NCBI GenBank assembly: GCA_965221835.1
Contig: OZ244916.1
Span: 417,772-481,771 of the forward strand
Source: Gammaproteobacteria bacterium
GTDB lineage: Bacteria > Pseudomonadota > Gammaproteobacteria > Tethybacterales > Persebacteraceae
DNA length: 64,000 nt
Direction: 5' to 3'
In this document: piece by piece, positions 1-64,000 of the stretch
How the letters are laid out: every line of letters begins with the position of its first letter
How positions within the stretch are numbered: position 1 is the stretch's first letter
Notes under the pieces: generated by a model
Told to the model about the DNA's origin: nothing
Databases searched by the model: none
What the model saw: only the letters and a program-made list of their open reading frames with translations
Made by a program: the position numbers and the translations under genes

Positions 1-536
1 TTGCATTCGTCGCCTATAACGCGCTTTATGCGCAACCGATTGGCGGCGAATCGGAAAAAGATACTCCGCAGTATCGCGGCGTTTTTTGGGAAAAAATTCA
101 AAAAACCGGCGACGGTACAATTTTGGATTTTGCGAAATCGGAATCCGGAAAATTAAAAAAGATTCTTTCGATGCAGTATATTTCTTTTTCGTACTGGAAA
201 GACGAAAAAGGGTGGCGCGAAAAATATGAGATTATGCAAAAGGAGGCAGAGTGGGCGAAACGCGCGGTCTCCCGAAATCTTGACCTCAAAGTCGTGCGCG
301 CCGCAACGGAAAGAATCGGATTGCTGCGAAATCAGATTTTGCACGGCATGGCGGCGTACGGAGATTCGTACAATCGCAAACAGGTGCGGTTGTGCGCCGA
401 TTTTTTGCATCCGCTGGTCGGGCGAATGATCGCAACAGTTATCGGCGACAAAAAACAAAATTGGGGGAAAGTACCGTACCCGCCGCAGGGATACCCGAAC
501 GAATCCCGCATTGAAATTGAAGAGTTGGAGGATTGA
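1..536 (+). CDS. HEPN (Apea-like) domain protein, 5' end outside window
   Basis: Frame open from nt 3 (AFVAYNALY...) into the 123..536 ORF; RxxxxH motif RNQILHG; stop overlaps next ATG (TGATG). Confidence 0.65.
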   Translation, partial: AFVAYNALYAQPIGGESEKDTPQYRGVFWEKIQKTGDGTILDFAKSESGKLKKILSMQYISFSYWKDEKGWREKYEIMQKEAEWAKRAVSRNLDLKVVRAATERIGLLRNQILHGMAAYGDSYNRKQVRLCADFLHPLVGRMIATVIGDKKQNWGKVPYPPQGYPNESRIEIEELED

Positions 537-1561
537 TGAACATTTTTCGCAATCGTTCTGCAATGCAAATTGCTGCTTTAATTTTGGTGGCGATTGCGTT
601 GCCTTTTATTGCGCCGGATTATAAAACGCAACTTGCGTTTTTGTGGATTTTTATTTTATTTTCGCTGACATGGGATTTGCAAGGCGGGCAAATGGGTTAT
701 AACTCTTTCGGCAATATTGTATTTTTTGGAGTTGGAATGTATGCGTCGACTTCGGCGCAAATCGCGTTGTTTTTTGATCTCGGCGAATGGACGGAGGCGG
801 GCGGCGAAAACACATTTACGCATTCGCCGATGCAATATTTTGTCGGTTTTGCGGCGGGATTGCTGGCGGCGTGTGCGGCGGCGACATTGCTTGCGTTGGC
901 GTTCGGCAAGTTTATACTTTCCATGCGCGGACAATATTTTGCGATATGCACTTTGGGTTTTGGCATTGCGGTTGGCGAAATCGCCGCAAGCGTGGAGATT
1001 GTCGGTGCGGGCAGCGGAATGTCGGTGCCGGTGTGGCCGGACGAAGCGGGGGGATTGCGTGCGCGCGATTTTGCGTTGTATTTTATGGCGGCATTTTCGG
1101 GAATAGCGTGCTTTGCGGTGATGCGAAAAATTCATCGTTCGCGTTTTGGTCTCGCCTTGAACGCGATTCGCGATGACGAAGACAAAGCCGAGGCGATGGG
1201 GTTGCCGGTGGCGCGATGCAAAACTGCATCGTGGGCGGTATCGGCGTTTTTTCTGGGACTGGCGGGTGCGTTGACGGGGCATATTATCGGTTTTATAGAT
1301 CCGACCGATGTCGCGTTTGCGGGTGCGACATTCGGCGTTTGGATGGTGTTGATGGCGGTGCTGGGCGGAAAAGGAACGCTGTGGGGACCGGTGATTGGTG
1401 CGGTGTTATTTCAATTTTTTAAGGAATTTTTCTGGACTTATTTTTTGGGATGGCAATATGTGATGTTGGGTTTTCTTATCGTTGTGTCAGTCGTGTTTTT
1501 TCCGGATGGCGTTGCCGGTTTTTGGCGGAGAACGCGCCGCAAAACGGGGCATGCGCGATGA
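536..1561 (+). CDS. livM: Branched-chain amino acid ABC transporter permease (LivM-like)
   Basis: Hydrophobic; GQMGYNSFG, RGQYFAICTLG, SRFGLALNAIRDDEDKAEAMG, LGGKGTLWGPVIGA motifs. Confidence 0.9.
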   Translation: MNIFRNRSAMQIAALILVAIALPFIAPDYKTQLAFLWIFILFSLTWDLQGGQMGYNSFGNIVFFGVGMYASTSAQIALFFDLGEWTEAGGENTFTHSPMQYFVGFAAGLLAACAAATLLALAFGKFILSMRGQYFAICTLGFGIAVGEIAASVEIVGAGSGMSVPVWPDEAGGLRARDFALYFMAAFSGIACFAVMRKIHRSRFGLALNAIRDDEDKAEAMGLPVARCKTASWAVSAFFLGLAGALTGHIIGFIDPTDVAFAGATFGVWMVLMAVLGGKGTLWGPVIGAVLFQFFKEFFWTYFLGWQYVMLGFLIVVSVVFFPDGVAGFWRRTRRKTGHAR

Positions 1562-2289
1562 ACGAAGTTTTATTACGCGCCGAAAATGTTTGCAAAAAAT
1601 TCGGCGGAATTACGGCGAACGACAACATTTCTTTGCAAGTCAAAAAAGGCGATATTGTCGGACTCATCGGTCCGAACGGTTCGGGAAAAAGTACTTTGTT
1701 TAGTTTGATTTGCGGCGAACATCCTACTGATAGCGGCGCGGTATTTTTCGCCGGACGCGACATTACGGCGTTGTCGTCTGCGCAAATCGCGCGCGCCGGA
1801 TTGGTGCGGACTTTTCAACAGACGCGGGTATATCGCGAAATGTCGTGTATGGATAATATGCGTATTTCCGTCCCCGGCGGCGAATGGTGCGCGCCCGCAT
1901 CTGCGCAAACGGATGCGGAGGCGATGGAACTTCTTTCGTTTGTGGGATTGGAATCCAAACGCGCCGACCCGGCGGGGTCGCTGTCGTTCGGTCAACAAAA
2001 ACTTTTGGAGTTGGCGATGGCACTTGTCGCGCGTCCGACGATGTTGTTGTTGGATGAACCGACTGCCGGAATTAATCCGACTCTCATCAACGGCGTGCTG
2101 GCGCGATTGAAAACGGTGAACGAAACTTTCGGCATAACGCTGCTGATTATAGAACACAATATGCGCGTGATTATGAATTTGGCGCGGCATATTTATTGTC
2201 TGGCGCACGGGCAACTGCTGGCGGACGGCGTTGCCGAAGACATTCGCAACGATCCGCGCGTGATGGATGCGTATTTGGGAAAACGATGA
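1558..2289 (+). CDS. livG: ABC transporter ATP-binding protein (LivG-like)
   Basis: GLIGPNGSGKST, RTFQ, LSFGQQK, LLLDEP, IEHNM, C-terminal AYLG; ATG overlaps livM stop. Confidence 0.9.
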   Translation: MNEVLLRAENVCKKFGGITANDNISLQVKKGDIVGLIGPNGSGKSTLFSLICGEHPTDSGAVFFAGRDITALSSAQIARAGLVRTFQQTRVYREMSCMDNMRISVPGGEWCAPASAQTDAEAMELLSFVGLESKRADPAGSLSFGQQKLLELAMALVARPTMLLLDEPTAGINPTLINGVLARLKTVNETFGITLLIIEHNMRVIMNLARHIYCLAHGQLLADGVAEDIRNDPRVMDAYLGKR

Positions 2290-3158
2290 AACGCGCGAAA
2301 AAAATGCAAAAAGAAAACGCCGTTTTTGGCTACGGCGGCGGCGACATTGCGACAAACATTTCCGCCGACAAAATCGGAGAAGCGGCGAGGCGATTGTCCG
2401 CAAATGGCGCGACTGATTGGGAATCGCTGAAACAAATCGGCGGCGGTGAATTTTTGACGGTGCGCGAATTGCGCGCGGGTTACGGAAAAACGGAAATTTT
2501 GCATAATTTTAATCTTGCGCTCGGATGCGGAAAATCGCTGTGTTTGGTGGGACCGAACGGCGCGGGAAAATCCACGGTATTGCACACGATATACGGAATC
2601 GCCGACCGGCTGGATGGCGCTATCGCGTTGGACGGGCGCGACATTTCCGCTTTGTCGTCCGACAAAAAACTCGCGGCGGGTGCGGCGTATATTATGCAAG
2701 ACAATTCTGTTTTTCCCGATATGACGGTGGAAGAAAACTTGCTGATTGGCGGTTATATTTTGCCGTCCAAAGACGCGGCGCGGGAGGCGGCAGAACGCAT
2801 ATTCGCGAAATACGATCGCTTGGCGAAACGGCGCGGGCAAAACGCGGGCGCGTTGTCGGGCGGAGAACGGCGACTGCTGGAAATCTCGCGCGCGTTGATT
2901 ACAAATCCGTCTTTGCTGCTGGTGGATGAACCGTCCATCGGTTTGGAACCGCGTTACATAGATATGGTTTTTGAGATTCTCGCCGATTTACGCGACAACG
3001 AAAATAAAACAATTTTGATGGTGGAACAAAACGCGAAAAAAGGACTCGCGTTCGCGGACGCCGGTTATGTTTTGGTAGCGGGCGAACTCGCTCTCGCCGG
3101 TGCCGGAAAAGATCTTCTCGCAAATCAGGAAGTTGGGCGATTATTTTTGGGCGGTTAA
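2286..3158 (+). CDS. livF: ABC transporter ATP-binding protein (LivF-like) with N-terminal extension
   Basis: GPNGAGKST, LSGGERR, DEPSIGL, VEQNA, C-terminal FLGG. Confidence 0.9.
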   Translation: MKRAKKMQKENAVFGYGGGDIATNISADKIGEAARRLSANGATDWESLKQIGGGEFLTVRELRAGYGKTEILHNFNLALGCGKSLCLVGPNGAGKSTVLHTIYGIADRLDGAIALDGRDISALSSDKKLAAGAAYIMQDNSVFPDMTVEENLLIGGYILPSKDAAREAAERIFAKYDRLAKRRGQNAGALSGGERRLLEISRALITNPSLLLVDEPSIGLEPRYIDMVFEILADLRDNENKTILMVEQNAKKGLAFADAGYVLVAGELALAGAGKDLLANQEVGRLFLGG

Positions 3159-3179
3159 ATTCTTTCTGAAATTCGGGAA

Positions 3180-3206
3180 ATTCCGATTTTCATCGGAATT
3201 TTTTTT
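3180..3206. terminator. 20-bp palindrome ATTCCGAT-TTTC-ATCGGAAT followed by a T-run between convergent genes
   Basis: Perfect 8-bp stem, 4-nt loop; same family as the palindromes at 34718-34869 and 63314. Confidence 0.6.
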
Positions 3207-3215
3207 GGGCGCGTT

Positions 3216-4898
3216 TTATGCAATTTCGTGCGGGAAGTGTTGCAGTATGCAGCGTATCGGATTCGGGGCGGCTTGACCGAGACCGCAAATGGAGGCGTCC
3301 GCCATTGCGACCGATAATTCTTCCAACAAATCCGCGTCCCATTGCGGGTTTTCCATCAGTTTGACCGCTTTTGCGGTACCGACACGGCAAGGCGTGCATT
3401 GTCCGCACGATTCGTCCGCAAAAAACTGCATCATATTTAACGCCGCATCGCGCGCGCGAAATCGCGAAGATAAAACAATTACCGCCGCCGAACCGATAAA
3501 CGAATTTTTGTCCGCTTGTTGCAAAGTGTCAAAATCCAGCGGAATGTCCGCCATCGCGGCGGGTAAGATTCCGCCCGATGCACCGCCCGGCAGATAGGCG
3601 TATAACGTTTCGCCGTCCGCCATTCCGCCGCAATAATCGTTTATCAATTCCCGCACCGTAATGCCTGCTGGGGCGAGATGCACGCCGGGTTTTGCGACCC
3701 GTCCCGAAACCGAAAAAGAACGCAAACCGCGTCGTCCGTTTCGCCCTTCGCCGGAAAATATTTCCGCGCCGCGCCGCAAAATGTGCGGCACCCAGTGCAG
3801 TGTTTCCATATTGTGTTCCAGTGTCGGGCGACCGAACGCGCCGACTTGTGCGAGATAGGGCGGGCGCAATCGCGGTTCGCCGCGTTTGCCTTCTACCGAT
3901 TCGATCATTGCCGATTCTTCGCCGCAAATGTACGCCCCCGCACCGCGCCGTAAAAAGATTTTCGCCGCGCAAAAATCTGCCGCCGTCAATGCCGCAATTT
4001 CCGGTTCCAGCATCGCGCGGCAGCCGTGATATTCGTCCCGCAAATAAACATATATTTCGTCCGCACCGACAAACCATGCGGCGATTAATGCGCCTTCCAA
4101 AAATGCGTGCGGCGTTTGTTCCAAATAAAAGCGATCCTTAAATGTGCCGGGTTCGCCTTCGTCTATGTTGACCGCGACAACTTTGCGTCCTGCGGCATCG
4201 CGGACGAATTGCCATTTGCGTGCGGCGGGAAATCCTGCGCCGCCCAATCCGCGCAATCCTGCATTTTCTAACGCCGCCTGCACCGATTCGGGTGTGCGTT
4301 TGCCGTTTGCGCATTCGCGATAAACTTCATAACCGCCGTCTTTGCGATAATCGGCGAAAGTTTGCGCCGCCGGTTTTGTCGCGGAAAAACTTCCCGCCGA
4401 AAATGCCGCGGCGACCGTTTCGGAATCGGCATTTTCCATCGCGTTTTGTCCGACAACGGCAACCGGTGCGGCGGCGCATCTGCCGACACACGGGGCGGCG
4501 ATAATGCGCGCTTTTTCGCCTAACAAATCGCGCAACTTTTGCATTAAATCTGCCGCCCCCGCCATTTCGCACGACAAAGAACGGCAGATGCGGATGGTCG
4601 CCGCCGGTTTGTTTTCGCCGTCCGCCGGCACATCAAAATGGTGATAAAAAGTCGCTACTTCATACACCGCGGCGAAAGGCAGATTCATCAATTCGGCGAG
4701 TGCCGCGAGATTTTCGCGCGCGAGACAACCTTCGGCGTCTTGAATTCGGTGTAGATTTTCAATTAGATATTCTTTTTCGCACGGGGCGGCGGCGATTATT
4801 TCGCGCACCCGGGCGCGGGCGTGTGCGGAAACCGCGCGCCCTTTGGGTTTGCGTTTTGCCGCCATCCGCCGAAATTGTACCGGTTTTTGTTCGCTCAC
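3216..4898 (-). CDS. NuoE-NuoF fusion flavoprotein, NAD-dependent formate dehydrogenase beta-subunit-like
   Basis: VATFYHHF, C-x4-C...C-x3-C [2Fe-2S], GLRGLGGAGFP, DEGEPGTFKDR, GAGAYICGEES, ESCGQCTPCRVG, SICGLG; GTG start with AAGGAG upstream. Confidence 0.85.
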   Translation of the reverse strand: MSEQKPVQFRRMAAKRKPKGRAVSAHARARVREIIAAAPCEKEYLIENLHRIQDAEGCLARENLAALAELMNLPFAAVYEVATFYHHFDVPADGENKPAATIRICRSLSCEMAGAADLMQKLRDLLGEKARIIAAPCVGRCAAAPVAVVGQNAMENADSETVAAAFSAGSFSATKPAAQTFADYRKDGGYEVYRECANGKRTPESVQAALENAGLRGLGGAGFPAARKWQFVRDAAGRKVVAVNIDEGEPGTFKDRFYLEQTPHAFLEGALIAAWFVGADEIYVYLRDEYHGCRAMLEPEIAALTAADFCAAKIFLRRGAGAYICGEESAMIESVEGKRGEPRLRPPYLAQVGAFGRPTLEHNMETLHWVPHILRRGAEIFSGEGRNGRRGLRSFSVSGRVAKPGVHLAPAGITVRELINDYCGGMADGETLYAYLPGGASGGILPAAMADIPLDFDTLQQADKNSFIGSAAVIVLSSRFRARDAALNMMQFFADESCGQCTPCRVGTAKAVKLMENPQWDADLLEELSVAMADASICGLGQAAPNPIRCILQHFPHEIA

Positions 4899-4992
4899 TT
4901 TTGTATTTTTACTCCTTGACTCCGTGCGAATTATACCGCGCCGTTCGATATTTTAACGAATGCACGACATCGGGCGGCGTTTGCATCCGGTT

Positions 4993-6018
4993 TTAAGCGC
5001 ACAATGCCGCGTATTTGTTCCACCGCGTATTAAATACGGCGTCTATTTTGCCGCCGACAATGTCGTCTCGTGCGGTGCGCCATGCGTTGCGATACGATTC
5101 TGCGCCCGCCGCGGTCGCTTCGTCCAACGCCATAAAAGGAAAACAGGCGCGTCCGCTCGGCGTGTCGCAAGGTTGATAGCGCAAATCAAAACTCCAGCGA
5201 ACGGAATCTGAACAATTTGCGCCCGCACCATGCACTGTTCGCCGATGCAACAAAACGATGTCTCCCGCTTCCGCTTCCAGCGCGATTAAATTTTCTTTGT
5301 CAATCGCATCGTCGGGAATATAAATTTCGCCCGCCAACTCCCGCCCCGGACAATGGCGCACCAATCCGAAATCGCGTTCGGAATCTGTTTGCAGATGACT
5401 GCCGCGAACGGCGTACATGCATCCGTTTTTTGTTGTGGCTTCGGTCATTGCAATCCATACCGTCAAAATCGGCGTTCCCGCCGCTTCTTCGGTAACGACG
5501 GCTTCGTCTTGATGCCACAAAGTACGCGCCATATTGGCGTCTTTTTGTGCTTCCGTCGGCAAAAGATGTTGCGGCGGTTTAATGCGGACATGTTGCACCG
5601 GACTTAGCGCGACATTGTCGCCCAGAAGTTGTCTTGCAGTTGCCGCAATTTGTGGATGTGTTATTAAATTAAAAACCGGGTCGGGAATGAAAAATCCTGC
5701 TTTTTGCCGCCATTCGTTTTCGCCGAACAATTGCCGCCATTTGCCGGTTTCTGCCGCCAAATCGGAGAGCATCGGCAGCGAAATATCCAAATGCTGATAA
5801 TAATCCGCCCCCGCCCCCAGCAACGCGGTCAACCGTTCATCAAATCCTGTTTTGGGCGGGGCGGACATATCGCCGCATCGGACGGCGGCGGCGATTAATT
5901 CGTCCAGTCGCGCCGAAAAAGCGCGCCGCACATCGGCGATACATTTTTTGTTGATGACATGCGGAACGACCAAAGCGCCGTTTTCCGCGAATGTTTGCAT
6001 TTGCTTTTCCGTCAGCAT
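4993..6018 (-). CDS. Phytanoyl-CoA dioxygenase family (Fe/2-OG) protein
   Basis: WHQD, VWIAM, NGCM-x-VRGSH, TVHGAGAN, RWSFDLRYQ; GGAGG RBS. Confidence 0.85.
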   Translation of the reverse strand: MLTEKQMQTFAENGALVVPHVINKKCIADVRRAFSARLDELIAAAVRCGDMSAPPKTGFDERLTALLGAGADYYQHLDISLPMLSDLAAETGKWRQLFGENEWRQKAGFFIPDPVFNLITHPQIAATARQLLGDNVALSPVQHVRIKPPQHLLPTEAQKDANMARTLWHQDEAVVTEEAAGTPILTVWIAMTEATTKNGCMYAVRGSHLQTDSERDFGLVRHCPGRELAGEIYIPDDAIDKENLIALEAEAGDIVLLHRRTVHGAGANCSDSVRWSFDLRYQPCDTPSGRACFPFMALDEATAAGAESYRNAWRTARDDIVGGKIDAVFNTRWNKYAALCA

Positions 6019-6038
6019 TTTTGCCTCCTCCCGAATTC

Positions 6039-6114
<76 letters not shown>

Positions 6115-6179
6115 ACGGGATTATAATACGATTTCGGACATTATTTGCATTAAAAATTATTTGCCATAACGGAGTTGCG

Positions 6180-7370
6180 ATGAAAATTGTTGATTTTGCT
6201 TTGTATCCGGTCGCTACGCCGCCGCCGCATTTGGGCGGAGAATGCTGGCTGTTTCTCGTTTTGCGGACGGACGGCGGCGTTTGCGGTGTCGGCGAAATAT
6301 ACGGCGTGCCGTTTCGCCCGCAAACGGCGGCGGCAATGGCGGCGGATGTTTGCGAACGACATATTGTCGGTGCGGATCCTTTCGCTGTGGAAAAGTTGTG
6401 GCGAATTATCTATTCCAGCGCGTACACTCAGCGTCCGGATGTTTCTCTCGGCGGAATTTTAAGCGCGATAGAAGTCGCCTGCTGGGATATTGTCGGCAAG
6501 GAACTCGGCAAACCCGTGCATGCGATTTTGGGCGGACGGGTGCGCGATGCGTTGCGTACTTATACTTATTTGTATCCGGAGGAAGGCGATGCGGACGATG
6601 TTTATGTGTCTCCGGCGTTGGCGGCAAAACGCGCGGCGGAATATGTCGCGCAAGGATTTACGGCGGTAAAGTTTGATCCGGCGGGCGCGTACACCGCTTT
6701 TGATCCGCGGCAGTTGCGTCTTGCGGATATTGCGCGTTCGCGGGATTTTATGCGCGAAATTCGCGAAGCGGTCGGCGATTCGTGCGATTTACTTTTTGGC
6801 ACGCACGGGCAAATGACTCCGGCGGCGGCGATTCGTCTTGCGCGACAATTAGAACCGTTTGATCCGTTGTGGCTGGAAGAACCGACGCCGCCCGAAAATC
6901 CCGCCGCCATGGCGCAAGTTGCGCGCGGCACCTCCATTTCCATCGCCGCCGGTGAACGATTGACGACAAAACACGAATTCGCCGTATTATTGTCGCACGG
7001 GGCGGCGTCCATTTTGCAAATCAATTGCGGTCGTTGCGGCGGCATTTTGGAAGCGAAAAAAATTGCCGCGCTTGCCGAAACGCATTATGCACAAATCGCG
7101 CCGCATTTGTATTGCGGTCCGGTTGTCGGCGCAGCGAATGCGCAAGTTGCGGCATGCATTCCTAACTTTCTAATTTTGGAAGGCATAAAAAAATGGGACG
7201 GATTTGATGCCGAAATTTTACGCACACCGTTGCAGTGGCAAGACGGTTATTTGATTGTGCCGGATGCGCCCGGCATTGGCGTGGAATTGAATATTGAAAT
7301 CGCCGAAAAAAATCGTTATGCGGGCGATGCGGTGATGCATCCCCGCCCGTTGCATTCGCCGTCCGATTGA
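6180..7370 (+). CDS. Mandelate racemase/muconate lactonizing enzyme family (galactonate dehydratase-like)
   Basis: [11 protein letters not shown]-x-LG-x-PV, [31 protein letters not shown]; GGAG RBS before ATG 6180. Confidence 0.85.
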
Positions 7371-7444
7371 GAGTGGCGGCATGCGTTTTAATCGCGCCGA
7401 TGCGCGCCGCGATTGCCGGATTTGTTATAATGATTCGCCCGCTG

Positions 7445-9502
7445 ATGAAAAAAAACGCCCGCCCAGAAACCGCCCCGCCCGCCGCAAAATTGTCCGTTGC
7501 GCCTTTCCGTTTGCATTCCGATTATCGTCCGTCCGGCGATCAGCCGCAAGCGATTGCCGGATTGAATGATGGTTTGCGCAAAGGCGCGCGTGCGCAAACA
7601 TTGATGGGCGTGACCGGTTCCGGCAAAACTTATACGATGGCGAATGTTATTGTCGGCAGCAAACGTCCGACTTTGGTGATGGCGCATAACAAAACTTTGG
7701 CGGCGCAGTTATATGCCGAGTTTCGCGAATTTTTTCCCGAAAACGCGGTGGAATATTTTGTTTCGTATTACGATTATTATCAGCCGGAAGCGTATGTACC
7801 GGCGCGCGATTTGTTTATTGAAAAAGATTCCAGCGTCAATTCGCACATTGAACAAATGCGTTTGTCGGCGACCAAATCGTTGATGGAACGGCGCGATTGC
7901 GTTATTGTCGCGACCGTTTCGGCGATATACGGAATCGGCGATCCGGTAGATTATCACGGCATGATTTTGCATTTGCGGCGCGGCGAAAAAATTGCGCGCG
8001 ACAAAATAATTCGGCGATTATCCGAAATGCAATACAAACGCGATCAGGCGGATTTTGCGCGCGGCACATTTCGCGTACGCGGCGAAGTGGTGGATATTTT
8101 TCCTGCCGAAAACTCCGAAGATGCGTTGCGCGTGGATCTTTCCGAAGACGAGGGTGCAGTTTTATATTTGTTTGATCCGCTTACCGGACGGCGGCGGCGA
8201 CGGGCGGAACGCTACACCGTTTATCCGTCATCGCATTATGTCGCACCGCGCGGTACAATTAAACGCGCGATTGCGGCGATTCGCGAAGAATTAAAAGAAT
8301 GCGTTCCGCAAATGCAAAAAGAAGGACGCGCGGCGGAAGCGGAACGGTTGTCGGAACGCGTACGTTTTGATATGGAAATGATGGAGGCGACCGGGTTTTG
8401 CAAGGGAATTGAAAACTATTCCCGCCATTTATCCGGGCGCGCACCGGGCGAACATCCGCCGACATTGTTTGATTATCTGCCGCCCGATTCGCTTTTGTTC
8501 ATAGACGAATCGCATGTCACCGTACCGCAAATCGGCGGAATGTATCGCGGCGACCGGGCGCGAAAAGAAACGCTTGTAAAATACGGATTTCGTTTGCCGT
8601 CCGCGTTGGACAATCGCCCGCTGCGATTTGAAGAGTTTGAAGAAATGATGCCGCCCGCGATTTTTGTTTCGGCGACTCCCGCCGAGTACGAAAAACGCAA
8701 AAGTGCGCGGCGGGTGGAACAAGTCGTGCGCCCGACGGGGCTTTTGGATCCGCGCGTTATCGTGCGTCCGGCGCAAACGCAAGTGGACGATTTGTGCGGC
8801 GAAATAGAATCGCGAGTAAAATGCGGCGAACGGGTTCTGGCGACGACTCTCACCAAAAGAATGGCGGAACAGTTCACCGAATTTCTTGCCGAACAAGGCG
8901 TGAAGGCGCGTTATTTGCATGCCGACATAGACACCGTGGAACGCGCCGATATTTTGCGCGATTTGCGTCTCGGCGTTTTTGATGTGCTGGTCGGAATCAA
9001 TCTTTTGCGCGAAGGATTGGATTTGCCGGAAGTTTCGCTTGTGGCAATTTTTGATGCGGACAAGGAGGGATTTTTGCGTTCCGAACAATCGCTGATTCAG
9101 ACGATGGGGCGGGCGGCGCGACATATTAACGGCACCGCCATTTTATACGCCGACAAAGAAACCGGTTCTATGCGGCGCGCGATGGCGGAAACCGAACGGC
9201 GGCGAGAAGTGCAGATAGCGTACAACAAAAAACACGGCATTCGTCCGGCGGGCGTACACAAAGCGGTGAAAGATATTATTAAAACCGGCGAGGAAGCGGA
9301 CGATTCCAAATCCGCCCGCCGCAAAGATTTTCGCAAAATGCGCGAGGCGCAAGTCGGAAAAGCGTTGCGCCATTTGGAGAAAAAAATGTCGCAACACGCG
9401 AACAATTTGGAGTTTGAACGCGCTGCCGAAATCCGCGATGAAATTCGCATTATCCGGCGGCAAGTGTTAGGCGTGGAAACAACGCCGGAGGAGGCGGCAT
9501 GA
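7445..9502 (+). CDS. uvrB: Excinuclease ABC subunit B
   Basis: [56 protein letters not shown]-terminal UVR domain; start uncertain (7430 or 7445). Confidence 0.97.
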
Positions 9503-9693
9503 TTTGGGATACGGCGTTTGTTTTGGTTGGCGCGATTTTGTTTGCAGAAGGCGCGATATTGCTGACGATGAGCGAAGAATCGTGGCGGCGTTTTCGCGAT
9601 TTTTTAACCGGTCTTTCCCTCGGGCAATTGCATACTATCGGAATCGCAACGGCGGCGGCGGGCGCGTTAGTTCTGTTTTTAAGTTTGTTATAA
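9499..9693 (+). CDS. Small membrane protein, DUF2065/YjeT-like
   Basis: 64 aa, two hydrophobic helices, EG...WR...QL-x2-IG pattern; ATGA overlap with uvrB. Confidence 0.7.
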
Positions 9694-9700
9694 TACGCCG

Positions 9701-10333
9701 ATGCCCGACATTCCCGTATTGACATTTTCCCGTTTGCGACAAGCCGAATCCGAATTGTCCGCCGCCGATCCGATCATGGCGAAAGTGATAGCGGTGCGCG
9801 GACCGATTCGCCTGCCGCGCAAAAAAGAACCGCCGTTTCATGTGTTGGCGGTTTCTATTATCAATCAGCAACTTTCGCAAAAAGTGGCAGACATTATAGA
9901 ATCGCGCGTAGCAGAAATTACCGATTCGCCGTTTGCACCGGCAGCCATTTTGCAAGTGCCGCCGGAGCGGTTACGGGCGGCGGGATTGTCGGGTGCGAAA
10001 GTTCGCTACCTGCACGAAATCGCCGCCCGCACGCAAAGCGGCGACATTCCCATCGCGTCTTTTCCGAAAATGGAAGACGAAGAAATTATTTCGGCATTGC
10101 AATCTTGCCCCGGCATCGGTCGCTGGACGGCGGAAATGTTTTTGATGTTTGCGATGCGTCGCCCCGATGTCGTTTCCGCCGGTGACGCCGCATTATGCCG
10201 GGCGGCGCGCATTTTATACGGCAAAAAATACCGCGGCGGCGATGGCGAAGTGTTGCTAAAAGCCGCAAAAAAATGGCAGCCGTGGCGCACCGTGGCGAGT
10301 CGCTATTTGTGGCTTTCTTTGCGAAAAGATTAA
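9701..10333 (+). CDS. alkA: DNA-3-methyladenine glycosylase II (AlkA, HhH-GPD)
   Basis: SIINQQLS, GLSGAK, GIGRWTAEMFLMF, RPDV...GD, WQPWRTVASRYLW. Confidence 0.9.
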   Translation: MPDIPVLTFSRLRQAESELSAADPIMAKVIAVRGPIRLPRKKEPPFHVLAVSIINQQLSQKVADIIESRVAEITDSPFAPAAILQVPPERLRAAGLSGAKVRYLHEIAARTQSGDIPIASFPKMEDEEIISALQSCPGIGRWTAEMFLMFAMRRPDVVSAGDAALCRAARILYGKKYRGGDGEVLLKAAKKWQPWRTVASRYLWLSLRKD

Positions 10334-10359
10334 ATAATGCAATTCATCGGAGAACTATT

Positions 10360-11688
10360 TTGACAACTTCTTTTCATTGGCGGCGGGATTTGTATATTCA
10401 CGACAACTTGCCGGTGTTGCGTTCGTTAGATTCCGAAAACGTTGATTTAATTTATCTTGACCCGCCGTTCAATTCGGGCAAACAATGGGAATCGCCGATT
10501 GGCGGCAAAAAAGGCAAAGCGGTTGCATCGTTTAAGGACACTTGGTCGCCGACCGACAATCACGCCGATGAGTTGTACGAATTGCACGCAAAATGCCCGC
10601 AAGTCATTCCGCTGATTCGTTCGCTGTGGGAAATCAATGGCGGAAGTTGGTGGGCGTATTTAATTTATATGGCGGTGCGATTGGTGGAAATGCGGCGAAT
10701 TCTGAAACCGACCGGCAGCATTTATTATCACTGCGACCCGACAATGTCGCACGGCGTCAAATTAGTTATGGACGGAATTTTTGGCGGAAACTTTCGGAAT
10801 GAAATTGTTTGGGGATATCCGGACAGTCCGTCTGCCGCCAAAAAAGATTTTCCACGCAAGCACGATATTATTTTTCGTTATAGCAAAACAGGCAACTTTA
10901 CATTTAACGGCGCGGATGTCGCCATTCCTTATGCATCGTCAAGTATCAATAGAATCAAATACGCCGCCAACAAATCCACAGTGATGCGCGGGACAAAAAT
11001 TAAATTGCGCCCGGAGGGAAAAACGCCTCCTACCGTTTGGATGGATATTAAACAAGCGTACAGATACCGGGAAAGCACCGGCTATCCGACACAAAAACCC
11101 GTTGCGCTTTTGGCACGAATCATAAAAGCATCTTCCAACAAAGGCGATGTTGTTTTGGATCCGTTTTGCGGTTGCGGCACGACGATGGTCGCTGCGCAAA
11201 AACTAAAACGGAATTGGATTGGAATTGATATTTCCGATTTGGCGGCGACAATTTTAACCGACCGCACGGCGTTGTTTTCGGCGGAACAAGATGCATCGGG
11301 CATTAAAGTGTATCGCCGAAAGTTGCCGAAACGAACGGACTTGCCGAAGTTGCCGGACAAAGACGAACTACGCGCAAAGTTATACGAAGAGCAAAAACGT
11401 CGTTGTGCGGCACCGTGCGGCGAAAATGGCGAAGGCGTGAAAATAGAGTTGCGACAAATGCATCTTGACCACAAAATCGCCCGTGCGAGAGGCGGGCAAG
11501 ATGTCGCCGAAAATCTGCAATTGCTTTGCCCGAATTGCAATGCCAAAAAAGGGGCGGATGGCGAAACGCGTTTTCGCAACCGTCTTTTGCGGGAAGCAAT
11601 CAAACGAAGTCAAGAAGCCTATCGCCGCAAAACCGACAAACGTTACGCCGATTTTTACGATCAACTCGGACGGGAAGACAAAGATTAA
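10360..11688 (+). CDS. N6/N4 DNA methyltransferase (beta class) fused to a C-terminal HNH endonuclease
   Basis: DLIYLDPPF, YPTQKP, VLDPFCGCGTT, then CAAPC...HLDHKIARARGG-x5-NLQLLCPNCNAKKG; TTG start with GGAG upstream. Confidence 0.85.
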   Translation: MTTSFHWRRDLYIHDNLPVLRSLDSENVDLIYLDPPFNSGKQWESPIGGKKGKAVASFKDTWSPTDNHADELYELHAKCPQVIPLIRSLWEINGGSWWAYLIYMAVRLVEMRRILKPTGSIYYHCDPTMSHGVKLVMDGIFGGNFRNEIVWGYPDSPSAAKKDFPRKHDIIFRYSKTGNFTFNGADVAIPYASSSINRIKYAANKSTVMRGTKIKLRPEGKTPPTVWMDIKQAYRYRESTGYPTQKPVALLARIIKASSNKGDVVLDPFCGCGTTMVAAQKLKRNWIGIDISDLAATILTDRTALFSAEQDASGIKVYRRKLPKRTDLPKLPDKDELRAKLYEEQKRRCAAPCGENGEGVKIELRQMHLDHKIARARGGQDVAENLQLLCPNCNAKKGADGETRFRNRLLREAIKRSQEAYRRKTDKRYADFYDQLGREDKD

Positions 11689-11806
11689 CGGCGAAGATTC
11701 CGGCGTTTTTTTATCAGAAATTAATTTAAGAATTCCATTTCGTGCCGCAATAAACTACGGCGAGAGAACGAAAAAGATTTCGGCGTTCGCCGGAATGGCG
11801 GCGGAA

Positions 11807-12835
11807 TTATTTAAGCAACTCCACCGCCAGATGTTCGGCGATTTGTACGGCGTTTAATGCAGCACCTTTGCGGATGTTGTCGCTGACAATCCATAAATCC
11901 AATCCGCGCGGATGCGAAATATCTTCGCGAATGCGCCCGACAAAAACTTCGTCCCGATCCGCCGCATGCTGCACCGGCGTTGGATATCCGCCGGCGATGT
12001 GTTCGTCCAGCACGAGTACGCCTGGTGCTTCGGCGAGTAAGTTGCGCGCTTCGTCCGCCGAAAGTTTTTTTTGCGTTTCTAAATGTACGGCTTCGGAATG
12101 CCCGTAAAAAACCGGCACGCGCACGGCGGTCGCATTGACGAGAATGGAATCGTCTTCCAAAATTTTGCATGTCTCGCGCGCCATTTTCATTTCTTCGCGC
12201 GTATAGCCGTTGTCTTCAAACGAATCAATGTGCGGAATGCAATTGAACGCCAGCGGTGCGGGAAAAACTTCAACACTCGGCGGTCGTCCGGAAAGCATAT
12301 CGGTCGTTTGGGCGGCGAGTTCTTTTATCGCCCGCGCCCCCGCACCGCTCGCCGCCTGATAAGTGGCGACATTGATGCGGGTGATTTTCGCCGCATCGTG
12401 CAGCGGTTTTAGCGCGACCAGCAATTGCATTGTGGAACAATTCGGATTGGCGATGATGTTGCGGTTTTTGTAATCGGCGATGCGATGCGGATTGACTTCG
12501 GAAATGATCAGCGGTATGTCGTCGTCGCGGCGAAAATGGGATGAGTTGTCTATCACGACACATCCGGCATCGGCGGCGCGCGGTGCATACTCGGCGCTGC
12601 GTTCGCCGCCTGCCGAAAACAGCGCGATTTGCGCGCGCGAAAAATCAAAATCCGCCAAATTTTGTATCTGCAATTCGTCTCCGCCGAATTGGACGGAATC
12701 GCCCGCCGAACGGGCGGACGCCAGCGGGTATAAGTTTCGCACCGGAAAGTTTCGTTGCGCGAGAATTTTTAGCATTTGCGAACCGACTGCGCCGGTCGCG
12801 CCGGCAACGGCAACATCAAAAGCGGGGGCGGTCAT
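11807..12835 (-). CDS. asd: Aspartate-semialdehyde dehydrogenase
   Basis: [57 protein letters not shown]. Confidence 0.97.
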
Positions 12836-13911
12836 AAGTTTTCCGCGACTCGCCGTCCCATTTCGCGACAGCCGATGCTGTCTTCGCCGGGGGCGGCAAT
12901 GTCGGCGGTGCGCGCGCCGTCCGCAAGCGTTTTTTGAACTGCGGATTCGACTTGGTCGGCGGCGTGCGGTGCGTTGAGGGAATGGCGCAACATCATCGCG
13001 AGCGATAAAATCATCGCCAGCGGATTGGCGCGGTCTTGTCCGGCAATGTCGGGGGCGGCGCCATGCACCGGTTCGTAAATCCCTTTTCCGGAATCGTTTA
13101 ACGATGCGGACGGCAACATTCCGATGGAACCGGTCAGCATCGCCGCGGCGTCCGATAAAATATCGCCGAACAAATTTTCGGTTAACAAAACATCAAATTG
13201 TTTGGGCGCGCGCACCATTTGCATCGCCGCGTTGTCCACATACAAATGCGACAACTCCACATCGGGATAGTCGGACGCGCCGATGGCGGAAACGACTTCG
13301 CGCCACAAAATGCTCGTTTCCAGCACATTGGCTTTGTCCGCCGAACAGAGACGTTTTTGTCTCGTGCGGGCGGTGCGAAAGGCGGCGCGGGCAACGCGGG
13401 CGATTTCGTTTTCGTCATAGCGCATCGTGTTGAACGCTTCGCGCGCGCCTGCATTGTTTTTGCCGAAACCGCGCGGTTCGCCGAAATATAAACCGCCGGT
13501 CAATTCGCGGACGATTAAAATATCCAAACCGGAAACGAGTTCGGGGCGCAAAGAAGACGCGCCCGCCAACGCCGGATGACAAACGGCGGGGCGCAAATTG
13601 GCGAATGCGCCGAGCGATTTGCGCAACTGCAAAAGTCCTTTTTCGGGTTTTTGTGCGGGGGGTAGTTTGTCGTATTGCGGCGCACCGACCGCGCCCAACA
13701 ATATCGCGTCCGCCGCTTTTGCCGCCCGCAAAGTATCATCCGGCAAGGGCGAGTTGTCCGCGTCTATCGCCGCGCCGCCGATGCGTGCGGTCGCGATAGT
13801 CGGCGGTGCAATCGCGCCTTTTTCCGCCAGTGTGCGCAATACGATTTCCGCTTGCGCCGCGACTTCCGCGCCGATTCCGTCGCCGGGTAAAATAAGAATG
13901 TTCGCGCCCAT
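12832..13911 (-). CDS. leuB: 3-isopropylmalate dehydrogenase
   Basis: [54 protein letters not shown]. Confidence 0.97.
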
Positions 13912-13916
13912 TTCGT

Positions 13917-14561
13917 TTATTTCGCGTTTTGGGTGAGCCACGGTTCCGCCTCGCGCCGCCGCTGTTCATAGTCGCGAATTTTGTCTTGTTTTTGCATCGT
14001 CAACGCGATGTCGTCCAATCCTTTTAGCAAACGTTTTTTGTCGCCCGCCGCTACTGCGAACGAAAAAGTTTTTTCGTTTTCGGCGGCGACGGTTTGTTGT
14101 GCTAAATCAATTTGCAAACGCATGTCGCCGTTTTTGCACAAAGAAAAAAGCGCGCCGATTTCCGCCGCCGAAAGACAAACCGGCAAGAGACCGTTTTTAA
14201 TTGCGTTGCTGTAAAAAATGTCGCCGAAACTCGGCGCGATAACGGCGCGAAATCCGTAATCGGCGAGCGCCCACACCGCATGTTCGCGCGAAGAACCGCA
14301 ACCGAAGTTGTCGCGCGCGAGGAGAATTTGCGCGCCCGCATAACGCGGATTGTTTAATATAAAATCGGGATTTGTCGGGCGGGCGGAGCAGTCCATTCCC
14401 AACTCGCCGCGATCCAGATAGCGCCATTCGTCAAACAAAAACGGTCCGAAACCGCTGCGTTGAATGGAACGCAAAAATTGTTTTGGAATAATTTGGTCGG
14501 TGTCCACATTCGCCATATCCAGCGGCACCGCCGTCGCCGTCAATTTTGTAAACGCCCGCAT
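13917..14561 (-). CDS. leuD: 3-isopropylmalate dehydratase small subunit
   Basis: [38 protein letters not shown]. Confidence 0.97.
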
Positions 14562-14604
14562 CCGCCCATTATATCACAACGCCGCGTTTTGCGGTTTGCG
14601 CGGA

Positions 14605-15273
14605 TTATTCTTTTAATACGCCGTCCAACAAAACGGCGCGGCGTTTTGCGCGGGCGGCGATTTTTTCGTCATGGCTTACGACAATCACCGCGGCACCGGA
14701 ATCCGCGGCGCATTCCAGCATCATCGCAAAAACGGTATCCGCATTTTTGCGATCCAAGTTGCCGGTCGGTTCGTCCGCCAAAAGACATGCCGGATCGCCC
14801 GCCAATGCCCGCGCGACTGCTGTCCGTTGTCGTTCGCCGCCGGACATTTGCCCCGGACGTTTGTGTGCGCAAGCGGACAATCCCAAACGGTCTATATTTT
14901 TGCGGGCGGATTGTTTTGCATTTAGGTGCGGCACGCCGCGAATCAACAGCGGCATTGCGACATTTTCCAACGCGGAAAACTCCGGCAACAAAAGATGAAG
15001 TTGAAATACAAAACCCAGCATCCGGTTGCGCCACGCCGCGCTTTCCGCCGCCCGCATTTCGTCCCATCGTTTTCCCGCCGCCGCCGCATAACCGCCGTCC
15101 GGCGAATCCAATCCGCCCAGCAAATGAAGCAAAGTCGTTTTTCCGGAACCGGATGCACCAGAGATGCAAATCGTTTCGCCGCTTTGTACGGAAAGCGAAA
15201 CGCCCGCCAATACTTCGCCGTCCGCGAAAGATTTTTTCAATCCTTCGCAAAAAATCGCGGGCGATTCATTCAT
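14605..15273 (-). CDS. lolD: Lipoprotein-releasing ABC transporter ATP-binding protein
   Basis: GASGSGKT, LGFVFQLHLLLPEFSALENV, MSGGERQR, ADEPTGNLD; downstream of lolC/E. Confidence 0.9.
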   Translation of the reverse strand: MNESPAIFCEGLKKSFADGEVLAGVSLSVQSGETICISGASGSGKTTLLHLLGGLDSPDGGYAAAAGKRWDEMRAAESAAWRNRMLGFVFQLHLLLPEFSALENVAMPLLIRGVPHLNAKQSARKNIDRLGLSACAHKRPGQMSGGERQRTAVARALAGDPACLLADEPTGNLDRKNADTVFAMMLECAADSGAAVIVVSHDEKIAARAKRRAVLLDGVLKE

Positions 15274-16510
15274 GCCGCAAAGAATCTGCCGGCATGAGTC
15301 GTCCGCCGCTCCACGCCGGATAGGCGGACGCCGCAAGCGAAATCGCAAACGCCGTTGCGACAACAATCGCGACATCGGATGTCACAATATCGGACGGCAA
15401 TCGCCCGAGTTGATAGATATTTCCGGGAAAAAGTGCGTAATCAAACTTTTCTTCAATCCATGCGACAATGCCGCCGACATTCGCCGCCAGCGGCAATCCG
15501 GCGGCAAGACCGAGTATCGCACCGCCGCCGCCGATGAGCATTCCCTGCATTAAAAAAATGCGCGTGATGCCGCCGCCGCCGACTCCCATCGCGCGCAAAA
15601 TCGCGATTTCTCCGCGTTTGTTGCGCACCATCGTCACCAACGCCGAAACGATATTAAATGCGGCGACCATAATAATGAGAGTCAAAATGACGAACATCGC
15701 GCGTTTTTCCAACGCCAACGCGCGAAACAATTCGCCATGGCTGCTTGTCCAATCGTACAAATATAAGTTAGGCGGGCTTTCTGCTTGCAGTTTTGCGCGC
15801 AAGGCGGGGGCGCGAATAATATCTTTCAGTTTCAATCGCACCGACGAAATTGAATCGCCGAGACGGTAAATTTTTTGTGCATCTTGCAAATGAATATAGG
15901 CGAGCGACGAATCGAATTGATGCACACCGGAATCGAAAATACCGGCGACTTCCAGACGGCGAATGCGCGGCAACAATCCGGCGGCGGTCAAACGCCCTTT
16001 CGGTGCGAGCAACATAACTTTGTCGCCGGCTTTTACGCGCAAGTTGCGCGCCAGCACATCGCCCAAAAAAATGCGAAACGCCCCCGGCGCGAGGGCGGAT
16101 TGCATTTCGTTTTCCATTTGCCGGACGACATTGTTGACTTGCGATTCGCGGGATGGTTCAATGCCGTGTATCAGCACGCCGCGCACATGGTTGTCGTTCA
16201 CGAGCAATCCTTGTTCTTGAATGTTCGGTGCGGCGGCGACGACGGCGGGATCTTGCAAATACAATTCCGCAATCGTTTGCCAATCGTTTAAATTGTCGTC
16301 CACTCCGGCGACTTCCAAATGCGAAGCGATTCCGAGAATGCGTTCGCGCAACTGATTTTGAAAACCGGTCATCACCGCCAGCACCGTTAGCAACGCGGCG
16401 ACTCCCAGCGCGATGCCCGCCATAGACAGCGCGGAAACAAACGAAACAAAACGGTCGTGTTTGCCGGACAACGTAAAACGCAATCCTATAAAAAATTCGT
16501 AATAGCGCAA
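15266..16510 (-). CDS. lolE: Lipoprotein-releasing ABC transporter permease LolC/E
   Basis: FIGLRF, SMAGIALGVAALLTVLAVMTGF, VAAFNIVSAL, EIAILRAMG, C-terminal PADSLRHE; TTG start with GGAG. Confidence 0.9.
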   Translation of the reverse strand: MRYYEFFIGLRFTLSGKHDRFVSFVSALSMAGIALGVAALLTVLAVMTGFQNQLRERILGIASHLEVAGVDDNLNDWQTIAELYLQDPAVVAAAPNIQEQGLLVNDNHVRGVLIHGIEPSRESQVNNVVRQMENEMQSALAPGAFRIFLGDVLARNLRVKAGDKVMLLAPKGRLTAAGLLPRIRRLEVAGIFDSGVHQFDSSLAYIHLQDAQKIYRLGDSISSVRLKLKDIIRAPALRAKLQAESPPNLYLYDWTSSHGELFRALALEKRAMFVILTLIIMVAAFNIVSALVTMVRNKRGEIAILRAMGVGGGGITRIFLMQGMLIGGGGAILGLAAGLPLAANVGGIVAWIEEKFDYALFPGNIYQLGRLPSDIVTSDVAIVVATAFAISLAASAYPAWSGGRLMPADSLRHE

Positions 16511-16641
16511 AACTTCTCCACCGCGCGCCCGAAAAGTTGAACGCGTTATTGTTATTTTAACAAAATTTTCGCTCTTCGCGCAACTGCCTCGCAAACGGCG
16601 GAGAGTGAAAGTTTTGGAAAAATTCGCGCTATAATACGGCG

Positions 16642-18093
16642 ATGAAAAAAATTAAAAATCAATCTCTTTTGCGCGGCGCGGGGTATGTGCGCGGCGAATG
16701 GTGCGGTGCGGACGGCGGCGCGTTTTTCGGCGTGGACAATCCCGCGACCGGCGAAGTTATCGCGAATGTGCCGCAAATGGGCGCGGCAGAAACCCGCCGG
16801 GCGATAGACGCCGCCGCTGCCGCCTTTGCGAAATGGCGTGTCATTCCCGCCAAAGAACGCGCCGCGTTTGTGATGGAATGGTATCGCATGATTTTGGAAA
16901 ACGCCGATGATTTGGCGCGTTTAATGACTCTAGAACAAGGCAAACCGCTCGCCGAATCGCGCGGCGAAGTTTTGTACGGTGCATCTTTCGCGCAATGGTT
17001 TGCCGAAGAATGCAAACGCGGCGGCGGCGAAATCGTCCCCGCCCCCCGCACACAAACGCAAATCCGCATTACCCGCGAAGCGGCGGGAGTCGCCGCGCTG
17101 ATTACGCCGTGGAATTTTCCGATTGCGATGATTATGCGCAAAGCCGCGCCTGCTCTCGCGGCGGGATGCACCGTTGTCGCCAAACCCGCTTCGCAAACGC
17201 CGCTGTGCGCCATCGCGCTCGCCGCCCTCGCCGAAAAAGCCGGATTTCCCGCCGGTGTTTTCAATTTAATCACCGGCGATGCGCGCGCGGTCGGCGGCGA
17301 GTTGTGCGCAAATCCCGCCGTCCGCGTTTTGTCTTTCACCGGTTCCACCGAAGTCGGCAGATTGCTCGCCGCCGCTTGCGCACCCGATGTCAAAAAACTC
17401 GCGTTGGAACTCGGCGGCAACGCGCCGTTTATCGTTTTTGACGATGCAGATTTGTCGCGCGCCGCCGCACAACTTATGGCGTCCAAATTTCGCAACGCCG
17501 GACAAACTTGCGTTTGCGCAAATCGCGTTTATGTGCAGCGCGGCGTATACGACGAATTTGCCGAAATAATGAAAGAAAAAGTACTCGCGCTAAAAGTCGG
17601 CGACGGTCTGGAAGCGGGCGTAGACATCGGTCCGCTGATTGACGATTCCGCCGTGCAAAAAGCGGAAAATCATTTGCGCGGATGCGAATCGGGCGGCGCA
17701 AATGTCATTGTTCGCGGCGGACGGACGGACGCAGGCGCGCGATTTTTCGCCCCCGCATTGCTGGGCAATGTGCCGGACGGCGCGCCGCCGTGTCGCGAAG
17801 AAACTTTCGCACCGCTTGCGCCGCTGTTTATTTTTGATGACGAAACGGAAGTCGTGCGCCGCGCGAACGACACGATTTACGGATTGTCGGCGTATTTATG
17901 CACGCGCGATTTAGGTCGTGCCATGCGCGTTTCCGAATCGCTGGAATCGGGAATCGTCGGCGTAAACGAAGGCATTATTTCCACCGAAGTCGCTCCTTTC
18001 GGCGGCGTTAAACAATCCGGAATCGGACGCGAAGGCGGCGCACACGGAATGGACGAATACACCGAAACTAAATATACACTTTTCGGCTATTGA
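16642..18093 (+). CDS. gabD: NAD(P)-dependent succinate-semialdehyde dehydrogenase
   Basis: ITPWNFP, SFTGSTEVG, LELGGNAP, FRNAGQTCVC, EETFAP, APFGGVKQSGIGREG. Confidence 0.92.
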   Translation: MKKIKNQSLLRGAGYVRGEWCGADGGAFFGVDNPATGEVIANVPQMGAAETRRAIDAAAAAFAKWRVIPAKERAAFVMEWYRMILENADDLARLMTLEQGKPLAESRGEVLYGASFAQWFAEECKRGGGEIVPAPRTQTQIRITREAAGVAALITPWNFPIAMIMRKAAPALAAGCTVVAKPASQTPLCAIALAALAEKAGFPAGVFNLITGDARAVGGELCANPAVRVLSFTGSTEVGRLLAAACAPDVKKLALELGGNAPFIVFDDADLSRAAAQLMASKFRNAGQTCVCANRVYVQRGVYDEFAEIMKEKVLALKVGDGLEAGVDIGPLIDDSAVQKAENHLRGCESGGANVIVRGGRTDAGARFFAPALLGNVPDGAPPCREETFAPLAPLFIFDDETEVVRRANDTIYGLSAYLCTRDLGRAMRVSESLESGIVGVNEGIISTEVAPFGGVKQSGIGREGGAHGMDEYTETKYTLFGY

Positions 18094-18120
18094 TTTTTTT
18101 TGGCGCGAGAATTTTCGGCG

Positions 18121-18160
18121 GAATCGGTGAATCGGTGAATCGGTGAATCGGCGAATCGGT
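18121..18160. repeat. 8-bp tandem repeat (GAATCGGT) x5
   Basis: gaatcggt gaatcggt gaatcggt gaatcggc gaatcggt between convergent genes. Confidence 0.9.
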
Positions 18161-18181
18161 ATCGCGCCGCGAACGGGCGAA

Positions 18182-18754
18182 TTATTTTTCCCCCGAAACG
18201 CGCAACTCCCACACCGCCAACGATTCTTTACCGGCGGCTTCGCGGCATCCCGCTATCCATTGTTTGTATTCTGCAATAGAATCCGACTGCGTCCAACTGC
18301 CTGAGACGCCCGCTTTTTTTAATATAAATCCGTCCAGCGGACAGTGCCGCGGTTCGGAAATCATATCCAAACACCAAAGATATTTAAGATATAAATTTAA
18401 CGCCTTTTGCGAAGTGCCGATTCGCAATCGTTTGTCGCGCAAAAGTTCGCCGTGATATTTTGACAAAAAATCGGCGAGTGCGTTGATTTTTTTGATGTGG
18501 AGTGCATCAGTTATTTTCATTTTGTATTCATAATCCATCCCCGCGTTGAATAGTGCAAGTTTCCACGAATCGCGAAAATCGTACCGGTCGTAGTAGCCCG
18601 ATGCGGGCGAATAAACCGGATTGCGTCGCACGGAAGCCAGCATAGTGTTGTCCAACGCCCAATGTCGTTTTACATCCTCGTCTTTTCTGGCAACGGATTG
18701 CCATTCGTTCATTCCGCGAAGAAATTTTCTTTTCAATTTTGCGATGTCATTCAT
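18182..18754 (-). CDS. Hypothetical protein, possible HhH-GPD/glycosylase-like fold
   Basis: AAGGA RBS, 190 aa; G-x2-QK-x-LNLYLKYLWC...HCPLD motif. Confidence 0.6.
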   Translation of the reverse strand: MNDIAKLKRKFLRGMNEWQSVARKDEDVKRHWALDNTMLASVRRNPVYSPASGYYDRYDFRDSWKLALFNAGMDYEYKMKITDALHIKKINALADFLSKYHGELLRDKRLRIGTSQKALNLYLKYLWCLDMISEPRHCPLDGFILKKAGVSGSWTQSDSIAEYKQWIAGCREAAGKESLAVWELRVSGEK

Positions 18755-18817
18755 AACGGTTCCTTAAAGCATCTAAAAACGAATTGCTGAAAGAGATAGT
18801 TGCGGGCGGCATAGCAA

Positions 18818-18844
18818 TTCGTGCCGCAATAACTACGGCACGAA
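18818..18844. repeat. Inverted repeat TTCGTGCCG-N9-CGGCACGAA; degenerate copy at about 11739-11763
   Basis: Perfect 9-bp stem; near-identical loop in the second copy. Confidence 0.7.
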
Positions 18845-18883
18845 AATTTTTTTATACCATTCCCGCGAACTTGTCGCGGCGGG

Positions 18884-19537
18884 TTATTTGGATTTGCGGA
18901 TGTGTTGCAAAATAATCGCCTCTACATCGGCGACAAACCATGTGCCGTTTACGCGAAGGGAGTTTTTGATGCGGCGTTTTTTCAACTCTGTCGTTACTTT
19001 TTTGCAGTCGCGACAAAACTCAATCCAGCCTTCATTGTTTTTCGGGTAAGGCAATGCTTGACTTAATATTTCGTCGTATACGCCGATTTTTTTGGGCGCC
19101 AATATCCGCAAAATTTTGGAACCGAAAGAAACGCTCAATCCGTTCGGTTTGGTAATCGCTTCAACCGCCCCGTTCATATTGCCTTTTTGCAAACATTCAA
19201 CCGACCGCCGAACGGCGTGAATAACTGCTTTTCGGGTTTCGGCGTCTTTGTCAATTTGTCCGCGTATTCTGTTTCCGCTACTGCCGCACCAAATTAAAAT
19301 GCCGTAAACAACACGCCAAATCGCGCCTTCGTTGCCGAGATTGTGTTCCACCAAATACCGCCCCTCTTTTTCCAAAGAAAACGTATCGCAATTAGCGTCT
19401 TCTTTTTCGCGAAAGGCTTTAATGACTTTGCGATTCAGTACCGGAAATTCCGGCAAGGTAATTTTTTGTCCATCTCCGAAATAAACGGAAGCCCGTTTAA
19501 CTTCAATTTTCCCTTTTGCTTTTTGTTTATTTTTCAC
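18884..19537 (-). CDS. Hypothetical protein, OGG/HhH DNA-glycosylase-like fold
   Basis: GTG start with AGGAG RBS and TGnTATAAT at 19568-19576; GLSVSFGSKIL...P...VYD...L and W-x2-ADVE motifs. Confidence 0.65.
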   Translation of the reverse strand: MKNKQKAKGKIEVKRASVYFGDGQKITLPEFPVLNRKVIKAFREKEDANCDTFSLEKEGRYLVEHNLGNEGAIWRVVYGILIWCGSSGNRIRGQIDKDAETRKAVIHAVRRSVECLQKGNMNGAVEAITKPNGLSVSFGSKILRILAPKKIGVYDEILSQALPYPKNNEGWIEFCRDCKKVTTELKKRRIKNSLRVNGTWFVADVEAIILQHIRKSK

Positions 19538-19713
19538 TACTATTCTCCTGTTTGCAAGTAAAACGCAATTATAACAAATACAAGAAAAAAACAAAAATCC
19601 CAAAGCGCACCATCCCAGCGAAAATTGTAATCTCTCCGATTTCAATTAAAAACCCGGAAATTTTTATTTTCACCAAAATGGCAAACGGGCGGCGGCGGTG
19701 TTTCGGTTTTCCC

Positions 19714-22425
19714 TTATTTTACGCCGCTTGCGGGCGAATCTGATGCGACCAATTGTTCCAGCACAAAGGGGAGAATGCCGTTTCTGGCGAAATATTCGCA
19801 TTCTATCGGCGTGTCAATTCGTACCAATAAATCGGCGGTATCGGTCGCGCCGTCCGCGCGGTGAATGCGCAAACGCGCTTTTTGGCGGGGCGACAATGCG
19901 CCGTCAACATCCAGCAAATCAAAAGTTTCATCGCCGCGCAAATTTAAACTTTCCGCCGATTCGCCTTCCATAAACTGACACGGCAAAACGCCCATTCCCG
20001 CCAAGTTGCTGCGGTGAATGCGTTCATAACTTTGCGCGACCACCGCGCGAACGCCTAACAAACGCGCGCCTTTCGCCGCCCAGTCGCGCGATGAACCGGT
20101 GCCGTATTCGCGTCCGGCGAAAACAATCAGCGGCGTTTGCGTTTCGCGATATTTCATTGCCGCATCAAAAATCGGCATTTCTTCGCCGTCCGGTTGGTGC
20201 AAAGTTAAGCCGCCTTCGGTACCAGGTGCCATTTTGTTGCGAATGCGCACATTGGCGAAAGTGCCGCGCATCATGACTTCGTGATTGCCGCGCCGCGAAC
20301 CGTACGAATTGTAATCCGCGACTTTTACGCCGTGTGCGCGCAAATAAATTCCCGCCGGCGAAGATGGTTTTATCGCGCCCGCCGGACTGATGTGGTCGGT
20401 GGTAACCGAATCGCCCAAAATCGCCAACGCGCGCGCCCCGGCAATGGACTCGCCGGCGTCTTGCGTTGCCACAAACGGCGGCATCCGAATGTAAGTGGAA
20501 TCGTCTTGCCATTCGTATCGCGCGCCTTCGCCGCCGTCAATGTCGCCCCACAGCGGCAAATCGCGTTCAAAACCGGCGGTATAACGGGCGACAAAGTTTT
20601 GCGGATTTATCGCATGTTTCATGACCGCGGCGATTTCTTCTTCCGACGGCCAAAGATCTTTTAAGAACACCGGCGCACCGTTTTGGTCTGTGCCGAGTGG
20701 TTCGGTTTGCATATCCAAATCAATGCGTCCGGCGAGGGCGAAAGCGACAACCAGCGGCGGACTCATCAAAAAATTCGCGCGGATATTTTGGTGTACGCGC
20801 GCTTCAAAATTGCGGTTGCCCGACAACACCGCAACGCCGACCAAATCGTTGTCCGTAATCGCCTTTTCATAATCGGCATCCAGCGGACCGGAGTTGCCGA
20901 TGCAAGTCGTGCATCCGTAACCGACTTGATGAAATCCGAGTGCTTCCAGCGAATGCAACAATCCCGATTTTTGCAAATAATCGGTGACCACGCGCGAACC
21001 GGGTGCTAACGAAGTTTTTACCCGTGCGGGCGGATGCAATCCGCGCGCCGCCGCCTTTTGTGCGAGAAGTCCCGCCGCCAGCAAAACGCTCGGATTGGAA
21101 GTGTTGGTGCAAGAAGTAATTGCTGCGATGAGAATGTCGCCGTCGCCGATGTCTTCGTTTTCTTTGCCGGACGGATGACGGGCGGCGAGCGATTCCGGTT
21201 TTTTGTCGTAGCCGCCCGATTCGGCGGATGCCGAAAACAACGCCGTAAATTTTTCTTTCAACAATCGCAACGGAATGCGATCTTGCGGGCGACGGGGACC
21301 GGCAACGGACGGTTCCACCGCAGACAAATCCAAGGACAAAGTGCGCGAATAATCGCATTCGCCCGCGTCCGGAATGCCGAACATTTTTTGCGCGCGATAA
21401 TACGATTCTACTGTTTGCAAAACATTTTCGTCTCTGCCGGTGGAACGCAAATAGTCAATTGTTTTTTCGTCCGCCGGAAAAAATCCCATTGTCGCGCCAT
21501 ATTCGGGCGCCATATTGCCGATGGTTGCGCGGTCGGGAACGGAAAGCGTTCGCGCGCCTTCGCCGAAAAACTCCACAAACTTTCCGACAACGCCCGCATT
21601 GCGCAACATTTCCGTAATTGTTAAAACCGTATCGGTAGCGGTTACCCCCGGCGAAATCGCGCCGGTTAAATGCACGCCGACAACATCCGGTTCCAGCATA
21701 TACACCGGCTGCCCCAGCATTGCGGCTTCCGCTTCTATGCCGCCGACTCCCCAGCCGACAACGCCGATTCCGTTTATCATTGTCGTGTGCGAATCGGTAC
21801 CGACCAGCGTATCGGGATAGCAAACGCCGTCAGTTTCCATCACCGTTCGCGCGAGATATTCCAAATTAACCTGATGCACAATTCCCACACCGGGCGGCAC
21901 GACTTTGAAAGTTTTGAAAGCGCCGGTACCCCATTTAAGAAAAGCGTAGCGTTCGTGATTGCGCGCGAATTCAATTTCCATATTGAGACGCATCGCATCC
22001 GGCGAACCATAATGATCGACTTGTATGGAATGATCCACAACCAAATCCACCGGCACGAGCGGTTCTATGCTTTGCGGCGATTCGCCTCGCCGCGCCGCTT
22101 CGTCGCGCATTGCCGCCAAATCGGCGAGCAACGGCACGCCGGTAAAATCTTGCAACACCACGCGCGCGACAACAAACGGTACTTCGGAATCGCGCGCGCC
22201 GTCCGCTTTCCAGTTAGCGAGGGCGCGCACATGCGAGTCGGCGATTTTTTTTCCGTCGCAGTTGCGCAGCAAAGATTCCAACACGATTCGCAGACAAACC
22301 GGCAACCGCGAAATGTTCGCGCCGATGACGTTCTGCAATTCGGGCAGAGAATAAAACGATTTTTCGCCGCCGCCGTTTCCGTCCGGGACGAAAGTTTTTT
22401 TGCATTGAATAAAAGGATTTGGCAT
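19714..22425 (-). CDS. acnA: Aconitate hydratase A
   Basis: [80 protein letters not shown]. Confidence 0.97.
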
Positions 22426-22459
22426 AATAAAATACTCCGCGTAGTCGTCGTCCGTTGAT

Positions 22460-23368
22460 TTAATTTTTATTTTCCGCACCCCGGCGACGGGCGGGCGCGG
22501 CAAACATTTTAATGACGGCGCTGAAATCCAGCGCGCCGAATCCGGCGTTTTGGTGCATCCGATAAAGTTGATTCGCCAACGCCCCGAGCGGGACGGCGGC
22601 GCGGGCATTGCCGGCGGCGCGCATTGCCAAATCAGAATCTTTGACCATCAAATCGGCGGAAAAACCGCCGCGATAATCGCGCGCCGCAGGTGCGCCAGAC
22701 ATTGCGCCGGGGAGCGGATTGTATTTTTCCAAAACCCAGTTGCCGCCGCTGCTGCTTTTCATAATTGCCGAAAGCGTTTTACCGTCCAATCCCATTTTTT
22801 GTCCGAGCGATAACGCTTCGCAAACGCCGACCATCTGCACCGACAACATCATATTGTTGCATAGTTTTGCGGCTTGTCCTGCACCGACATCGCCGGCGTG
22901 AAAAATGTTTGCGCCCATTGCGGAGAGAATAGGTTTTGCGCGCGCGAAAGTTTTTTTGTCGCCGCCGACAAGAAACGAAAGAGTCGCGGCTTTTGCGCCG
23001 CCGATTCCGCCGGACACGGGCGCATCCGCAAACTGCGCGCCGATTTGCGCGGCGAATGTCGCAATATCGCGCGCCTCTTCGGGCGCGGTCGTACTGCAAT
23101 CCAATAAAAGGGCGTTTTTGCGGATGCCGTTTGCGGCGCGATAAAATGCGCGCACATAATCGCCCGACGGCAACATCGTAATAATGCATTCGGCGTCTTT
23201 TATCGCTTCGTCGCCGTTGCGGGCGACGGAAAGAGTCGCCGCTGCCGCGCGCGTTCGGGCGGCGCGTTGAATGTCAAAACATTGCAAAACGCGGCGATAT
23301 TTTTTTGCGAGATTACCTGCCATCGGCAATCCCATATTTCCCAATCCGACAAATGCGATTTTTTTCAT
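22460..23368 (-). CDS. mmsB: 3-hydroxyisobutyrate dehydrogenase
   Basis: [43 protein letters not shown]. Confidence 0.9.
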
Positions 23369-23880
23369 ACTATTTTTTCCGTCCCGCAAAGTATAACAGA
23401 TACAATAAAAAATTCGGGAATTTCCGTTTTTTCGTTTTTTTTATAATTTTCACGCGCGTTAGTTTTGCGTTTTCGTTCGCGTTCCGCAAAGTATAACAGA
23501 TAAAATAAAAAACGGGAATTTCCGTTTTTTCTTTTTTATAATTTTCGGGCGCATTAGTTTCGCATTTCCGTTCCCGGACGATTTTTGTATACTATTTTTT
23601 CCGTCTCGCAAAGTATAATAGATAAAATACGCGGGAATTTTCGTTTCCCGTTTTTCCTTTTTTTTGATAATTTTCGCGCGCGTTAGTTTTGCATTTCCGC
23701 AAAGTATAATAGATAAAAAACGCGGGAATTTCCGTTCCCGGACGATTTTTGTATACTATTTTTTCCGTCTCGCAAAGTATAATAAATAAAATACGCGGGA
23801 ATTTTCGTTTCCTGTTTTTCCGTTTTTTCTTATAGTTTTCGCGCGCGTTAGTTTTGTGTTTTCGTTCGCGTTTTCGCAAT
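23369..23880. repeat. AT-rich degenerate tandem repeat (about 75-120 bp units, 5 copies) of the mmsB upstream region
   Basis: GCAAAGTATAA core at 23386, 23486, 23608, 23699 and 23772 with shared flanks. Confidence 0.85.
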
Positions 23881-23894
23881 GGATTCTGATGCGA

Positions 23895-25226
23895 TTATTT
23901 TCCGATGCAGAATTTGGAAAAGATTTCGCCCAGCAGTTTTTCGTCGTCGGTGCCGCCGGTGAGAGAGGCGATTTGCAGATGTGCGGACGACAACCATGCG
24001 GCGGCGATTTCCATTTGCATTCCCGCGTTTTGCGCTTCGGCGAAACATTTCAAACTTTCTTCAATCGCCGCCAAATGACGGGTGCGGGCGGTAAAAGGCG
24101 CATCGCCGCCGTCTCCCGCTGCGCCATTTTCGCCGCGCGCAAATGATGCAATCGCCGCGCGCAACGCGTCCAAACCCGCGCCGGTTTTTGCGGAAATGTA
24201 CGCCGTGCCATCGCGAACGCCGGCGGCAATGGAATGCAAATCAATTTTATTTCGCACATGCAACACCGTCGCATCGGTGTCAATGAACGGCGCGTTTTCG
24301 TCATCGCGTACCAGCAAAACGATGTCGGCATTTTGCGCGGTGCGAAGGGCGCGCGCGATTCCTTCTTGTTCCACTTCTTCGGCATTGTCGCGCAAACCGG
24401 CGGTGTCTGTCAGTCGCACCGGTGCGCCACTGATTTCAATATCGCGCACGATTTTGTCGCGAGTCGTGCCGGGGACGGCGGCGACAATCGCGGCGTCTTC
24501 GCCGCACAATGCGTTTAATAGCGAAGATTTTCCCGCATTCGGATAGCCGACAATTGCAGCACCGATTCCGGTCGCCAACTTCGCGCCTTTTTTGCATTCG
24601 GAAAGAAAAATTTTTGTGTCGTTCGCCAATGTCCGAATCCGTTCGCCAAAATCGGACGGCGCGCCGGTTTCTTCGTCTGCAAAATCCAATGCCGCTTCCA
24701 TTTCCGCGCGCAATTGTTGCAACGATTCTTCCAGCGAATGCGCGCGCCGCGAAAATGCGCCGTCCAATGCGTTCGCGGCGGCGCGTGCGGCGGCGGTGCT
24801 TCCCGCATGAATCAAATCCGCGACTGCTTCCGCTTGCGCCAAATCTATTTTGCCGTTGCAATAGGCGCGCATCGTAAATTCGCCCGCTTCCGCCGGACGC
24901 GCGCCGAGTTGAAAACAACGCGTCAATATGCCGTGCAATGCCGCACCGCCGTGTCCGTGCAATTCCAAAACATCTTGTCCGGTGAAAGAATGCGGCGCGC
25001 GAAAATACAAACACAATCCGTCATCCAACACCGCGCCGTTTTTGTCGATGAATTTTTCGCGCGTTGCCAAACGCGGCGGCGGGAGTTTTCCGGAGCCCAA
25101 AACTCCGCGCGCGACCGGCGAAATATCTTTTCCCGAAACGCGCACAACGCCGATTCCGCCCGCACCCGGCGGAGTCGCCGCCGCCGCGATTGTATCAGCC
25201 GCCGCTTTTCGCACCGCCTTTCGCAC
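23895..25226 (-). CDS. mnmE: tRNA modification GTPase MnmE
   Basis: DTIAA-x-ATPPG-x-GGIG, PHSFTGQDV-x-E-x3-HGG, GYPNAGKSS, GTTRD, DTAG, NKID, C-terminal FCIGK. Confidence 0.96.
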   Translation of the reverse strand: MRKAVRKAAADTIAAAATPPGAGGIGVVRVSGKDISPVARGVLGSGKLPPPRLATREKFIDKNGAVLDDGLCLYFRAPHSFTGQDVLELHGHGGAALHGILTRCFQLGARPAEAGEFTMRAYCNGKIDLAQAEAVADLIHAGSTAAARAAANALDGAFSRRAHSLEESLQQLRAEMEAALDFADEETGAPSDFGERIRTLANDTKIFLSECKKGAKLATGIGAAIVGYPNAGKSSLLNALCGEDAAIVAAVPGTTRDKIVRDIEISGAPVRLTDTAGLRDNAEEVEQEGIARALRTAQNADIVLLVRDDENAPFIDTDATVLHVRNKIDLHSIAAGVRDGTAYISAKTGAGLDALRAAIASFARGENGAAGDGGDAPFTARTRHLAAIEESLKCFAEAQNAGMQMEIAAAWLSSAHLQIASLTGGTDDEKLLGEIFSKFCIGK

Positions 25227-26910
25227 CGCTTTTCGTGCCGCTAATTGTGCGGGCGATGTGCCACTGCTGCAAAATGGAAAGTAGCGTATTGACCAGCCAA
25301 TACAAAACCAATCCGGCGGGAAAAAACAAACTGAACGCGGTAAAAAACAGCGGCATAATTTTAATAATTAACGCCTGAGTCGGATCAGGCGGGGCGGGCG
25401 ACATTTTTGTTTGCATAAACATTGCACCGCCCATCAGCAAGGGCAAAACAAAAAACGGGTCGGGCGCGGACAAATCGTTAATCCACAAATAAAACGGCGC
25501 ATGCCGCAACTCCACGCTGCCGAGAATTACCCAATATAGCGCGATAAAAACGGGAATTTGCAACAACACCGGCAGACAGCCGCCGAGCGGATTTATTTTT
25601 TTCTCGCGATACAATGCCATCATCGCTTGCTGCATTTTTTGTTTGTCTTCGCGGTGTTGTTCTTGCAAATTCTTTATGCGCGGCGATAACTCTTTCATCC
25701 GCGCGATGGAACGATACGATACCGAAGACAGCGGATAAAACGCGAGTTTGATGAGAAAAGTCAGCAAAATAACCGACAGCCCCCAGTTGCCGGCAAAATC
25801 ATGAATGAGCGCCAGCAATTTAAATAACGGCACCGCGATAAATGTTAACCAACCATAATCCACAACAAGATGCACGCCGGGAGCGATATTTTCTTCGTTC
25901 AATACATTGAGAATATCTTGTTCTTGCGCACCGGCAAAAAGACGGACGGCGATTTCGGCAGTGTCGCCCGCCGCGATTTCGCCGAACGGTACGATAACGC
26001 CGATGCGCACATCGCCGCCATTTGTCGCGGCGCGCATGTAATATTCGCGTTCCGCCGCATCTTCGGGCAGCCACAACGCAGCGAAATAACGTTGCGCAAA
26101 ACCAATCCAGCCGTCCGCACTTTTTTGCGGATAGGCGTCTTGCCCGATGTCTTCATATTCTACTTTTTGGAATTTTTCGGAATCGGTAAATACTGCCGCA
26201 CCGAAAAATGACGGCAAAAAAGATGATTCTGGTTCGGAACGCGCGCCGTTGTGAAAAAATTGAAAATACCCTTGCGGAAATATTGCCGCATCATTGTCGT
26301 TGCGCGCCTCCATTTCCAAACGGACGATGTCATTTCCGCGCGTAAAAATATAACGTTTGATTAGTTGTACACCGCCGCGTTCGGCGGCGAAAGCGACGGT
26401 TAAAGAATCCGTCCCGTCGGAAAAATTGAGCGATTGCGCGGGATTTAATCGCCGGAAGGATGTGCGATGGTCGGGAAAGTTATTGCCGCCGATGAGTCCG
26501 CTTTGCGCGCCGTGCCGCCGCCGCCCGTTCTCAAAAAGCGCGAACAATTCGCCGTCCGCATTCAGATGATTTTTGAGATGCAAACTCACGAGATTGCCGC
26601 CGTTTTCGCCGATTGTCGCCGCTATCCGGTCGGTTTCCACGACAACAAATCGCCCGTCTTTCGCCGCCGCCGGAATGTCGCGCGCACTATCTCCGGCGGC
26701 GGAAAGCGTTTGTGTCGGCACCGGCGGCGCATCCGCATCTGCGTCTGAATTTTGCGGCACATCCGACACGCCGGATGCACCGGATGCGGAGGCACCGGCG
26801 GCGGCGGTCTCGGCGATGGAATCGTATTGCCATTTTTCCCATCGTTGCCAGAGTATTAACAATGAATACAACAGCACGCCGATGCATATCAGGCGCAAAA
26901 TATCGTTCAT
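25195..26910 (-). CDS. yidC: Membrane protein insertase YidC
   Basis: VDYGWL, GNWGLSVI, KINPLGGCLP-x2-LQIPVF, APDPFFVLP, PAGLVLYW. Confidence 0.96.
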   Translation of the reverse strand: MNDILRLICIGVLLYSLLILWQRWEKWQYDSIAETAAAGASASGASGVSDVPQNSDADADAPPVPTQTLSAAGDSARDIPAAAKDGRFVVVETDRIAATIGENGGNLVSLHLKNHLNADGELFALFENGRRRHGAQSGLIGGNNFPDHRTSFRRLNPAQSLNFSDGTDSLTVAFAAERGGVQLIKRYIFTRGNDIVRLEMEARNDNDAAIFPQGYFQFFHNGARSEPESSFLPSFFGAAVFTDSEKFQKVEYEDIGQDAYPQKSADGWIGFAQRYFAALWLPEDAAEREYYMRAATNGGDVRIGVIVPFGEIAAGDTAEIAVRLFAGAQEQDILNVLNEENIAPGVHLVVDYGWLTFIAVPLFKLLALIHDFAGNWGLSVILLTFLIKLAFYPLSSVSYRSIARMKELSPRIKNLQEQHREDKQKMQQAMMALYREKKINPLGGCLPVLLQIPVFIALYWVILGSVELRHAPFYLWINDLSAPDPFFVLPLLMGGAMFMQTKMSPAPPDPTQALIIKIMPLFFTAFSLFFPAGLVLYWLVNTLLSILQQWHIARTISGTKSGAKGGAKSGG

Positions 26911-27239
26911 TTTTTTATGACGGCGGAGGCGAGTAGTTTCGCGCACATGGCGCGCGCGGTTTTTTCATCGGGCGGCGTTTCGGTGAGAGAAATGAAGACA
27001 TCCATCGGCGGCAACTCGCTGCGCCATTGTTGCCGAAATGATTCGCGAATAACGCGGCGCAAACGATTGCGGCGGACGGCGCGGCGCACGAAACGTTTGG
27101 AAATGGAAACGCCGATGCGCGCTGCCGGACGGCGCGAGCGGGCGTAATGCATAGACCAGCATCCCGCGGTGTTTTTTTTGCGGCTTCGTATCACCCGTAC
27201 AAACTCCTCGCGCCGCGAAAGAAAAATATCCGTTTTCAA
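26907..27239 (-). CDS. rnpA: Ribonuclease P protein component
   Basis: [18 protein letters not shown]-x-IRESFR; between rpmH and yidC. Confidence 0.9.
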
Positions 27240-27370
27240 ACAGACAGCCGCTTCCGCCCTTTGCGGCGGCGCGCGCTAAGAATCGCCCGCCCGTGTCGGG
27301 TCGCCATGCGGGAACGAAAACCATGCCTGCGTTTGCGGCGGATGTTGGACGGTTGATAAGTTCTTTTCAT
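27236..27370 (-). CDS. rpmH: 50S ribosomal protein L34
   Basis: [22 protein letters not shown]...[11 protein letters not shown]. Confidence 0.98.
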
Positions 27371-27466
27371 TTCGGTACCTTTATAAATAACGCTGCGAAT
27401 AAACGGCGAAAACAATATTATAATGGAAAACGCCCCCAAAAAAGCAAATTTTTACATACAACAATG

Positions 27467-27543
27467 TGGCGCCCCGGAGACGATTTGAACGTCCAACCTT
27501 TCCCTTAGGAGGGGAACACTCTATCCAGTTGAGCTACCGGGGC
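27467..27543 (-). tRNA. tRNA-Arg (anticodon CCT)
   Basis: Reverse complement GCCCCGGTAGCTCAACTGGATAGAGTGTTCCCCTCCTAAGGGAAAGGTTGGACGTTCAAATCGTCTCCGGGGCGCCA; 77-nt cloverleaf with encoded CCA. Confidence 0.95.
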
Positions 27544-28453
27544 GCGGAAAATCATTTGCGGGCGGGCGAAAAGCGGGCGGAATATCGCGCCATCCGCGGA
27601 CAAATTCGGCAGCGTCCATTATCCGCCGTCCGGGTTTTTGCACCCGCAACAAAGTCAATGCGCCCGCACCGCAAGCGACGACAATGCCGTTTTTGTCCGC
27701 CGACAATAGCCGCCCGGGCGCGCCGCCGCCGGAAGTTTCGCGGGCGGCGTATACTTTTATGATTTCATCGCCGTGCAAAATACGCGCACCGGGAAGGGGC
27801 GACAACGCGCGGATTTGTCGCGCTAACATTTCGGCGGAATGATTAAAATTTAAGACATAATCGGCGGGGCGGATTTTGGCGGCATAGCGAACATCCGATT
27901 CTTTTTGCGGTTGCGACGGCGGATTGTCGCGCAATGCTTGCAACAACAACGCCGCGCCGTCTGCGGCGAGTAGGCGGCGCAAATCGCCGCAACAAATATC
28001 GGGTGCAACGGAAATTTGTTTTTGCAATAAAATCGCGCCGGTATCCAATCCCGCGTCCATTTGCATAATGGTGATGCCGGTTGTTTTGTCGCCCGCCAAA
28101 ATCGTTCTTTGGACGGGGGCGGCACCGCGCCATCGCGGCAGAAGAGACGGATGAATATTTATCGCACCGCGCGGGGCGATTGCCAAAACTTGCGGCGACA
28201 AGAGTTTTCCGTAATCGCAAACGATGACGACATCGGGGCGACATTCGGCGGCGATTTCTTCCAAACTTTCCGATTCGGACAGCGGCAACGCCGATTGTTT
28301 TGCGGCGGCGGCGGCGGCGCACGATAACGGATGCAAATGTCGCTTTGCGGGATGCGGCGGCGGACAACAAACGCGCACAACTTCGTGTTCGGCGGCGAGA
28401 CAATGCAACGCCGGAACGCCGAAATCGCCGCTTCCGAAAAAAACGACTCGCAT
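27521..28453 (-). CDS. fmt: Methionyl-tRNA formyltransferase
   Basis: VFFGSGDF, INIHPSLLPRWRGAAPVQR, QMDAGLDTG; downstream of def. Confidence 0.95.
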   Translation of the reverse strand: MRVVFFGSGDFGVPALHCLAAEHEVVRVCCPPPHPAKRHLHPLSCAAAAAAKQSALPLSESESLEEIAAECRPDVVIVCDYGKLLSPQVLAIAPRGAINIHPSLLPRWRGAAPVQRTILAGDKTTGITIMQMDAGLDTGAILLQKQISVAPDICCGDLRRLLAADGAALLLQALRDNPPSQPQKESDVRYAAKIRPADYVLNFNHSAEMLARQIRALSPLPGARILHGDEIIKVYAARETSGGGAPGRLLSADKNGIVVACGAGALTLLRVQKPGRRIMDAAEFVRGWRDIPPAFRPPANDFPRPGSSTG

Positions 28454-28956
28454 CAATCGCCGCTTTCGCCGGAAATTTTGCGATATTTCGCCAGCAAACG
28501 ATTTCTTTTTAACGGACTTAAATAATCTATGAACAATACGCCGTTCAAATGATCAATTTCGTGTTGCAAACATGTCGCGAGCAATCCGTCCGCATCAACC
28601 CGGATTTTTTTGTTTTCCATATCAATGCCTTCTACCGAAACCGTCGCGGGGCGGCGGATGACGGCGGAAATGCCGGGGATGGAAAGACATCCCTCTTCGC
28701 GTTCTTCAAACTTTTCACCGGCGGCAACAATTGTCGGATTGAAAATTACCAGCGGCGCATTTTCGCCATCGGCGGCGACAATCAGGCGCACCGCGCGGTT
28801 GATTTGCGGGGCGGCAAGCCCTACGCCGCCCGCCGAATACATCGCGGCAATCATTCCCGCCGCCAGAGTACAAAGCGCTTCGTTCGCACCGGCAACCGGC
28901 TTTGCCGGGGCGCGCAAAGCGGGATGCGGAAATTTAATAACAGCCAACGGCGACAT
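28453..28956 (-). CDS. def: Peptide deformylase
   Basis: GVGLAAPQ, EGCLS, QHEIDHLNG. Confidence 0.97.
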   Translation of the reverse strand: MSPLAVIKFPHPALRAPAKPVAGANEALCTLAAGMIAAMYSAGGVGLAAPQINRAVRLIVAADGENAPLVIFNPTIVAAGEKFEEREEGCLSIPGISAVIRRPATVSVEGIDMENKKIRVDADGLLATCLQHEIDHLNGVLFIDYLSPLKRNRLLAKYRKISGESGD

Positions 28957-28977
28957 TGCAGTTAAAATGTTAACATT

Positions 28978-30069
28978 ATGTCGCGTGATTTTGCACTTCG
29001 CGAGTGGATTTTACTTTCCATGGCTAAAGGCGTGGGACCAGTCCTCATTCGCAATCTTCTGGAAAAATACGAATCGCCGGGGGCGGCGTTGCGCGCGCCG
29101 TTGACCGAATTGGCGGATTTAATGCCGATGGCAACCGCAAAAAATTTGCATAACAAACAATGCCCCGAACGAACAGAAGCCGCCGCCGCCGCCGCCCGCT
29201 GGCTCAAAGAACCGCAACATCATATTTTGACGCTTGCCGATGCGGATTATCCCGCCGCGCTACAAAAATTGAACACCCAAGATCCGCCGCCGTTGTTGTA
29301 TGTACGCGGCGACAAACGCGTACTTTCCGAACGCCCGCTGGTGGCGATTGTCGGCAGTCGCAGCGCGTCTCCGGCGGGAGTCAAAAACGCCGAATTGTTC
29401 GCGCATGCACTCGCCGAAGCGGGCGTAAATATTGTCAGCGGGCTGGCGCAAGGAATTGACAGCGCAGCGCATCGCGGGGCACTCAAAGGCGGCGGCAAAA
29501 CCGTCGCCGTTGTCGGCACCGGCGCGGACATTATTTATCCCAAACAAAATCGCGCGCTGGCGATGGAAATTGTCGGCACCGGCGGCGCGATTGTCAGCGA
29601 TTTTCCGCTCGGCACGCCGCCGAAAGATTACAACTTTCCGCGCCGCAATCGCATTATCAGCGGGCTGGCGAAAGGATGTCTGGTAGCAGAAGCGGCGCGA
29701 AAAAGCGGCGCATTAATCACCGCCCAATATGCAAGCGAACAGGGGCGCGAAGTTTTTGCGGTGCCGGGTTCCATCAATTCGCCGATGTATAAGGGCTGTC
29801 ATTTTCTCATCAAACAAGGCGCGAAACTCGCCGAAAATGTGGACGATATTTTGGACGAATTAAATCTCGTGCGCCGTGCGCCCGGCGCATTGCCGTTGCC
29901 GCCTGCGGATGGCGGCATTCTTAAATTTATAGATTTCGCCCCGACCGCGTTGGACGATATTGCGGCGCGCAGCGGTTTAGAAGCAGATTCGTTGCTCCCC
30001 GATTTGTTGACTCTGGAAATGGAGGGAAAAATCGTCGTTGCCGCAGGCGGAACTTATCAGCGAATTTAA
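28978..30069 (+). CDS. dprA: DNA-processing protein DprA
   Basis: DPPPLLYVRG, AIVGSR, VSGLAQGID, FPRRNRIISGL, KSGALITA, GREVFAVPG. Confidence 0.96.
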   Translation: MSRDFALREWILLSMAKGVGPVLIRNLLEKYESPGAALRAPLTELADLMPMATAKNLHNKQCPERTEAAAAAARWLKEPQHHILTLADADYPAALQKLNTQDPPPLLYVRGDKRVLSERPLVAIVGSRSASPAGVKNAELFAHALAEAGVNIVSGLAQGIDSAAHRGALKGGGKTVAVVGTGADIIYPKQNRALAMEIVGTGGAIVSDFPLGTPPKDYNFPRRNRIISGLAKGCLVAEAARKSGALITAQYASEQGREVFAVPGSINSPMYKGCHFLIKQGAKLAENVDDILDELNLVRRAPGALPLPPADGGILKFIDFAPTALDDIAARSGLEADSLLPDLLTLEMEGKIVVAAGGTYQRI

Positions 30070-30095
30070 CGATTCGCGGACGATTCAATTTATCT

Positions 30096-31502
30096 ATGTA
30101 CGATTTATTGCGAAATGCGATTTTGGCGGCGGCGCTTTGTCTTGCCGGAATCGCGTCCGCCCAAAGTTTGCCGTCCGATGTGCGCGCGATAATGAAACGA
30201 CACGGCATTTCGCCCTCCCGCGCCGGCGTTGTCGTCCGCTATGTCGGCGAAGATGCGCCGCTTTTGTCGCATCGTGCGGACAACGCATTCAATCCGGCGT
30301 CGTTGACAAAACTGCCGCTGGCGTTTGCGGCGTTTGACATTCTCGGTCCGAATCATAAATGGAAAACGGTTTTTGCGCGCAACGGCGAAATCCGCAACGG
30401 CGTTTTGCACGGCGATTTGATTATTATCGGCGGCGGAGACCCGCATTTGACAATGGAGCGATTTGTCGCGCAAATTAACGACTTACGCAGCCGCGGTTTG
30501 CGCGCATTTACCGGCGCGCTAATTATAGACGATACGCTTTTTTCGTTGCCGCCGCACGACAATGCGGCATTTGACGGCGCACCCAACAAACCATACAATG
30601 CCGCCGGTGCCGCGCTGGCGGTCAATTTCAACTCCCATAAAATTGTGTTGTCGCCATCGGCGGCGGGAACGAATGTGTATGTGGAACCGCCGAACGAAAA
30701 TTTTGTTATAGACAACAAAATCCAAAACGGGCGGACTCGTTGTCGTAATTGGCGTGGACGAATTTCCGAACGCTATCTCGGCGATGTCAACAAAATTACG
30801 CTGCAATTGCGCGGCAGATTTTCGCCCCGTTGCGGCGAACAGTCGTTTTATACGAGTGCGTTGTCGCATGCGGCGAATGCGGCGGGCGTATTTGGTGCGG
30901 TGTGGCAGCGGCTGGGAGGAGAATGGCGGGGAGAATGGCGGACGGCGAAAGCACCGCAAACCGCCGAAACAATTGCGACATTTGAATCGCTGCCGATAGC
31001 GTCCGCAGTTGCGGCAATGAATAAATTCAGCAACAATGTCATCGCGCGCAACATTTTTTTGTCGCTGGCGGCGGCGGGCGGCGAAACGCCTTATACGCCC
31101 GATTCCGCGCGCACCGTTTTCAACAAATGGATGCGCGATGCGGGCATTTCCGGCGATTTTTATGTGGACAACGGCAGCGGACTTTCGCGAGAAGGAAGAA
31201 TGACGGCGGGGCAGTTTGCCGAAATATTGGCGCAAATCGCAGCACATCCGTTGCGTGCCGAAATCATTTCCTCGTTGCCGTTATTGGGGGCGGACGGCAC
31301 TCTGGCGAATCGCTTGCGAAAAACCGCCTACGGGCGAGGACACTTAAAAACCGGCAGTTTGAACGGTGTCAAAAATATCGCCGGTTTTTTGCGCGATGAT
31401 TCGGGACGCGAAATTATTTTTGTCTGTTTGGTCAACGGCGGCGGTGCCTCCGCCCGCCGCTTTCAAGACGCAATGATCAAATGGGCGATTACGCGAAAAT
31501 GA
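30096..31502 (+). CDS. dacB: D-alanyl-D-alanine carboxypeptidase/endopeptidase PBP4
   Basis: Signal peptide; PASLTK (SxxK), SNN, DNGSGLSR, KTG motifs. Confidence 0.93.
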   Translation: MYDLLRNAILAAALCLAGIASAQSLPSDVRAIMKRHGISPSRAGVVVRYVGEDAPLLSHRADNAFNPASLTKLPLAFAAFDILGPNHKWKTVFARNGEIRNGVLHGDLIIIGGGDPHLTMERFVAQINDLRSRGLRAFTGALIIDDTLFSLPPHDNAAFDGAPNKPYNAAGAALAVNFNSHKIVLSPSAAGTNVYVEPPNENFVIDNKIQNGRTRCRNWRGRISERYLGDVNKITLQLRGRFSPRCGEQSFYTSALSHAANAAGVFGAVWQRLGGEWRGEWRTAKAPQTAETIATFESLPIASAVAAMNKFSNNVIARNIFLSLAAAGGETPYTPDSARTVFNKWMRDAGISGDFYVDNGSGLSREGRMTAGQFAEILAQIAAHPLRAEIISSLPLLGADGTLANRLRKTAYGRGHLKTGSLNGVKNIAGFLRDDSGREIIFVCLVNGGGASARRFQDAMIKWAITRK

Positions 31503-31519
31503 TAGCGTTTTTTCGCGAA

Positions 31520-32142
31520 AAATAAATTTTTGGAATTTCCGCAAAATGACCGAAAAAACCCCCGTCATTCCCGCGAAAGCGGGAATCCATTATGGGCGAT
31601 TAATTTTGGAGTTTCGCGAATTTTACGCAAAAATTAAGTTTGGAATTTCCGCGCATTTTTTTGTGAAAAACGAGGTGAATGCGGGAGTTTGTCGGTAAAA
31701 ATGGATTCCCGCTTTCGCGGGAATGACGGCGGGAATCCGCACATTTTACGCGAAAAATTAATTTTGGAATTCCCGCAAAATGACCGAAAAAAACCCCGTC
31801 ATTCCCGCGAAAGCGGGAATCCATTCGGGGAGATTAATTTTAGAATTTCGCGAATTTTACGCGAAAATTAAGTTTGGAATTTTCGCGCATTTTTTTGTGA
31901 AAAACGAGGTGAATGCGGGAATTTGTCGGTAAAAATGGATTCCCGCTTTCGCGGGAATGACGGCGGGAATCCGCACATTTTACGCGAAAAATTAATTTTG
32001 GAATTTCCGCGCGTTTTTTGTGAAAAACGAGGTGAATGCGGGAATTTGTCGGTGAAAATGGATTCCCGCTTTCGCGGGAATGACGGCGGGAATCCGCACA
32101 TTTTACGCGAAAAATTAATTTTGGAATTCCCGCAAAACGACC
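31520..32142. repeat. Left array of dRS3/CGTC-type palindromes GTCATTCCCGCGAAAGCGGGAATCCAT (5 copies) with repeated spacers
   Basis: Copies at 31564 (F), 31701 (R), 31798 (F), 31935 (R), 32058 (R). Confidence 0.95.
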
Positions 32143-32177
32143 AAAAAAAAGCGGCGAGTTTCCCCGCCGCCTTTTTT
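32143..32177. terminator. Probable bidirectional intrinsic terminator
   Basis: A8-GCGGCG-N8-CGCCGC-C-T6 just after the stop of the Cys-rich gene. Confidence 0.7.
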
Positions 32178-32186
32178 CTCCCGAAA

Positions 32187-33947
32187 TTAAAACCGATGAA
32201 TCGCGTTTATTTGGAATCGGGCGGTTTCGGAAAAGTTGTTTGCGTTTTCCCATTTGAATCCGGCGGAGGGGCGGATTTGCCAATTGTTATAACGGAATTC
32301 GCTTTGCAAATTTAACGAGTTTTGCGTGTCAAACTCGTTATCGGCATATTCGGAATGCAATCGGTAAACCGGCGATATATTCCAAACTCCGCCCGTGAGA
32401 TTTGCCGACAGCGAAAAATCATAATCGGCAGTTTCGCCCGCAACCGATTCGGAAAATGCCGCCGCCCAAAAATCCGCCGTGTATTTTCCGCCGCTTGTGT
32501 AGCGAAAATCAGCGAATTCGCCGTTTGCGTTTGCTTGTTTTGCGGAATAATAAAAATGCCATTTATCTTTTCGCAAATCCATCCGTCCGCCCGCATTTGC
32601 GGAATATCCGCTTTCGGTTATGGAATAGTCGAAATCGGGCGAGAATGAAAACAGCGAAAAATCGCCGCCTGCAACATAAGTCGCCGCCGCTGCGATAATA
32701 AAAATGCCCGCCCCGATATATGCGAATTCTTTCGGTCTGCCGCTTCCATTTTGCGTTGCGGCGTTCGGATTGGTCGCACTGCAAAAGCCGGTTTCGGTTG
32801 CGGCGGAATCGTAAAACGGCAACTCCGTCAAACTATTGCAATCCGTTTGCCCTGTCGCCGCACGGCAGGAAAAGGCGTTTTCGCCATCGTCTTGCAATAT
32901 CGGCAATTCATCGGTTGCACATTCGCATTCATTTTGAGCATTTGCCGTTCCCGTCGTTGCCGTTCCGCAAGTCGGCGGCGGGGGCGGAGTTTCGCACATT
33001 TGCATATTGGAACCAGATACGAAAACATCCCCTTCGGTTGCACATTCGCATTGATTTTGAGTTGCCGTTCCCGTCGTTCCATCTCCGCAAGTCCGAATCT
33101 CTTCGCATCGGTTGGGAGAAACGGCGTCGTTAAAAAATTCGTCCGGGCAATCGGCGGCGTTTCGGGGAGCACGGCAGGAAAATGTATTTTCGCGTTCTTC
33201 CAAAATCGGAAATGCGGAGTTAAGACATTCGCAAACTCCCGCATCGTTTAATGTTGCATTGTCGGTGCAATTCGGGGCGGTGTTTGTGCAAATTTGGGTT
33301 CTCGGATTAAAATACATGTACCCTTCATCCATGCACTCTTCCAAACTTTCCGCCGCACGGCAACTCTCCGCATCTATCGGAATCTGAGCATCAGTCGCAC
33401 AATCGCAGTTTCCATCGCCGTCTCCATCCGTAAATGTCGTGCCTTCGCCGCAATTCAAGGTGGGTTCATCACGCATAGTGCATTCATCCGCTTGCGGAAA
33501 TCTTGGATCGCTCGTATCCTCCGCCGCATCACCATCGCCGCAAAATCTCATATTGGTTACTGGAATTAAATTAGTCGTACACAGGGCTCCTTCATTGCCC
33601 GCTTGGCATATTGCAAGAAGGTTATCATAAGCGAGTCGTCTTGTTCCTTCCGCATGTTTAAGGAACGAAACATTATTAAAAGTCACAACTTGATTGTTTC
33701 CAAATCTGTGAATTCGGTCTGCATCCGTTGTGTTGCAAAGGGCGGTATCACCTAAAAAGTTGGCAATGCAATGTGCCCTCGCCGCATTTTCCGCAGCATC
33801 GGCGGTATCATAATCGACGAATATGTAAACTTCGACTCTATCTGGGTCTGGATTAAGATAAAATCCGAATGCCGCCGCATTTTGCGAAAATCCTGCCGCA
33901 AATAAAACGGCGGCGGCGATGATGATTTTTTTGATTGTGTTTTTCAT
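32187..33947 (-). CDS. Secreted Cys-rich (EGF-like repeat) surface protein with C-terminal beta-barrel-like domain, 586 aa
   Basis: GAGGAG RBS; Sec signal MKNTIKKIIIAAAVLFAAGFSQNAAA; 28 Cys with four CxC modules; hydrophobic segment, then aromatic alternating strands ending in F. Confidence 0.85.
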   Translation of the reverse strand: MKNTIKKIIIAAAVLFAAGFSQNAAAFGFYLNPDPDRVEVYIFVDYDTADAAENAARAHCIANFLGDTALCNTTDADRIHRFGNNQVVTFNNVSFLKHAEGTRRLAYDNLLAICQAGNEGALCTTNLIPVTNMRFCGDGDAAEDTSDPRFPQADECTMRDEPTLNCGEGTTFTDGDGDGNCDCATDAQIPIDAESCRAAESLEECMDEGYMYFNPRTQICTNTAPNCTDNATLNDAGVCECLNSAFPILEERENTFSCRAPRNAADCPDEFFNDAVSPNRCEEIRTCGDGTTGTATQNQCECATEGDVFVSGSNMQMCETPPPPPTCGTATTGTANAQNECECATDELPILQDDGENAFSCRAATGQTDCNSLTELPFYDSAATETGFCSATNPNAATQNGSGRPKEFAYIGAGIFIIAAAATYVAGGDFSLFSFSPDFDYSITESGYSANAGGRMDLRKDKWHFYYSAKQANANGEFADFRYTSGGKYTADFWAAAFSESVAGETADYDFSLSANLTGGVWNISPVYRLHSEYADNEFDTQNSLNLQSEFRYNNWQIRPSAGFKWENANNFSETARFQINAIHRF

Positions 33948-33980
33948 TTGTTTTCTCCTCTGATTAAAAATGTCTGCGAA

Positions 33981-33989
33981 AGTATAACA
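33981..33989 (-). promoter_or_regulatory. Extended -10 promoter (TGnTATACT) of the Cys-rich protein gene
   Basis: TGTTATACT about 34 nt upstream of the ATG; TTGCAA further upstream (19-nt spacer). Confidence 0.6.
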
Positions 33990-34009
33990 CACATTCCGCC
34001 CGAATTTGC

Positions 34010-34880
34010 AAAAGGCGGGAATTGAATCGGACGGCGGCGGACGGCGGAATTCCGCGAAAAATGGCGGAATTCCGCAAAAAAAACCCCGCAATTCCCGCCG
34101 AAAAAACCCCGTCATTCCCGCCGCAAAAACCCCGCAATTCCCGCCGAAAACAAGAAAAAACCCCCGTCATTCCCGCGAAAGCGGGAATCCATTTTGAGGA
34201 ACAAAACTGCGAATTCACCTCTTTTTTCCACAAAAAAATGCGCGGGAATTCCAAAATTAATCGCCCTGAATGGATTCCCGCTTTCGCGGGAATGACGGCG
34301 GGGAGGGCGGGAATTCGGCGGCGAAAATCGGACGGCGGCGGGCGGCGGAATTCCACAAAAAAACGGCGTGAACGCGGGATTTATCGGCGAAAATGGATTC
34401 CCGCTTTCGCGGGAATGACGGCGGGGAGGGCGGGAATTCGGCGGCGAAAATCGGACGGCGGCGGGCGGCGGAATTCCACAAAAAAACGGCGCGAACACGG
34501 GAATTTGTCGGCGAAAATGGATTCCCGCTTTCGCGGGAATGACGGCGGGGAGGGCGGGAATTCGGCGGCGAAAATCGGACGGCGGCGGGCGGCGGAATTC
34601 CACAAAAAAACGGCGTGAACACGGGAATTTATCGGCGAAAATGGATTCCCGCTTTCGCGGGAATGACGGCGGGGAGGGCGGGAATTCGGCGGCGAGAATC
34701 GGACGGCGGCGGGGGAGATTCCGATTTACATCGGAATGGTAAAAAATGACGGCGGCGGGGGAGATTCCGATTTACATCGGAATGGTAGAAATTGGAAATT
34801 AGGAAAAAAGAACCTTCCATTCCGGCGAACGCCGGAATCTCTGCGGGAGATTCCGATTTACATCGGAATGGTAAAAAATG
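34010..34880. repeat. Right array: 5 dRS3/CGTC-type palindromes (123-124 bp tandem period) plus 4 variant palindromes
   Basis: Main copies at 34166 (F), 34270, 34393, 34517, 34641 (R); ATTCCGAT-TTAC-ATCGGAAT at 34718, 34764, 34850; ATTCCGGC-GAAC-GCCGGAAT at 34819. Confidence 0.95.
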
Positions 34881-34934
34881 TCGGGCGAGGAGGGAACGCG
34901 GGAATGGAATCTGCGTAGGCGGTATAATTTGGGG

Positions 34935-36695
34935 ATGGATGCGGATGTTGCGATTATTGGGGGCGGGGCGGCGGGATTGAGTGCGGCGTTGTCGTTGCCG
35001 TCTTCGTTGCGTGTGGCGGTATTTTCTAAACGGGCGTTGGGGGAGTGCGCAAGTGCGAGGGCGCAAGGCGGAGTTGCGGCGGCATTATCCGCTGCCGACA
35101 ATACCGATTCGCATTTTGCCGATACGATTCGTGCCGGCGATGGACTCTGCAACGAAACGGTCGCCCGTGCAATAATAGAAGATGCGCCTGCTGCAATTGA
35201 TTTTCTTCGCATAAACGGCGTGCAATTTAATCGCGACAAAAAAGGAGAATTCGCGCTTGGAATGGAAGGCGGGCACTCGGCGAGGCGTATTGCGCATGTG
35301 GATGATGCGACCGGTGCGGCGATTGTTTCCGCCCTTGCGATGCGGGCGCAAATGCGCGACAATATTCGTTTTTATACGCAGCATATTGCGGTAAATCTTT
35401 TTTCGGATGGCGATTGTCGCGGATTTTATGCGTTGGATTTGGGCGGCGGAAAAATTGAATCGGTCAATGCGCGGGCGGTAGTTTTGGCGTGCGGCGGTGC
35501 GGGAAAGGCGTATTTATATGCGACAACGCCGCGCGATGCGACGGGGGACGGTGTGGCGATGGCGTATCGGGCGGGTTGTGCGATAACGAATATGGAGTTT
35601 GTGCAATTTCATCCGACTTGTTTGTATCATCCGCTGGCGGATTCGTTTTTGATTACTGAGGCGTTTCGGGGCGAAGGTGCAAGATTGTGCGATGGCGGCG
35701 GCAACTTTTTTATGGAAAATAGCGGTGCGGATGAGCTTTCGCCGCGCGATATTGTTGCCCGTGCGATAGATGCGGAAATGAAAAGCAGCGGTGCCGATTG
35801 CGTTTATTTGGATTTGTCGGCGCATTCGCCCGATTTTTGGCGGCAGCGTTTTCCGACGGTAATGGCGCGATGCGAATCGCTGGGTTTGGATGTTGCAACG
35901 CGCATTCCGGTGGTACCGGCGGCGCATTATTGTTGCGGCGGAGTACGCGCCGATTTGTGCGGGCGCACCGATTTGCCGGGGCTTTTTGCGATTGGCGAAA
36001 CGGCGGGAAATGGTTTGCATGGTGCGAATCGTTTGGCGAGTAATTCGCTTTTGGAATGTGTTGTTGCCGCCCGCCGTGCTGCACAAACGGCGGCGGAAGA
36101 GTTGCGTCCGTGCGGCGAAATTCCGCCGTGGGACGAAAGGCGAATTTCGCCTGCCGCCGAAAATGTGATGGTTGCGCATAACTGGGAGGAGTTGCGCCGC
36201 CTGATGTGGGATTATGTCGGGGTGGCGCGCAGTGATGAACGGCTGATTCGCGCGCGCCGCCGGATAGAATGGATTGGCGCGGAAATTGAAGAGTATTATC
36301 GGCGGCATGCGGTCAGTCGCGATTTTTTGGAGTTGCGAAATCTGGCGCAGTGCGCCGAACTCGTCATAGAAGGCGCGCTGGCACGGCGCGAAAGTCGCGG
36401 CTTGCATTTCAATATTAATTGTCCGCGCCGATTTTCGCGCGCCGCCGATACGGTTTTATGCAGCGATGATTTCATTCGCCGCGGGCGGGCGATAAACCGC
36501 AAATGCCCGTTTTCGGGGCGTCCGATAGTTGCGGGCGGGCTTACGGATTATCGCGGGCAAATCGCAGGTTTTTGCAATCCGGGATGTCGCGACAAATTTG
36601 CCGCCGCCGCCGCAAAGGGATTTTCGGGTGCGTCTGCAAAAATATTATCGGCGCGGGACGAATTAAATAAACGAATTGACGGCGCGGGCGTATAA
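34935..36695 (+). CDS. nadB: L-aspartate oxidase with C-terminal YHS-like domain
   Basis: GGGAAG, AQGGVAA, EGGHSARRIAH, EFVQFHPT, LITEAFRGEG, PAAHYCCGG, GLHGANRLASNSLLE, RRESRGLH. Confidence 0.93.
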   Translation: MDADVAIIGGGAAGLSAALSLPSSLRVAVFSKRALGECASARAQGGVAAALSAADNTDSHFADTIRAGDGLCNETVARAIIEDAPAAIDFLRINGVQFNRDKKGEFALGMEGGHSARRIAHVDDATGAAIVSALAMRAQMRDNIRFYTQHIAVNLFSDGDCRGFYALDLGGGKIESVNARAVVLACGGAGKAYLYATTPRDATGDGVAMAYRAGCAITNMEFVQFHPTCLYHPLADSFLITEAFRGEGARLCDGGGNFFMENSGADELSPRDIVARAIDAEMKSSGADCVYLDLSAHSPDFWRQRFPTVMARCESLGLDVATRIPVVPAAHYCCGGVRADLCGRTDLPGLFAIGETAGNGLHGANRLASNSLLECVVAARRAAQTAAEELRPCGEIPPWDERRISPAAENVMVAHNWEELRRLMWDYVGVARSDERLIRARRRIEWIGAEIEEYYRRHAVSRDFLELRNLAQCAELVIEGALARRESRGLHFNINCPRRFSRAADTVLCSDDFIRRGRAINRKCPFSGRPIVAGGLTDYRGQIAGFCNPGCRDKFAAAAAKGFSGASAKILSARDELNKRIDGAGV

Positions 36696-36708
36696 AATTC
36701 AGTTTCCG

Positions 36709-38061
36709 ATGCGCGATTTATATTTGCACAACACGCTTTCTAACCGCCGCGAAGTTTTTACGCCGCGCGATGAGTCGCGCATAACGATGTATGTTTGCGG
36801 TCCGACTGTTTACGGACCGGTGCATATCGGCAATGCGCGTCCGGCGGCGGTTTTTGATTTGCTGTTTCGTCTTTTGCGCCGCCGCTACGGCGAAGAGGCG
36901 GTTTTGTACGCGCGCAACATTACCGATATTGACGACAAAATTATTGCCGCCGCCGCCGCCGCAAACGAATCGCCCGCCGCGCTTGCAGATCGTTGGCGGG
37001 ATTTGTATCGGGCGCAAATGCGTCTTTTGCACACGCTGCCGCCGACTTCGGAACCTTGTGCAGTCGCGTTTATTCCGCGCATGATAAAAATGATTGAAGT
37101 ATTGATTCAAAAAGGATTTGCATATTCGGCGGAAAATCATGTTTTGTTTCATGCGCCGTCTTTTGCCGATTATGGCGCGTTGTCTAATCGCCGTCCGGAA
37201 GATATGCGCGCCGGGGCGCGGGTGGAAGTCGCGCCTTATAAAAAAGACGCCGCCGATTTTGTTTTGTGGAAACCGTCCGCCGAAGATGCGCCCGGCTGGG
37301 AAAGTCCGTGGGGACGCGGACGTCCCGGCTGGCATATAGAATGTTCGGCGATGGCGGCGGCGTGTCTCGGCGAAAAAATTGATTTGCACGGCGGCGGGCA
37401 GGATTTAATTTTTCCGCATCACGAAAACGAAATCGCGCAAAGTCGTTGCGCCGCCGGTAGCGATTCGTTTGCGAACTATTGGATGCATAACGGACATGTA
37501 ACGATGGAAGGCGACAAAATGTCAAAGTCGCTCGGCAATACAATTTTATTGTCCGATGCGCTGGCGCAAGCGCCGGGGGAAGTCGCGCGATATGCGTTGT
37601 TGGCGGCGCATTATCGCAGTCCGTTGCATTGGGGCGGGCGCGTTTTGGAAGAAGCGAAAAGGGCGTTGGATCGCTTGTATCGGGCGCTCGGCGACAATCC
37701 GCCGCCGGCGGGAGATGATGAAGAAATCGCGGCGGCATTGTCGGACGATTTGAATACGCCGCGCGCATTTGCGTTGTTGCACGAGTTTGCGCGGGACGCG
37801 AACAAAGGCGGCGAAGCGCGGGCGAAGTTGTTTGCTGCCGGGCGATTACTCGGATTTTTCAATACCTCGGCGGCGCAATGGTTTCATTCTTCGCCGGACG
37901 GTGCGATTGCGGATGACGAAATAGAATCGCTAATTCAACAGCGCGACAATGCGCGCGCGGTGCGGGATTTTGCGGCGGCGGATGTCTTGCGCAAAAAACT
38001 TGACGCACTCGGAATCGCGTTGGAAGATTCGCCGGACGGCACAAAATGGCGAAGACAATAA
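36709..38061 (+). CDS. cysS: Cysteine--tRNA ligase
   Basis: YVCGPTVY, HIGNAR, NITDIDDKII, GRPGWHIECSAM, FPHHENE, KMSKS. Confidence 0.97.
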   Translation: MRDLYLHNTLSNRREVFTPRDESRITMYVCGPTVYGPVHIGNARPAAVFDLLFRLLRRRYGEEAVLYARNITDIDDKIIAAAAAANESPAALADRWRDLYRAQMRLLHTLPPTSEPCAVAFIPRMIKMIEVLIQKGFAYSAENHVLFHAPSFADYGALSNRRPEDMRAGARVEVAPYKKDAADFVLWKPSAEDAPGWESPWGRGRPGWHIECSAMAAACLGEKIDLHGGGQDLIFPHHENEIAQSRCAAGSDSFANYWMHNGHVTMEGDKMSKSLGNTILLSDALAQAPGEVARYALLAAHYRSPLHWGGRVLEEAKRALDRLYRALGDNPPPAGDDEEIAAALSDDLNTPRAFALLHEFARDANKGGEARAKLFAAGRLLGFFNTSAAQWFHSSPDGAIADDEIESLIQQRDNARAVRDFAAADVLRKKLDALGIALEDSPDGTKWRRQ

Positions 38062-38300
38062 TCGCGTTTTTGGATGATTGCGCGCGGCGATTTGCGTTGA
38101 CGCTTATTCATTTTTATCGGCTTTTTTTGTCGCCGTTTTTGGGCGGCGGTTGCCGTTTTTCGCCGACATGTTCCGATTATGCACGGCGCGTTTTTGAGAC
38201 GCATCGCGCACCGGTTGCGTTGTGGCTGACTTTGCGCCGGTTGTTGCGTTGTCATCCGCTTTGTGCGGGCGGCGAAGATCCGCCGCCGCGCGCGGAATAA
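38046..38300 (+). CDS. yidD: Membrane protein insertion efficiency factor YidD
   Basis: YRLFLSP, CRFSPTCS-x-YA, RLLRCHP-x3-GG-x-DPPP. Confidence 0.92.
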   Translation: MAKTIIAFLDDCARRFALTLIHFYRLFLSPFLGGGCRFSPTCSDYARRVFETHRAPVALWLTLRRLLRCHPLCAGGEDPPPRAE

Positions 38301-38302
38301 GA

Positions 38303-38671
38303 TTAGCGGATTTCTATTTTGCGCCCGACTTCGGCTTTGGATTTTGGTACGACGACCGTGAGAACGCCGTTTTTGACGGACGCTTCAATGCCTTCGGAAT
38401 CTACCCGCCGCGGTAGTTGGATGACGCGTTTGAATTCGCCGGAAATGCGTTCGCGATGCACGGTATTGCCGCCGGATTTTTGGAACTTCGCGCCGATAAA
38501 AAGCGTGTTATTTTCTACGCTGATATTTATATCGTCGCGTTCCGCGCCCGGAATATCGGCGTGTATGCGATATTTTTCTTTGTCTTCTTCCACATCCACC
38601 GGAAAGGCGGCGGTGCGGTCAAGTTCGCGAAAAAAACGCGAGAATGGTTCGTAAATGCTGATTTCGTTCAT
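38303..38671 (-). CDS. Small heat-shock protein Hsp20/alpha-crystallin
   Basis: PVDVEE, ADIPG, RERISGEFKR-x-IQLP, NGVLTVVVPK; GGAG RBS; CTTGAA upstream may be a sigma-32 -35 box. Confidence 0.92.
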   Translation of the reverse strand: MNEISIYEPFSRFFRELDRTAAFPVDVEEDKEKYRIHADIPGAERDDINISVENNTLFIGAKFQKSGGNTVHRERISGEFKRVIQLPRRVDSEGIEASVKNGVLTVVVPKSKAEVGRKIEIR

Positions 38672-38755
38672 GATAGTTACTCCTTTTTTTGTTAATATTT
38701 ATGTCAACACTTTATTTATAATGTCGGGGCGGCGATTTTTCAAGATGAGAAACGA

Positions 38756-39697
38756 ATGTTTTCGGCGGCGGCGGCGGCAATGATTTTTTTCGGAATCGCG
38801 AAAGCGAAGTTATATGCCGCGCCTTCGTTGCTGCTTGTTTTGTCTGCGTTGTTTTTCGGCGGCAACACGGTCGCCGGACGGTTGGCTGTCGGACATATTT
38901 CGCCCGAACAACTTGTATCAATGCGTTGGGCGTGCGTGTTGCTGATTTTGACTCCGTTATTGCGCGGACAAATCGCGGTGGCGTGGCGCAAAACGCGTCC
39001 GCGAATGGCGTGGATTTTTATGATGGGCGCAACCGGATTTACATGTTTTAATACGCTTTTTTATTTTGCCGCACATAAAACTTCGGCGATTAATTTGGGA
39101 ATTATCCAAGGCACAATTCCGATTTGGGTATTGGCGGGTGCGTTGATTTTATATCGCACACGAATATTTTTGTTGCAGGCGGCGGGCGTGGCGTTGACGG
39201 TGGCGGGCATTGCGGTGTTGGCATCCCGCGGCGATTTTCGCGCATTATTTTCGGACGGAGTAAATATCGGCGACGCGATGATGTTGGCGGCGTGTTTTGC
39301 CTACGCTTGTTATACGCTTGGATTAAAAAATCGCCCGACAATTGACGGTTTGGCGTTTTTTTATATTCTTGCAATCGCTGCGTTGCTGACTTCGCTGCCG
39401 CTGACGATATACGAAATATGGACGGGTGACGCGCGTTTGCCGACTTTGCGGGGATGGGCGGTGTTGTTGTATGTCGCGTTGTTTCCTTCGCTTTTGTCGC
39501 AAATTTTTTATATTCGTGCGGTGGAATTAATTGGTCCCGGACGGGCGGGTGTGTTTTTGAATTTGGTGCCGGTATTCGCCGCGATATGTGCGGTTTTGCT
39601 CATTAACGAATCTTTACAGTGGTTTCAAATTGTCGCCCTTGCGTTGGTCGTCGCCGGTATTTGGCTTTCCGAAAAAGGCGGACGGCGGGGCGGATAA
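38756..39697 (+). CDS. DMT/EamA family transporter
   Basis: About 10 hydrophobic segments, GPGRAGVFLNLVPVF; start uncertain (38756 or 38780). Confidence 0.88.
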   Translation: MFSAAAAAMIFFGIAKAKLYAAPSLLLVLSALFFGGNTVAGRLAVGHISPEQLVSMRWACVLLILTPLLRGQIAVAWRKTRPRMAWIFMMGATGFTCFNTLFYFAAHKTSAINLGIIQGTIPIWVLAGALILYRTRIFLLQAAGVALTVAGIAVLASRGDFRALFSDGVNIGDAMMLAACFAYACYTLGLKNRPTIDGLAFFYILAIAALLTSLPLTIYEIWTGDARLPTLRGWAVLLYVALFPSLLSQIFYIRAVELIGPGRAGVFLNLVPVFAAICAVLLINESLQWFQIVALALVVAGIWLSEKGGRRGG

Positions 39698-39709
39698 AAA
39701 TTTTGTTTT

Positions 39710-40150
39710 TCGGCAAAAAAAGACGGCGAAGTGCATTTCGTTTTTCGCGCAGAAAAAAATCTCACGAATTTTCAATTGAATTTTATGAAGATTTCCGCTT
39801 TTGATTTTCAATTAAAATTTCATAAAGTTTCTTTCAATTAAAATTTCATAAATTTTCGGAGTTTTATGAATTTTCTTTCAATTAAAATTTTATGGAGATT
39901 TCCGTTTTTCAGCGAAAAAAATAAAGACGAAAAAAAGTGCATTTCGTTTTTTGCGAAGGAAAAAATCTCACGAATTTTCAATTGAAATTTCATGGAGATT
40001 TCCGCCTTTGATTTTTAATTGAAATTTCACAGAGTTTCTTTCAATTAAAATTTTATGGAGATTTCCGCTTTTGAATTTCAATTAAAATTTCATAAAGTTT
40101 CGGAATTTCATGGAGTTTCTTTCAATTAAAATTTTATGGAGATTTCCGTC
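39710..40150. repeat. AT-rich degenerate repeat region (core TTTCAATTAAAATTT(T/C)AT) between convergent genes
   Basis: About 9 copies plus a duplicated block of about 90 bp (39719 vs 39923); last copy overlaps the murU stop. Confidence 0.85.
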
Positions 40151-40838
40151 TTTGCGGAAATGGAGTTGCGGCGAACTCTGTGCGGGCGGCGGTGAGGGCG
40201 GCGGGGGTGCCGATGTCGTGCCAGATTCCGTTGTGCGTTGCGCCGCTTGCAGTTTGGTTTTTAATTTCCGTTTGCAACAACGGCAAAAGTTTTGCGCATT
40301 CGCCGGCGACGAGGGCGGCGAACATTTGCGGACGATAAATGCCCGTTCCCGTATAAGTCAGCGCGTTCGCGTTCGGCGGCAACAAAAGCCCGTTTTGCGA
40401 TAACGAAAAATCCCCGCGCGGATTCGTCGCCGGATTTTTTGTCAACAACAAATGGCAATTCATTTTGTCGCCAATTGTGAAATTTGCATAGTTTATATCG
40501 CAAATAATATCGGCGTTGACTGCCAAAAATGGTTCGTCCGGCGGCAACAATCCGCGCGCCATTGCAAGGCGAATTCCGCCCGCTGTTTCCAACGCCGGGG
40601 ATTCGGGCGAATAGCGAACGCGGACTCCGAAATCGCCGCCGTCTCCGATTGCCGCATGAATTTGTCCGCCCAAATGCGCGATATTGATGGCAATATCGCA
40701 AATCCCGCATTCCGCAAAACGCCGCAAATGACGCGCCAACAAACTTTCGCCGCCTATTTGTGTCAACGCTTTCGGTGTTGAATCGGTTAGCGGACGCAAA
40801 CGTTCTCCGCGTCCGGCGGCAAGTAAAATCGCGCGCAT
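40134..40838 (-). CDS. murU: N-acetylmuramate alpha-1-phosphate uridylyltransferase
   Basis: MRAILLAAGRGERLRPLTDSTPK, LETAGGI, WHDIGTP; downstream of amgK. Confidence 0.9.
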   Translation of the reverse strand: MRAILLAAGRGERLRPLTDSTPKALTQIGGESLLARHLRRFAECGICDIAINIAHLGGQIHAAIGDGGDFGVRVRYSPESPALETAGGIRLAMARGLLPPDEPFLAVNADIICDINYANFTIGDKMNCHLLLTKNPATNPRGDFSLSQNGLLLPPNANALTYTGTGIYRPQMFAALVAGECAKLLPLLQTEIKNQTASGATHNGIWHDIGTPAALTAARTEFAATPFPQRRKSP

Positions 40839-41851
40839 TATTTCGGCGGTGCGGCGCGTACTATCGCCGCCAATTCTTGCAATTCGGGCAAGGCATCGCA
40901 CGCCGCAAGTAAATGAAAATATGCCTTCGGCAAATCCCGCAAATAACCGCTTTTGCCATCGCGATAATGCAGACGCGAAAAAATGCCGACAACTTTTAAG
41001 CCGCGTTGCGCGCCGACAATATTCATATCCCGCGCCAAATCTTTTGCGGTGCGCGGTGCGGCACCCGATTTTTCGGCGGCGGTGCGGTATTCTTCGCACC
41101 ATTTTTTTTGTTGCGGTGCGTCCCAAAAAATATATGCATCTCGCAACAAAGATACGAGGTCGTACGCCGCCGGTCCGACAACTGCATCTTGAAAATCTAA
41201 AATGCCCGGCGACGATTCGCCGATGTACATTAAATTGCGCGAATGATAATCGCGGTGTACAAAAACGCGCGGCTGATTTTTCCATTCCCGTACCAAAAAC
41301 GCCGCCGCACGGTCAAATATTTTTTGTTCCGCCGCCGAAAATGGTTTATGGTGCGCGCGGTACCATTCCGGATATAACGCGATTTCGCGCATTAATAAGT
41401 TATCGTCATATTCCGGCAAATCGGGCGGCGGCGACAATTTTTGCATCGCAACCAAAGCGCGCAATGCGGCGGAATATAAATCATCCGCCGCCGGATTTTC
41501 GTCCGCCGCCGGATTCGCATCCGCCGCCGGTTGCGACAAAAGCGAAAGATAATCCCGATTGCCGAAATCTTCCAGCGCGATTAAACCGCGCGCGGAATCT
41601 GCTGCAATCAAATGCGGCGTGCGTATGTTGTGCGATTCTAAAAACGCGCGCAACATCAGAAACTGCGCGGGTTTTTCGTTTTGCGGCGAATGCATAACGA
41701 TGCAACGGCGGTCGCCGCACTGCGCGCGAAAATATCGCCGCGCGCTGGCGTCTCCTGCAATCGGCGCGATAGTTGCGTTGCCGAATATTTTTTTAATCCA
41801 CAAAACGATGTCGTCCGGCGGCGAGGGTGTTAAAATAGATTTTTCGTACAT
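40838..41851 (-). CDS. amgK: Anomeric MurNAc/GlcNAc kinase
   Basis: GDASARRYFR, VHRDYHSRNLM, LDFQDA, YDLVSLLRD, QRGLKVVGIFSRLHYRDGK. Confidence 0.9.
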   Translation of the reverse strand: MYEKSILTPSPPDDIVLWIKKIFGNATIAPIAGDASARRYFRAQCGDRRCIVMHSPQNEKPAQFLMLRAFLESHNIRTPHLIAADSARGLIALEDFGNRDYLSLLSQPAADANPAADENPAADDLYSAALRALVAMQKLSPPPDLPEYDDNLLMREIALYPEWYRAHHKPFSAAEQKIFDRAAAFLVREWKNQPRVFVHRDYHSRNLMYIGESSPGILDFQDAVVGPAAYDLVSLLRDAYIFWDAPQQKKWCEEYRTAAEKSGAAPRTAKDLARDMNIVGAQRGLKVVGIFSRLHYRDGKSGYLRDLPKAYFHLLAACDALPELQELAAIVRAAPPK

Positions 41852-41869
41852 TTTTATAAAGAAATCAGT

Positions 41870-43972
41870 TTGTCCAAATTGAATTGTATCCGATTGGTTG
41901 CGTTGTCGTGTGCGTGCGGCGCGGCTTATGGCGCGGAACCGGGCGCGGACGGCGTGCAAGTGGAAGCGAATGAAATGCGCACAGATGCGGGCGGGGCGGT
42001 GCGTGCCGAAGGAAATGTGCGCGCTTGTTTTGACGGACATGTGTTGCATTCGGATATTTTGGAATATGACCGCCGCGCCGAATTGTTGCGCGTGCCGAAC
42101 GATTTTTCTTTGCAATCGGCGGACGGACAATACGAAGTGGACGGCAACGGATTGCGTTACGATTTGCGCGCGCAAACCGGCGAAGTGCAAAACGCCCGCG
42201 TAGCGGTCAACGACGAGTTGCGCGCATCGGGAGAAACATTGCATTTGCAAGACGGGCGTTTTCGCGTTGAACGGGTTGAAATGACGAGTTGCAAAGGCGA
42301 GACGCCGGATTGGGCTTTGTATGCCGATTCTATTGCGCAAGAAGAAAAAGATTTGCTGGTCGTGCGCGATGTGGTGTTGCGAGTTGCAGATTTGCCGGTG
42401 ATGTATTTTCCGGTTTATTACGCCCGCACCGGCAATCGTCAAAAACAAAGCGGATTTTTGGTGCCGGAATTTAAATACAATTCGGACGAAGGCGGCAACT
42501 TTCGGCAGCCGTATTATTTATTTTTGGCGGACAACTACGACGCAACTTTTACGCCCGAATGGTATCGCGAACACGGTTTTTTGTTTAACGGCGAATTTCG
42601 TTATTTGACCGCCGCCCATCGCGGGCGGATAGATGTCGGCTGGGCGCCCGGCGGCGAATCGCGGGGGCGGCAACAATGGACGCACGAATGGCAAATCGCC
42701 GGCGGGCGTATTGAAATAGATGCCGAAGATGTTTCGGATGATCGCTATTTCGGCGATTTTTCGGATGACAACGAAGTGCTGGCGAAACGGAATTTGCCCC
42801 GCAAAATCGCTGTTGAATATGCGCGCGGCGAATGGCAATTCGCGGGAAGATTTGAATCTTTTAAGACCATTAATTACACCGGTGCGCCGCCGCACGATTT
42901 GTTGCCGCAGGCGAATGCGCGATGGCGCGGACAGAAAGGCGCGTTTTTTTGGGATTCCGATTGGGAGTTTTCGCGTTTTGCGGCGAATGACCCGGCGCAG
43001 TTTGAGGGCGACCGCTGGTTGTGGCGCACGGCAATTTCGCGGCGGCAGGATGTCGGCGGCGTAGCGGTGTATCCCGAAATCGGATTTCATGCGGCGCGTT
43101 ATTCCGGAAAACGCGGCAATTTTTTGGACGCACACGGCGCATTTCGGGAAATTAACGGAGACGCGCGATTTATTACGCCGTATTTTCTCGTACGCGGCGA
43201 ATCGGGCGACCGCCCGCTGCCTGCCGAAAACTGGACTTATCAGTTGCGCGCGGTTTACGCTTACGCCCCCGACCGCAAACAAGACAACGCGCCGGTATTT
43301 GACACCGTATTGCGGGAATTTACGACCGGCGGCATCTACGATTGGAATCGTTTTAGCGGCGGAGATCGCGCTGCCGATGCGAATGTGGCGGCGTACGGCG
43401 CGGATTTTCGCTGGCGCAATCCGCAAACGCACGCGCCGGGATTGGATTTGGAAATCGCGCAACGATATTATTTGCGCCGTCCGCGAGTCGTTTTGCCGGA
43501 CGAAGATGACCCGCCGGAAAGCGGTTTTGCAAATTTGTTCGCGGCGTTGCGAGTGCATCTTAATCCGCGGTGGAAAATGGAAGGGGATGTTGAATGGAAT
43601 CCGGCGGCGAAATCGTTTGAACGCGTTTATGCCGATTTGCGCGCCGATTTCGGCGGCGGTTATTTGTTGCGCATCGGCGGATTGCGGGAAGACGGCGAAA
43701 GTATTGTGGCGGGCGGCGCGCTGCCCCTCGGCAAACGCGCCGAATTTGCGATGTTGACGCGCTATTTGTTGGACGATGACGAGTTTTCTAAATCGGATTT
43801 TTCGCTGGTATTTCGCGGCGAATGCGGTTGCTGGAGTGTGTTTTTGCGGGCGGGAAATTTGATTACCTCCGAATCGGGCACCAAAACTTCGTATTCGGTC
43901 GGCTTTGAATTTAAAGGATTGGGACGCGCCGGCAACAATCAATATCGGAAAATTCTTTCCGATTTAAGGTAA
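41870..43972 (+). CDS. lptD: LPS-assembly protein LptD
   Basis: Signal peptide, TSC...PDW, KQSGFL-x-P, PYY-x4-NYDATFTP, NRFSGGDR, CGCW, C-terminal FEFKGLG; divergent from amgK. Confidence 0.88.
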   Translation: MSKLNCIRLVALSCACGAAYGAEPGADGVQVEANEMRTDAGGAVRAEGNVRACFDGHVLHSDILEYDRRAELLRVPNDFSLQSADGQYEVDGNGLRYDLRAQTGEVQNARVAVNDELRASGETLHLQDGRFRVERVEMTSCKGETPDWALYADSIAQEEKDLLVVRDVVLRVADLPVMYFPVYYARTGNRQKQSGFLVPEFKYNSDEGGNFRQPYYLFLADNYDATFTPEWYREHGFLFNGEFRYLTAAHRGRIDVGWAPGGESRGRQQWTHEWQIAGGRIEIDAEDVSDDRYFGDFSDDNEVLAKRNLPRKIAVEYARGEWQFAGRFESFKTINYTGAPPHDLLPQANARWRGQKGAFFWDSDWEFSRFAANDPAQFEGDRWLWRTAISRRQDVGGVAVYPEIGFHAARYSGKRGNFLDAHGAFREINGDARFITPYFLVRGESGDRPLPAENWTYQLRAVYAYAPDRKQDNAPVFDTVLREFTTGGIYDWNRFSGGDRAADANVAAYGADFRWRNPQTHAPGLDLEIAQRYYLRRPRVVLPDEDDPPESGFANLFAALRVHLNPRWKMEGDVEWNPAAKSFERVYADLRADFGGGYLLRIGGLREDGESIVAGGALPLGKRAEFAMLTRYLLDDDEFSKSDFSLVFRGECGCWSVFLRAGNLITSESGTKTSYSVGFEFKGLGRAGNNQYRKILSDLR

Positions 43973-43982
43973 ATTAATCGCA

Positions 43983-44654
43983 ATGACGCAAGATTTTTTT
44001 GACCGGGGCGAATGGTGGCGCAAAGACGGCGCGTTTCGTTTGTTGCACGATATCAATCCGTTGCGGTTGCGGCTGATGCAAGAGGCGACGGGCGGCGTTG
44101 CCGGTAAACGGCTGCTGGATTTGGGTTGCGGCGGCGGTATTTTTGCCGAAGCGGCGGCACGGGCGGGCGCGAAAGTCACCGGTTGCGACATTTCGCCCGC
44201 CGCAATTGAAATCGCGAAAACGCATGCGGCGGAAAATCATATTGCCGTTTGCTATCGTGCGGGCGGGGCGGATTTGTCCGAATCCGGGCAATACGATGCG
44301 GTGTCGTGTTTGGAAATGTTGGAACACGCCGATGATCCGGCGGGCGCGGTTGCAGATGCGGCGGCAATGCTGAAACCCGGCGGAATCGCGCTTTTTTCCA
44401 CGATAAATCGCACGCCGCGCGCTTTTGCGATGATTGTGGTCGGGCTGGAATGTGTCTTGAAAATTCTCCCGCACGGCACGCACGATTACAAAAAATTCAT
44501 TACTCCGCGCGAGTTGGCGGAAATGTGCGGGGCGTGCGGTTTGTCGGTGCGGCGCGTTTGCGGAATGCATTATTCATTTTTCGGGCGGCGTTATTTTTTG
44601 CGCGAAAACGATACGGCGGTCAATTATTTTCTCGCGGCGCAAAGGCGGATATGA
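43983..44654 (+). CDS. ubiG: Ubiquinone biosynthesis O-methyltransferase
   Basis: WW-x2-DG-x-F-x-LLHDINPLR, LDLGCGGG, CLEMLEH, STINRT, LPHGTHDYKKFITP. Confidence 0.93.
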   Translation: MTQDFFDRGEWWRKDGAFRLLHDINPLRLRLMQEATGGVAGKRLLDLGCGGGIFAEAAARAGAKVTGCDISPAAIEIAKTHAAENHIAVCYRAGGADLSESGQYDAVSCLEMLEHADDPAGAVADAAAMLKPGGIALFSTINRTPRAFAMIVVGLECVLKILPHGTHDYKKFITPRELAEMCGACGLSVRRVCGMHYSFFGRRYFLRENDTAVNYFLAAQRRI

Positions 44655-45361
44655 AATCGCGCGCCGTTTTGTGGGATTTTGACGGTACGCTTGCGCATAC
44701 CGCGCCCGATATGGTGGCGGCTTTGCATCAATGGCAGGCGGTGCGCAACCAAAAACCGGTGGATTATGAAATCGCCCGCATGTGCGTTTCAGGCGGTGCG
44801 CGCGCGCTTTTGCGGGCGGCGGGAATGGAAGAATCCGACCCGATGTACGACGGTGCGCGCGAAGATTTTCTCGCACGATACGAGGCGGGCGGTTATCGGC
44901 GGACGGTTTTATTTTCCGGCGCAACAGAAACGCTGCGCATATTAAATCGCGAAGGATGGAAATGGGGCGTGGTGACCAACAAACCGCGCCGTTATTTCGC
45001 GCCTATTGCGTCCGTTTTGGGAATGGAAACGAATCCGGAAATTGATTTGCCGGCAAACGCCCCGCCGAAAGCGGCGGTACTTGTCGCCGGCGATGATCAT
45101 GCGCAATCCAAACCGTCGCCGGCGCCGCTATTACTCGCTGCGCAAGTGGCGGAAGTGCCGCCGAATCAATGCATTTATATCGGCGATGACCGGCGCGATG
45201 CCGAAGCCGCACACGCTGCGGAAATGCCGTTTATTCTGGCGGGATGGGGATATTGGGCGGCGGCGGATTGGAAAAATGCGCCCGCCGCCGCCGCAATCGC
45301 CTCTTCGCCGTCTTGCATTGTTCCGTTAGCGCGAATGCTGGCGGCGGATTTTGTATCTTAA
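44651..45361 (+). CDS. gph: HAD hydrolase (phosphoglycolate phosphatase/MupP-like)
   Basis: DFDGTL, VVTNKP, KPSP, YIGDDRRD, WGY; follows ubiG. Confidence 0.8.
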   Translation: MKSRAVLWDFDGTLAHTAPDMVAALHQWQAVRNQKPVDYEIARMCVSGGARALLRAAGMEESDPMYDGAREDFLARYEAGGYRRTVLFSGATETLRILNREGWKWGVVTNKPRRYFAPIASVLGMETNPEIDLPANAPPKAAVLVAGDDHAQSKPSPAPLLLAAQVAEVPPNQCIYIGDDRRDAEAAHAAEMPFILAGWGYWAAADWKNAPAAAAIASSPSCIVPLARMLAADFVS

Positions 45362-45812
45362 AATTTTGCGCGATTTGCGATTTGCGAAATTTTCGCGATT
45401 TTCGTAATTTGCCAGATTTACGCGATTTTCTAAATGTGCGCAATTTACGCAATTCGCCCGATTTTCGCGATTTTCTAAATGTGCGCGATTTTCGCAATTC
45501 GCCCGATTTTCGCAATTTACACAATTTTCGCAATGTGCGGGATTCGCCCGATTTATGCCGCCGATTCTGGCAATTTTTTTATGGTTATTTTTCGCAGTTT
45601 TCGCAATTTGCAGATTTACGCTATTTTCTCAATGTGCCAAATTTTCGTAATTTTCTAAATGTGCGCGATTTTCGCAATTTGCCCGATTTACGCAATTTTC
45701 GCGATTCGCCCGATTTTATAAATGTGCGCAATTTTCGTAATTTTCGCGATTTTCTAAATGTGCCCGATTTTCGCAATTTACACCGCCGCCGATTCCGGCA
45801 ATTTTTTTATGA
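45362..45812. repeat. Degenerate 9-bp-period tandem repeat (consensus approximately RATTTWCGC)
   Basis: Translates as DFR/NLP/DLR/DFL/NVR/NSP triplets over about 450 bp between convergent gph and proC. Confidence 0.85.
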
Positions 45813-46619
45813 TTATTTTTCGGGGGTGTTTAGTTGTGCGGCGATTTCTTTTACGCGATTGTCGGCGGCGCGCATGGCGGCGCGGACGATTTGCGGATAT
45901 TTTTGCGATTCCATTTTCAATATCGCCTGTTCGGTTGCGCCGCCTTTAACCGCTACGGCACGGCGCAAACGGGCGGGCGATTCTTGTTGCAAACATAACA
46001 TTTTTCCGCCGCCGCGCAATGTTTGCGATACAAGAATTCGGGCTTGTGCGGGCGAAAATCCCGCCGAATGCGCTTCCGCTTCCATCGCTTCGGCGAGATA
46101 ATAGAGATATGCCGGTCCGCAACCGGAAATTGCCGTGGCGGCTTGCAACATTGATTCGTTTTGCACCCACAGCACTTCGCCCGCTGCCGAAAATAACGGA
46201 TTAATTTTTTCGCGGATTGTGTCGGCGGCGGCGGTGTAGCACACCGTCATTCCGGCGCAAACGGCGAGGGGCGTATTGGGCATCGCGCGAATTAGATAGC
46301 GCGGCGAAAACGGCAGCGATTGCGCAACGGCGGACAAGGAAATACCGGCGGCGACGCTGACGACAATCGCGTTTTGCGGCGCGATTGTTTGACAAGCGGC
46401 GCGAATGTCGGCGGGTTTGACCGATAAAATTAGTATGTCCGCATCGTCCGGCAACTCGGCGGGGGCGGCGACAGCATTGACCGAAAAGTTGTTTTGCAGG
46501 GCGCGGCGTTTTTCTGCGTTGCGGTCGGCAACTGCGATTTCTTCGGCGCGATTTGCGGCGCGCATTCCGGCGATAATTGCCGCTGTCATGTGTCCGCCGC
46601 CGACAAAAGCGATTTTCAT
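45813..46619 (-). CDS. proC: Pyrroline-5-carboxylate reductase
   Basis: FVGGGHM, LSVKP, SVAAG, RAMPNTP, TAISGCGPAY, GGAT. Confidence 0.93.
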   Translation of the reverse strand: MKIAFVGGGHMTAAIIAGMRAANRAEEIAVADRNAEKRRALQNNFSVNAVAAPAELPDDADILILSVKPADIRAACQTIAPQNAIVVSVAAGISLSAVAQSLPFSPRYLIRAMPNTPLAVCAGMTVCYTAAADTIREKINPLFSAAGEVLWVQNESMLQAATAISGCGPAYLYYLAEAMEAEAHSAGFSPAQARILVSQTLRGGGKMLCLQQESPARLRRAVAVKGGATEQAILKMESQKYPQIVRAAMRAADNRVKEIAAQLNTPEK

Positions 46620-47296
46620 CGCGCGCCAAAAATCGCCCTGCCGATGCGGATGTGAGTCGCGCCTTCGGCAATTGCGTCTGCAAAATCGTCACTCATTCCC
46701 ATAGAAAGCGAATCTAACGGCGCGCCGCATTTTTGTTGAATATCATCGCGCAACATCGCCATCGCTTTGTAGGGCGCCCGCCGGTCTTTGTCGCGCGGAC
46801 GGGGAATCGCCATCAGCCCGCGCAAATGCAATTCGGGAAGGCGGAGCGCTTCTCGCGCCAGCGCGGGCACTTCTTCGGGCATCGCGCCGCTTTTGGATTT
46901 TTCGCGGTCAATGTTTACTTGCAGGCAAATTTGCAGCGGCGGCATGCCTTTTCTGAACGCCGCCAGCCGCCGCATCAGCGCGCCGTTATCCACCGTATGC
47001 ACCCAATGAAAATGATGCGCGGCGTCTCGCGCTTTGTTTTTTTGCAGTCGCCCGATAAAATGAAATATAATCGGCAAATCAGATAAATGCGGAATTTTGT
47101 TGACACTTTCTTGAATATAGTTTTCGGCAATGTTATGTACGCCGGCGGCGACTGCGGCGCGGATTTTTTCTGCCGCAAAAGTTTTGCCGACAGCGATAAG
47201 CGTAACGGAGTCGGGAGTCCGTCCGGCGGCTTGACAGGCGAGGCGAATTTTGGTTTGCAGCGATGCGATATTGCGGGCGACTTCCGAATCGGGCAT
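46616..47296 (-). CDS. yggS: PLP homeostasis protein YggS
   Basis: LIAVGKT, ENYIQE, HFIGRLQKNK, GLMAIP, LSMGMSDD, RIGRAIFGAR. Confidence 0.95.
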   Translation of the reverse strand: MPDSEVARNIASLQTKIRLACQAAGRTPDSVTLIAVGKTFAAEKIRAAVAAGVHNIAENYIQESVNKIPHLSDLPIIFHFIGRLQKNKARDAAHHFHWVHTVDNGALMRRLAAFRKGMPPLQICLQVNIDREKSKSGAMPEEVPALAREALRLPELHLRGLMAIPRPRDKDRRAPYKAMAMLRDDIQQKCGAPLDSLSMGMSDDFADAIAEGATHIRIGRAIFGAR

Positions 47297-47382
47297 TCTT
47301 TTATTATAATGGCAAAAGAGGGGATTCGTTTGATGGCAAACGGACGCTTTTTGTTTCATACCAAAAAAAAGGAAAACTACCA

Positions 47383-48444
47383 ATGAGTGAGAGCAAAGTA
47401 CCGACAATAGTAGAGTTGCTGGATTTTACCGCCGAAAATGATGTTTCGGATTTGCATATATCCAGCGGATTGCCGCCGATGGTGCGCATTAGCGGCGACA
47501 TTGAAAAATTGGACTCGCCGGCGTTGTCCGCCGAAGATGTGATGAAAATGGTGGAGGATATTACCGCCGAAATGCCGCAATATTTTGAGCAATTCAAAGA
47601 AACCGGCGATTCGGATTTGTCATATCAGCACGGCACAAAGGCGCGTTTTCGTGTCAATCTTTTCAAACAAACGCGCGGACCGGGCATTATTTGCCGGACA
47701 ATTCCCACGCGGATTCTCAGTTTGGCAGAATTGAAAGCGCCCGAAAGTTTTAAGACGATTTCCAATCAGCCGCGCGGTATTGTGCTGGTTACCGGTCCCA
47801 CCGGTTCGGGTAAATCCACGACTCTGGCGGCGATGATCAACGAAATTAATCTGACGAAAAAAGAACATATTCTGACGGTTGAAGATCCGGTGGAGTTTGT
47901 GCATCAGCCCAAAGAATCGCTAATTAACCAGCGTGAAGTCGGTGCGCACACCAGAAGTTTCGCCTCCGCATTGCGCGGTGCGTTGCGCGAAGATCCGGAC
48001 ATTATTCTTGTCGGTGAGATGCGCGACCCGGAAACCATCGGTTTGGCATTGACGGCGGCGGAAACTGGACACCTTGTTTTCGGCACGCTGCATACGAGTT
48101 CTGCGGCGAAAACCGTCGACCGCGTTGTGGATGTTTTTCCGGCGGCGGAAAAGGAGATGATTCGCGCGATGTTGTCCGAAAGTTTGCGCGCCGTCATTTC
48201 GCAGACGCTGCTCAAAAAAGTGGGCGGCGGACGAGTCGCGGCGCACGAAATTATGATTGCAACGCCGCCGATACGAAATCTTATCCGCGAAAATAAAATC
48301 CCGCAAATGTATTCCGCCATCCAAACCGGAATGCAATCCGGGATGCAGACCCTTGACCAGTGCCTCAAAAATCTTTTGGAAACAAATACAATTACCAAAG
48401 AAGAGGCGATGCGCGTGGCGGTGAAAAAGGACGATTTCAAATAA
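47383..48444 (+). CDS. pilT: Type IV pilus retraction ATPase
   Basis: SDLHIS, TGPTGSGKST, EDPVE, LREDPDIILVGEMRD, AAETGHLVFGTLHT, PIRNLIRE; divergent from yggS. Confidence 0.95.
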   Translation: MSESKVPTIVELLDFTAENDVSDLHISSGLPPMVRISGDIEKLDSPALSAEDVMKMVEDITAEMPQYFEQFKETGDSDLSYQHGTKARFRVNLFKQTRGPGIICRTIPTRILSLAELKAPESFKTISNQPRGIVLVTGPTGSGKSTTLAAMINEINLTKKEHILTVEDPVEFVHQPKESLINQREVGAHTRSFASALRGALREDPDIILVGEMRDPETIGLALTAAETGHLVFGTLHTSSAAKTVDRVVDVFPAAEKEMIRAMLSESLRAVISQTLLKKVGGGRVAAHEIMIATPPIRNLIRENKIPQMYSAIQTGMQSGMQTLDQCLKNLLETNTITKEEAMRVAVKKDDFK

Positions 48445-48465
48445 AAATCGCCGCCGCGCCGGTTT

Positions 48466-49230
48466 TTACGGGGCGGGAAGTTGCAGCCATTTTGCGAGAC
48501 GCGCGTTCCGGTCGGAACCGTGTCGCTGGTCGGTTATCGTAATTTTTTTTTCGTCACAAACCCGCGCGAGGGCGCGGCGTATGGACGATTCGGCATTGTT
48601 GTTTTCGCTGATGTGTGCGGCGACGACATGCCGCAAAAGGGGACTTTCAACCGATTTTACAAGTGCCGCCGCCGCGCCGTTTTCCAAATGTCCGTATTTT
48701 CCGCGAATGCGTTCTTTGATGCGTGCGGGATATCGCCGGTTGGCAGCGAGAATTTTCGCATCGTAATTGCATTCCACGACCAGCGCCTCCAAATTTTGGC
48801 AGGCATTTCGCACCGCGCTGGTAATATGTCCGAGATCGGTGAAAATTCCCAGACGCCCGTTAAATACGAATTGCACCGGTTCTTCGGCATCGTGCGGGAC
48901 GGTAATCGGAAAAATATCCATATCGCCGATGTGAAACGGCGTGCCGGATTTAATAGTTTGCGCGCCGTTAAAATTTAACGCCCGGGCGGTGCCCGCGGTC
49001 ATGTATATCGCGATTCCGTCCGCCGCCAGCGATTCGACCGCCGCGCTGTGATCGCGGTGTTCGTGTCCGATTAAGACGGCATCAATTTCGCGCGGGTTGA
49101 CAAAATAACGCCCGAGTCGGCGGCGTAATTCGGACGGCGAAAAACCGCATTCCACCAGCAAAGTGGTCGCACGATGCTCCACAAGAAAGGCGTTGCCGCG
49201 CGATCCGCTCCCCAGACAGCAGAAACGCAC
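48466..49230 (-). CDS. MBL-fold metallo-hydrolase (YycJ/WalJ-like)
   Basis: LGSGSRGN, HEHRDH, VPHDA, TDLG, ECNYD, GHLEN, HISENNN. Confidence 0.88.
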   Translation of the reverse strand: MRFCCLGSGSRGNAFLVEHRATTLLVECGFSPSELRRRLGRYFVNPREIDAVLIGHEHRDHSAAVESLAADGIAIYMTAGTARALNFNGAQTIKSGTPFHIGDMDIFPITVPHDAEEPVQFVFNGRLGIFTDLGHITSAVRNACQNLEALVVECNYDAKILAANRRYPARIKERIRGKYGHLENGAAAALVKSVESPLLRHVVAAHISENNNAESSIRRALARVCDEKKITITDQRHGSDRNARLAKWLQLPAP

Positions 49231-49234
49231 GGAT

Positions 49235-50335
49235 TTAAGGCAAATTAATGGATAATAATTCCAACAGGACGGATTGCTGCAGTTCGGTCAATTCTCCCTT
49301 GTCATCTGCGGCGGCGACGGTGACGGCGGTGAGATTGTCGTTTTCGGCGGACAAAGTCAGTTTGATGTCGCGGAAAACCGGTTTTTCTTCGCCGAAGAGT
49401 TTGTTGAAAATGTTTGTTTCCGCCTGTCCGAAAATTTTCTGGCTTTCCGGTCCGCCGGAATGACGGATGTAATAGGCGAGTTCTACATGATCTTGGTCTT
49501 CTATCGTAAAGCCGCCGCGATCCAGACCGATTCGCACCAACTGCCACGATTCGGCGGAGGGTTTTTTGATGTGCAGCACGGTTTGCGAAAGTTCGTAATC
49601 GCGTTCTTCTTCGGCGTCTTCAATTTCTTCGGCAAACGCCGCCGGTTGCGATTCTTCGGGGATGTCGGCGGCAAAAATCATCATCCGCCGCAACATTTCG
49701 GTTTCTAACTGCGAATCTGCCGGCAGCGGAGAATAGCCCGAAAACAAGCCCTCGCGGTCAAACTTTGCGGAAATATGGCGGTGCGAAATAAAAATGGAAC
49801 TATTTTCGTCCGTGCCTTCCACGCGCAAAACGAATTTGTCGCGTTCGCCGCTGTCGCGAACGCGGTTAAGAAAATCGTCCAAAAAAGACGCGAGTCCGAC
49901 GGAACCGTGCGGCTGTCTCAAATCCAGCCAATCGGTTTCCATCGTGCCGGTTTCGGGATCTTCGCGGACAAGCGGAAAATCCAGTTCGCCCCAAAATTGT
50001 TGCGCGAGATTCCACGCGTTGTCGGGGGAGATGTCCAAATCTATCCAACGCAAATTGCCTTCGCGGCGATAATAAACTTTGCGCGCGTTTTCCAATTCAA
50101 TTTCGTCCGGTTGTTCCACAGACGGCACGGCTTGTATGCGATATTCGCTCAGCAGTTGCGCGCCGCTTCTTTCTTTTTCGGCAATGATAATATCCGGCGG
50201 ATATTGCAAGTCGACAGATTCTTGATAATCTTCGCGCTGATAATCAATTTGACGACCGTCTATAATATCCTGAATTTTTGAGTTGCCGCAACCGGCGAGC
50301 AGGGTGAATGAAAATAATAAAACTATGCCGCGCAT
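49235..50335 (-). CDS. bamC: Outer membrane assembly lipoprotein BamC (NlpB/DapX)
   Basis: Lipobox LLAGC, GTMETDW, SGERDKF, GLDRGGFTIED; follows dapA. Confidence 0.85.
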   Translation of the reverse strand: MRGIVLLFSFTLLAGCGNSKIQDIIDGRQIDYQREDYQESVDLQYPPDIIIAEKERSGAQLLSEYRIQAVPSVEQPDEIELENARKVYYRREGNLRWIDLDISPDNAWNLAQQFWGELDFPLVREDPETGTMETDWLDLRQPHGSVGLASFLDDFLNRVRDSGERDKFVLRVEGTDENSSIFISHRHISAKFDREGLFSGYSPLPADSQLETEMLRRMMIFAADIPEESQPAAFAEEIEDAEEERDYELSQTVLHIKKPSAESWQLVRIGLDRGGFTIEDQDHVELAYYIRHSGGPESQKIFGQAETNIFNKLFGEEKPVFRDIKLTLSAENDNLTAVTVAAADDKGELTELQQSVLLELLSINLP

Positions 50336-51231
50336 TAGATGGTTTCTCCTTTTTGGGTGTGATAAACGGCGTCACGAACGATGTCGTGATATTTTTCGCT
50401 TAATTGAATTAACGGCGGGCGAATCCCCGGCGGAATTTTTCCCGCATCGGCGAGCGCCCATTTGACCGGAATCGGATTGCTTTCTACGGATTGCGCGGAA
50501 TGAAAGGCGCGCAGCGGTTCGTCCGCCCGCTTCGCCGCGTCTTTGTCGCCGGACAATGCGGCACCGACCATATCGGTCATTCGCCGCGGCGCGATGTTTG
50601 CGGTGACGGAAATGACGCCGTCGCCGCCTGCGAGTACATAATCGGCGGCGGTACTATCGTCGCCGCTATAAAACAAAAATGGTTCTTTTGTCGCCGCGCG
50701 CATTTTTGCAAAACGGGGGATGTCGCCGGTCGCGTCTTTAATGCCGACAATATTGGGATGGGACGACAAACGCGCGATTGTACCGATTTCCAAACCCGCG
50801 GCGCATCGTTTGGGGACATCGTACAACAATATCGGCAAATCGCAACAATCGGCAACGGCGGAAAAATGCGCGAACAATCCTTCCTGCGGCGGGCGGTTGT
50901 AATAGGGGACGACCGACAATCCCGCCGCCGCACCGTCCGCCGCCGCTTGTTTGGTTAACGCGACCGCTTCGGCGGTGGAATTCGCCCCGACACCGCCGAT
51001 AATCGGAGTTTTCGCGCCGATTTGTTTTACTGCCGCCGCAATGAGTCGCTGATTTTCGGCAATGGAAAGAGTCGGCGATTCGCCGGTCGTGCCGCCGACA
51101 ACAACCGCCGCCGTGCCGTTTTCGGCGTGCCATTCTAAAATATCTTTGAACGCGCCTTCGTCAATGTCGCCGTTTTCGCGCATCGGCGTGACAACGGCGA
51201 CGATGCTGCCCCGGACATTAAATCGTATCAT
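50335..51231 (-). CDS. dapA: 4-hydroxy-tetrahydrodipicolinate synthase
   Basis: GTTGES, VVPYYNRP, LYDVP, GIKDATG, SGDD, ESNPIPVK. Confidence 0.95.
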   Translation of the reverse strand: MIRFNVRGSIVAVVTPMRENGDIDEGAFKDILEWHAENGTAAVVVGGTTGESPTLSIAENQRLIAAAVKQIGAKTPIIGGVGANSTAEAVALTKQAAADGAAAGLSVVPYYNRPPQEGLFAHFSAVADCCDLPILLYDVPKRCAAGLEIGTIARLSSHPNIVGIKDATGDIPRFAKMRAATKEPFLFYSGDDSTAADYVLAGGDGVISVTANIAPRRMTDMVGAALSGDKDAAKRADEPLRAFHSAQSVESNPIPVKWALADAGKIPPGIRPPLIQLSEKYHDIVRDAVYHTQKGETI

Positions 51232-51374
51232 CCGCCAATTGTACTCCATCCCGCCTTGTCAAACAAAACCGCGCATATTTTTGTTAAAAAAACGGCGACA
51301 ATGTATAATTTTAATCTGCACATATTTTTTATTGCACGCGCCGTTAAACGCGCGTTATTTTAAGGAAAGAAAAA

Positions 51375-52496
51375 ATGATCATAGGAGTACCGAAAGAAAC
51401 GAAAAATCACGAATACCGTGTCGGAATGACGCCGGAAACCGTCAATATGGCGCGGCGGCGCGGACATCAAATTGTCGTGCAAAGCGGTGCGGGCGGCGGA
51501 ATCGGCGCAACAGATGCCGATTATCGCACCGCCGGTGCGTCCGTTGTCAAAACCGCCGCGCAGGTTTTTTCCGCCGCGGAAATGCTCGTAAAAGTCAAAG
51601 AACCGCTCGCCCCTGAACGGCAGATGCTAAAACGCGGGCAGATTTTATTCACTTATTTGCATCTCGCCGCGGACAAAAAACTGACTCTTGAATTGATGAA
51701 AAGCGGCGCGGTGTGCATCGCGTACGAAACCATCACCGACGATTTCGGACGGCTGCCGTTGCTCGCGCCGATGTCCAAAGTTGCGGGGCGTCTTGCCGCA
51801 CAAGCGGCGGCGCACTATCTCCAAAAACCCGCCGGCGGTGCGGGCAAACTCATCGGCGGCGTCCCCGGCGTGTCGCCGGCGAAAGTCGTCATTCTCGGCG
51901 GCGGCGTTGTCGGGCGCAATGCCGCACGAATCGCATCCGGCATGGGCGCGCGCGTCATTATCATGGAAAAAAATAACGCCGTGATGGACGACATTGTTCG
52001 CGAATTTAATGGCGCGGTTTTAAGTTGCTATTCGTCGCCCGGCAATCTCGCCCGCGAAGTTGCGGATGCCGATGTGATTATCGGCGGCGTGCTTGTCGCC
52101 GGCGAAACCGCACCAAAAATTGTGGACGAAAAAATGGTTAAATCTATGCGCCCCGGCGCGGTCGCGGTGGATGTCGCCATTGACCAAGGCGGATGTATCG
52201 CAACCGCCCGCCCGACAACGCACGACAAACCGGTTTTCGTCAAGCACGGCGTTTTGCATTATTGCGTCGCTAATATGCCGGGGGCGGTGCCGCACACTTC
52301 CACTTATGCACTCAACAACGCGACCGCGCCGTGGATTTTGGAAATCGCCGGAAAAGGGTGGCGGAAAGCGGCGGCGGAAAGCCGTCATTTGCAAAACGGA
52401 CTTTCGGTTGCAAACGGCGCGCTGATTTGCGAACATTCCGCCCGTTCATTAAAAATTCCCTTTTCGCCTGCCGCCGAATTTTTGCGGGCGGGTTGA
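51375..52496 (+). CDS. ald: Alanine dehydrogenase
   Basis: IGVPKE-x-KNHEYRV, KVKEP, FTYLHLA, PMS-x-VAGR, GGGVVG, DVAIDQGGC, YCVANMPGAV. Confidence 0.96.
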   Translation: MIIGVPKETKNHEYRVGMTPETVNMARRRGHQIVVQSGAGGGIGATDADYRTAGASVVKTAAQVFSAAEMLVKVKEPLAPERQMLKRGQILFTYLHLAADKKLTLELMKSGAVCIAYETITDDFGRLPLLAPMSKVAGRLAAQAAAHYLQKPAGGAGKLIGGVPGVSPAKVVILGGGVVGRNAARIASGMGARVIIMEKNNAVMDDIVREFNGAVLSCYSSPGNLAREVADADVIIGGVLVAGETAPKIVDEKMVKSMRPGAVAVDVAIDQGGCIATARPTTHDKPVFVKHGVLHYCVANMPGAVPHTSTYALNNATAPWILEIAGKGWRKAAAESRHLQNGLSVANGALICEHSARSLKIPFSPAAEFLRAG

Positions 52497-52511
52497 TTGC
52501 GGGCGGCGTAA

Positions 52512-53729
52512 ATGTTGGATATTATTCTCGCCGATATTAACGGCATCTGGCGCGGGATGCAAACGCCCGCCGAAGAAATGGAATCGCTTTTGCAAGGCGG
52601 CGTAAGTTTTCCGCGTTCGTTGTACGCGATGCGTTTTGACGGCGCGGTTTGCGAAGAAACCGGACTCGGTTTATCCGCCGGCGACCCGGATTATCCTTGC
52701 GTACCAATTGCCGATACGGTCGCGCCGCTTGTGTGGCGAGAAGGGGGAATGCAATTTGCTGCGGAAATGCGGTTGCCGGACGGTGCGCCGTTTTTCGCCG
52801 ACCCGCGCGCGGTACTCGCCGCGGTTTTGCAAAAATTTGAAGCGGACGGATTGCAGCCGATTCTGGCGGTGGAGTTGGAGTTTTATCTGACCGGCGAAAA
52901 ATCGGAAATGTCGGAGTTGTATTCTTTTGATGCGATGGCGCGTCATCGCGATTTTTTCGCGCTTGTTCGGCGGGCGGCGGATGCGCAAAATATCGCCCTC
53001 GGCGGCGCGATTTCCGAATATGCGCCGGGGCAGTTTGAAATCAATTTGCGCCATCAATCGCCGTTGCGGGCGTGTCTGGACGCGTTGCTGTTTCGCCGAA
53101 TCATCCGCGAATGTGCGCGCGCCGCCGGAAAATGCGCGACTTTTATGGCGAAACCGTACGGCAGTTGCGCGGGCAGCGGGATGCATTTGCACATCAGCGT
53201 GCGCGACAAAAATGGCGGTTTTTGTTTCGCCGATTCCGCGTCTTTACATTCCGCCGTTGCGGGGGCGTTGGCGATTGTCAGAGAATCCACGGCGTTTTTC
53301 GCGCCGTTCGGCAATTCTTATCGCCGTTTTTCGCCCGGCGCTTATGTGCCGCTGCGAGTGTTTTGGGATGACGAAAATCGCAACGCCGCCGTGCGTCTGC
53401 CGCGCGCCGAATCGCCCGCCGCAAAAAGATTGGAGTTGCGCACTCCGGGTGCGGACGCGAATCCATATTTGGCGGCGGCGGCGCTTTTGTCCGGCGTTCA
53501 TTACGGCATGACGCACCGCCTGAAACCGCCGAAAGCGGGCGTTTCCGCCGGTCATATTCCCGCGACATGGCATGCGGCGTTGTCTTCGCTGTCGCGCGCG
53601 CGAATCTTGCCGTCATATATGGATAAAAAATTCTTAAAGTTATATCGCCAAATAAAACTTTCCGAATTGAATCGCGAAACCGCGCATATTAGCGATTATG
53701 ACCGCGAGTTTTACGGCGCGGTTTTATAA
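52512..53729 (+). CDS. Glutamine synthetase family protein (PuuA-like gamma-glutamyl ligase)
   Basis: DINGIWRG, ELEFY, EYAPGQFEIN, FMAKP..GSGMHLHIS, NSYRR, ELRTPGADANPYL; compact at 405 aa. Confidence 0.85.
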   Translation: MLDIILADINGIWRGMQTPAEEMESLLQGGVSFPRSLYAMRFDGAVCEETGLGLSAGDPDYPCVPIADTVAPLVWREGGMQFAAEMRLPDGAPFFADPRAVLAAVLQKFEADGLQPILAVELEFYLTGEKSEMSELYSFDAMARHRDFFALVRRAADAQNIALGGAISEYAPGQFEINLRHQSPLRACLDALLFRRIIRECARAAGKCATFMAKPYGSCAGSGMHLHISVRDKNGGFCFADSASLHSAVAGALAIVRESTAFFAPFGNSYRRFSPGAYVPLRVFWDDENRNAAVRLPRAESPAAKRLELRTPGADANPYLAAAALLSGVHYGMTHRLKPPKAGVSAGHIPATWHAALSSLSRARILPSYMDKKFLKLYRQIKLSELNRETAHISDYDREFYGAVL

Positions 53730-53835
53730 ACGCGCGCGCAAATTAATTTAAAAAAATTTCCCTTGCGGCGAAACGGCGGCGGCAATTAAATGCGTCGAGC
53801 GAAAAATAAAATTACAATAATTGCGCCGGATATTG

Positions 53836-53925
53836 TATAATGGCGGAGTCGCGGCGCATGAATGCGTAGGCGGTTCCCCGACAGTCTGCGCTATGCGCCA
53901 TTAATTTTATGTCGGAGAAAAACAA
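53836..53925 (+). promoter_or_regulatory. nusA promoter (-10 TATAAT) and structured 5' leader hairpin
   Basis: TATAAT at 53836-53841; GGCGCAT/ATGCGCC outer stem and GCGTAGGC/GTCTGCGC inner stem (53853-53899); GGAG RBS. Confidence 0.55.
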
Positions 53926-55545
53926 ATGAATCTGCAACATCAAAAAGAATCTGAAACGATGGACGAAGTCAAGGCGCCCGGCGCCGTGCATGTGATTGCG
54001 GCGGAAGACCCCGCCAAACACGGGCGAAAAATAGAGGGGCTGGATATGTATCTCGCGTCCATCGCGCGGGAAAAAGATCTGCCCGCCGAACAGGTGCGGG
54101 ATATTTTCGCCGAAGCGCACGCCCAATCCGCCAAACGCGGCGGCAACGAAGTGCGGGACGGCGAGTTTCGCGCCAACATTGACAACGAAGTGATTTATGT
54201 TTATCGCCGCTGGCGGGTGCTGGCGGACGATGAAATTATGGAAAACCGGCAAAGCGAAATGATGCTGGATTCCGCGCGCGAATATGTGCCGGCAATCAAT
54301 CCCGGCGATATGCTGGACATTCCTTTTCCGAGCGAACAAATGGAAAAGCGTTCTTGCGTACATTCGGCGAAACAAAACTTCAATCACCGCTTGCGCGATG
54401 CCGACCGCCGCCGTTTGCTGGACGAAATTCTCGCGCGCAACGAAAATCTCGTGAGCGGGCAAGTGCAAAGAATTTTGCGCGAAACCGGCGACGCCATCGT
54501 GGAAGTAATGCGTCTGGAATGCCGCCTCCCCAAAGACCAAATGTTGCCGCGCGAAACATTAAAAAGCGGCGACCGGGTGCAAGCAATTATCAAAGAAGTC
54601 AATTATGAAACTTCCGGTCAGCGTGTCATTCTCAGTCGCACCAGCCCCGAATTTCTCCGTCTACTTTTTCAGCGGGTAGTGCCCGAAATTGAAAAAGGCA
54701 TTCTGGAAATTCTCAAAGTCGTGCGCTATCCCGGCAATCGCGCGAAAATTTCGGTGCGCACGAACGACCCGCGCGTGGATCCTGTCGGTACTTGTGTCGG
54801 CATTCGCGGTTCCAGAGTGCAGGCGGTTACCAACGAATTGAACGGGGAACGCATTGACATAATTCCATGGGACGATGACCCGGCGAATTTTGTTTTGCGC
54901 GCGATGGCGCCCGCCGAAATCACCCGCATCGCGTTAGATTTTTCCCAAAAATCTATGGATGTTCTGGTCGCCCAAGATCGGATGGCGCAGGCAATCGGCA
55001 AAAGCGGCGTCAATGTCCGCCTCGCTTCCGAACTGAGCGGCTGGCGTTTAAATTTGCGCGTTGTGGAAGATTACGAAGCCGAAGAACAAGAAAAAATACG
55101 CGCCAAAAGTCGGATACTCGCGCAAGCATTAAATCTGGACGAAGACGCCGCCCGCATTATTTTGGAAGAGGGATTTGAAACTTTGGAACATGTGGCGTTC
55201 GCCGAAGAGGAAGAACTGCTGGAAATTTCCGGATTTCAACCCGACCAAGTACGCGAATTGCAATCGCGCGCCCGGGCGCAAGTTGAAAAAGAAGAGGCGT
55301 TACTCGTCGAAAAACGCAAAAAACAAGAATCGCAACTGGAAGCGTTTACAAAAAACGATGAGGAGTTTTTACTTTCGCTGGCGCGGCATGATATTTTTAC
55401 ATTGACCGACCTCGCCGATCTTGCAACCGATGAATTGCTGGAAATGCGCGAAATGGAAGTATCCGAAGCCGAAAATTGCATTACCCGCGCGCGCATTGCG
55501 GCGGGTTATATTGACGACACCGCGAACGGGGAAAATGCCGAATGA
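53926..55545 (+). CDS. nusA: Transcription termination/antitermination factor NusA
   Basis: ILSRTSPEFL, PGNRAKI, DPVGTCVGIRGSRVQAV, AIGKSGVNVRLAS, acidic C-terminal repeats. Confidence 0.95.
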   Translation: MNLQHQKESETMDEVKAPGAVHVIAAEDPAKHGRKIEGLDMYLASIAREKDLPAEQVRDIFAEAHAQSAKRGGNEVRDGEFRANIDNEVIYVYRRWRVLADDEIMENRQSEMMLDSAREYVPAINPGDMLDIPFPSEQMEKRSCVHSAKQNFNHRLRDADRRRLLDEILARNENLVSGQVQRILRETGDAIVEVMRLECRLPKDQMLPRETLKSGDRVQAIIKEVNYETSGQRVILSRTSPEFLRLLFQRVVPEIEKGILEILKVVRYPGNRAKISVRTNDPRVDPVGTCVGIRGSRVQAVTNELNGERIDIIPWDDDPANFVLRAMAPAEITRIALDFSQKSMDVLVAQDRMAQAIGKSGVNVRLASELSGWRLNLRVVEDYEAEEQEKIRAKSRILAQALNLDEDAARIILEEGFETLEHVAFAEEEELLEISGFQPDQVRELQSRARAQVEKEEALLVEKRKKQESQLEAFTKNDEEFLLSLARHDIFTLTDLADLATDELLEMREMEVSEAENCITRARIAAGYIDDTANGENAE

Positions 55546-57911
55546 CCACCACGTTGGACATTGCGGATCGGTACGGCAAAACGATAGAAGAAGTCAAAGC
55601 GGCAATGATCGCTTTGGGTTACACCAAACGCATCACCCGCATCAACAAAGTGGATTCGGATATGGAAAGGGCGTTGGACGCGCATTTTAAGAACGACAAA
55701 CCGGCGGCGGTAAAAATAACGCCGCAAAAACCTTCCGTCCGCCGCATCGGCGATACGCAAATCGTTGAAAAAAAAGTAAGGACAATCCGCCGCCCTCCGA
55801 AACCCGGAACGCCTGCGGTTTCTCCCGCCCCCGCCGCCGCCGCACCGCCGCCGAAGACGAAAAAAACCGAAACTTCCAACGCCGATTCTCTCGCCGCCGC
55901 CGACAATCTGCATAAAAAACAAATCGCCGCACAACAAAGCAAAATTTCCGCGGCGGCAGCGAAATCTTCCCCGCCCGCAGAACCGGCGAAAGTCGCCCCG
56001 CCCCGCCCCGATGAAGGGCGCGGCAAAACAATTAAAATAGACCGCGAAGTCGTTCGCGAACGCGAAAAACGCCGCCGCCGAGGATTGGGCGGCGGAAAAC
56101 GTCTCCCGGAAAATTTGCACGGATTTAAACAACCGGCGGGGCCGGTGACTCGCGAATTGCCGCTGCCGGAAGCGATTTCGGTGAATCGTCTTGCAACTGA
56201 AATGTCGGTTAAAATCGGCGTTATCATCCGCAAACTGATGGAATATGGCGTAGAAAATGCCGGTGCAAATATGCTGCTGGATCGCGAAACGGCGTGGGTT
56301 TTGGTGGAAGAATTCGGGCACAAACCGGTCATTCAAACCGAAGAAAAAGATCCTGAAACGATGATGCTGGAACAACACGCCTCAGATGCCGAACAAAAAT
56401 CGCGTCCGCCGGTCGTGACAATTATGGGGCATGTGGATCATGGCAAAACTTCGCTGCTGGACTACATTCGCAAAACCAAAGTCGCTGCCGGCGAGGCGGG
56501 CGGAATAACTCAACACATCGGCGCCTATCAGGTAAAAAATGACGCGGGCGACATTACATTTTTGGATACGCCCGGTCATGCGTTGTTTTCGCAAATGCGG
56601 GCGCGCGGTGCGCAAATTACCGATATTGTCGTGCTGGTGATCGCCGGCGATGACGGTATGAAACCGCAAACGGAAGAGGCGATTTCGCATGCGCAAGCGG
56701 CGGGCGTGCCGATTGTGGCGGCGGTCAACAAAAAAGACAAACCCGATTTTGATTTGGAGCGAATTAAAAGCGAGTTGTCGGGGCGCGGCGTAACGCCCGA
56801 AGATTGGGGCGGCGATACGATGGTGATTCCGCTTTCGGCACACACCGGCGAAGGCGTGGACGATTTGCTGGATGCGATTCGCGTGCAAAGGGATATTTTG
56901 GATATAAAAGCGGCGTTTGATACGCCCGCACAAGGCGTTGTGGTGGAAGCGCGAATGGACAGAGGGCGCGGTGCGTTGACGACGGTGATTATCCGGCAGG
57001 GCATTTTACGCCGCAACAGTTATATCGTATGCGGCACGGAAAGCGGGCGGGTACGCGCTATGTGGGATAGCACGGGAGAAATGTTGAACGAAGCATTTCC
57101 GTCCATGCCGGTGGAAATTCAAGGATTATCCGGTCTTCCCGAAGTGGGGGGCGATATGGTGGTCGTCGCCGACGAACGCAAGGCGCGCGAGGTCGCCGGA
57201 TTGCGTCAAGAACGCCGCCGGACGAAAGTATTGAGCGCGCGGATGGCGGCGCGTCCGAAATCCCGATTGTTGATTGGCGAGGAAGATGAAGAGGAAAAAC
57301 GGGAATTGACTGTCATTGTCAAAGCCGATGTCGGCGGTTCCCGCGAGGCGTTGGTTGCCGCGCTTTCGGCAATTTCCGGCAAAAAAGCCGCGGTCAAAGT
57401 CATTCACAGCGCGGTGGGCAGCGTGAGCGAATCCGATATTAATTTGGCGCGCGCGAGCGGCGCGATGGTAATCGCGTTCAATGTGCGCCCGGACGGAAAA
57501 TCGCGAAAACTCGCGCAAGCGTACGGCATCAAAATTTTATCGGGAAATGTCATTTATGAAATTCTGGAAGATGCCAAAAAAGCGGTGTTGAATCTTTTGG
57601 AACCGGAACGCGAAGAGCAAGTTATCGGTACCGCAAAAGTGTTGAAAGTTTTTACGATTTCCAAAGTCGGCAATATCGCCGGTTGCCGCGTTTCCGAAGG
57701 CATTATTCGCGCCGATGCGCGGGCGCGGCTGGTGCGGGACGGCGCAATCGTATACGAAGGCGACATTGATTCGTTGCGCTATTTTAAAGATCAGGCGAAG
57801 GAAGTAAAAAGCGGCGAGGAATGCGGAATTGCTATTCGCCGTTTTAACGATATTAAAGTGGAGGATGTCATTGAAGCGGTACGAATTATTGAAACGCCGC
57901 CGACTTTATAG
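55542..57911 (+). CDS. infB: Translation initiation factor IF-2
   Basis: RPPVVTIMGHVDHGKTSLLD, GEAGGITQHIGAY, DTPGH, NKKD, ECGI. Confidence 0.97.
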   Translation: MTTTLDIADRYGKTIEEVKAAMIALGYTKRITRINKVDSDMERALDAHFKNDKPAAVKITPQKPSVRRIGDTQIVEKKVRTIRRPPKPGTPAVSPAPAAAAPPPKTKKTETSNADSLAAADNLHKKQIAAQQSKISAAAAKSSPPAEPAKVAPPRPDEGRGKTIKIDREVVREREKRRRRGLGGGKRLPENLHGFKQPAGPVTRELPLPEAISVNRLATEMSVKIGVIIRKLMEYGVENAGANMLLDRETAWVLVEEFGHKPVIQTEEKDPETMMLEQHASDAEQKSRPPVVTIMGHVDHGKTSLLDYIRKTKVAAGEAGGITQHIGAYQVKNDAGDITFLDTPGHALFSQMRARGAQITDIVVLVIAGDDGMKPQTEEAISHAQAAGVPIVAAVNKKDKPDFDLERIKSELSGRGVTPEDWGGDTMVIPLSAHTGEGVDDLLDAIRVQRDILDIKAAFDTPAQGVVVEARMDRGRGALTTVIIRQGILRRNSYIVCGTESGRVRAMWDSTGEMLNEAFPSMPVEIQGLSGLPEVGGDMVVVADERKAREVAGLRQERRRTKVLSARMAARPKSRLLIGEEDEEEKRELTVIVKADVGGSREALVAALSAISGKKAAVKVIHSAVGSVSESDINLARASGAMVIAFNVRPDGKSRKLAQAYGIKILSGNVIYEILEDAKKAVLNLLEPEREEQVIGTAKVLKVFTISKVGNIAGCRVSEGIIRADARARLVRDGAIVYEGDIDSLRYFKDQAKEVKSGEECGIAIRRFNDIKVEDVIEAVRIIETPPTL

Positions 57912-57923
57912 GGGCGCGCGGCG

Positions 57924-58280
57924 ATGAAAAGCGGACGCGGATATCCGCGCGGTTATCGCGTTGCCTCGCTGGTGCGGCGCGGATTGTCGCCGATGTTAAA
58001 TGTCGCACACGCCGATGTCACAATCCGAAATGTTTCGTTGAACGGCGATTTTAGCGTTGCCACAATTTATTATTCGGTGCTGGGCGGCGACCCGGATTCC
58101 GTGCGCTTGTCGTTGACGCGGAACGCGGCATTTTTTCGCCGCCGTCTGGCGTCGTTCTTAAATATGCGCAGTACGCCGAAACTGGTTTTCGCGCCGGATA
58201 CCGAAGGAATGGCGGCGGACGATATGCAAAACTTTTTAGATTCCATAGAGGCGGACGATGCGCGCGGATGCGATAATTGA
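57924..58280 (+). CDS. rbfA: Ribosome-binding factor A
   Basis: Between infB and truB; R-x2-RV, DFSVATIY, MRSTPKLVF-x2-D. Confidence 0.85.
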   Translation: MKSGRGYPRGYRVASLVRRGLSPMLNVAHADVTIRNVSLNGDFSVATIYYSVLGGDPDSVRLSLTRNAAFFRRRLASFLNMRSTPKLVFAPDTEGMAADDMQNFLDSIEADDARGCDN

Positions 58281-59166
58281 CGGCGTATTGCCGGTAGACA
58301 AGGCGATAGGGCGCACTTCGGCGCACACTGTTGCCGAGGCGCGAAAGTTATTCGGCGGCGTCAAAGCCGGACATGCCGGCACATTGGATCCGGCGGCAAG
58401 CGGCGTATTGCCGGTAATGTTGGGCGAGGCAACCGGATTTATCCGCTTTTTGCCGTCCGACAAAATTTATCGCGCCGACATTGTTTTCGGAATCAAAACC
58501 GACACGGACGATGCGGAAGGCGAAGTTATCGCGCGCGGTACGCCGCCGCACGATTTATCCGCCGCCGTGCGCGAAGTTTTGCCCCGTTTTACCGGCGAAT
58601 ATGAGCAAACGGCGCCGACATACAGCGCGCTGAAACATGCGGGGCGCCCGATGTATTATTACGCGCGCCGCAATATTCCCGCACCGATTAAGCGGCGCAA
58701 AGTGCGGACGCACGAGTTGCGGGTAGAATCGGTTTCAGGCGTTCGCCTGACTCTAATCGTGCGTTGCGATGGCGGATTTTATGTCCGCGCATTGGCGCGC
58801 GATATTGGCGAAACATTGCGCTGCGGGGCGCATCTGGGCGGTTTGCGGCGCACCCGTTGCGCGTCTCTCAATTCCGCTTCGCCGTTGGAAATTGTCGCCG
58901 CCGAAAAACCCGAAATGCGCGCAAAATATATCGCGCCGGTGGGCGAAGTATTGACGCATTTGCCGCCGCACGACATAAATCAGGACACGGCGCGCGCCCT
59001 CGGACAAGGACGCGAATTGTACGGAGACGGCGGCGGCAACGGCAACGGCGGCGAAGATGGCGTGCGCGTTCGTTTTGTTTGCGGCGGGCGTTTTGCGGGC
59101 GTAGGAGTTGTGGCGGGCGAACAAATGCGCGGCGAAAAAATGATGGCGTGGACTCGCGAATTATAA
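58258..59166 (+). CDS. truB: tRNA pseudouridine(55) synthase
   Basis: DGVLPVDK, KAGHAGTLDPAASGVLP, TDTDDAEG, PTYSALK, GFYVRALARDIG. Confidence 0.95.
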   Translation: MRADAIIDGVLPVDKAIGRTSAHTVAEARKLFGGVKAGHAGTLDPAASGVLPVMLGEATGFIRFLPSDKIYRADIVFGIKTDTDDAEGEVIARGTPPHDLSAAVREVLPRFTGEYEQTAPTYSALKHAGRPMYYYARRNIPAPIKRRKVRTHELRVESVSGVRLTLIVRCDGGFYVRALARDIGETLRCGAHLGGLRRTRCASLNSASPLEIVAAEKPEMRAKYIAPVGEVLTHLPPHDINQDTARALGQGRELYGDGGGNGNGGEDGVRVRFVCGGRFAGVGVVAGEQMRGEKMMAWTREL

Positions 59167-60095
59167 TGACAGAAGAAACGCGCGAGCAAAAACTTGTCGC
59201 CCGTCTGGCAGAAAGCGCGTTTCGCGAACAACGCGCGCGGCGGCGATGGGGCGTGTTTTTTCGCATTCTGTTTTTCGGTTATGTGTTTGCATTGACGGCG
59301 GCGTTTTTTACCGCACCGCCCGCCGGCTGGGACGATTTCGCGACAGATACATCGCATGCGGCGGTGATAGACATTTCCGGCGTTATTCAATCGGGCGGCG
59401 TAACCGATTCGCTGGAAATTAATGAGGCATTGCGAGACGCGTTTAATAACGATTCTGCGAAAGGCATTATTTTGCGAATCAACAGCCCCGGCGGGTCGCC
59501 GGTAGAATCGAATCGGATTTATCGCGAAGTGCGGCGATTGCGCAAACTTCATCCGGACAAAAAAGTGTATGCTGTGGCGGGCGACATTTGCGCGTCCGGC
59601 GGCTATTATATCGCCGCCGCTACGGACGAAATTTATGTGGACGAAAATACGCTGATAGGTTCCATCGGCGTCATTCTCGCAGGATTCGGTTTTACCGAAG
59701 CGATGGAAAAAATCGGCGTTGAACGCCGCGTGCATACTGCAGGACAAAACAAAAATATGCTGGATCCGTTCTCGCCCGCAGACGCCGCCGATTCCGAACG
59801 CATTGAAACCATTTTAGATTCGGTATACGAAATATTTGCCGCCGCCGTTCGCGAAGGGCGCGGCGGACGAATTTCAGAAAATCCCGAAGTTTTTTCGGGC
59901 GAAGTTTTTTCCGGTACGCGGAGTATCGCGCTGGGAATGGCGGACGGAATCGGCGATACCGGCTATGTCGCGCGCGAAATAATCGGCGTGGAAGAAATTG
60001 TTTTTTACAATGCGACAAATGTTTTCGATTCTTTTATTGAGCGATTCGGCGCGCGATTTTTCGCCGCGATGTATCGCGCACCGGTGTTGCAATGA
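59166..60095 (+). CDS. sppA: S49 family peptidase (SppA-like)
   Basis: N-terminal TM, LRINSPGGSP, CASGGYYIA, IGSIGV. Confidence 0.9.
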   Translation: MTEETREQKLVARLAESAFREQRARRRWGVFFRILFFGYVFALTAAFFTAPPAGWDDFATDTSHAAVIDISGVIQSGGVTDSLEINEALRDAFNNDSAKGIILRINSPGGSPVESNRIYREVRRLRKLHPDKKVYAVAGDICASGGYYIAAATDEIYVDENTLIGSIGVILAGFGFTEAMEKIGVERRVHTAGQNKNMLDPFSPADAADSERIETILDSVYEIFAAAVREGRGGRISENPEVFSGEVFSGTRSIALGMADGIGDTGYVAREIIGVEEIVFYNATNVFDSFIERFGARFFAAMYRAPVLQ

Positions 60096-60101
60096 TGCGC
60101 C

Positions 60102-60917
60102 GTGCGACAGGCGGCGGGTTTTATGGACGGGATTGAAGATTATCTGCATTTCGCCGGACGACTCGCCGACACCGCGCGCGAAACGGTATTGCCATATTTT
60201 CGCTGCGGTGCGGCGGTGCAAAACAAAAATGACGACTCGCCGGTGACCGTCGCCGACCGCGAATGCGAAGAAAAAATGCGCGCGCTTATCGCAAAAACCT
60301 ATCCGCAACATTCCGTATACGGCGAAGAATTCGGCGGCGATTTTGGCGGCGAATTTGTCTGGGTGCTGGATCCGATTGACGGTACGCGCAGTTTTATAAG
60401 CGGTTCGCCGCAGTTTTGTACGCTGATTGCGTTGTTGCAAAATGGTGCGCCGATACTCGGCATAGTTGAAATGCCCGCGCTCAACGAACGCTGGACGGGA
60501 TGCGATTTGCCGGATTTGCGATGTGCGCGTTTTAACGATTCGCCGTGTGCGGTTTCCGAAAATGTGCCGTTGTCTTCGGCGGTGATGGCGACGACGACTT
60601 TGGGAATCGCCGACGACGGGCGCGATGTTGCGTTGCGGCGGTTGTGCCGCCGGGCGGGGCATGTCCGGTTGGGCGGCGACGGTTCGGCGTTCGGTGCATT
60701 GGCGTCCGGTTTTGTGGATATTGCGGCGGATTACGAAATGGCGTGTTACGATTATCTGCCGCTGATTCCGATTGTCCGTGCGGCGGGCGGCACAATTACC
60801 GATTGGGACGGAAATGCGCCGAAGTTTTGTGCGGGGACGACCGGCATTGTGGCGGCGGCGGGCGGCGAATTGCATTCGGCGGCGTTGGCGGCGTTGTCGG
60901 CGTTGTCCGGCAAATGA
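60102..60917 (+). CDS. hisN: Inositol monophosphatase family protein (histidinol-phosphatase HisN-like)
   Basis: SPVTVADR, GEEFG, WVLDPIDGTRSF, GGD, GGTITDWDG; start may be ATG 60123. Confidence 0.8.
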   Translation: MRQAAGFMDGIEDYLHFAGRLADTARETVLPYFRCGAAVQNKNDDSPVTVADRECEEKMRALIAKTYPQHSVYGEEFGGDFGGEFVWVLDPIDGTRSFISGSPQFCTLIALLQNGAPILGIVEMPALNERWTGCDLPDLRCARFNDSPCAVSENVPLSSAVMATTTLGIADDGRDVALRRLCRRAGHVRLGGDGSAFGALASGFVDIAADYEMACYDYLPLIPIVRAAGGTITDWDGNAPKFCAGTTGIVAAAGGELHSAALAALSALSGK

Positions 60918-60997
60918 ATCGTCGCAAAATGGCGTGTGCGGCGGCGCTGATATTATTGGCGTTATTTTTCTTTTCGGCGCCGTTTTGGACGCGTTAA
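60914..60997 (+). CDS. Possible 27-aa membrane peptide or signal-peptide remnant
   Basis: ATGA overlap with hisN stop; MNRRKMACAAALILLALFFFSAPFWTR. Confidence 0.35.
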   Translation: MNRRKMACAAALILLALFFFSAPFWTR

Positions 60998-61046
60998 TTT
61001 TATTAAAATAGAATTAATTGGTAGTTTTTGCGTATAATCGGAAGTT

Positions 61047-61787
61047 ATGAATAAAAATAATTTAATTAAAATCGGTGTGGTGGCGGTGCTGGCTGCGGTC
61101 GGCGGCGTTTTATATTGGCAATTCGGCGAATACGCTTCGCTGGAATATATCCAAAAACAGCAGGCGGCGTTTCAAGATTATTACGCCGCAAATCGCGCGC
61201 TTGTTTTGATTTCATTTTTTATCGGTTATGTCGCAGTGACGGCGTTGTCGTTGCCGGGGGCGGCGATTATGACTTTGCTGGCGGGGGCGTTGTTCGGGAT
61301 TTTTGTCGGCGTGTTGCTGGTTTCGTTCGCGAGTAGCATCGGTGCGACTCTCGCGTTTTTGGTCGCGCGTTTTGTGTTGGGCGAATCGTTGCAGAAAAAA
61401 TACGGCGACAAACTCGCGAAAATTAACGAAGGCGTAGAACGCGAAGGCAAGTTTTATCTTTTTACGATGCGATTAATTCCCGCGTTTCCGTTTTTTCTCA
61501 TCAATATTTTAATGGGACTTACGACATTGTCCGCGATTTCGTTTTATTGGGTGAGTCAGTTGGGAATGTTGGCGGGCACCGCCGTTTTTGTTTTCGCGGG
61601 AACGCAACTCGCCGAAATCAAATCGCTCGGCGATATTTTATCGCCCGGTTTGATTGCGGCGTTTGTCGCGCTCGGCATTTTTCCGTTGGCGGCGAAAAAA
61701 ATGATAGCGTTTTTGCATCGCCGGGTTCACAAAGACGCCGCGCATAACGAAGATCCGTTAAAACCCGGAAAACCCGGGAATGTCTGA
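61047..61787 (+). CDS. TVP38/TMEM64 (DedA/VTT) family membrane protein
   Basis: ALSLPGAAIMTLLAGALFG, SSIGATLAFL, RLIPAFPFFLIN, SQLGMLAGT. Confidence 0.92.
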   Translation: MNKNNLIKIGVVAVLAAVGGVLYWQFGEYASLEYIQKQQAAFQDYYAANRALVLISFFIGYVAVTALSLPGAAIMTLLAGALFGIFVGVLLVSFASSIGATLAFLVARFVLGESLQKKYGDKLAKINEGVEREGKFYLFTMRLIPAFPFFLINILMGLTTLSAISFYWVSQLGMLAGTAVFVFAGTQLAEIKSLGDILSPGLIAAFVALGIFPLAAKKMIAFLHRRVHKDAAHNEDPLKPGKPGNV

Positions 61788-61819
61788 TTTTTTTATAAAA
61801 CACCGAAAGGAAATTTACC

Positions 61820-63286
61820 ATGGCAAAATATGATTACAATGTCGTCGTTATCGGCGCCGGTTCCGCCGGGCTGGTAACTTCTTATATCGTCGCCGCCGCC
61901 AAGGGAAAAGTGGCGTTGGTAGAACGCCACAAAATGGGCGGCGATTGTCTCAACACCGGCTGCGTGCCGTCCAAGGCGATTATTCGTTCTTCAACTTTTA
62001 TGCGCGACATTAAACGCGCCGAAAAACTCGGTTTTAAACCGCGCACGGTCAATTGGGAAAATCGCGAAGAATATTTTAGTTTTGCCGATGTGATGGCGCG
62101 CGTGCATCGCATTATCAAAACCATAGAACCGCACGATTCGGTGGAACGATTTTCCGCTCTCGGCGTGGAATGCGTTTCCGGCGAAGCGTCTATTAAATCG
62201 CCGCACGAAGTGGAAGTGGACGGAAAAATTTATAACACGCGTTCCATTGTCGTCGCCGCCGGCGCGCGCCCGTTCGTGCCGCCGATTAAGGGGCTGGAAA
62301 AAGTGGAATATCGTACTTCCGATACAATCTGGGAAATCCGCGAACAGCCACGCCGTTTAATGGTGGTGGGCGGCGGTCCGATCGGTTCCGAACTCGCGCA
62401 AACTTTCGCCTATCTCGGTTCCGAAGTGACGCAAATAGAAGGCGGTCCGCGCATTATGGCGCGCGAAGACGAAGACGCTTCCGCGATTGTGATGGAACAT
62501 TTTCGCGAGGCGGGAGTCAATATGCGATGCAATTCGCAGGCGCAAGAAATCGTGGTTGAAAACGGCGAAAAAATGATGGTCGTCGCCGATCGCAACACCG
62601 GCGAAACGACAAAAATTCCTTTTGATTTGCTCCTTCTTGCGGTCGGACGAAAACCGAACGGCGACGCCGTTCCCGGTCTCGCCGAAGTCGGCGTAAAAAT
62701 TAACGAACGCGGTGCGGTGCAAGTCAACGAAAAATTGCAAACCGCCGTCCCCAACATTTTTTCGTGCGGCGACATTATCGGTTCCTATCAATTCACGCAC
62801 ACGGCGGGGCATGCCGCTTATTATGCGGCAATGAATTCGCTTTTCTTTCCGATGCTGAAAGTGGATTGGTCGGTGGTGCCGTGGTGTACTTTTACGCATC
62901 CCGAAGTGGCGCGAGTCGGCTTAAACGAACAAGAGGCGAAACAGCAAAATTTGGAATACGAAATTACCAAATACGGCATTGACGATTTGGATCGCGCCAT
63001 CGCGGACGAAGAAGCGGAAGGTTTTGTTAAATTATTAACCGCGCCGGGAAGCGGGCGATTGTTGGGCGCGACCATTGTCGGCGATCATGCGGGCGATTTG
63101 CTGCACGAATATGTTCTGGCAATGCGCAAAAAAATGAAAGTGAAAGATATTTTGGGAACGATTCACATTTATCCGACTCTCGCCGAAGCAAACAAATTCG
63201 CCGCCGGTGAATGGCAAAAAGCGCATGTGCCGCCCGCCGCCATTTCACTCGGCGAAAAATTCGGACGTTTTTTGCGCGGTGCGTAA
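61820..63286 (+). CDS. FAD-dependent pyridine nucleotide-disulphide oxidoreductase (LpdA/MerA-like)
   Basis: GAGSAG, GGDCLNTGCVPSK, GGGPIG-x-E, FTH-x-A, HIYPTLAE. Confidence 0.9.
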   Translation: MAKYDYNVVVIGAGSAGLVTSYIVAAAKGKVALVERHKMGGDCLNTGCVPSKAIIRSSTFMRDIKRAEKLGFKPRTVNWENREEYFSFADVMARVHRIIKTIEPHDSVERFSALGVECVSGEASIKSPHEVEVDGKIYNTRSIVVAAGARPFVPPIKGLEKVEYRTSDTIWEIREQPRRLMVVGGGPIGSELAQTFAYLGSEVTQIEGGPRIMAREDEDASAIVMEHFREAGVNMRCNSQAQEIVVENGEKMMVVADRNTGETTKIPFDLLLLAVGRKPNGDAVPGLAEVGVKINERGAVQVNEKLQTAVPNIFSCGDIIGSYQFTHTAGHAAYYAAMNSLFFPMLKVDWSVVPWCTFTHPEVARVGLNEQEAKQQNLEYEITKYGIDDLDRAIADEEAEGFVKLLTAPGSGRLLGATIVGDHAGDLLHEYVLAMRKKMKVKDILGTIHIYPTLAEANKFAAGEWQKAHVPPAAISLGEKFGRFLRGA

Positions 63287-63313
63287 TACGATATAAAATC
63301 CGCCCGCTTTTTA

Positions 63314-63333
63314 ATTCCGATAAAAATCGGAAT
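63314..63333. repeat. 20-bp palindrome ATTCCGAT-AAAA-ATCGGAAT (probable terminator/REP-like)
   Basis: Perfect 8-bp stem between convergent genes, followed by T-rich sequence. Confidence 0.6.
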
Positions 63334-63511
63334 TTTCTTTCGTCTGCAAATCAACGAAATATCGTAACTCGCATTTTGCCGGAGAATAAAATGACGGCGG
63401 CGGGAAACATTTCCGCAAGCGAAAAATGATGAAAAAATCTTTCGCAAAAACGGAAATTTCTCCATATTCGCCTCCGACATTTATCGGGGCATAAAAAATA
63501 TCGCGTTGCGA

Positions 63512-64000
63512 TTATCGCTGCGTTGCCGGTTTGCGTTCTATCATTTCTATGCAATCCGCGGGGCAGGGCGGCAGGCACAATTCGCAACCGACACAATGTT
63601 CGGTTAATATTGCGTGATTTTTTTGGGGTGCGCCGATAATTGCATCCGTGGGACATGCAGGCAGGCACAGCGCGCAGCCGACACAATCTTCGGCGCGAAT
63701 GATTGCAACTTTTTGCGGCGTTGTCGCGGGCATTTTGGGCGAATCCGCATTGACGATATGCGCCAAACTATCGGCGGTTTCTTGTCCGCCGGGGGTGCAT
63801 AAACTAATTGCCGCTTCGTTTTTGGCGACCGCTTCGGCGTAGGGGCGGCAGCCGGGATAACCGCATTCGCCGCATTGCAATTGCGGCAACGCGGAATCAA
63901 TTAATGCGGCGAGGGGCGAGTTTGCTGCGTCCGCTTTTTGGGCGCGGCGAGTCAACAATCCGAGCAATCCGCCCGCCGCAAAAGCGATGACGCCGAAAGC
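63512..64000 (-). CDS. rnfB: RnfB/RsxB-like electron transport Fe-S protein, 5' end outside window
   Basis: LPQLQCGECGYPGCRPYA, CTPGG, two CxxCxxCxxxCP motifs; frame open to the window end. Confidence 0.9.
   Translation of the reverse strand, partial: AFGVIAFAAGGLLGLLTRRAQKADAANSPLAALIDSALPQLQCGECGYPGCRPYAEAVAKNEAAISLCTPGGQETADSLAHIVNADSPKMPATTPQKVAIIRAEDCVGCALCLPACPTDAIIGAPQKNHAILTEHCVGCELCLPPCPADCIEMIERKPATQR

Follow-up and report, generated by a model that had tools for sequence, protein, structure and literature searches.

Organization of the dacB-nadB locus

We analysed a 64-kb stretch of DNA (hereafter the window) belonging to a genome of 1.98 Mb (G000), which was compared with its relatives (G001-G040). 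The genes dacB, for a D-Ala-D-Ala carboxypeptidase of family S13, and nadB, for L-aspartate oxidase, enclose two repeat arrays and, between them, a gene for a protein of 586 residues that we call the cargo gene (Table 1). A search for the 27-mer GTCATTCCCGCGAAAGCGGGAATCCAT allowing up to 3 mismatches returned 10 matches in the window, all of them exact and split 5 + 5 to the left and right of the cargo gene, and none in 100 dinucleotide-preserving shuffles, which confirms the initial annotation in its account of two arrays with five exact copies each.

Table 1. Coordinates of the features discussed in the text (window positions, except for the last row, which gives the genome position)
Feature	Position	Strand	Basis or description
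dacB, left housekeeping flank	30096..31502	+	PF02113, E 1.3e-80
Left mosaic array	31509..32133	.	five exact SRM/NTS-type 27-mers, A+T-rich spacers between
27-mers of the left array	31564, 31701, 31798, 31935, 32058	+, -, +, -, -	
Intrinsic terminator of the cargo gene	32143..32178 (read 32178-32143)	-	16-pair stem, then T run
Cargo gene, 586 aa	32187..33947	-	ORF listing
C-terminal anchor module, residues 395-586	32190..32765	-	AlphaFold2: one helix, 10-11 antiparallel strands
Candidate promoter and ribosome-binding region	33948..34020	-	by-eye reading
Short tandem repeats upstream of the cargo gene	34043..34150	.	20-bp x2, 23-bp x3.2-3.6
Right mosaic array	34160..34713	.	five exact 27-mers
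27-mers of the right array	34166, 34270, 34393, 34517, 34641	+, -, -, -, -	
Second hairpin family, ATTCCG-N8-CGGAAT	34702..34870	.	copies at 34719, 34765, 34820, 34851
nadB, right housekeeping flank	34878..36695	+	PF00890, E 8.7e-89
Ssn-type GIY-YIG relic	G000 416547-416657		37 residues, profile positions 38-74 of 97, 2 TAG codons

The left array, separated from the dacB stop codon by a gap of 7 nt, consists of two forward...reverse doublets followed by one additional reverse copy, and it is poorer in G+C than the genome (42.7% versus 52.9%). Tandem Repeats Finder resolved it into the segments 31509-32010 (period 234, 2.1 copies) and 31854-32133 (period 123, 2.3 copies), and the unit 31558-31733 is predicted to form, as single-stranded DNA, a hairpin of 33 pairs (-55.1 kcal/mol, z -9.0). 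The right array is ordered as one short forward...reverse doublet and then 124-bp tandem units (34269-34713, period 124, 3.6 copies, 97% matches), with a long hairpin also predicted for the unit 34160-34302 (-48.6 kcal/mol, z -9.6). The spacer of this doublet is an inverted homologue of the left-array spacers, as had been proposed, since positions 34161-34261 are 86% identical to the reverse complement of 31633-31732 (genome row G000:449404-449503(-)). The short tandem repeats upstream of the cargo gene contain the half-palindromes GTCATTCCCGCC and GCAATTCCCGCC, and the four hairpins of the second family sit within a 46-bp x2 repeat, in a block that abuts the start of nadB, which is placed at either 34878 or 34936.

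The cargo protein and its anchor family

The cargo protein opens with a signal-peptide-like start (MKNTIKKIIIAAAVLFAAGFSQNAAA) and continues with a Cys-rich passenger, a helix of hydrophobic character and, at the C-terminus, a beta domain of about 180 residues ending in Phe; its 28 Cys all lie within residues 27-400, with none in residues 401-586. The protein gave no match in Pfam (PF03797 and the other families), NCBIfam or Atlas, and its earlier description as eukaryote-like is thus not substantiated. Residues 400-586 are common to about 40 paralogues genome-wide, and AlphaFold2 modelling on 21 of them (mean pLDDT 74.7, pTM 0.62) predicts one helix and 10-11 antiparallel strands for the anchor module. 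Among PDB folds its best matches were outer-membrane beta-barrels, of which BpsOmp38 (E 1e-4, TM 0.44) is a weak match, and the EspP beta-domain was also among the weak matches, all with TM-scores of at most 0.46. The signal peptide, variable passenger, helix and Phe-ending beta domain resemble those of type Va autotransporters and small outer-membrane beta-barrels, but the cargo anchor differs from these in its size of only about 160 residues and 10-11 strands, in matching no Pfam or NCBIfam model and in these low TM-scores. We predict from the models that the family comprises secreted proteins with a common C-terminal anchor of outer-membrane type.

The cargo gene had been credited with its own promoter and terminator. 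The terminator is confirmed, and its module TAATTTCGGGAGAAAAAA...GGCGGCGGGGAAACTCGCCGCTTTTTTT also stands 3' of many paralogues. The promoter is plausible by eye, with TTGCAA / 19 nt / TGnTATACT and a GAGGAG ribosome site upstream of the cargo ATG, but a promoter consensus scan of the region upstream of the gene returned no match.

The arrays are mosaics of a published hairpin motif

Genome-wide we counted 171 palindromes of the dRS3 type (ATTCCC-N8-GGGAAT), 76 of them within crude ORFs that read through the arrays, and 99 copies of the second family. Together the two families number 270 hairpins, and 45 of the 66 hairpin clusters are arrays with at least 2 hairpins; two arrays lie 15 kb apart, at 331 kb and 346 kb. 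We found 60 forward...reverse hairpin pairs, and uniformity among the 41 long doublet units is 93-97%. The spacers between hairpins (median 87 nt, 46.6% G+C) were grouped into 44 families with up to 70 members each. The arrays are therefore mosaic and built like the Neisseria intergenic mosaic elements (NIME), which were reportedly first described by Parkhill et al. in 2000, and the NIME-like architecture suggested by the initial annotation, with dRS3-type hairpins separated by recurrent spacer families and grouped in arrays, holds for the whole genome. So does the placement of the organism outside Neisseria, as the 10-mer that we take to be the Neisseria uptake sequence was counted only 7 times over 1.98 Mb.

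In their 2007 description, Bentley et al. (PMC1797815) define NIME as dRS3 inverted repeats flanking RS elements of about 50-150 bp and confine them to Neisseria. NIME share with the present arrays the 20-bp ATTCCC-N8-GGGAAT repeats, recurrent spacers (25-247 nt here), extended arrays whose spacers have a reduced G+C content and a position adjoining surface-protein genes and variable loci. The differences are a host that is not a Neisseria and is not enriched in the uptake sequence, about 10 recurrent spacer families against more than 100 in NIME, and a dRS3-integrating phage or Piv-type recombinase, which was not found here.

The palindrome of the window is not a new element. It is the already published Ssn-related motif (SRM) of the NTS/dRS3 type, a hairpin class described together with the SsnA GIY-YIG single-stranded DNA nuclease (Chenal et al. 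2025, Nat Commun 16:2388, PMC11893778), and such arrays outside Neisseria are accordingly on record. The published SRM search sequence, HGTCWYN(0-2)YYVSBRHN(0-5)WNVSBRGN(0-2)RNCYNB (PMC11893778), gave 167 genome matches (81 + 86) against 1-5 in 10 first-order Markov genomes; it covers 158 of the 171 dRS3-type palindromes and fits 1 of the 99 copies of the second family. The strict Neisseria NTS consensus CGTCATTCCCGCGMAVGCGGGAATCYRG had no match on either genome strand, and the local hairpin ends in CCAT/CTAT and not in ...CYRG, which places it among the SRM and outside the canonical NTS. The core had been recognised correctly as the dRS3 consensus, and its flanks, CGTC before the hairpin and C after it, match the NTS/SRM class (PMC11893778).

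The local and published systems both have the oriented hairpin CGTC + ATTCCCGCG-AAA-GCGGGAAT + C, in hundreds of copies clustered near membrane or surface-protein genes; the motif in the relatives flanks a 97-aa single-domain GIY-YIG gene, and the host resembles an animal symbiont. They differ in that the strict NTS consensus is unmatched here, the nuclease gene is a relic in this genome, the arrays go with a single family of about 40 genes that is particular to the lineage and a second, non-SRM hairpin family is interleaved with the first.

Arrays preferentially adjoin the anchor family

A family gene is the nearest neighbour of 25 of the 45 arrays, although the family accounts for only 35 of 1431 genes; the other 20 arrays are without a family neighbour. 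Gene calls for this analysis were greedy longest ORFs, a crude procedure that left 5 of 40 C-domain hits unassigned, and these were dropped. Hairpins lie within 300 nt downstream of 16/35 family genes versus 46/1562 others, within 300 nt upstream of 13/35 versus 25/1562, and on both sides of 8/35 versus 3/1562. Fisher tests for the enrichment gave P values of 1e-12 to 1e-15, which are overstated because a paralogue copied along with its array does not count as an independent case. The arrays thus adjoin the family preferentially, often on both sides, and the gene in the window is one of at least 8 bracketed members; genome-wide mapping bears out the suggestion that arrays are enriched beside paralogues with a common C-terminal domain.

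This link to a surface-protein family is specific to the present lineage. In G004 and G009 no family member was detectable with this query, despite 267 and 348 palindromes, and in G002, which has 55, none of 3 family loci carries hairpins. Since two relatives are rich in hairpins without the family and the family loci of a third are free of hairpins, the hairpins do not depend on the family.

The partner nuclease gene is a relic

The Ssn enzyme of Neisseria binds single-stranded DNA at the hairpin and cleaves it immediately upstream, and its activity reduces the integration of hairpin-bearing DNA (PMC11893778). Intact small GIY-YIG genes of 96-106 aa (PF01541, 48-59 bits) are present in the same three relatives, G002, G004 and G009. 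Copies or near-copies of the 27-mer lie near 6 of 6 Ssn-type loci (5 in relatives, 1 in Povalibacter uvarum) and on both sides of 4 of the 6. By alignment, the spacing of Tyr9/Tyr20/Glu67 in the proteins of the relatives equals that of Y6/Y17/E64 in the published enzyme (residues from PMC11893778); their alignment gave no match in Neisseria lactamica NS19.

The genome under study encodes, as its PF01541 content, UvrC, an I-TevI-like gene and one relic, with no intact Ssn-type gene among them. The relic lies 1.1 kb before the window, is without the GIY and YIG catalytic half and has no hairpin beside it: the Ssn-type nuclease gene is dead in this genome. The initial annotation had proposed looking for an enzyme gene flanked by the repeat and named three kinds. 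Neither IS110/Piv nor RAYT was found in this genome; the associated enzyme is not a recombinase but a GIY-YIG nuclease, which was the third kind, and a gene of this kind flanked by the repeat exists in G002, G004 and G009, this genome retaining only the relic. With the nuclease gene reduced to this state, the roughly 160 hairpins are most likely orphaned and no longer cut.

These data bear on whether the arrays could serve as a working restriction insulator of the Ssn type. In that model, put forward for Neisseria, incoming single-stranded DNA is cleaved by the nuclease at the hairpins to either side of the gene. The window has the NTS-gene-NTS configuration tested by Chenal et al. (PMC11893778), its oriented hairpins occupy both strands on both sides of the cargo gene (plus at 31564, 31798 and 34166, minus at seven sites) and the hairpin core is nearly invariant. 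Nevertheless, the relic and its two stop codons make such activity improbable, and the one further small GIY-YIG gene belongs with I-TevI (TIGR01453 at 30.9 bits, short of the cut-off) and has relatives that do not track hairpin counts. The effect that would follow, namely a surface gene uncoupled from its housekeeping flanks and shielded from replacement, or with repair limited, is to our minds just as doubtful.

A currently mobile REPIN or MITE, in which doublets are copied by a RAYT/IS200-type or other transposase with a target preference near family genes, was also considered. The doublets have terminal inverted repeats of at least 30 nt, fold into one long hairpin and show the uniformity given above over 41 copies, and the Neisseria counterpart is treated in a preprint (10.1101/2021.07.10.451892) as a REPIN with a group-2 RAYT. 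REP/BIME and REPIN-RAYT systems share the inverted, very uniform hairpin doublets in intergenic clusters and, in the work of Bertels and Rainey, a single-copy enzyme gene flanked by the repeat; they differ in that the partner here is a GIY-YIG nuclease and not a Y1 (HUH) transposase, the genome itself being without a RAYT. The Y1 transposase (PF01797) was not found in this genome, in G002 or in G004, whereas G003, with 5 PF01797 matches, has only 5 hairpins; across the relatives, PF01797 does not follow the number of hairpins. None of 4 RAYT loci checked carries hairpins, and none of 8 isolated doublets has a target-site duplication, their flanks being further repeat modules. Current mobility of this kind is largely refuted for this genome, and we regard it as very improbable.

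Co-duplication of arrays with gene 3' parts and a variable slot

At four loci (50 kb, 924 kb, 1361 kb and 1368 kb) an identity of 86-91% runs without a break through the 3' array and 1.0-1.9 kb of the 3' part of the gene, and this block stops inside the gene. In the window the homologies of array and gene break at about 32140-32151: the array is best matched at 1229 kb (86%) and the cargo gene at 279, 863 and 968 kb. Within the gene, the best N-terminal match is at 577 kb (46%), where the anchor is among the weakest (49%), and the best anchor match is at 279 kb (79%), where N-terminal similarity is almost nil. Judged by these comparisons, passenger and anchor appear to have separate histories.

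The contents of the dacB-nadB interval also vary among relatives, as had been anticipated. In G003 the order is dprA-dacB-hairpins-family gene(-)-hairpins-nadB-cysS, read across two contigs that abut via an exact 127-nt overlap, and the slot protein has an anchor 55% identical to that of the cargo and a passenger without similarity to it. In G001 and G002 a different gene directly follows dacB, nadB lies elsewhere and the slot holds no cargo. Four samples from 2 studies carry the unique parts of the cargo at about flank depth (e.g. X3: 196-273 vs 240-304). Their contigs stop at 31557 and 34855, none spanning an array, and orientation cannot be read in them because they break at the arrays. The swapping or inverting of the cargo that had been envisaged was therefore not observed, the same cargo being present in 4 samples whose contigs could not show its orientation.

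The initial annotation, following the classical NIME hypothesis, had read the locus as a dedicated cassette exchange, with arrays selected as homology arms or enzyme sites and surface cassettes swapped, inverted or copied, natural transformation being a route. The 150-fold enrichment of two-sided bracketing in the family argues for this, as do the slot kept in G003 with another passenger, the differing histories of passenger and anchor, and the presence of dprA in the window and of an intact comEC in the genome; moreover, according to Bentley et al. (PMC1797815), 13/19 replacement fragments of Neisseria tbpB end in or near NIME arrays. We nonetheless consider it unlikely, given that searches for IS110/Piv and Y1 transposase genes found none and only a relic of the Ssn gene is left, that published Ssn activity lowers and does not raise the integration of hairpin-bearing DNA (PMC11893778), that the 4 samples, whose data could not reveal inversion, gave no alternative cargo or orientation, and that the association of arrays with the family is absent in G002, G004 and G009.

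The arrays are probably passive, orphaned SRM arrays that came to lie beside the anchor family by recombination and duplication and now act as hotspots for rearrangement. Their unit is an oriented hairpin of 27-28 nt. Copies frequently form inverted pairs that fold into one long hairpin, and they are separated by a limited number of A+T-richer spacer families; past spread of the hairpin may have been helped by an Ssn-type nuclease. Recombination and duplication among array-bearing loci would then have moved the array, the terminator and the anchor-coding 3' part as one unit, which would have been joined to differing passenger-coding 5' parts. Today the arrays would be no dedicated, enzyme-driven cassette machine; we infer their present role in recombination from their being dispersed, near-identical and hairpin-prone stretches, at which rearrangement and gene replacement may concentrate. 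A stronger version, in which the orphaned arrays and the terminator/anchor 3' module serve as portable homology arms that shuffle passengers among about 40 loci and exchange cassettes between strains by transformation, nuclease loss having removed a brake, seems to us rather unlikely; if true, it would represent a Neisseria-like antigenic diversification that arose independently in an animal symbiont.

Even in Neisseria the role of NTS/dRS3 is debated as recombination-promoting, restricting or selfish. Here the hairpin is again concentrated around host-facing surface proteins, in an unrelated, small-genome, host-associated bacterium without a working nuclease. If bracketed loci were to exchange cargo more than unbracketed ones, this would be independent support for arrays promoting the variation of neighbouring genes and would separate an effect of the arrays from the restriction activity of the nuclease. 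Since the arrays break short-read assemblies at the most variable surface genes, metagenome-assembled genomes of this group will under-report these genes. Finally, the hairpins are very strongly conserved despite the dead nuclease gene, with 69 exact 27-mers genome-wide, which indicates either a recent loss of the nuclease or other selection that is still acting.

A repeat-bracketed gene between dacB and nadB

The interval between dacB and nadB holds a single gene for a 586-aa protein, the cargo, enclosed by hairpin repeats whose exact 27-mer (GTCATTCCCGCGAAAGCGGGAATCCAT) carries a dRS3-type core, ATTCCC-N8-GGGAAT. As described in the initial annotation, five exact copies lie on each side: all 10 copies in the window are exact, where chance predicts none, the first five falling between the dacB stop and the cargo 3' end and the other five between the cargo start and nadB. 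Tandem Repeats Finder returned unit periods of 234, 123 and 124 bp at these arrays, and the right-hand doublet (a forward...reverse hairpin pair) proved homologous to the left units in inverted orientation, with 86% identity on the opposite strand. The gene had also been credited with its own promoter and terminator; the intrinsic terminator is clear, but a consensus scan upstream of the gene gave no promoter, and the one judged by eye is plausible. Coordinates of these and other features are collected in the table.

The cargo matched no family in Pfam or NCBIfam, and searches of those databases and the protein Atlas with the whole protein or with its N-terminal passenger returned nothing, which leaves its earlier description as "eukaryote-like" unsupported. 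All 28 cysteines fall within residues 27-400, and the last ~190 residues, the anchor, recur at ~40 places in the genome with 45-79% identity. A structural model of the anchor based on 21 paralogues predicted a single helix leading into 10-11 antiparallel strands (pLDDT 74.7), with outer-membrane barrels as its best, weak, fold matches, and on this prediction "surface protein" is a reasonable label. Contigs from two public sequencing runs, X3 and X6, join the end of one passenger segment back to its start with 14 letters added (295 + 14 = 309 nt, keeping the frame), which may represent an allele with one more Cys-rich passenger repeat module or a paralogue contig; the joints listed from the public runs have sides of 19-52 nt and possibly derive from paralogous loci.

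Coordinates of features in the window and elsewhere in the same genome (G000, contig C1)
Feature	Frame	Position	Remark
Cargo gene	window	32187-33947	minus strand
Intrinsic terminator of cargo	window	32178-32143	
Passenger segment rejoined in X3 and X6 contigs	window	32860-33154	33154 joined back to 32860
Tandem repeats, 20 bp and 23 bp	window	34043-34150	directly upstream of cargo
ATTCCGGCGTTCGCCGGAAT hairpin	window	34719-34870	
Isolated hairpins	window	3180-3199; 63314-63333	away from the locus; relaxed pattern ATTCC[CG]-N8-[CG]GGAAT
118-aa I-TevI-type gene	G000:C1	304451-304804	ATTCCG-type hairpin array 360 nt downstream
Match to Ssn-type profile	G000:C1	416547-416657	37 positions, stop-containing, 1.1 kb before window
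Relic region around that match	G000:C1	416200-416700	1.1-1.6 kb before window position 1
CGCCCCYGACAWTTGTCRGGGGCG elements, examples	G000:C1	279884; 593022; 863054	at family 3' ends
Paired arrays	G000:C1	331091-331310; 346350-347307	15 kb apart
Family C-terminus fragment	G000:C1	346745-346828	28 residues, inside the second of these arrays

The ATTCCC hairpins are of the Ssn-related motif type

The genome, a single contig of 1,984,335 bp with 52.9% G+C, contains ATTCCC-N8-GGGAAT 171 times, the exact 27-mer 69 times and a second hairpin, ATTCCG-N8-CGGAAT, in 99 copies; together the two types form 66 clusters, 45 of which have at least two hairpins and are counted here as arrays. With hairpin orientation given by the flanks, 60 forward...reverse pairs were recognized. 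The commonest unit, of ~175 bp, is present in 41 copies that are 93-97% uniform and folds as single-stranded DNA into a single long hairpin with a z of about -9, and the array spacers belong to a few recurrent families of 25-247 nt with a G+C content below that of the hairpins. The 10-mer Neisseria uptake sequence occurs only 7 times, so the organism is not a Neisseria. The proposal of NIME-like arrays outside that genus holds, the architecture being the one described for neisserial intergenic mosaic elements in PMC1797815.

According to Chenal et al. 2025 (PMC11893778), part of dRS3 is redefined as an oriented "NTS" (CGTCATTCCCGCGMAVGCGGGAATCYRG), and NTS-like "Ssn-related motifs" (SRM) are reported in many phyla and tied to SsnA, a 94-aa single-domain GIY-YIG nuclease that binds the hairpin in single-stranded DNA only, cleaves immediately upstream and reduces integration of transforming DNA that carries it; the same text places NTS clusters next to membrane-protein genes and finds plant and animal symbionts enriched among SRM-rich genomes. 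The SRM search sequence fits 158 of the 171 palindromes, and the genome has 167 SRM matches versus 1-5 in simulated genomes; none of its palindromes fits the strict NTS consensus, and 1 of the 99 copies of the second hairpin family fits the SRM search sequence. The element is thus of an already known kind, SRM/NTS. When one genome per species was scanned, at least 120 DNA stretches had the core pattern, with Bacteroidota, Chloroflexota, Planctomycetes, candidate-phyla-radiation bacteria and Neisseria lactamica as hosts among the matches listed. Besides PMC11893778, whose per-genome SRM counts may include this lineage, our literature search returned nothing on arrays of this kind that adjoin a surface-protein family in organisms other than Neisseria.

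The ATTCCGGCGTTCGCCGGAAT hairpin at the locus, which has 99 copies genome-wide, departs from the SRM core in a single swapped stem pair (C:G to G:C) and has flanks quite unlike those of SRM; it does not fit the SRM search sequence and is the type used at the same slot by G003, a relative of the same genus.

A probable cognate nuclease in relatives and its relic in this genome

Of the enzymes suggested in the initial annotation, IS110/Piv (PF01548) and Y1/RAYT (PF01797) have no match in this genome, and reading the hairpin pairs as a RAYT-driven REPIN is unlikely here; the GIY-YIG suggestion fared better, with genes in relatives and a relic in this genome. Hairpin counts among 41 related genomes are patchy (160 in G000, the genome under study, 55 in G002, 267 in G004, 348 in G009, 26 in G019 and at most 5 in the others), and intact 96-106-aa genes with strong GIY-YIG scores are present in G002, G004 and G009. 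A profile of this Ssn type, built from five proteins of relatives, found strong relatives (E < 1e-30) in only 5 of 40 related genomes; in G007 and G023 the gene is present and this hairpin is not. At 6 of 6 Ssn-type loci examined, five from relatives and one from Povalibacter uvarum, the gene has exact or near copies of the 27-mer close by, on both sides in 4 of them. The profile also matched Povalibacter uvarum (E 5e-40), Povalibacter being an SRM-rich genus named in PMC11893778, and the Tyr/Tyr/Glu spacing of these proteins equals that of the residues mutated there. From the profile matches, the motif-flanked loci and the residue spacing, we conclude that in this lineage the hairpin is probably the motif cognate to an Ssn-type nuclease, and that the genome under study has lost the enzyme. 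Its only match to the profile is a relic just before the window, and an active Ssn insulator in this genome, in which the nuclease would still act on the arrays, is unlikely.

The relic retains residues ~43-76 only, with stop codons and the catalytic N-terminal half gone; an HNH-motif ORF (...ELDHIKAKAKGG...CGACNRIKGD...) ends directly before it, and no hairpin lies beside it. GIY-YIG matches in this genome number two, UvrC and a 118-aa I-TevI-like gene. The latter was rejected as partner enzyme, being of I-TevI type (TIGR01453, below cut-off) and having relatives (in G003, weakly in G004) that do not track hairpin counts. On contig C173 of G003, a 368-aa relative has ATTCCG-type hairpins on both sides (one of three G003 loci checked). 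A derivation of the doublet spacer from the flanks of Ssn-type genes was also discarded, the hairpin alone being common to both. The Ssn-type profile had no match in Neisseria lactamica NS19, hence no direct sequence link to the Neisseria enzyme was obtained; the sole small GIY-YIG protein of that strain has 91 aa, another Tyr/Tyr/Glu spacing and no dRS3 nearby.

Many arrays accompany one gene family in this lineage

In the test suggested by the initial annotation, arrays are enriched beside paralogues sharing the cargo's C-terminal domain (the family). Using crude gene calls (greedy longest ORFs) with hairpin-containing ORFs removed, and dropping 5 of 40 family hits that had no assignable gene call, we found a hairpin within 300 nt downstream of 16/35 family genes versus 46/1562 other genes, within 300 nt upstream of 13/35 versus 25/1562, and on both sides of 8/35 versus 3/1562; the Fisher P values (1e-12 to 1e-15) overstate this enrichment because the paralogues are not independent. 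Arrays start at most 400 nt from a family gene end in 17 of 45 cases, a zone amounting to 0.8% of the genome, and a family gene is the nearest neighbour of 25 of the 45. Another 13 of the 40 family 3' ends have a different hairpin element, bringing those with one or the other to 29 of 40. This second element, of ~170 bp and bounded by inverted CGCCCCYGACAWTTGTCRGGGGCG hairpins (22 hairpins genome-wide), replaces the SRM array at those ends; the dacB-nadB interval has none.

The array-family link is partly co-duplication: four loci share unbroken identity of 86-91% over the 3' array and the 3' part of the gene, stopping inside the gene. At the window locus, array and cargo gene have their best matches at different loci, the break falling immediately beyond the terminator; in several family 3' flanks the shared terminator is truncated and fused to array modules; and across paralogues, N-terminal identity to the cargo does not go along with anchor identity. 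These differing best matches, clipped terminators and uncoupled identities point to family loci being mosaics produced by repeated recombination. The link is specific to this lineage: G004 and G009 have many hairpins and no detectable family member, and G002 has hairpins at 0 of 3 family loci. One array, 15 kb from another, contains a fragment of the family C-terminus.

A shared slot with different cargo

In G003, two contigs abut with an exact 127-nt overlap and give the order dprA-dacB-hairpins-family gene (opposite strand)-hairpins-nadB-cysS, the hairpins being of ATTCCG and ATTCCT types. The G003 gene shares 55% identity with the cargo in the anchor and is unrelated in the passenger; for dacB and nadB the identity is 71-79%. 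The cargo is thus not invariant across relatives; invariance is what the initial annotation had named as counting against its proposal. Directly after dacB, G001 and G002 have a homologue of the gene at 621 kb in the genome under study, with different nadB neighbours, and the closed genomes of more distant relatives have dacB far from nadB. Compared across these genomes, the dacB-nadB junction is a derived rearrangement point taken up by a family gene and hairpins. In four samples from two studies the unique parts of the cargo are nearly unchanged and at flank depth, on short contigs that all end at arrays, with orientation and alternative cargo outside their reach.

Active exchange of surface-protein cassettes, as first proposed, is an improbable account of these arrays: no enzyme for it was found in this genome and no event was observed. 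The evidence best supports an orphaned repeat system of the Ssn/SRM kind with passive arrays, which would have undergone duplication and recombination along with a fast-evolving surface-protein family and would now offer recombination-prone homology. The system is useful as a natural test case in that it is coupled unusually tightly to a single gene family, has a conserved slot whose cargo differs and has lost its nuclease. The same genome is extremely rich in GCC-type triplet runs, CGCCGCCGCC and its reverse complement occurring 1666 times.
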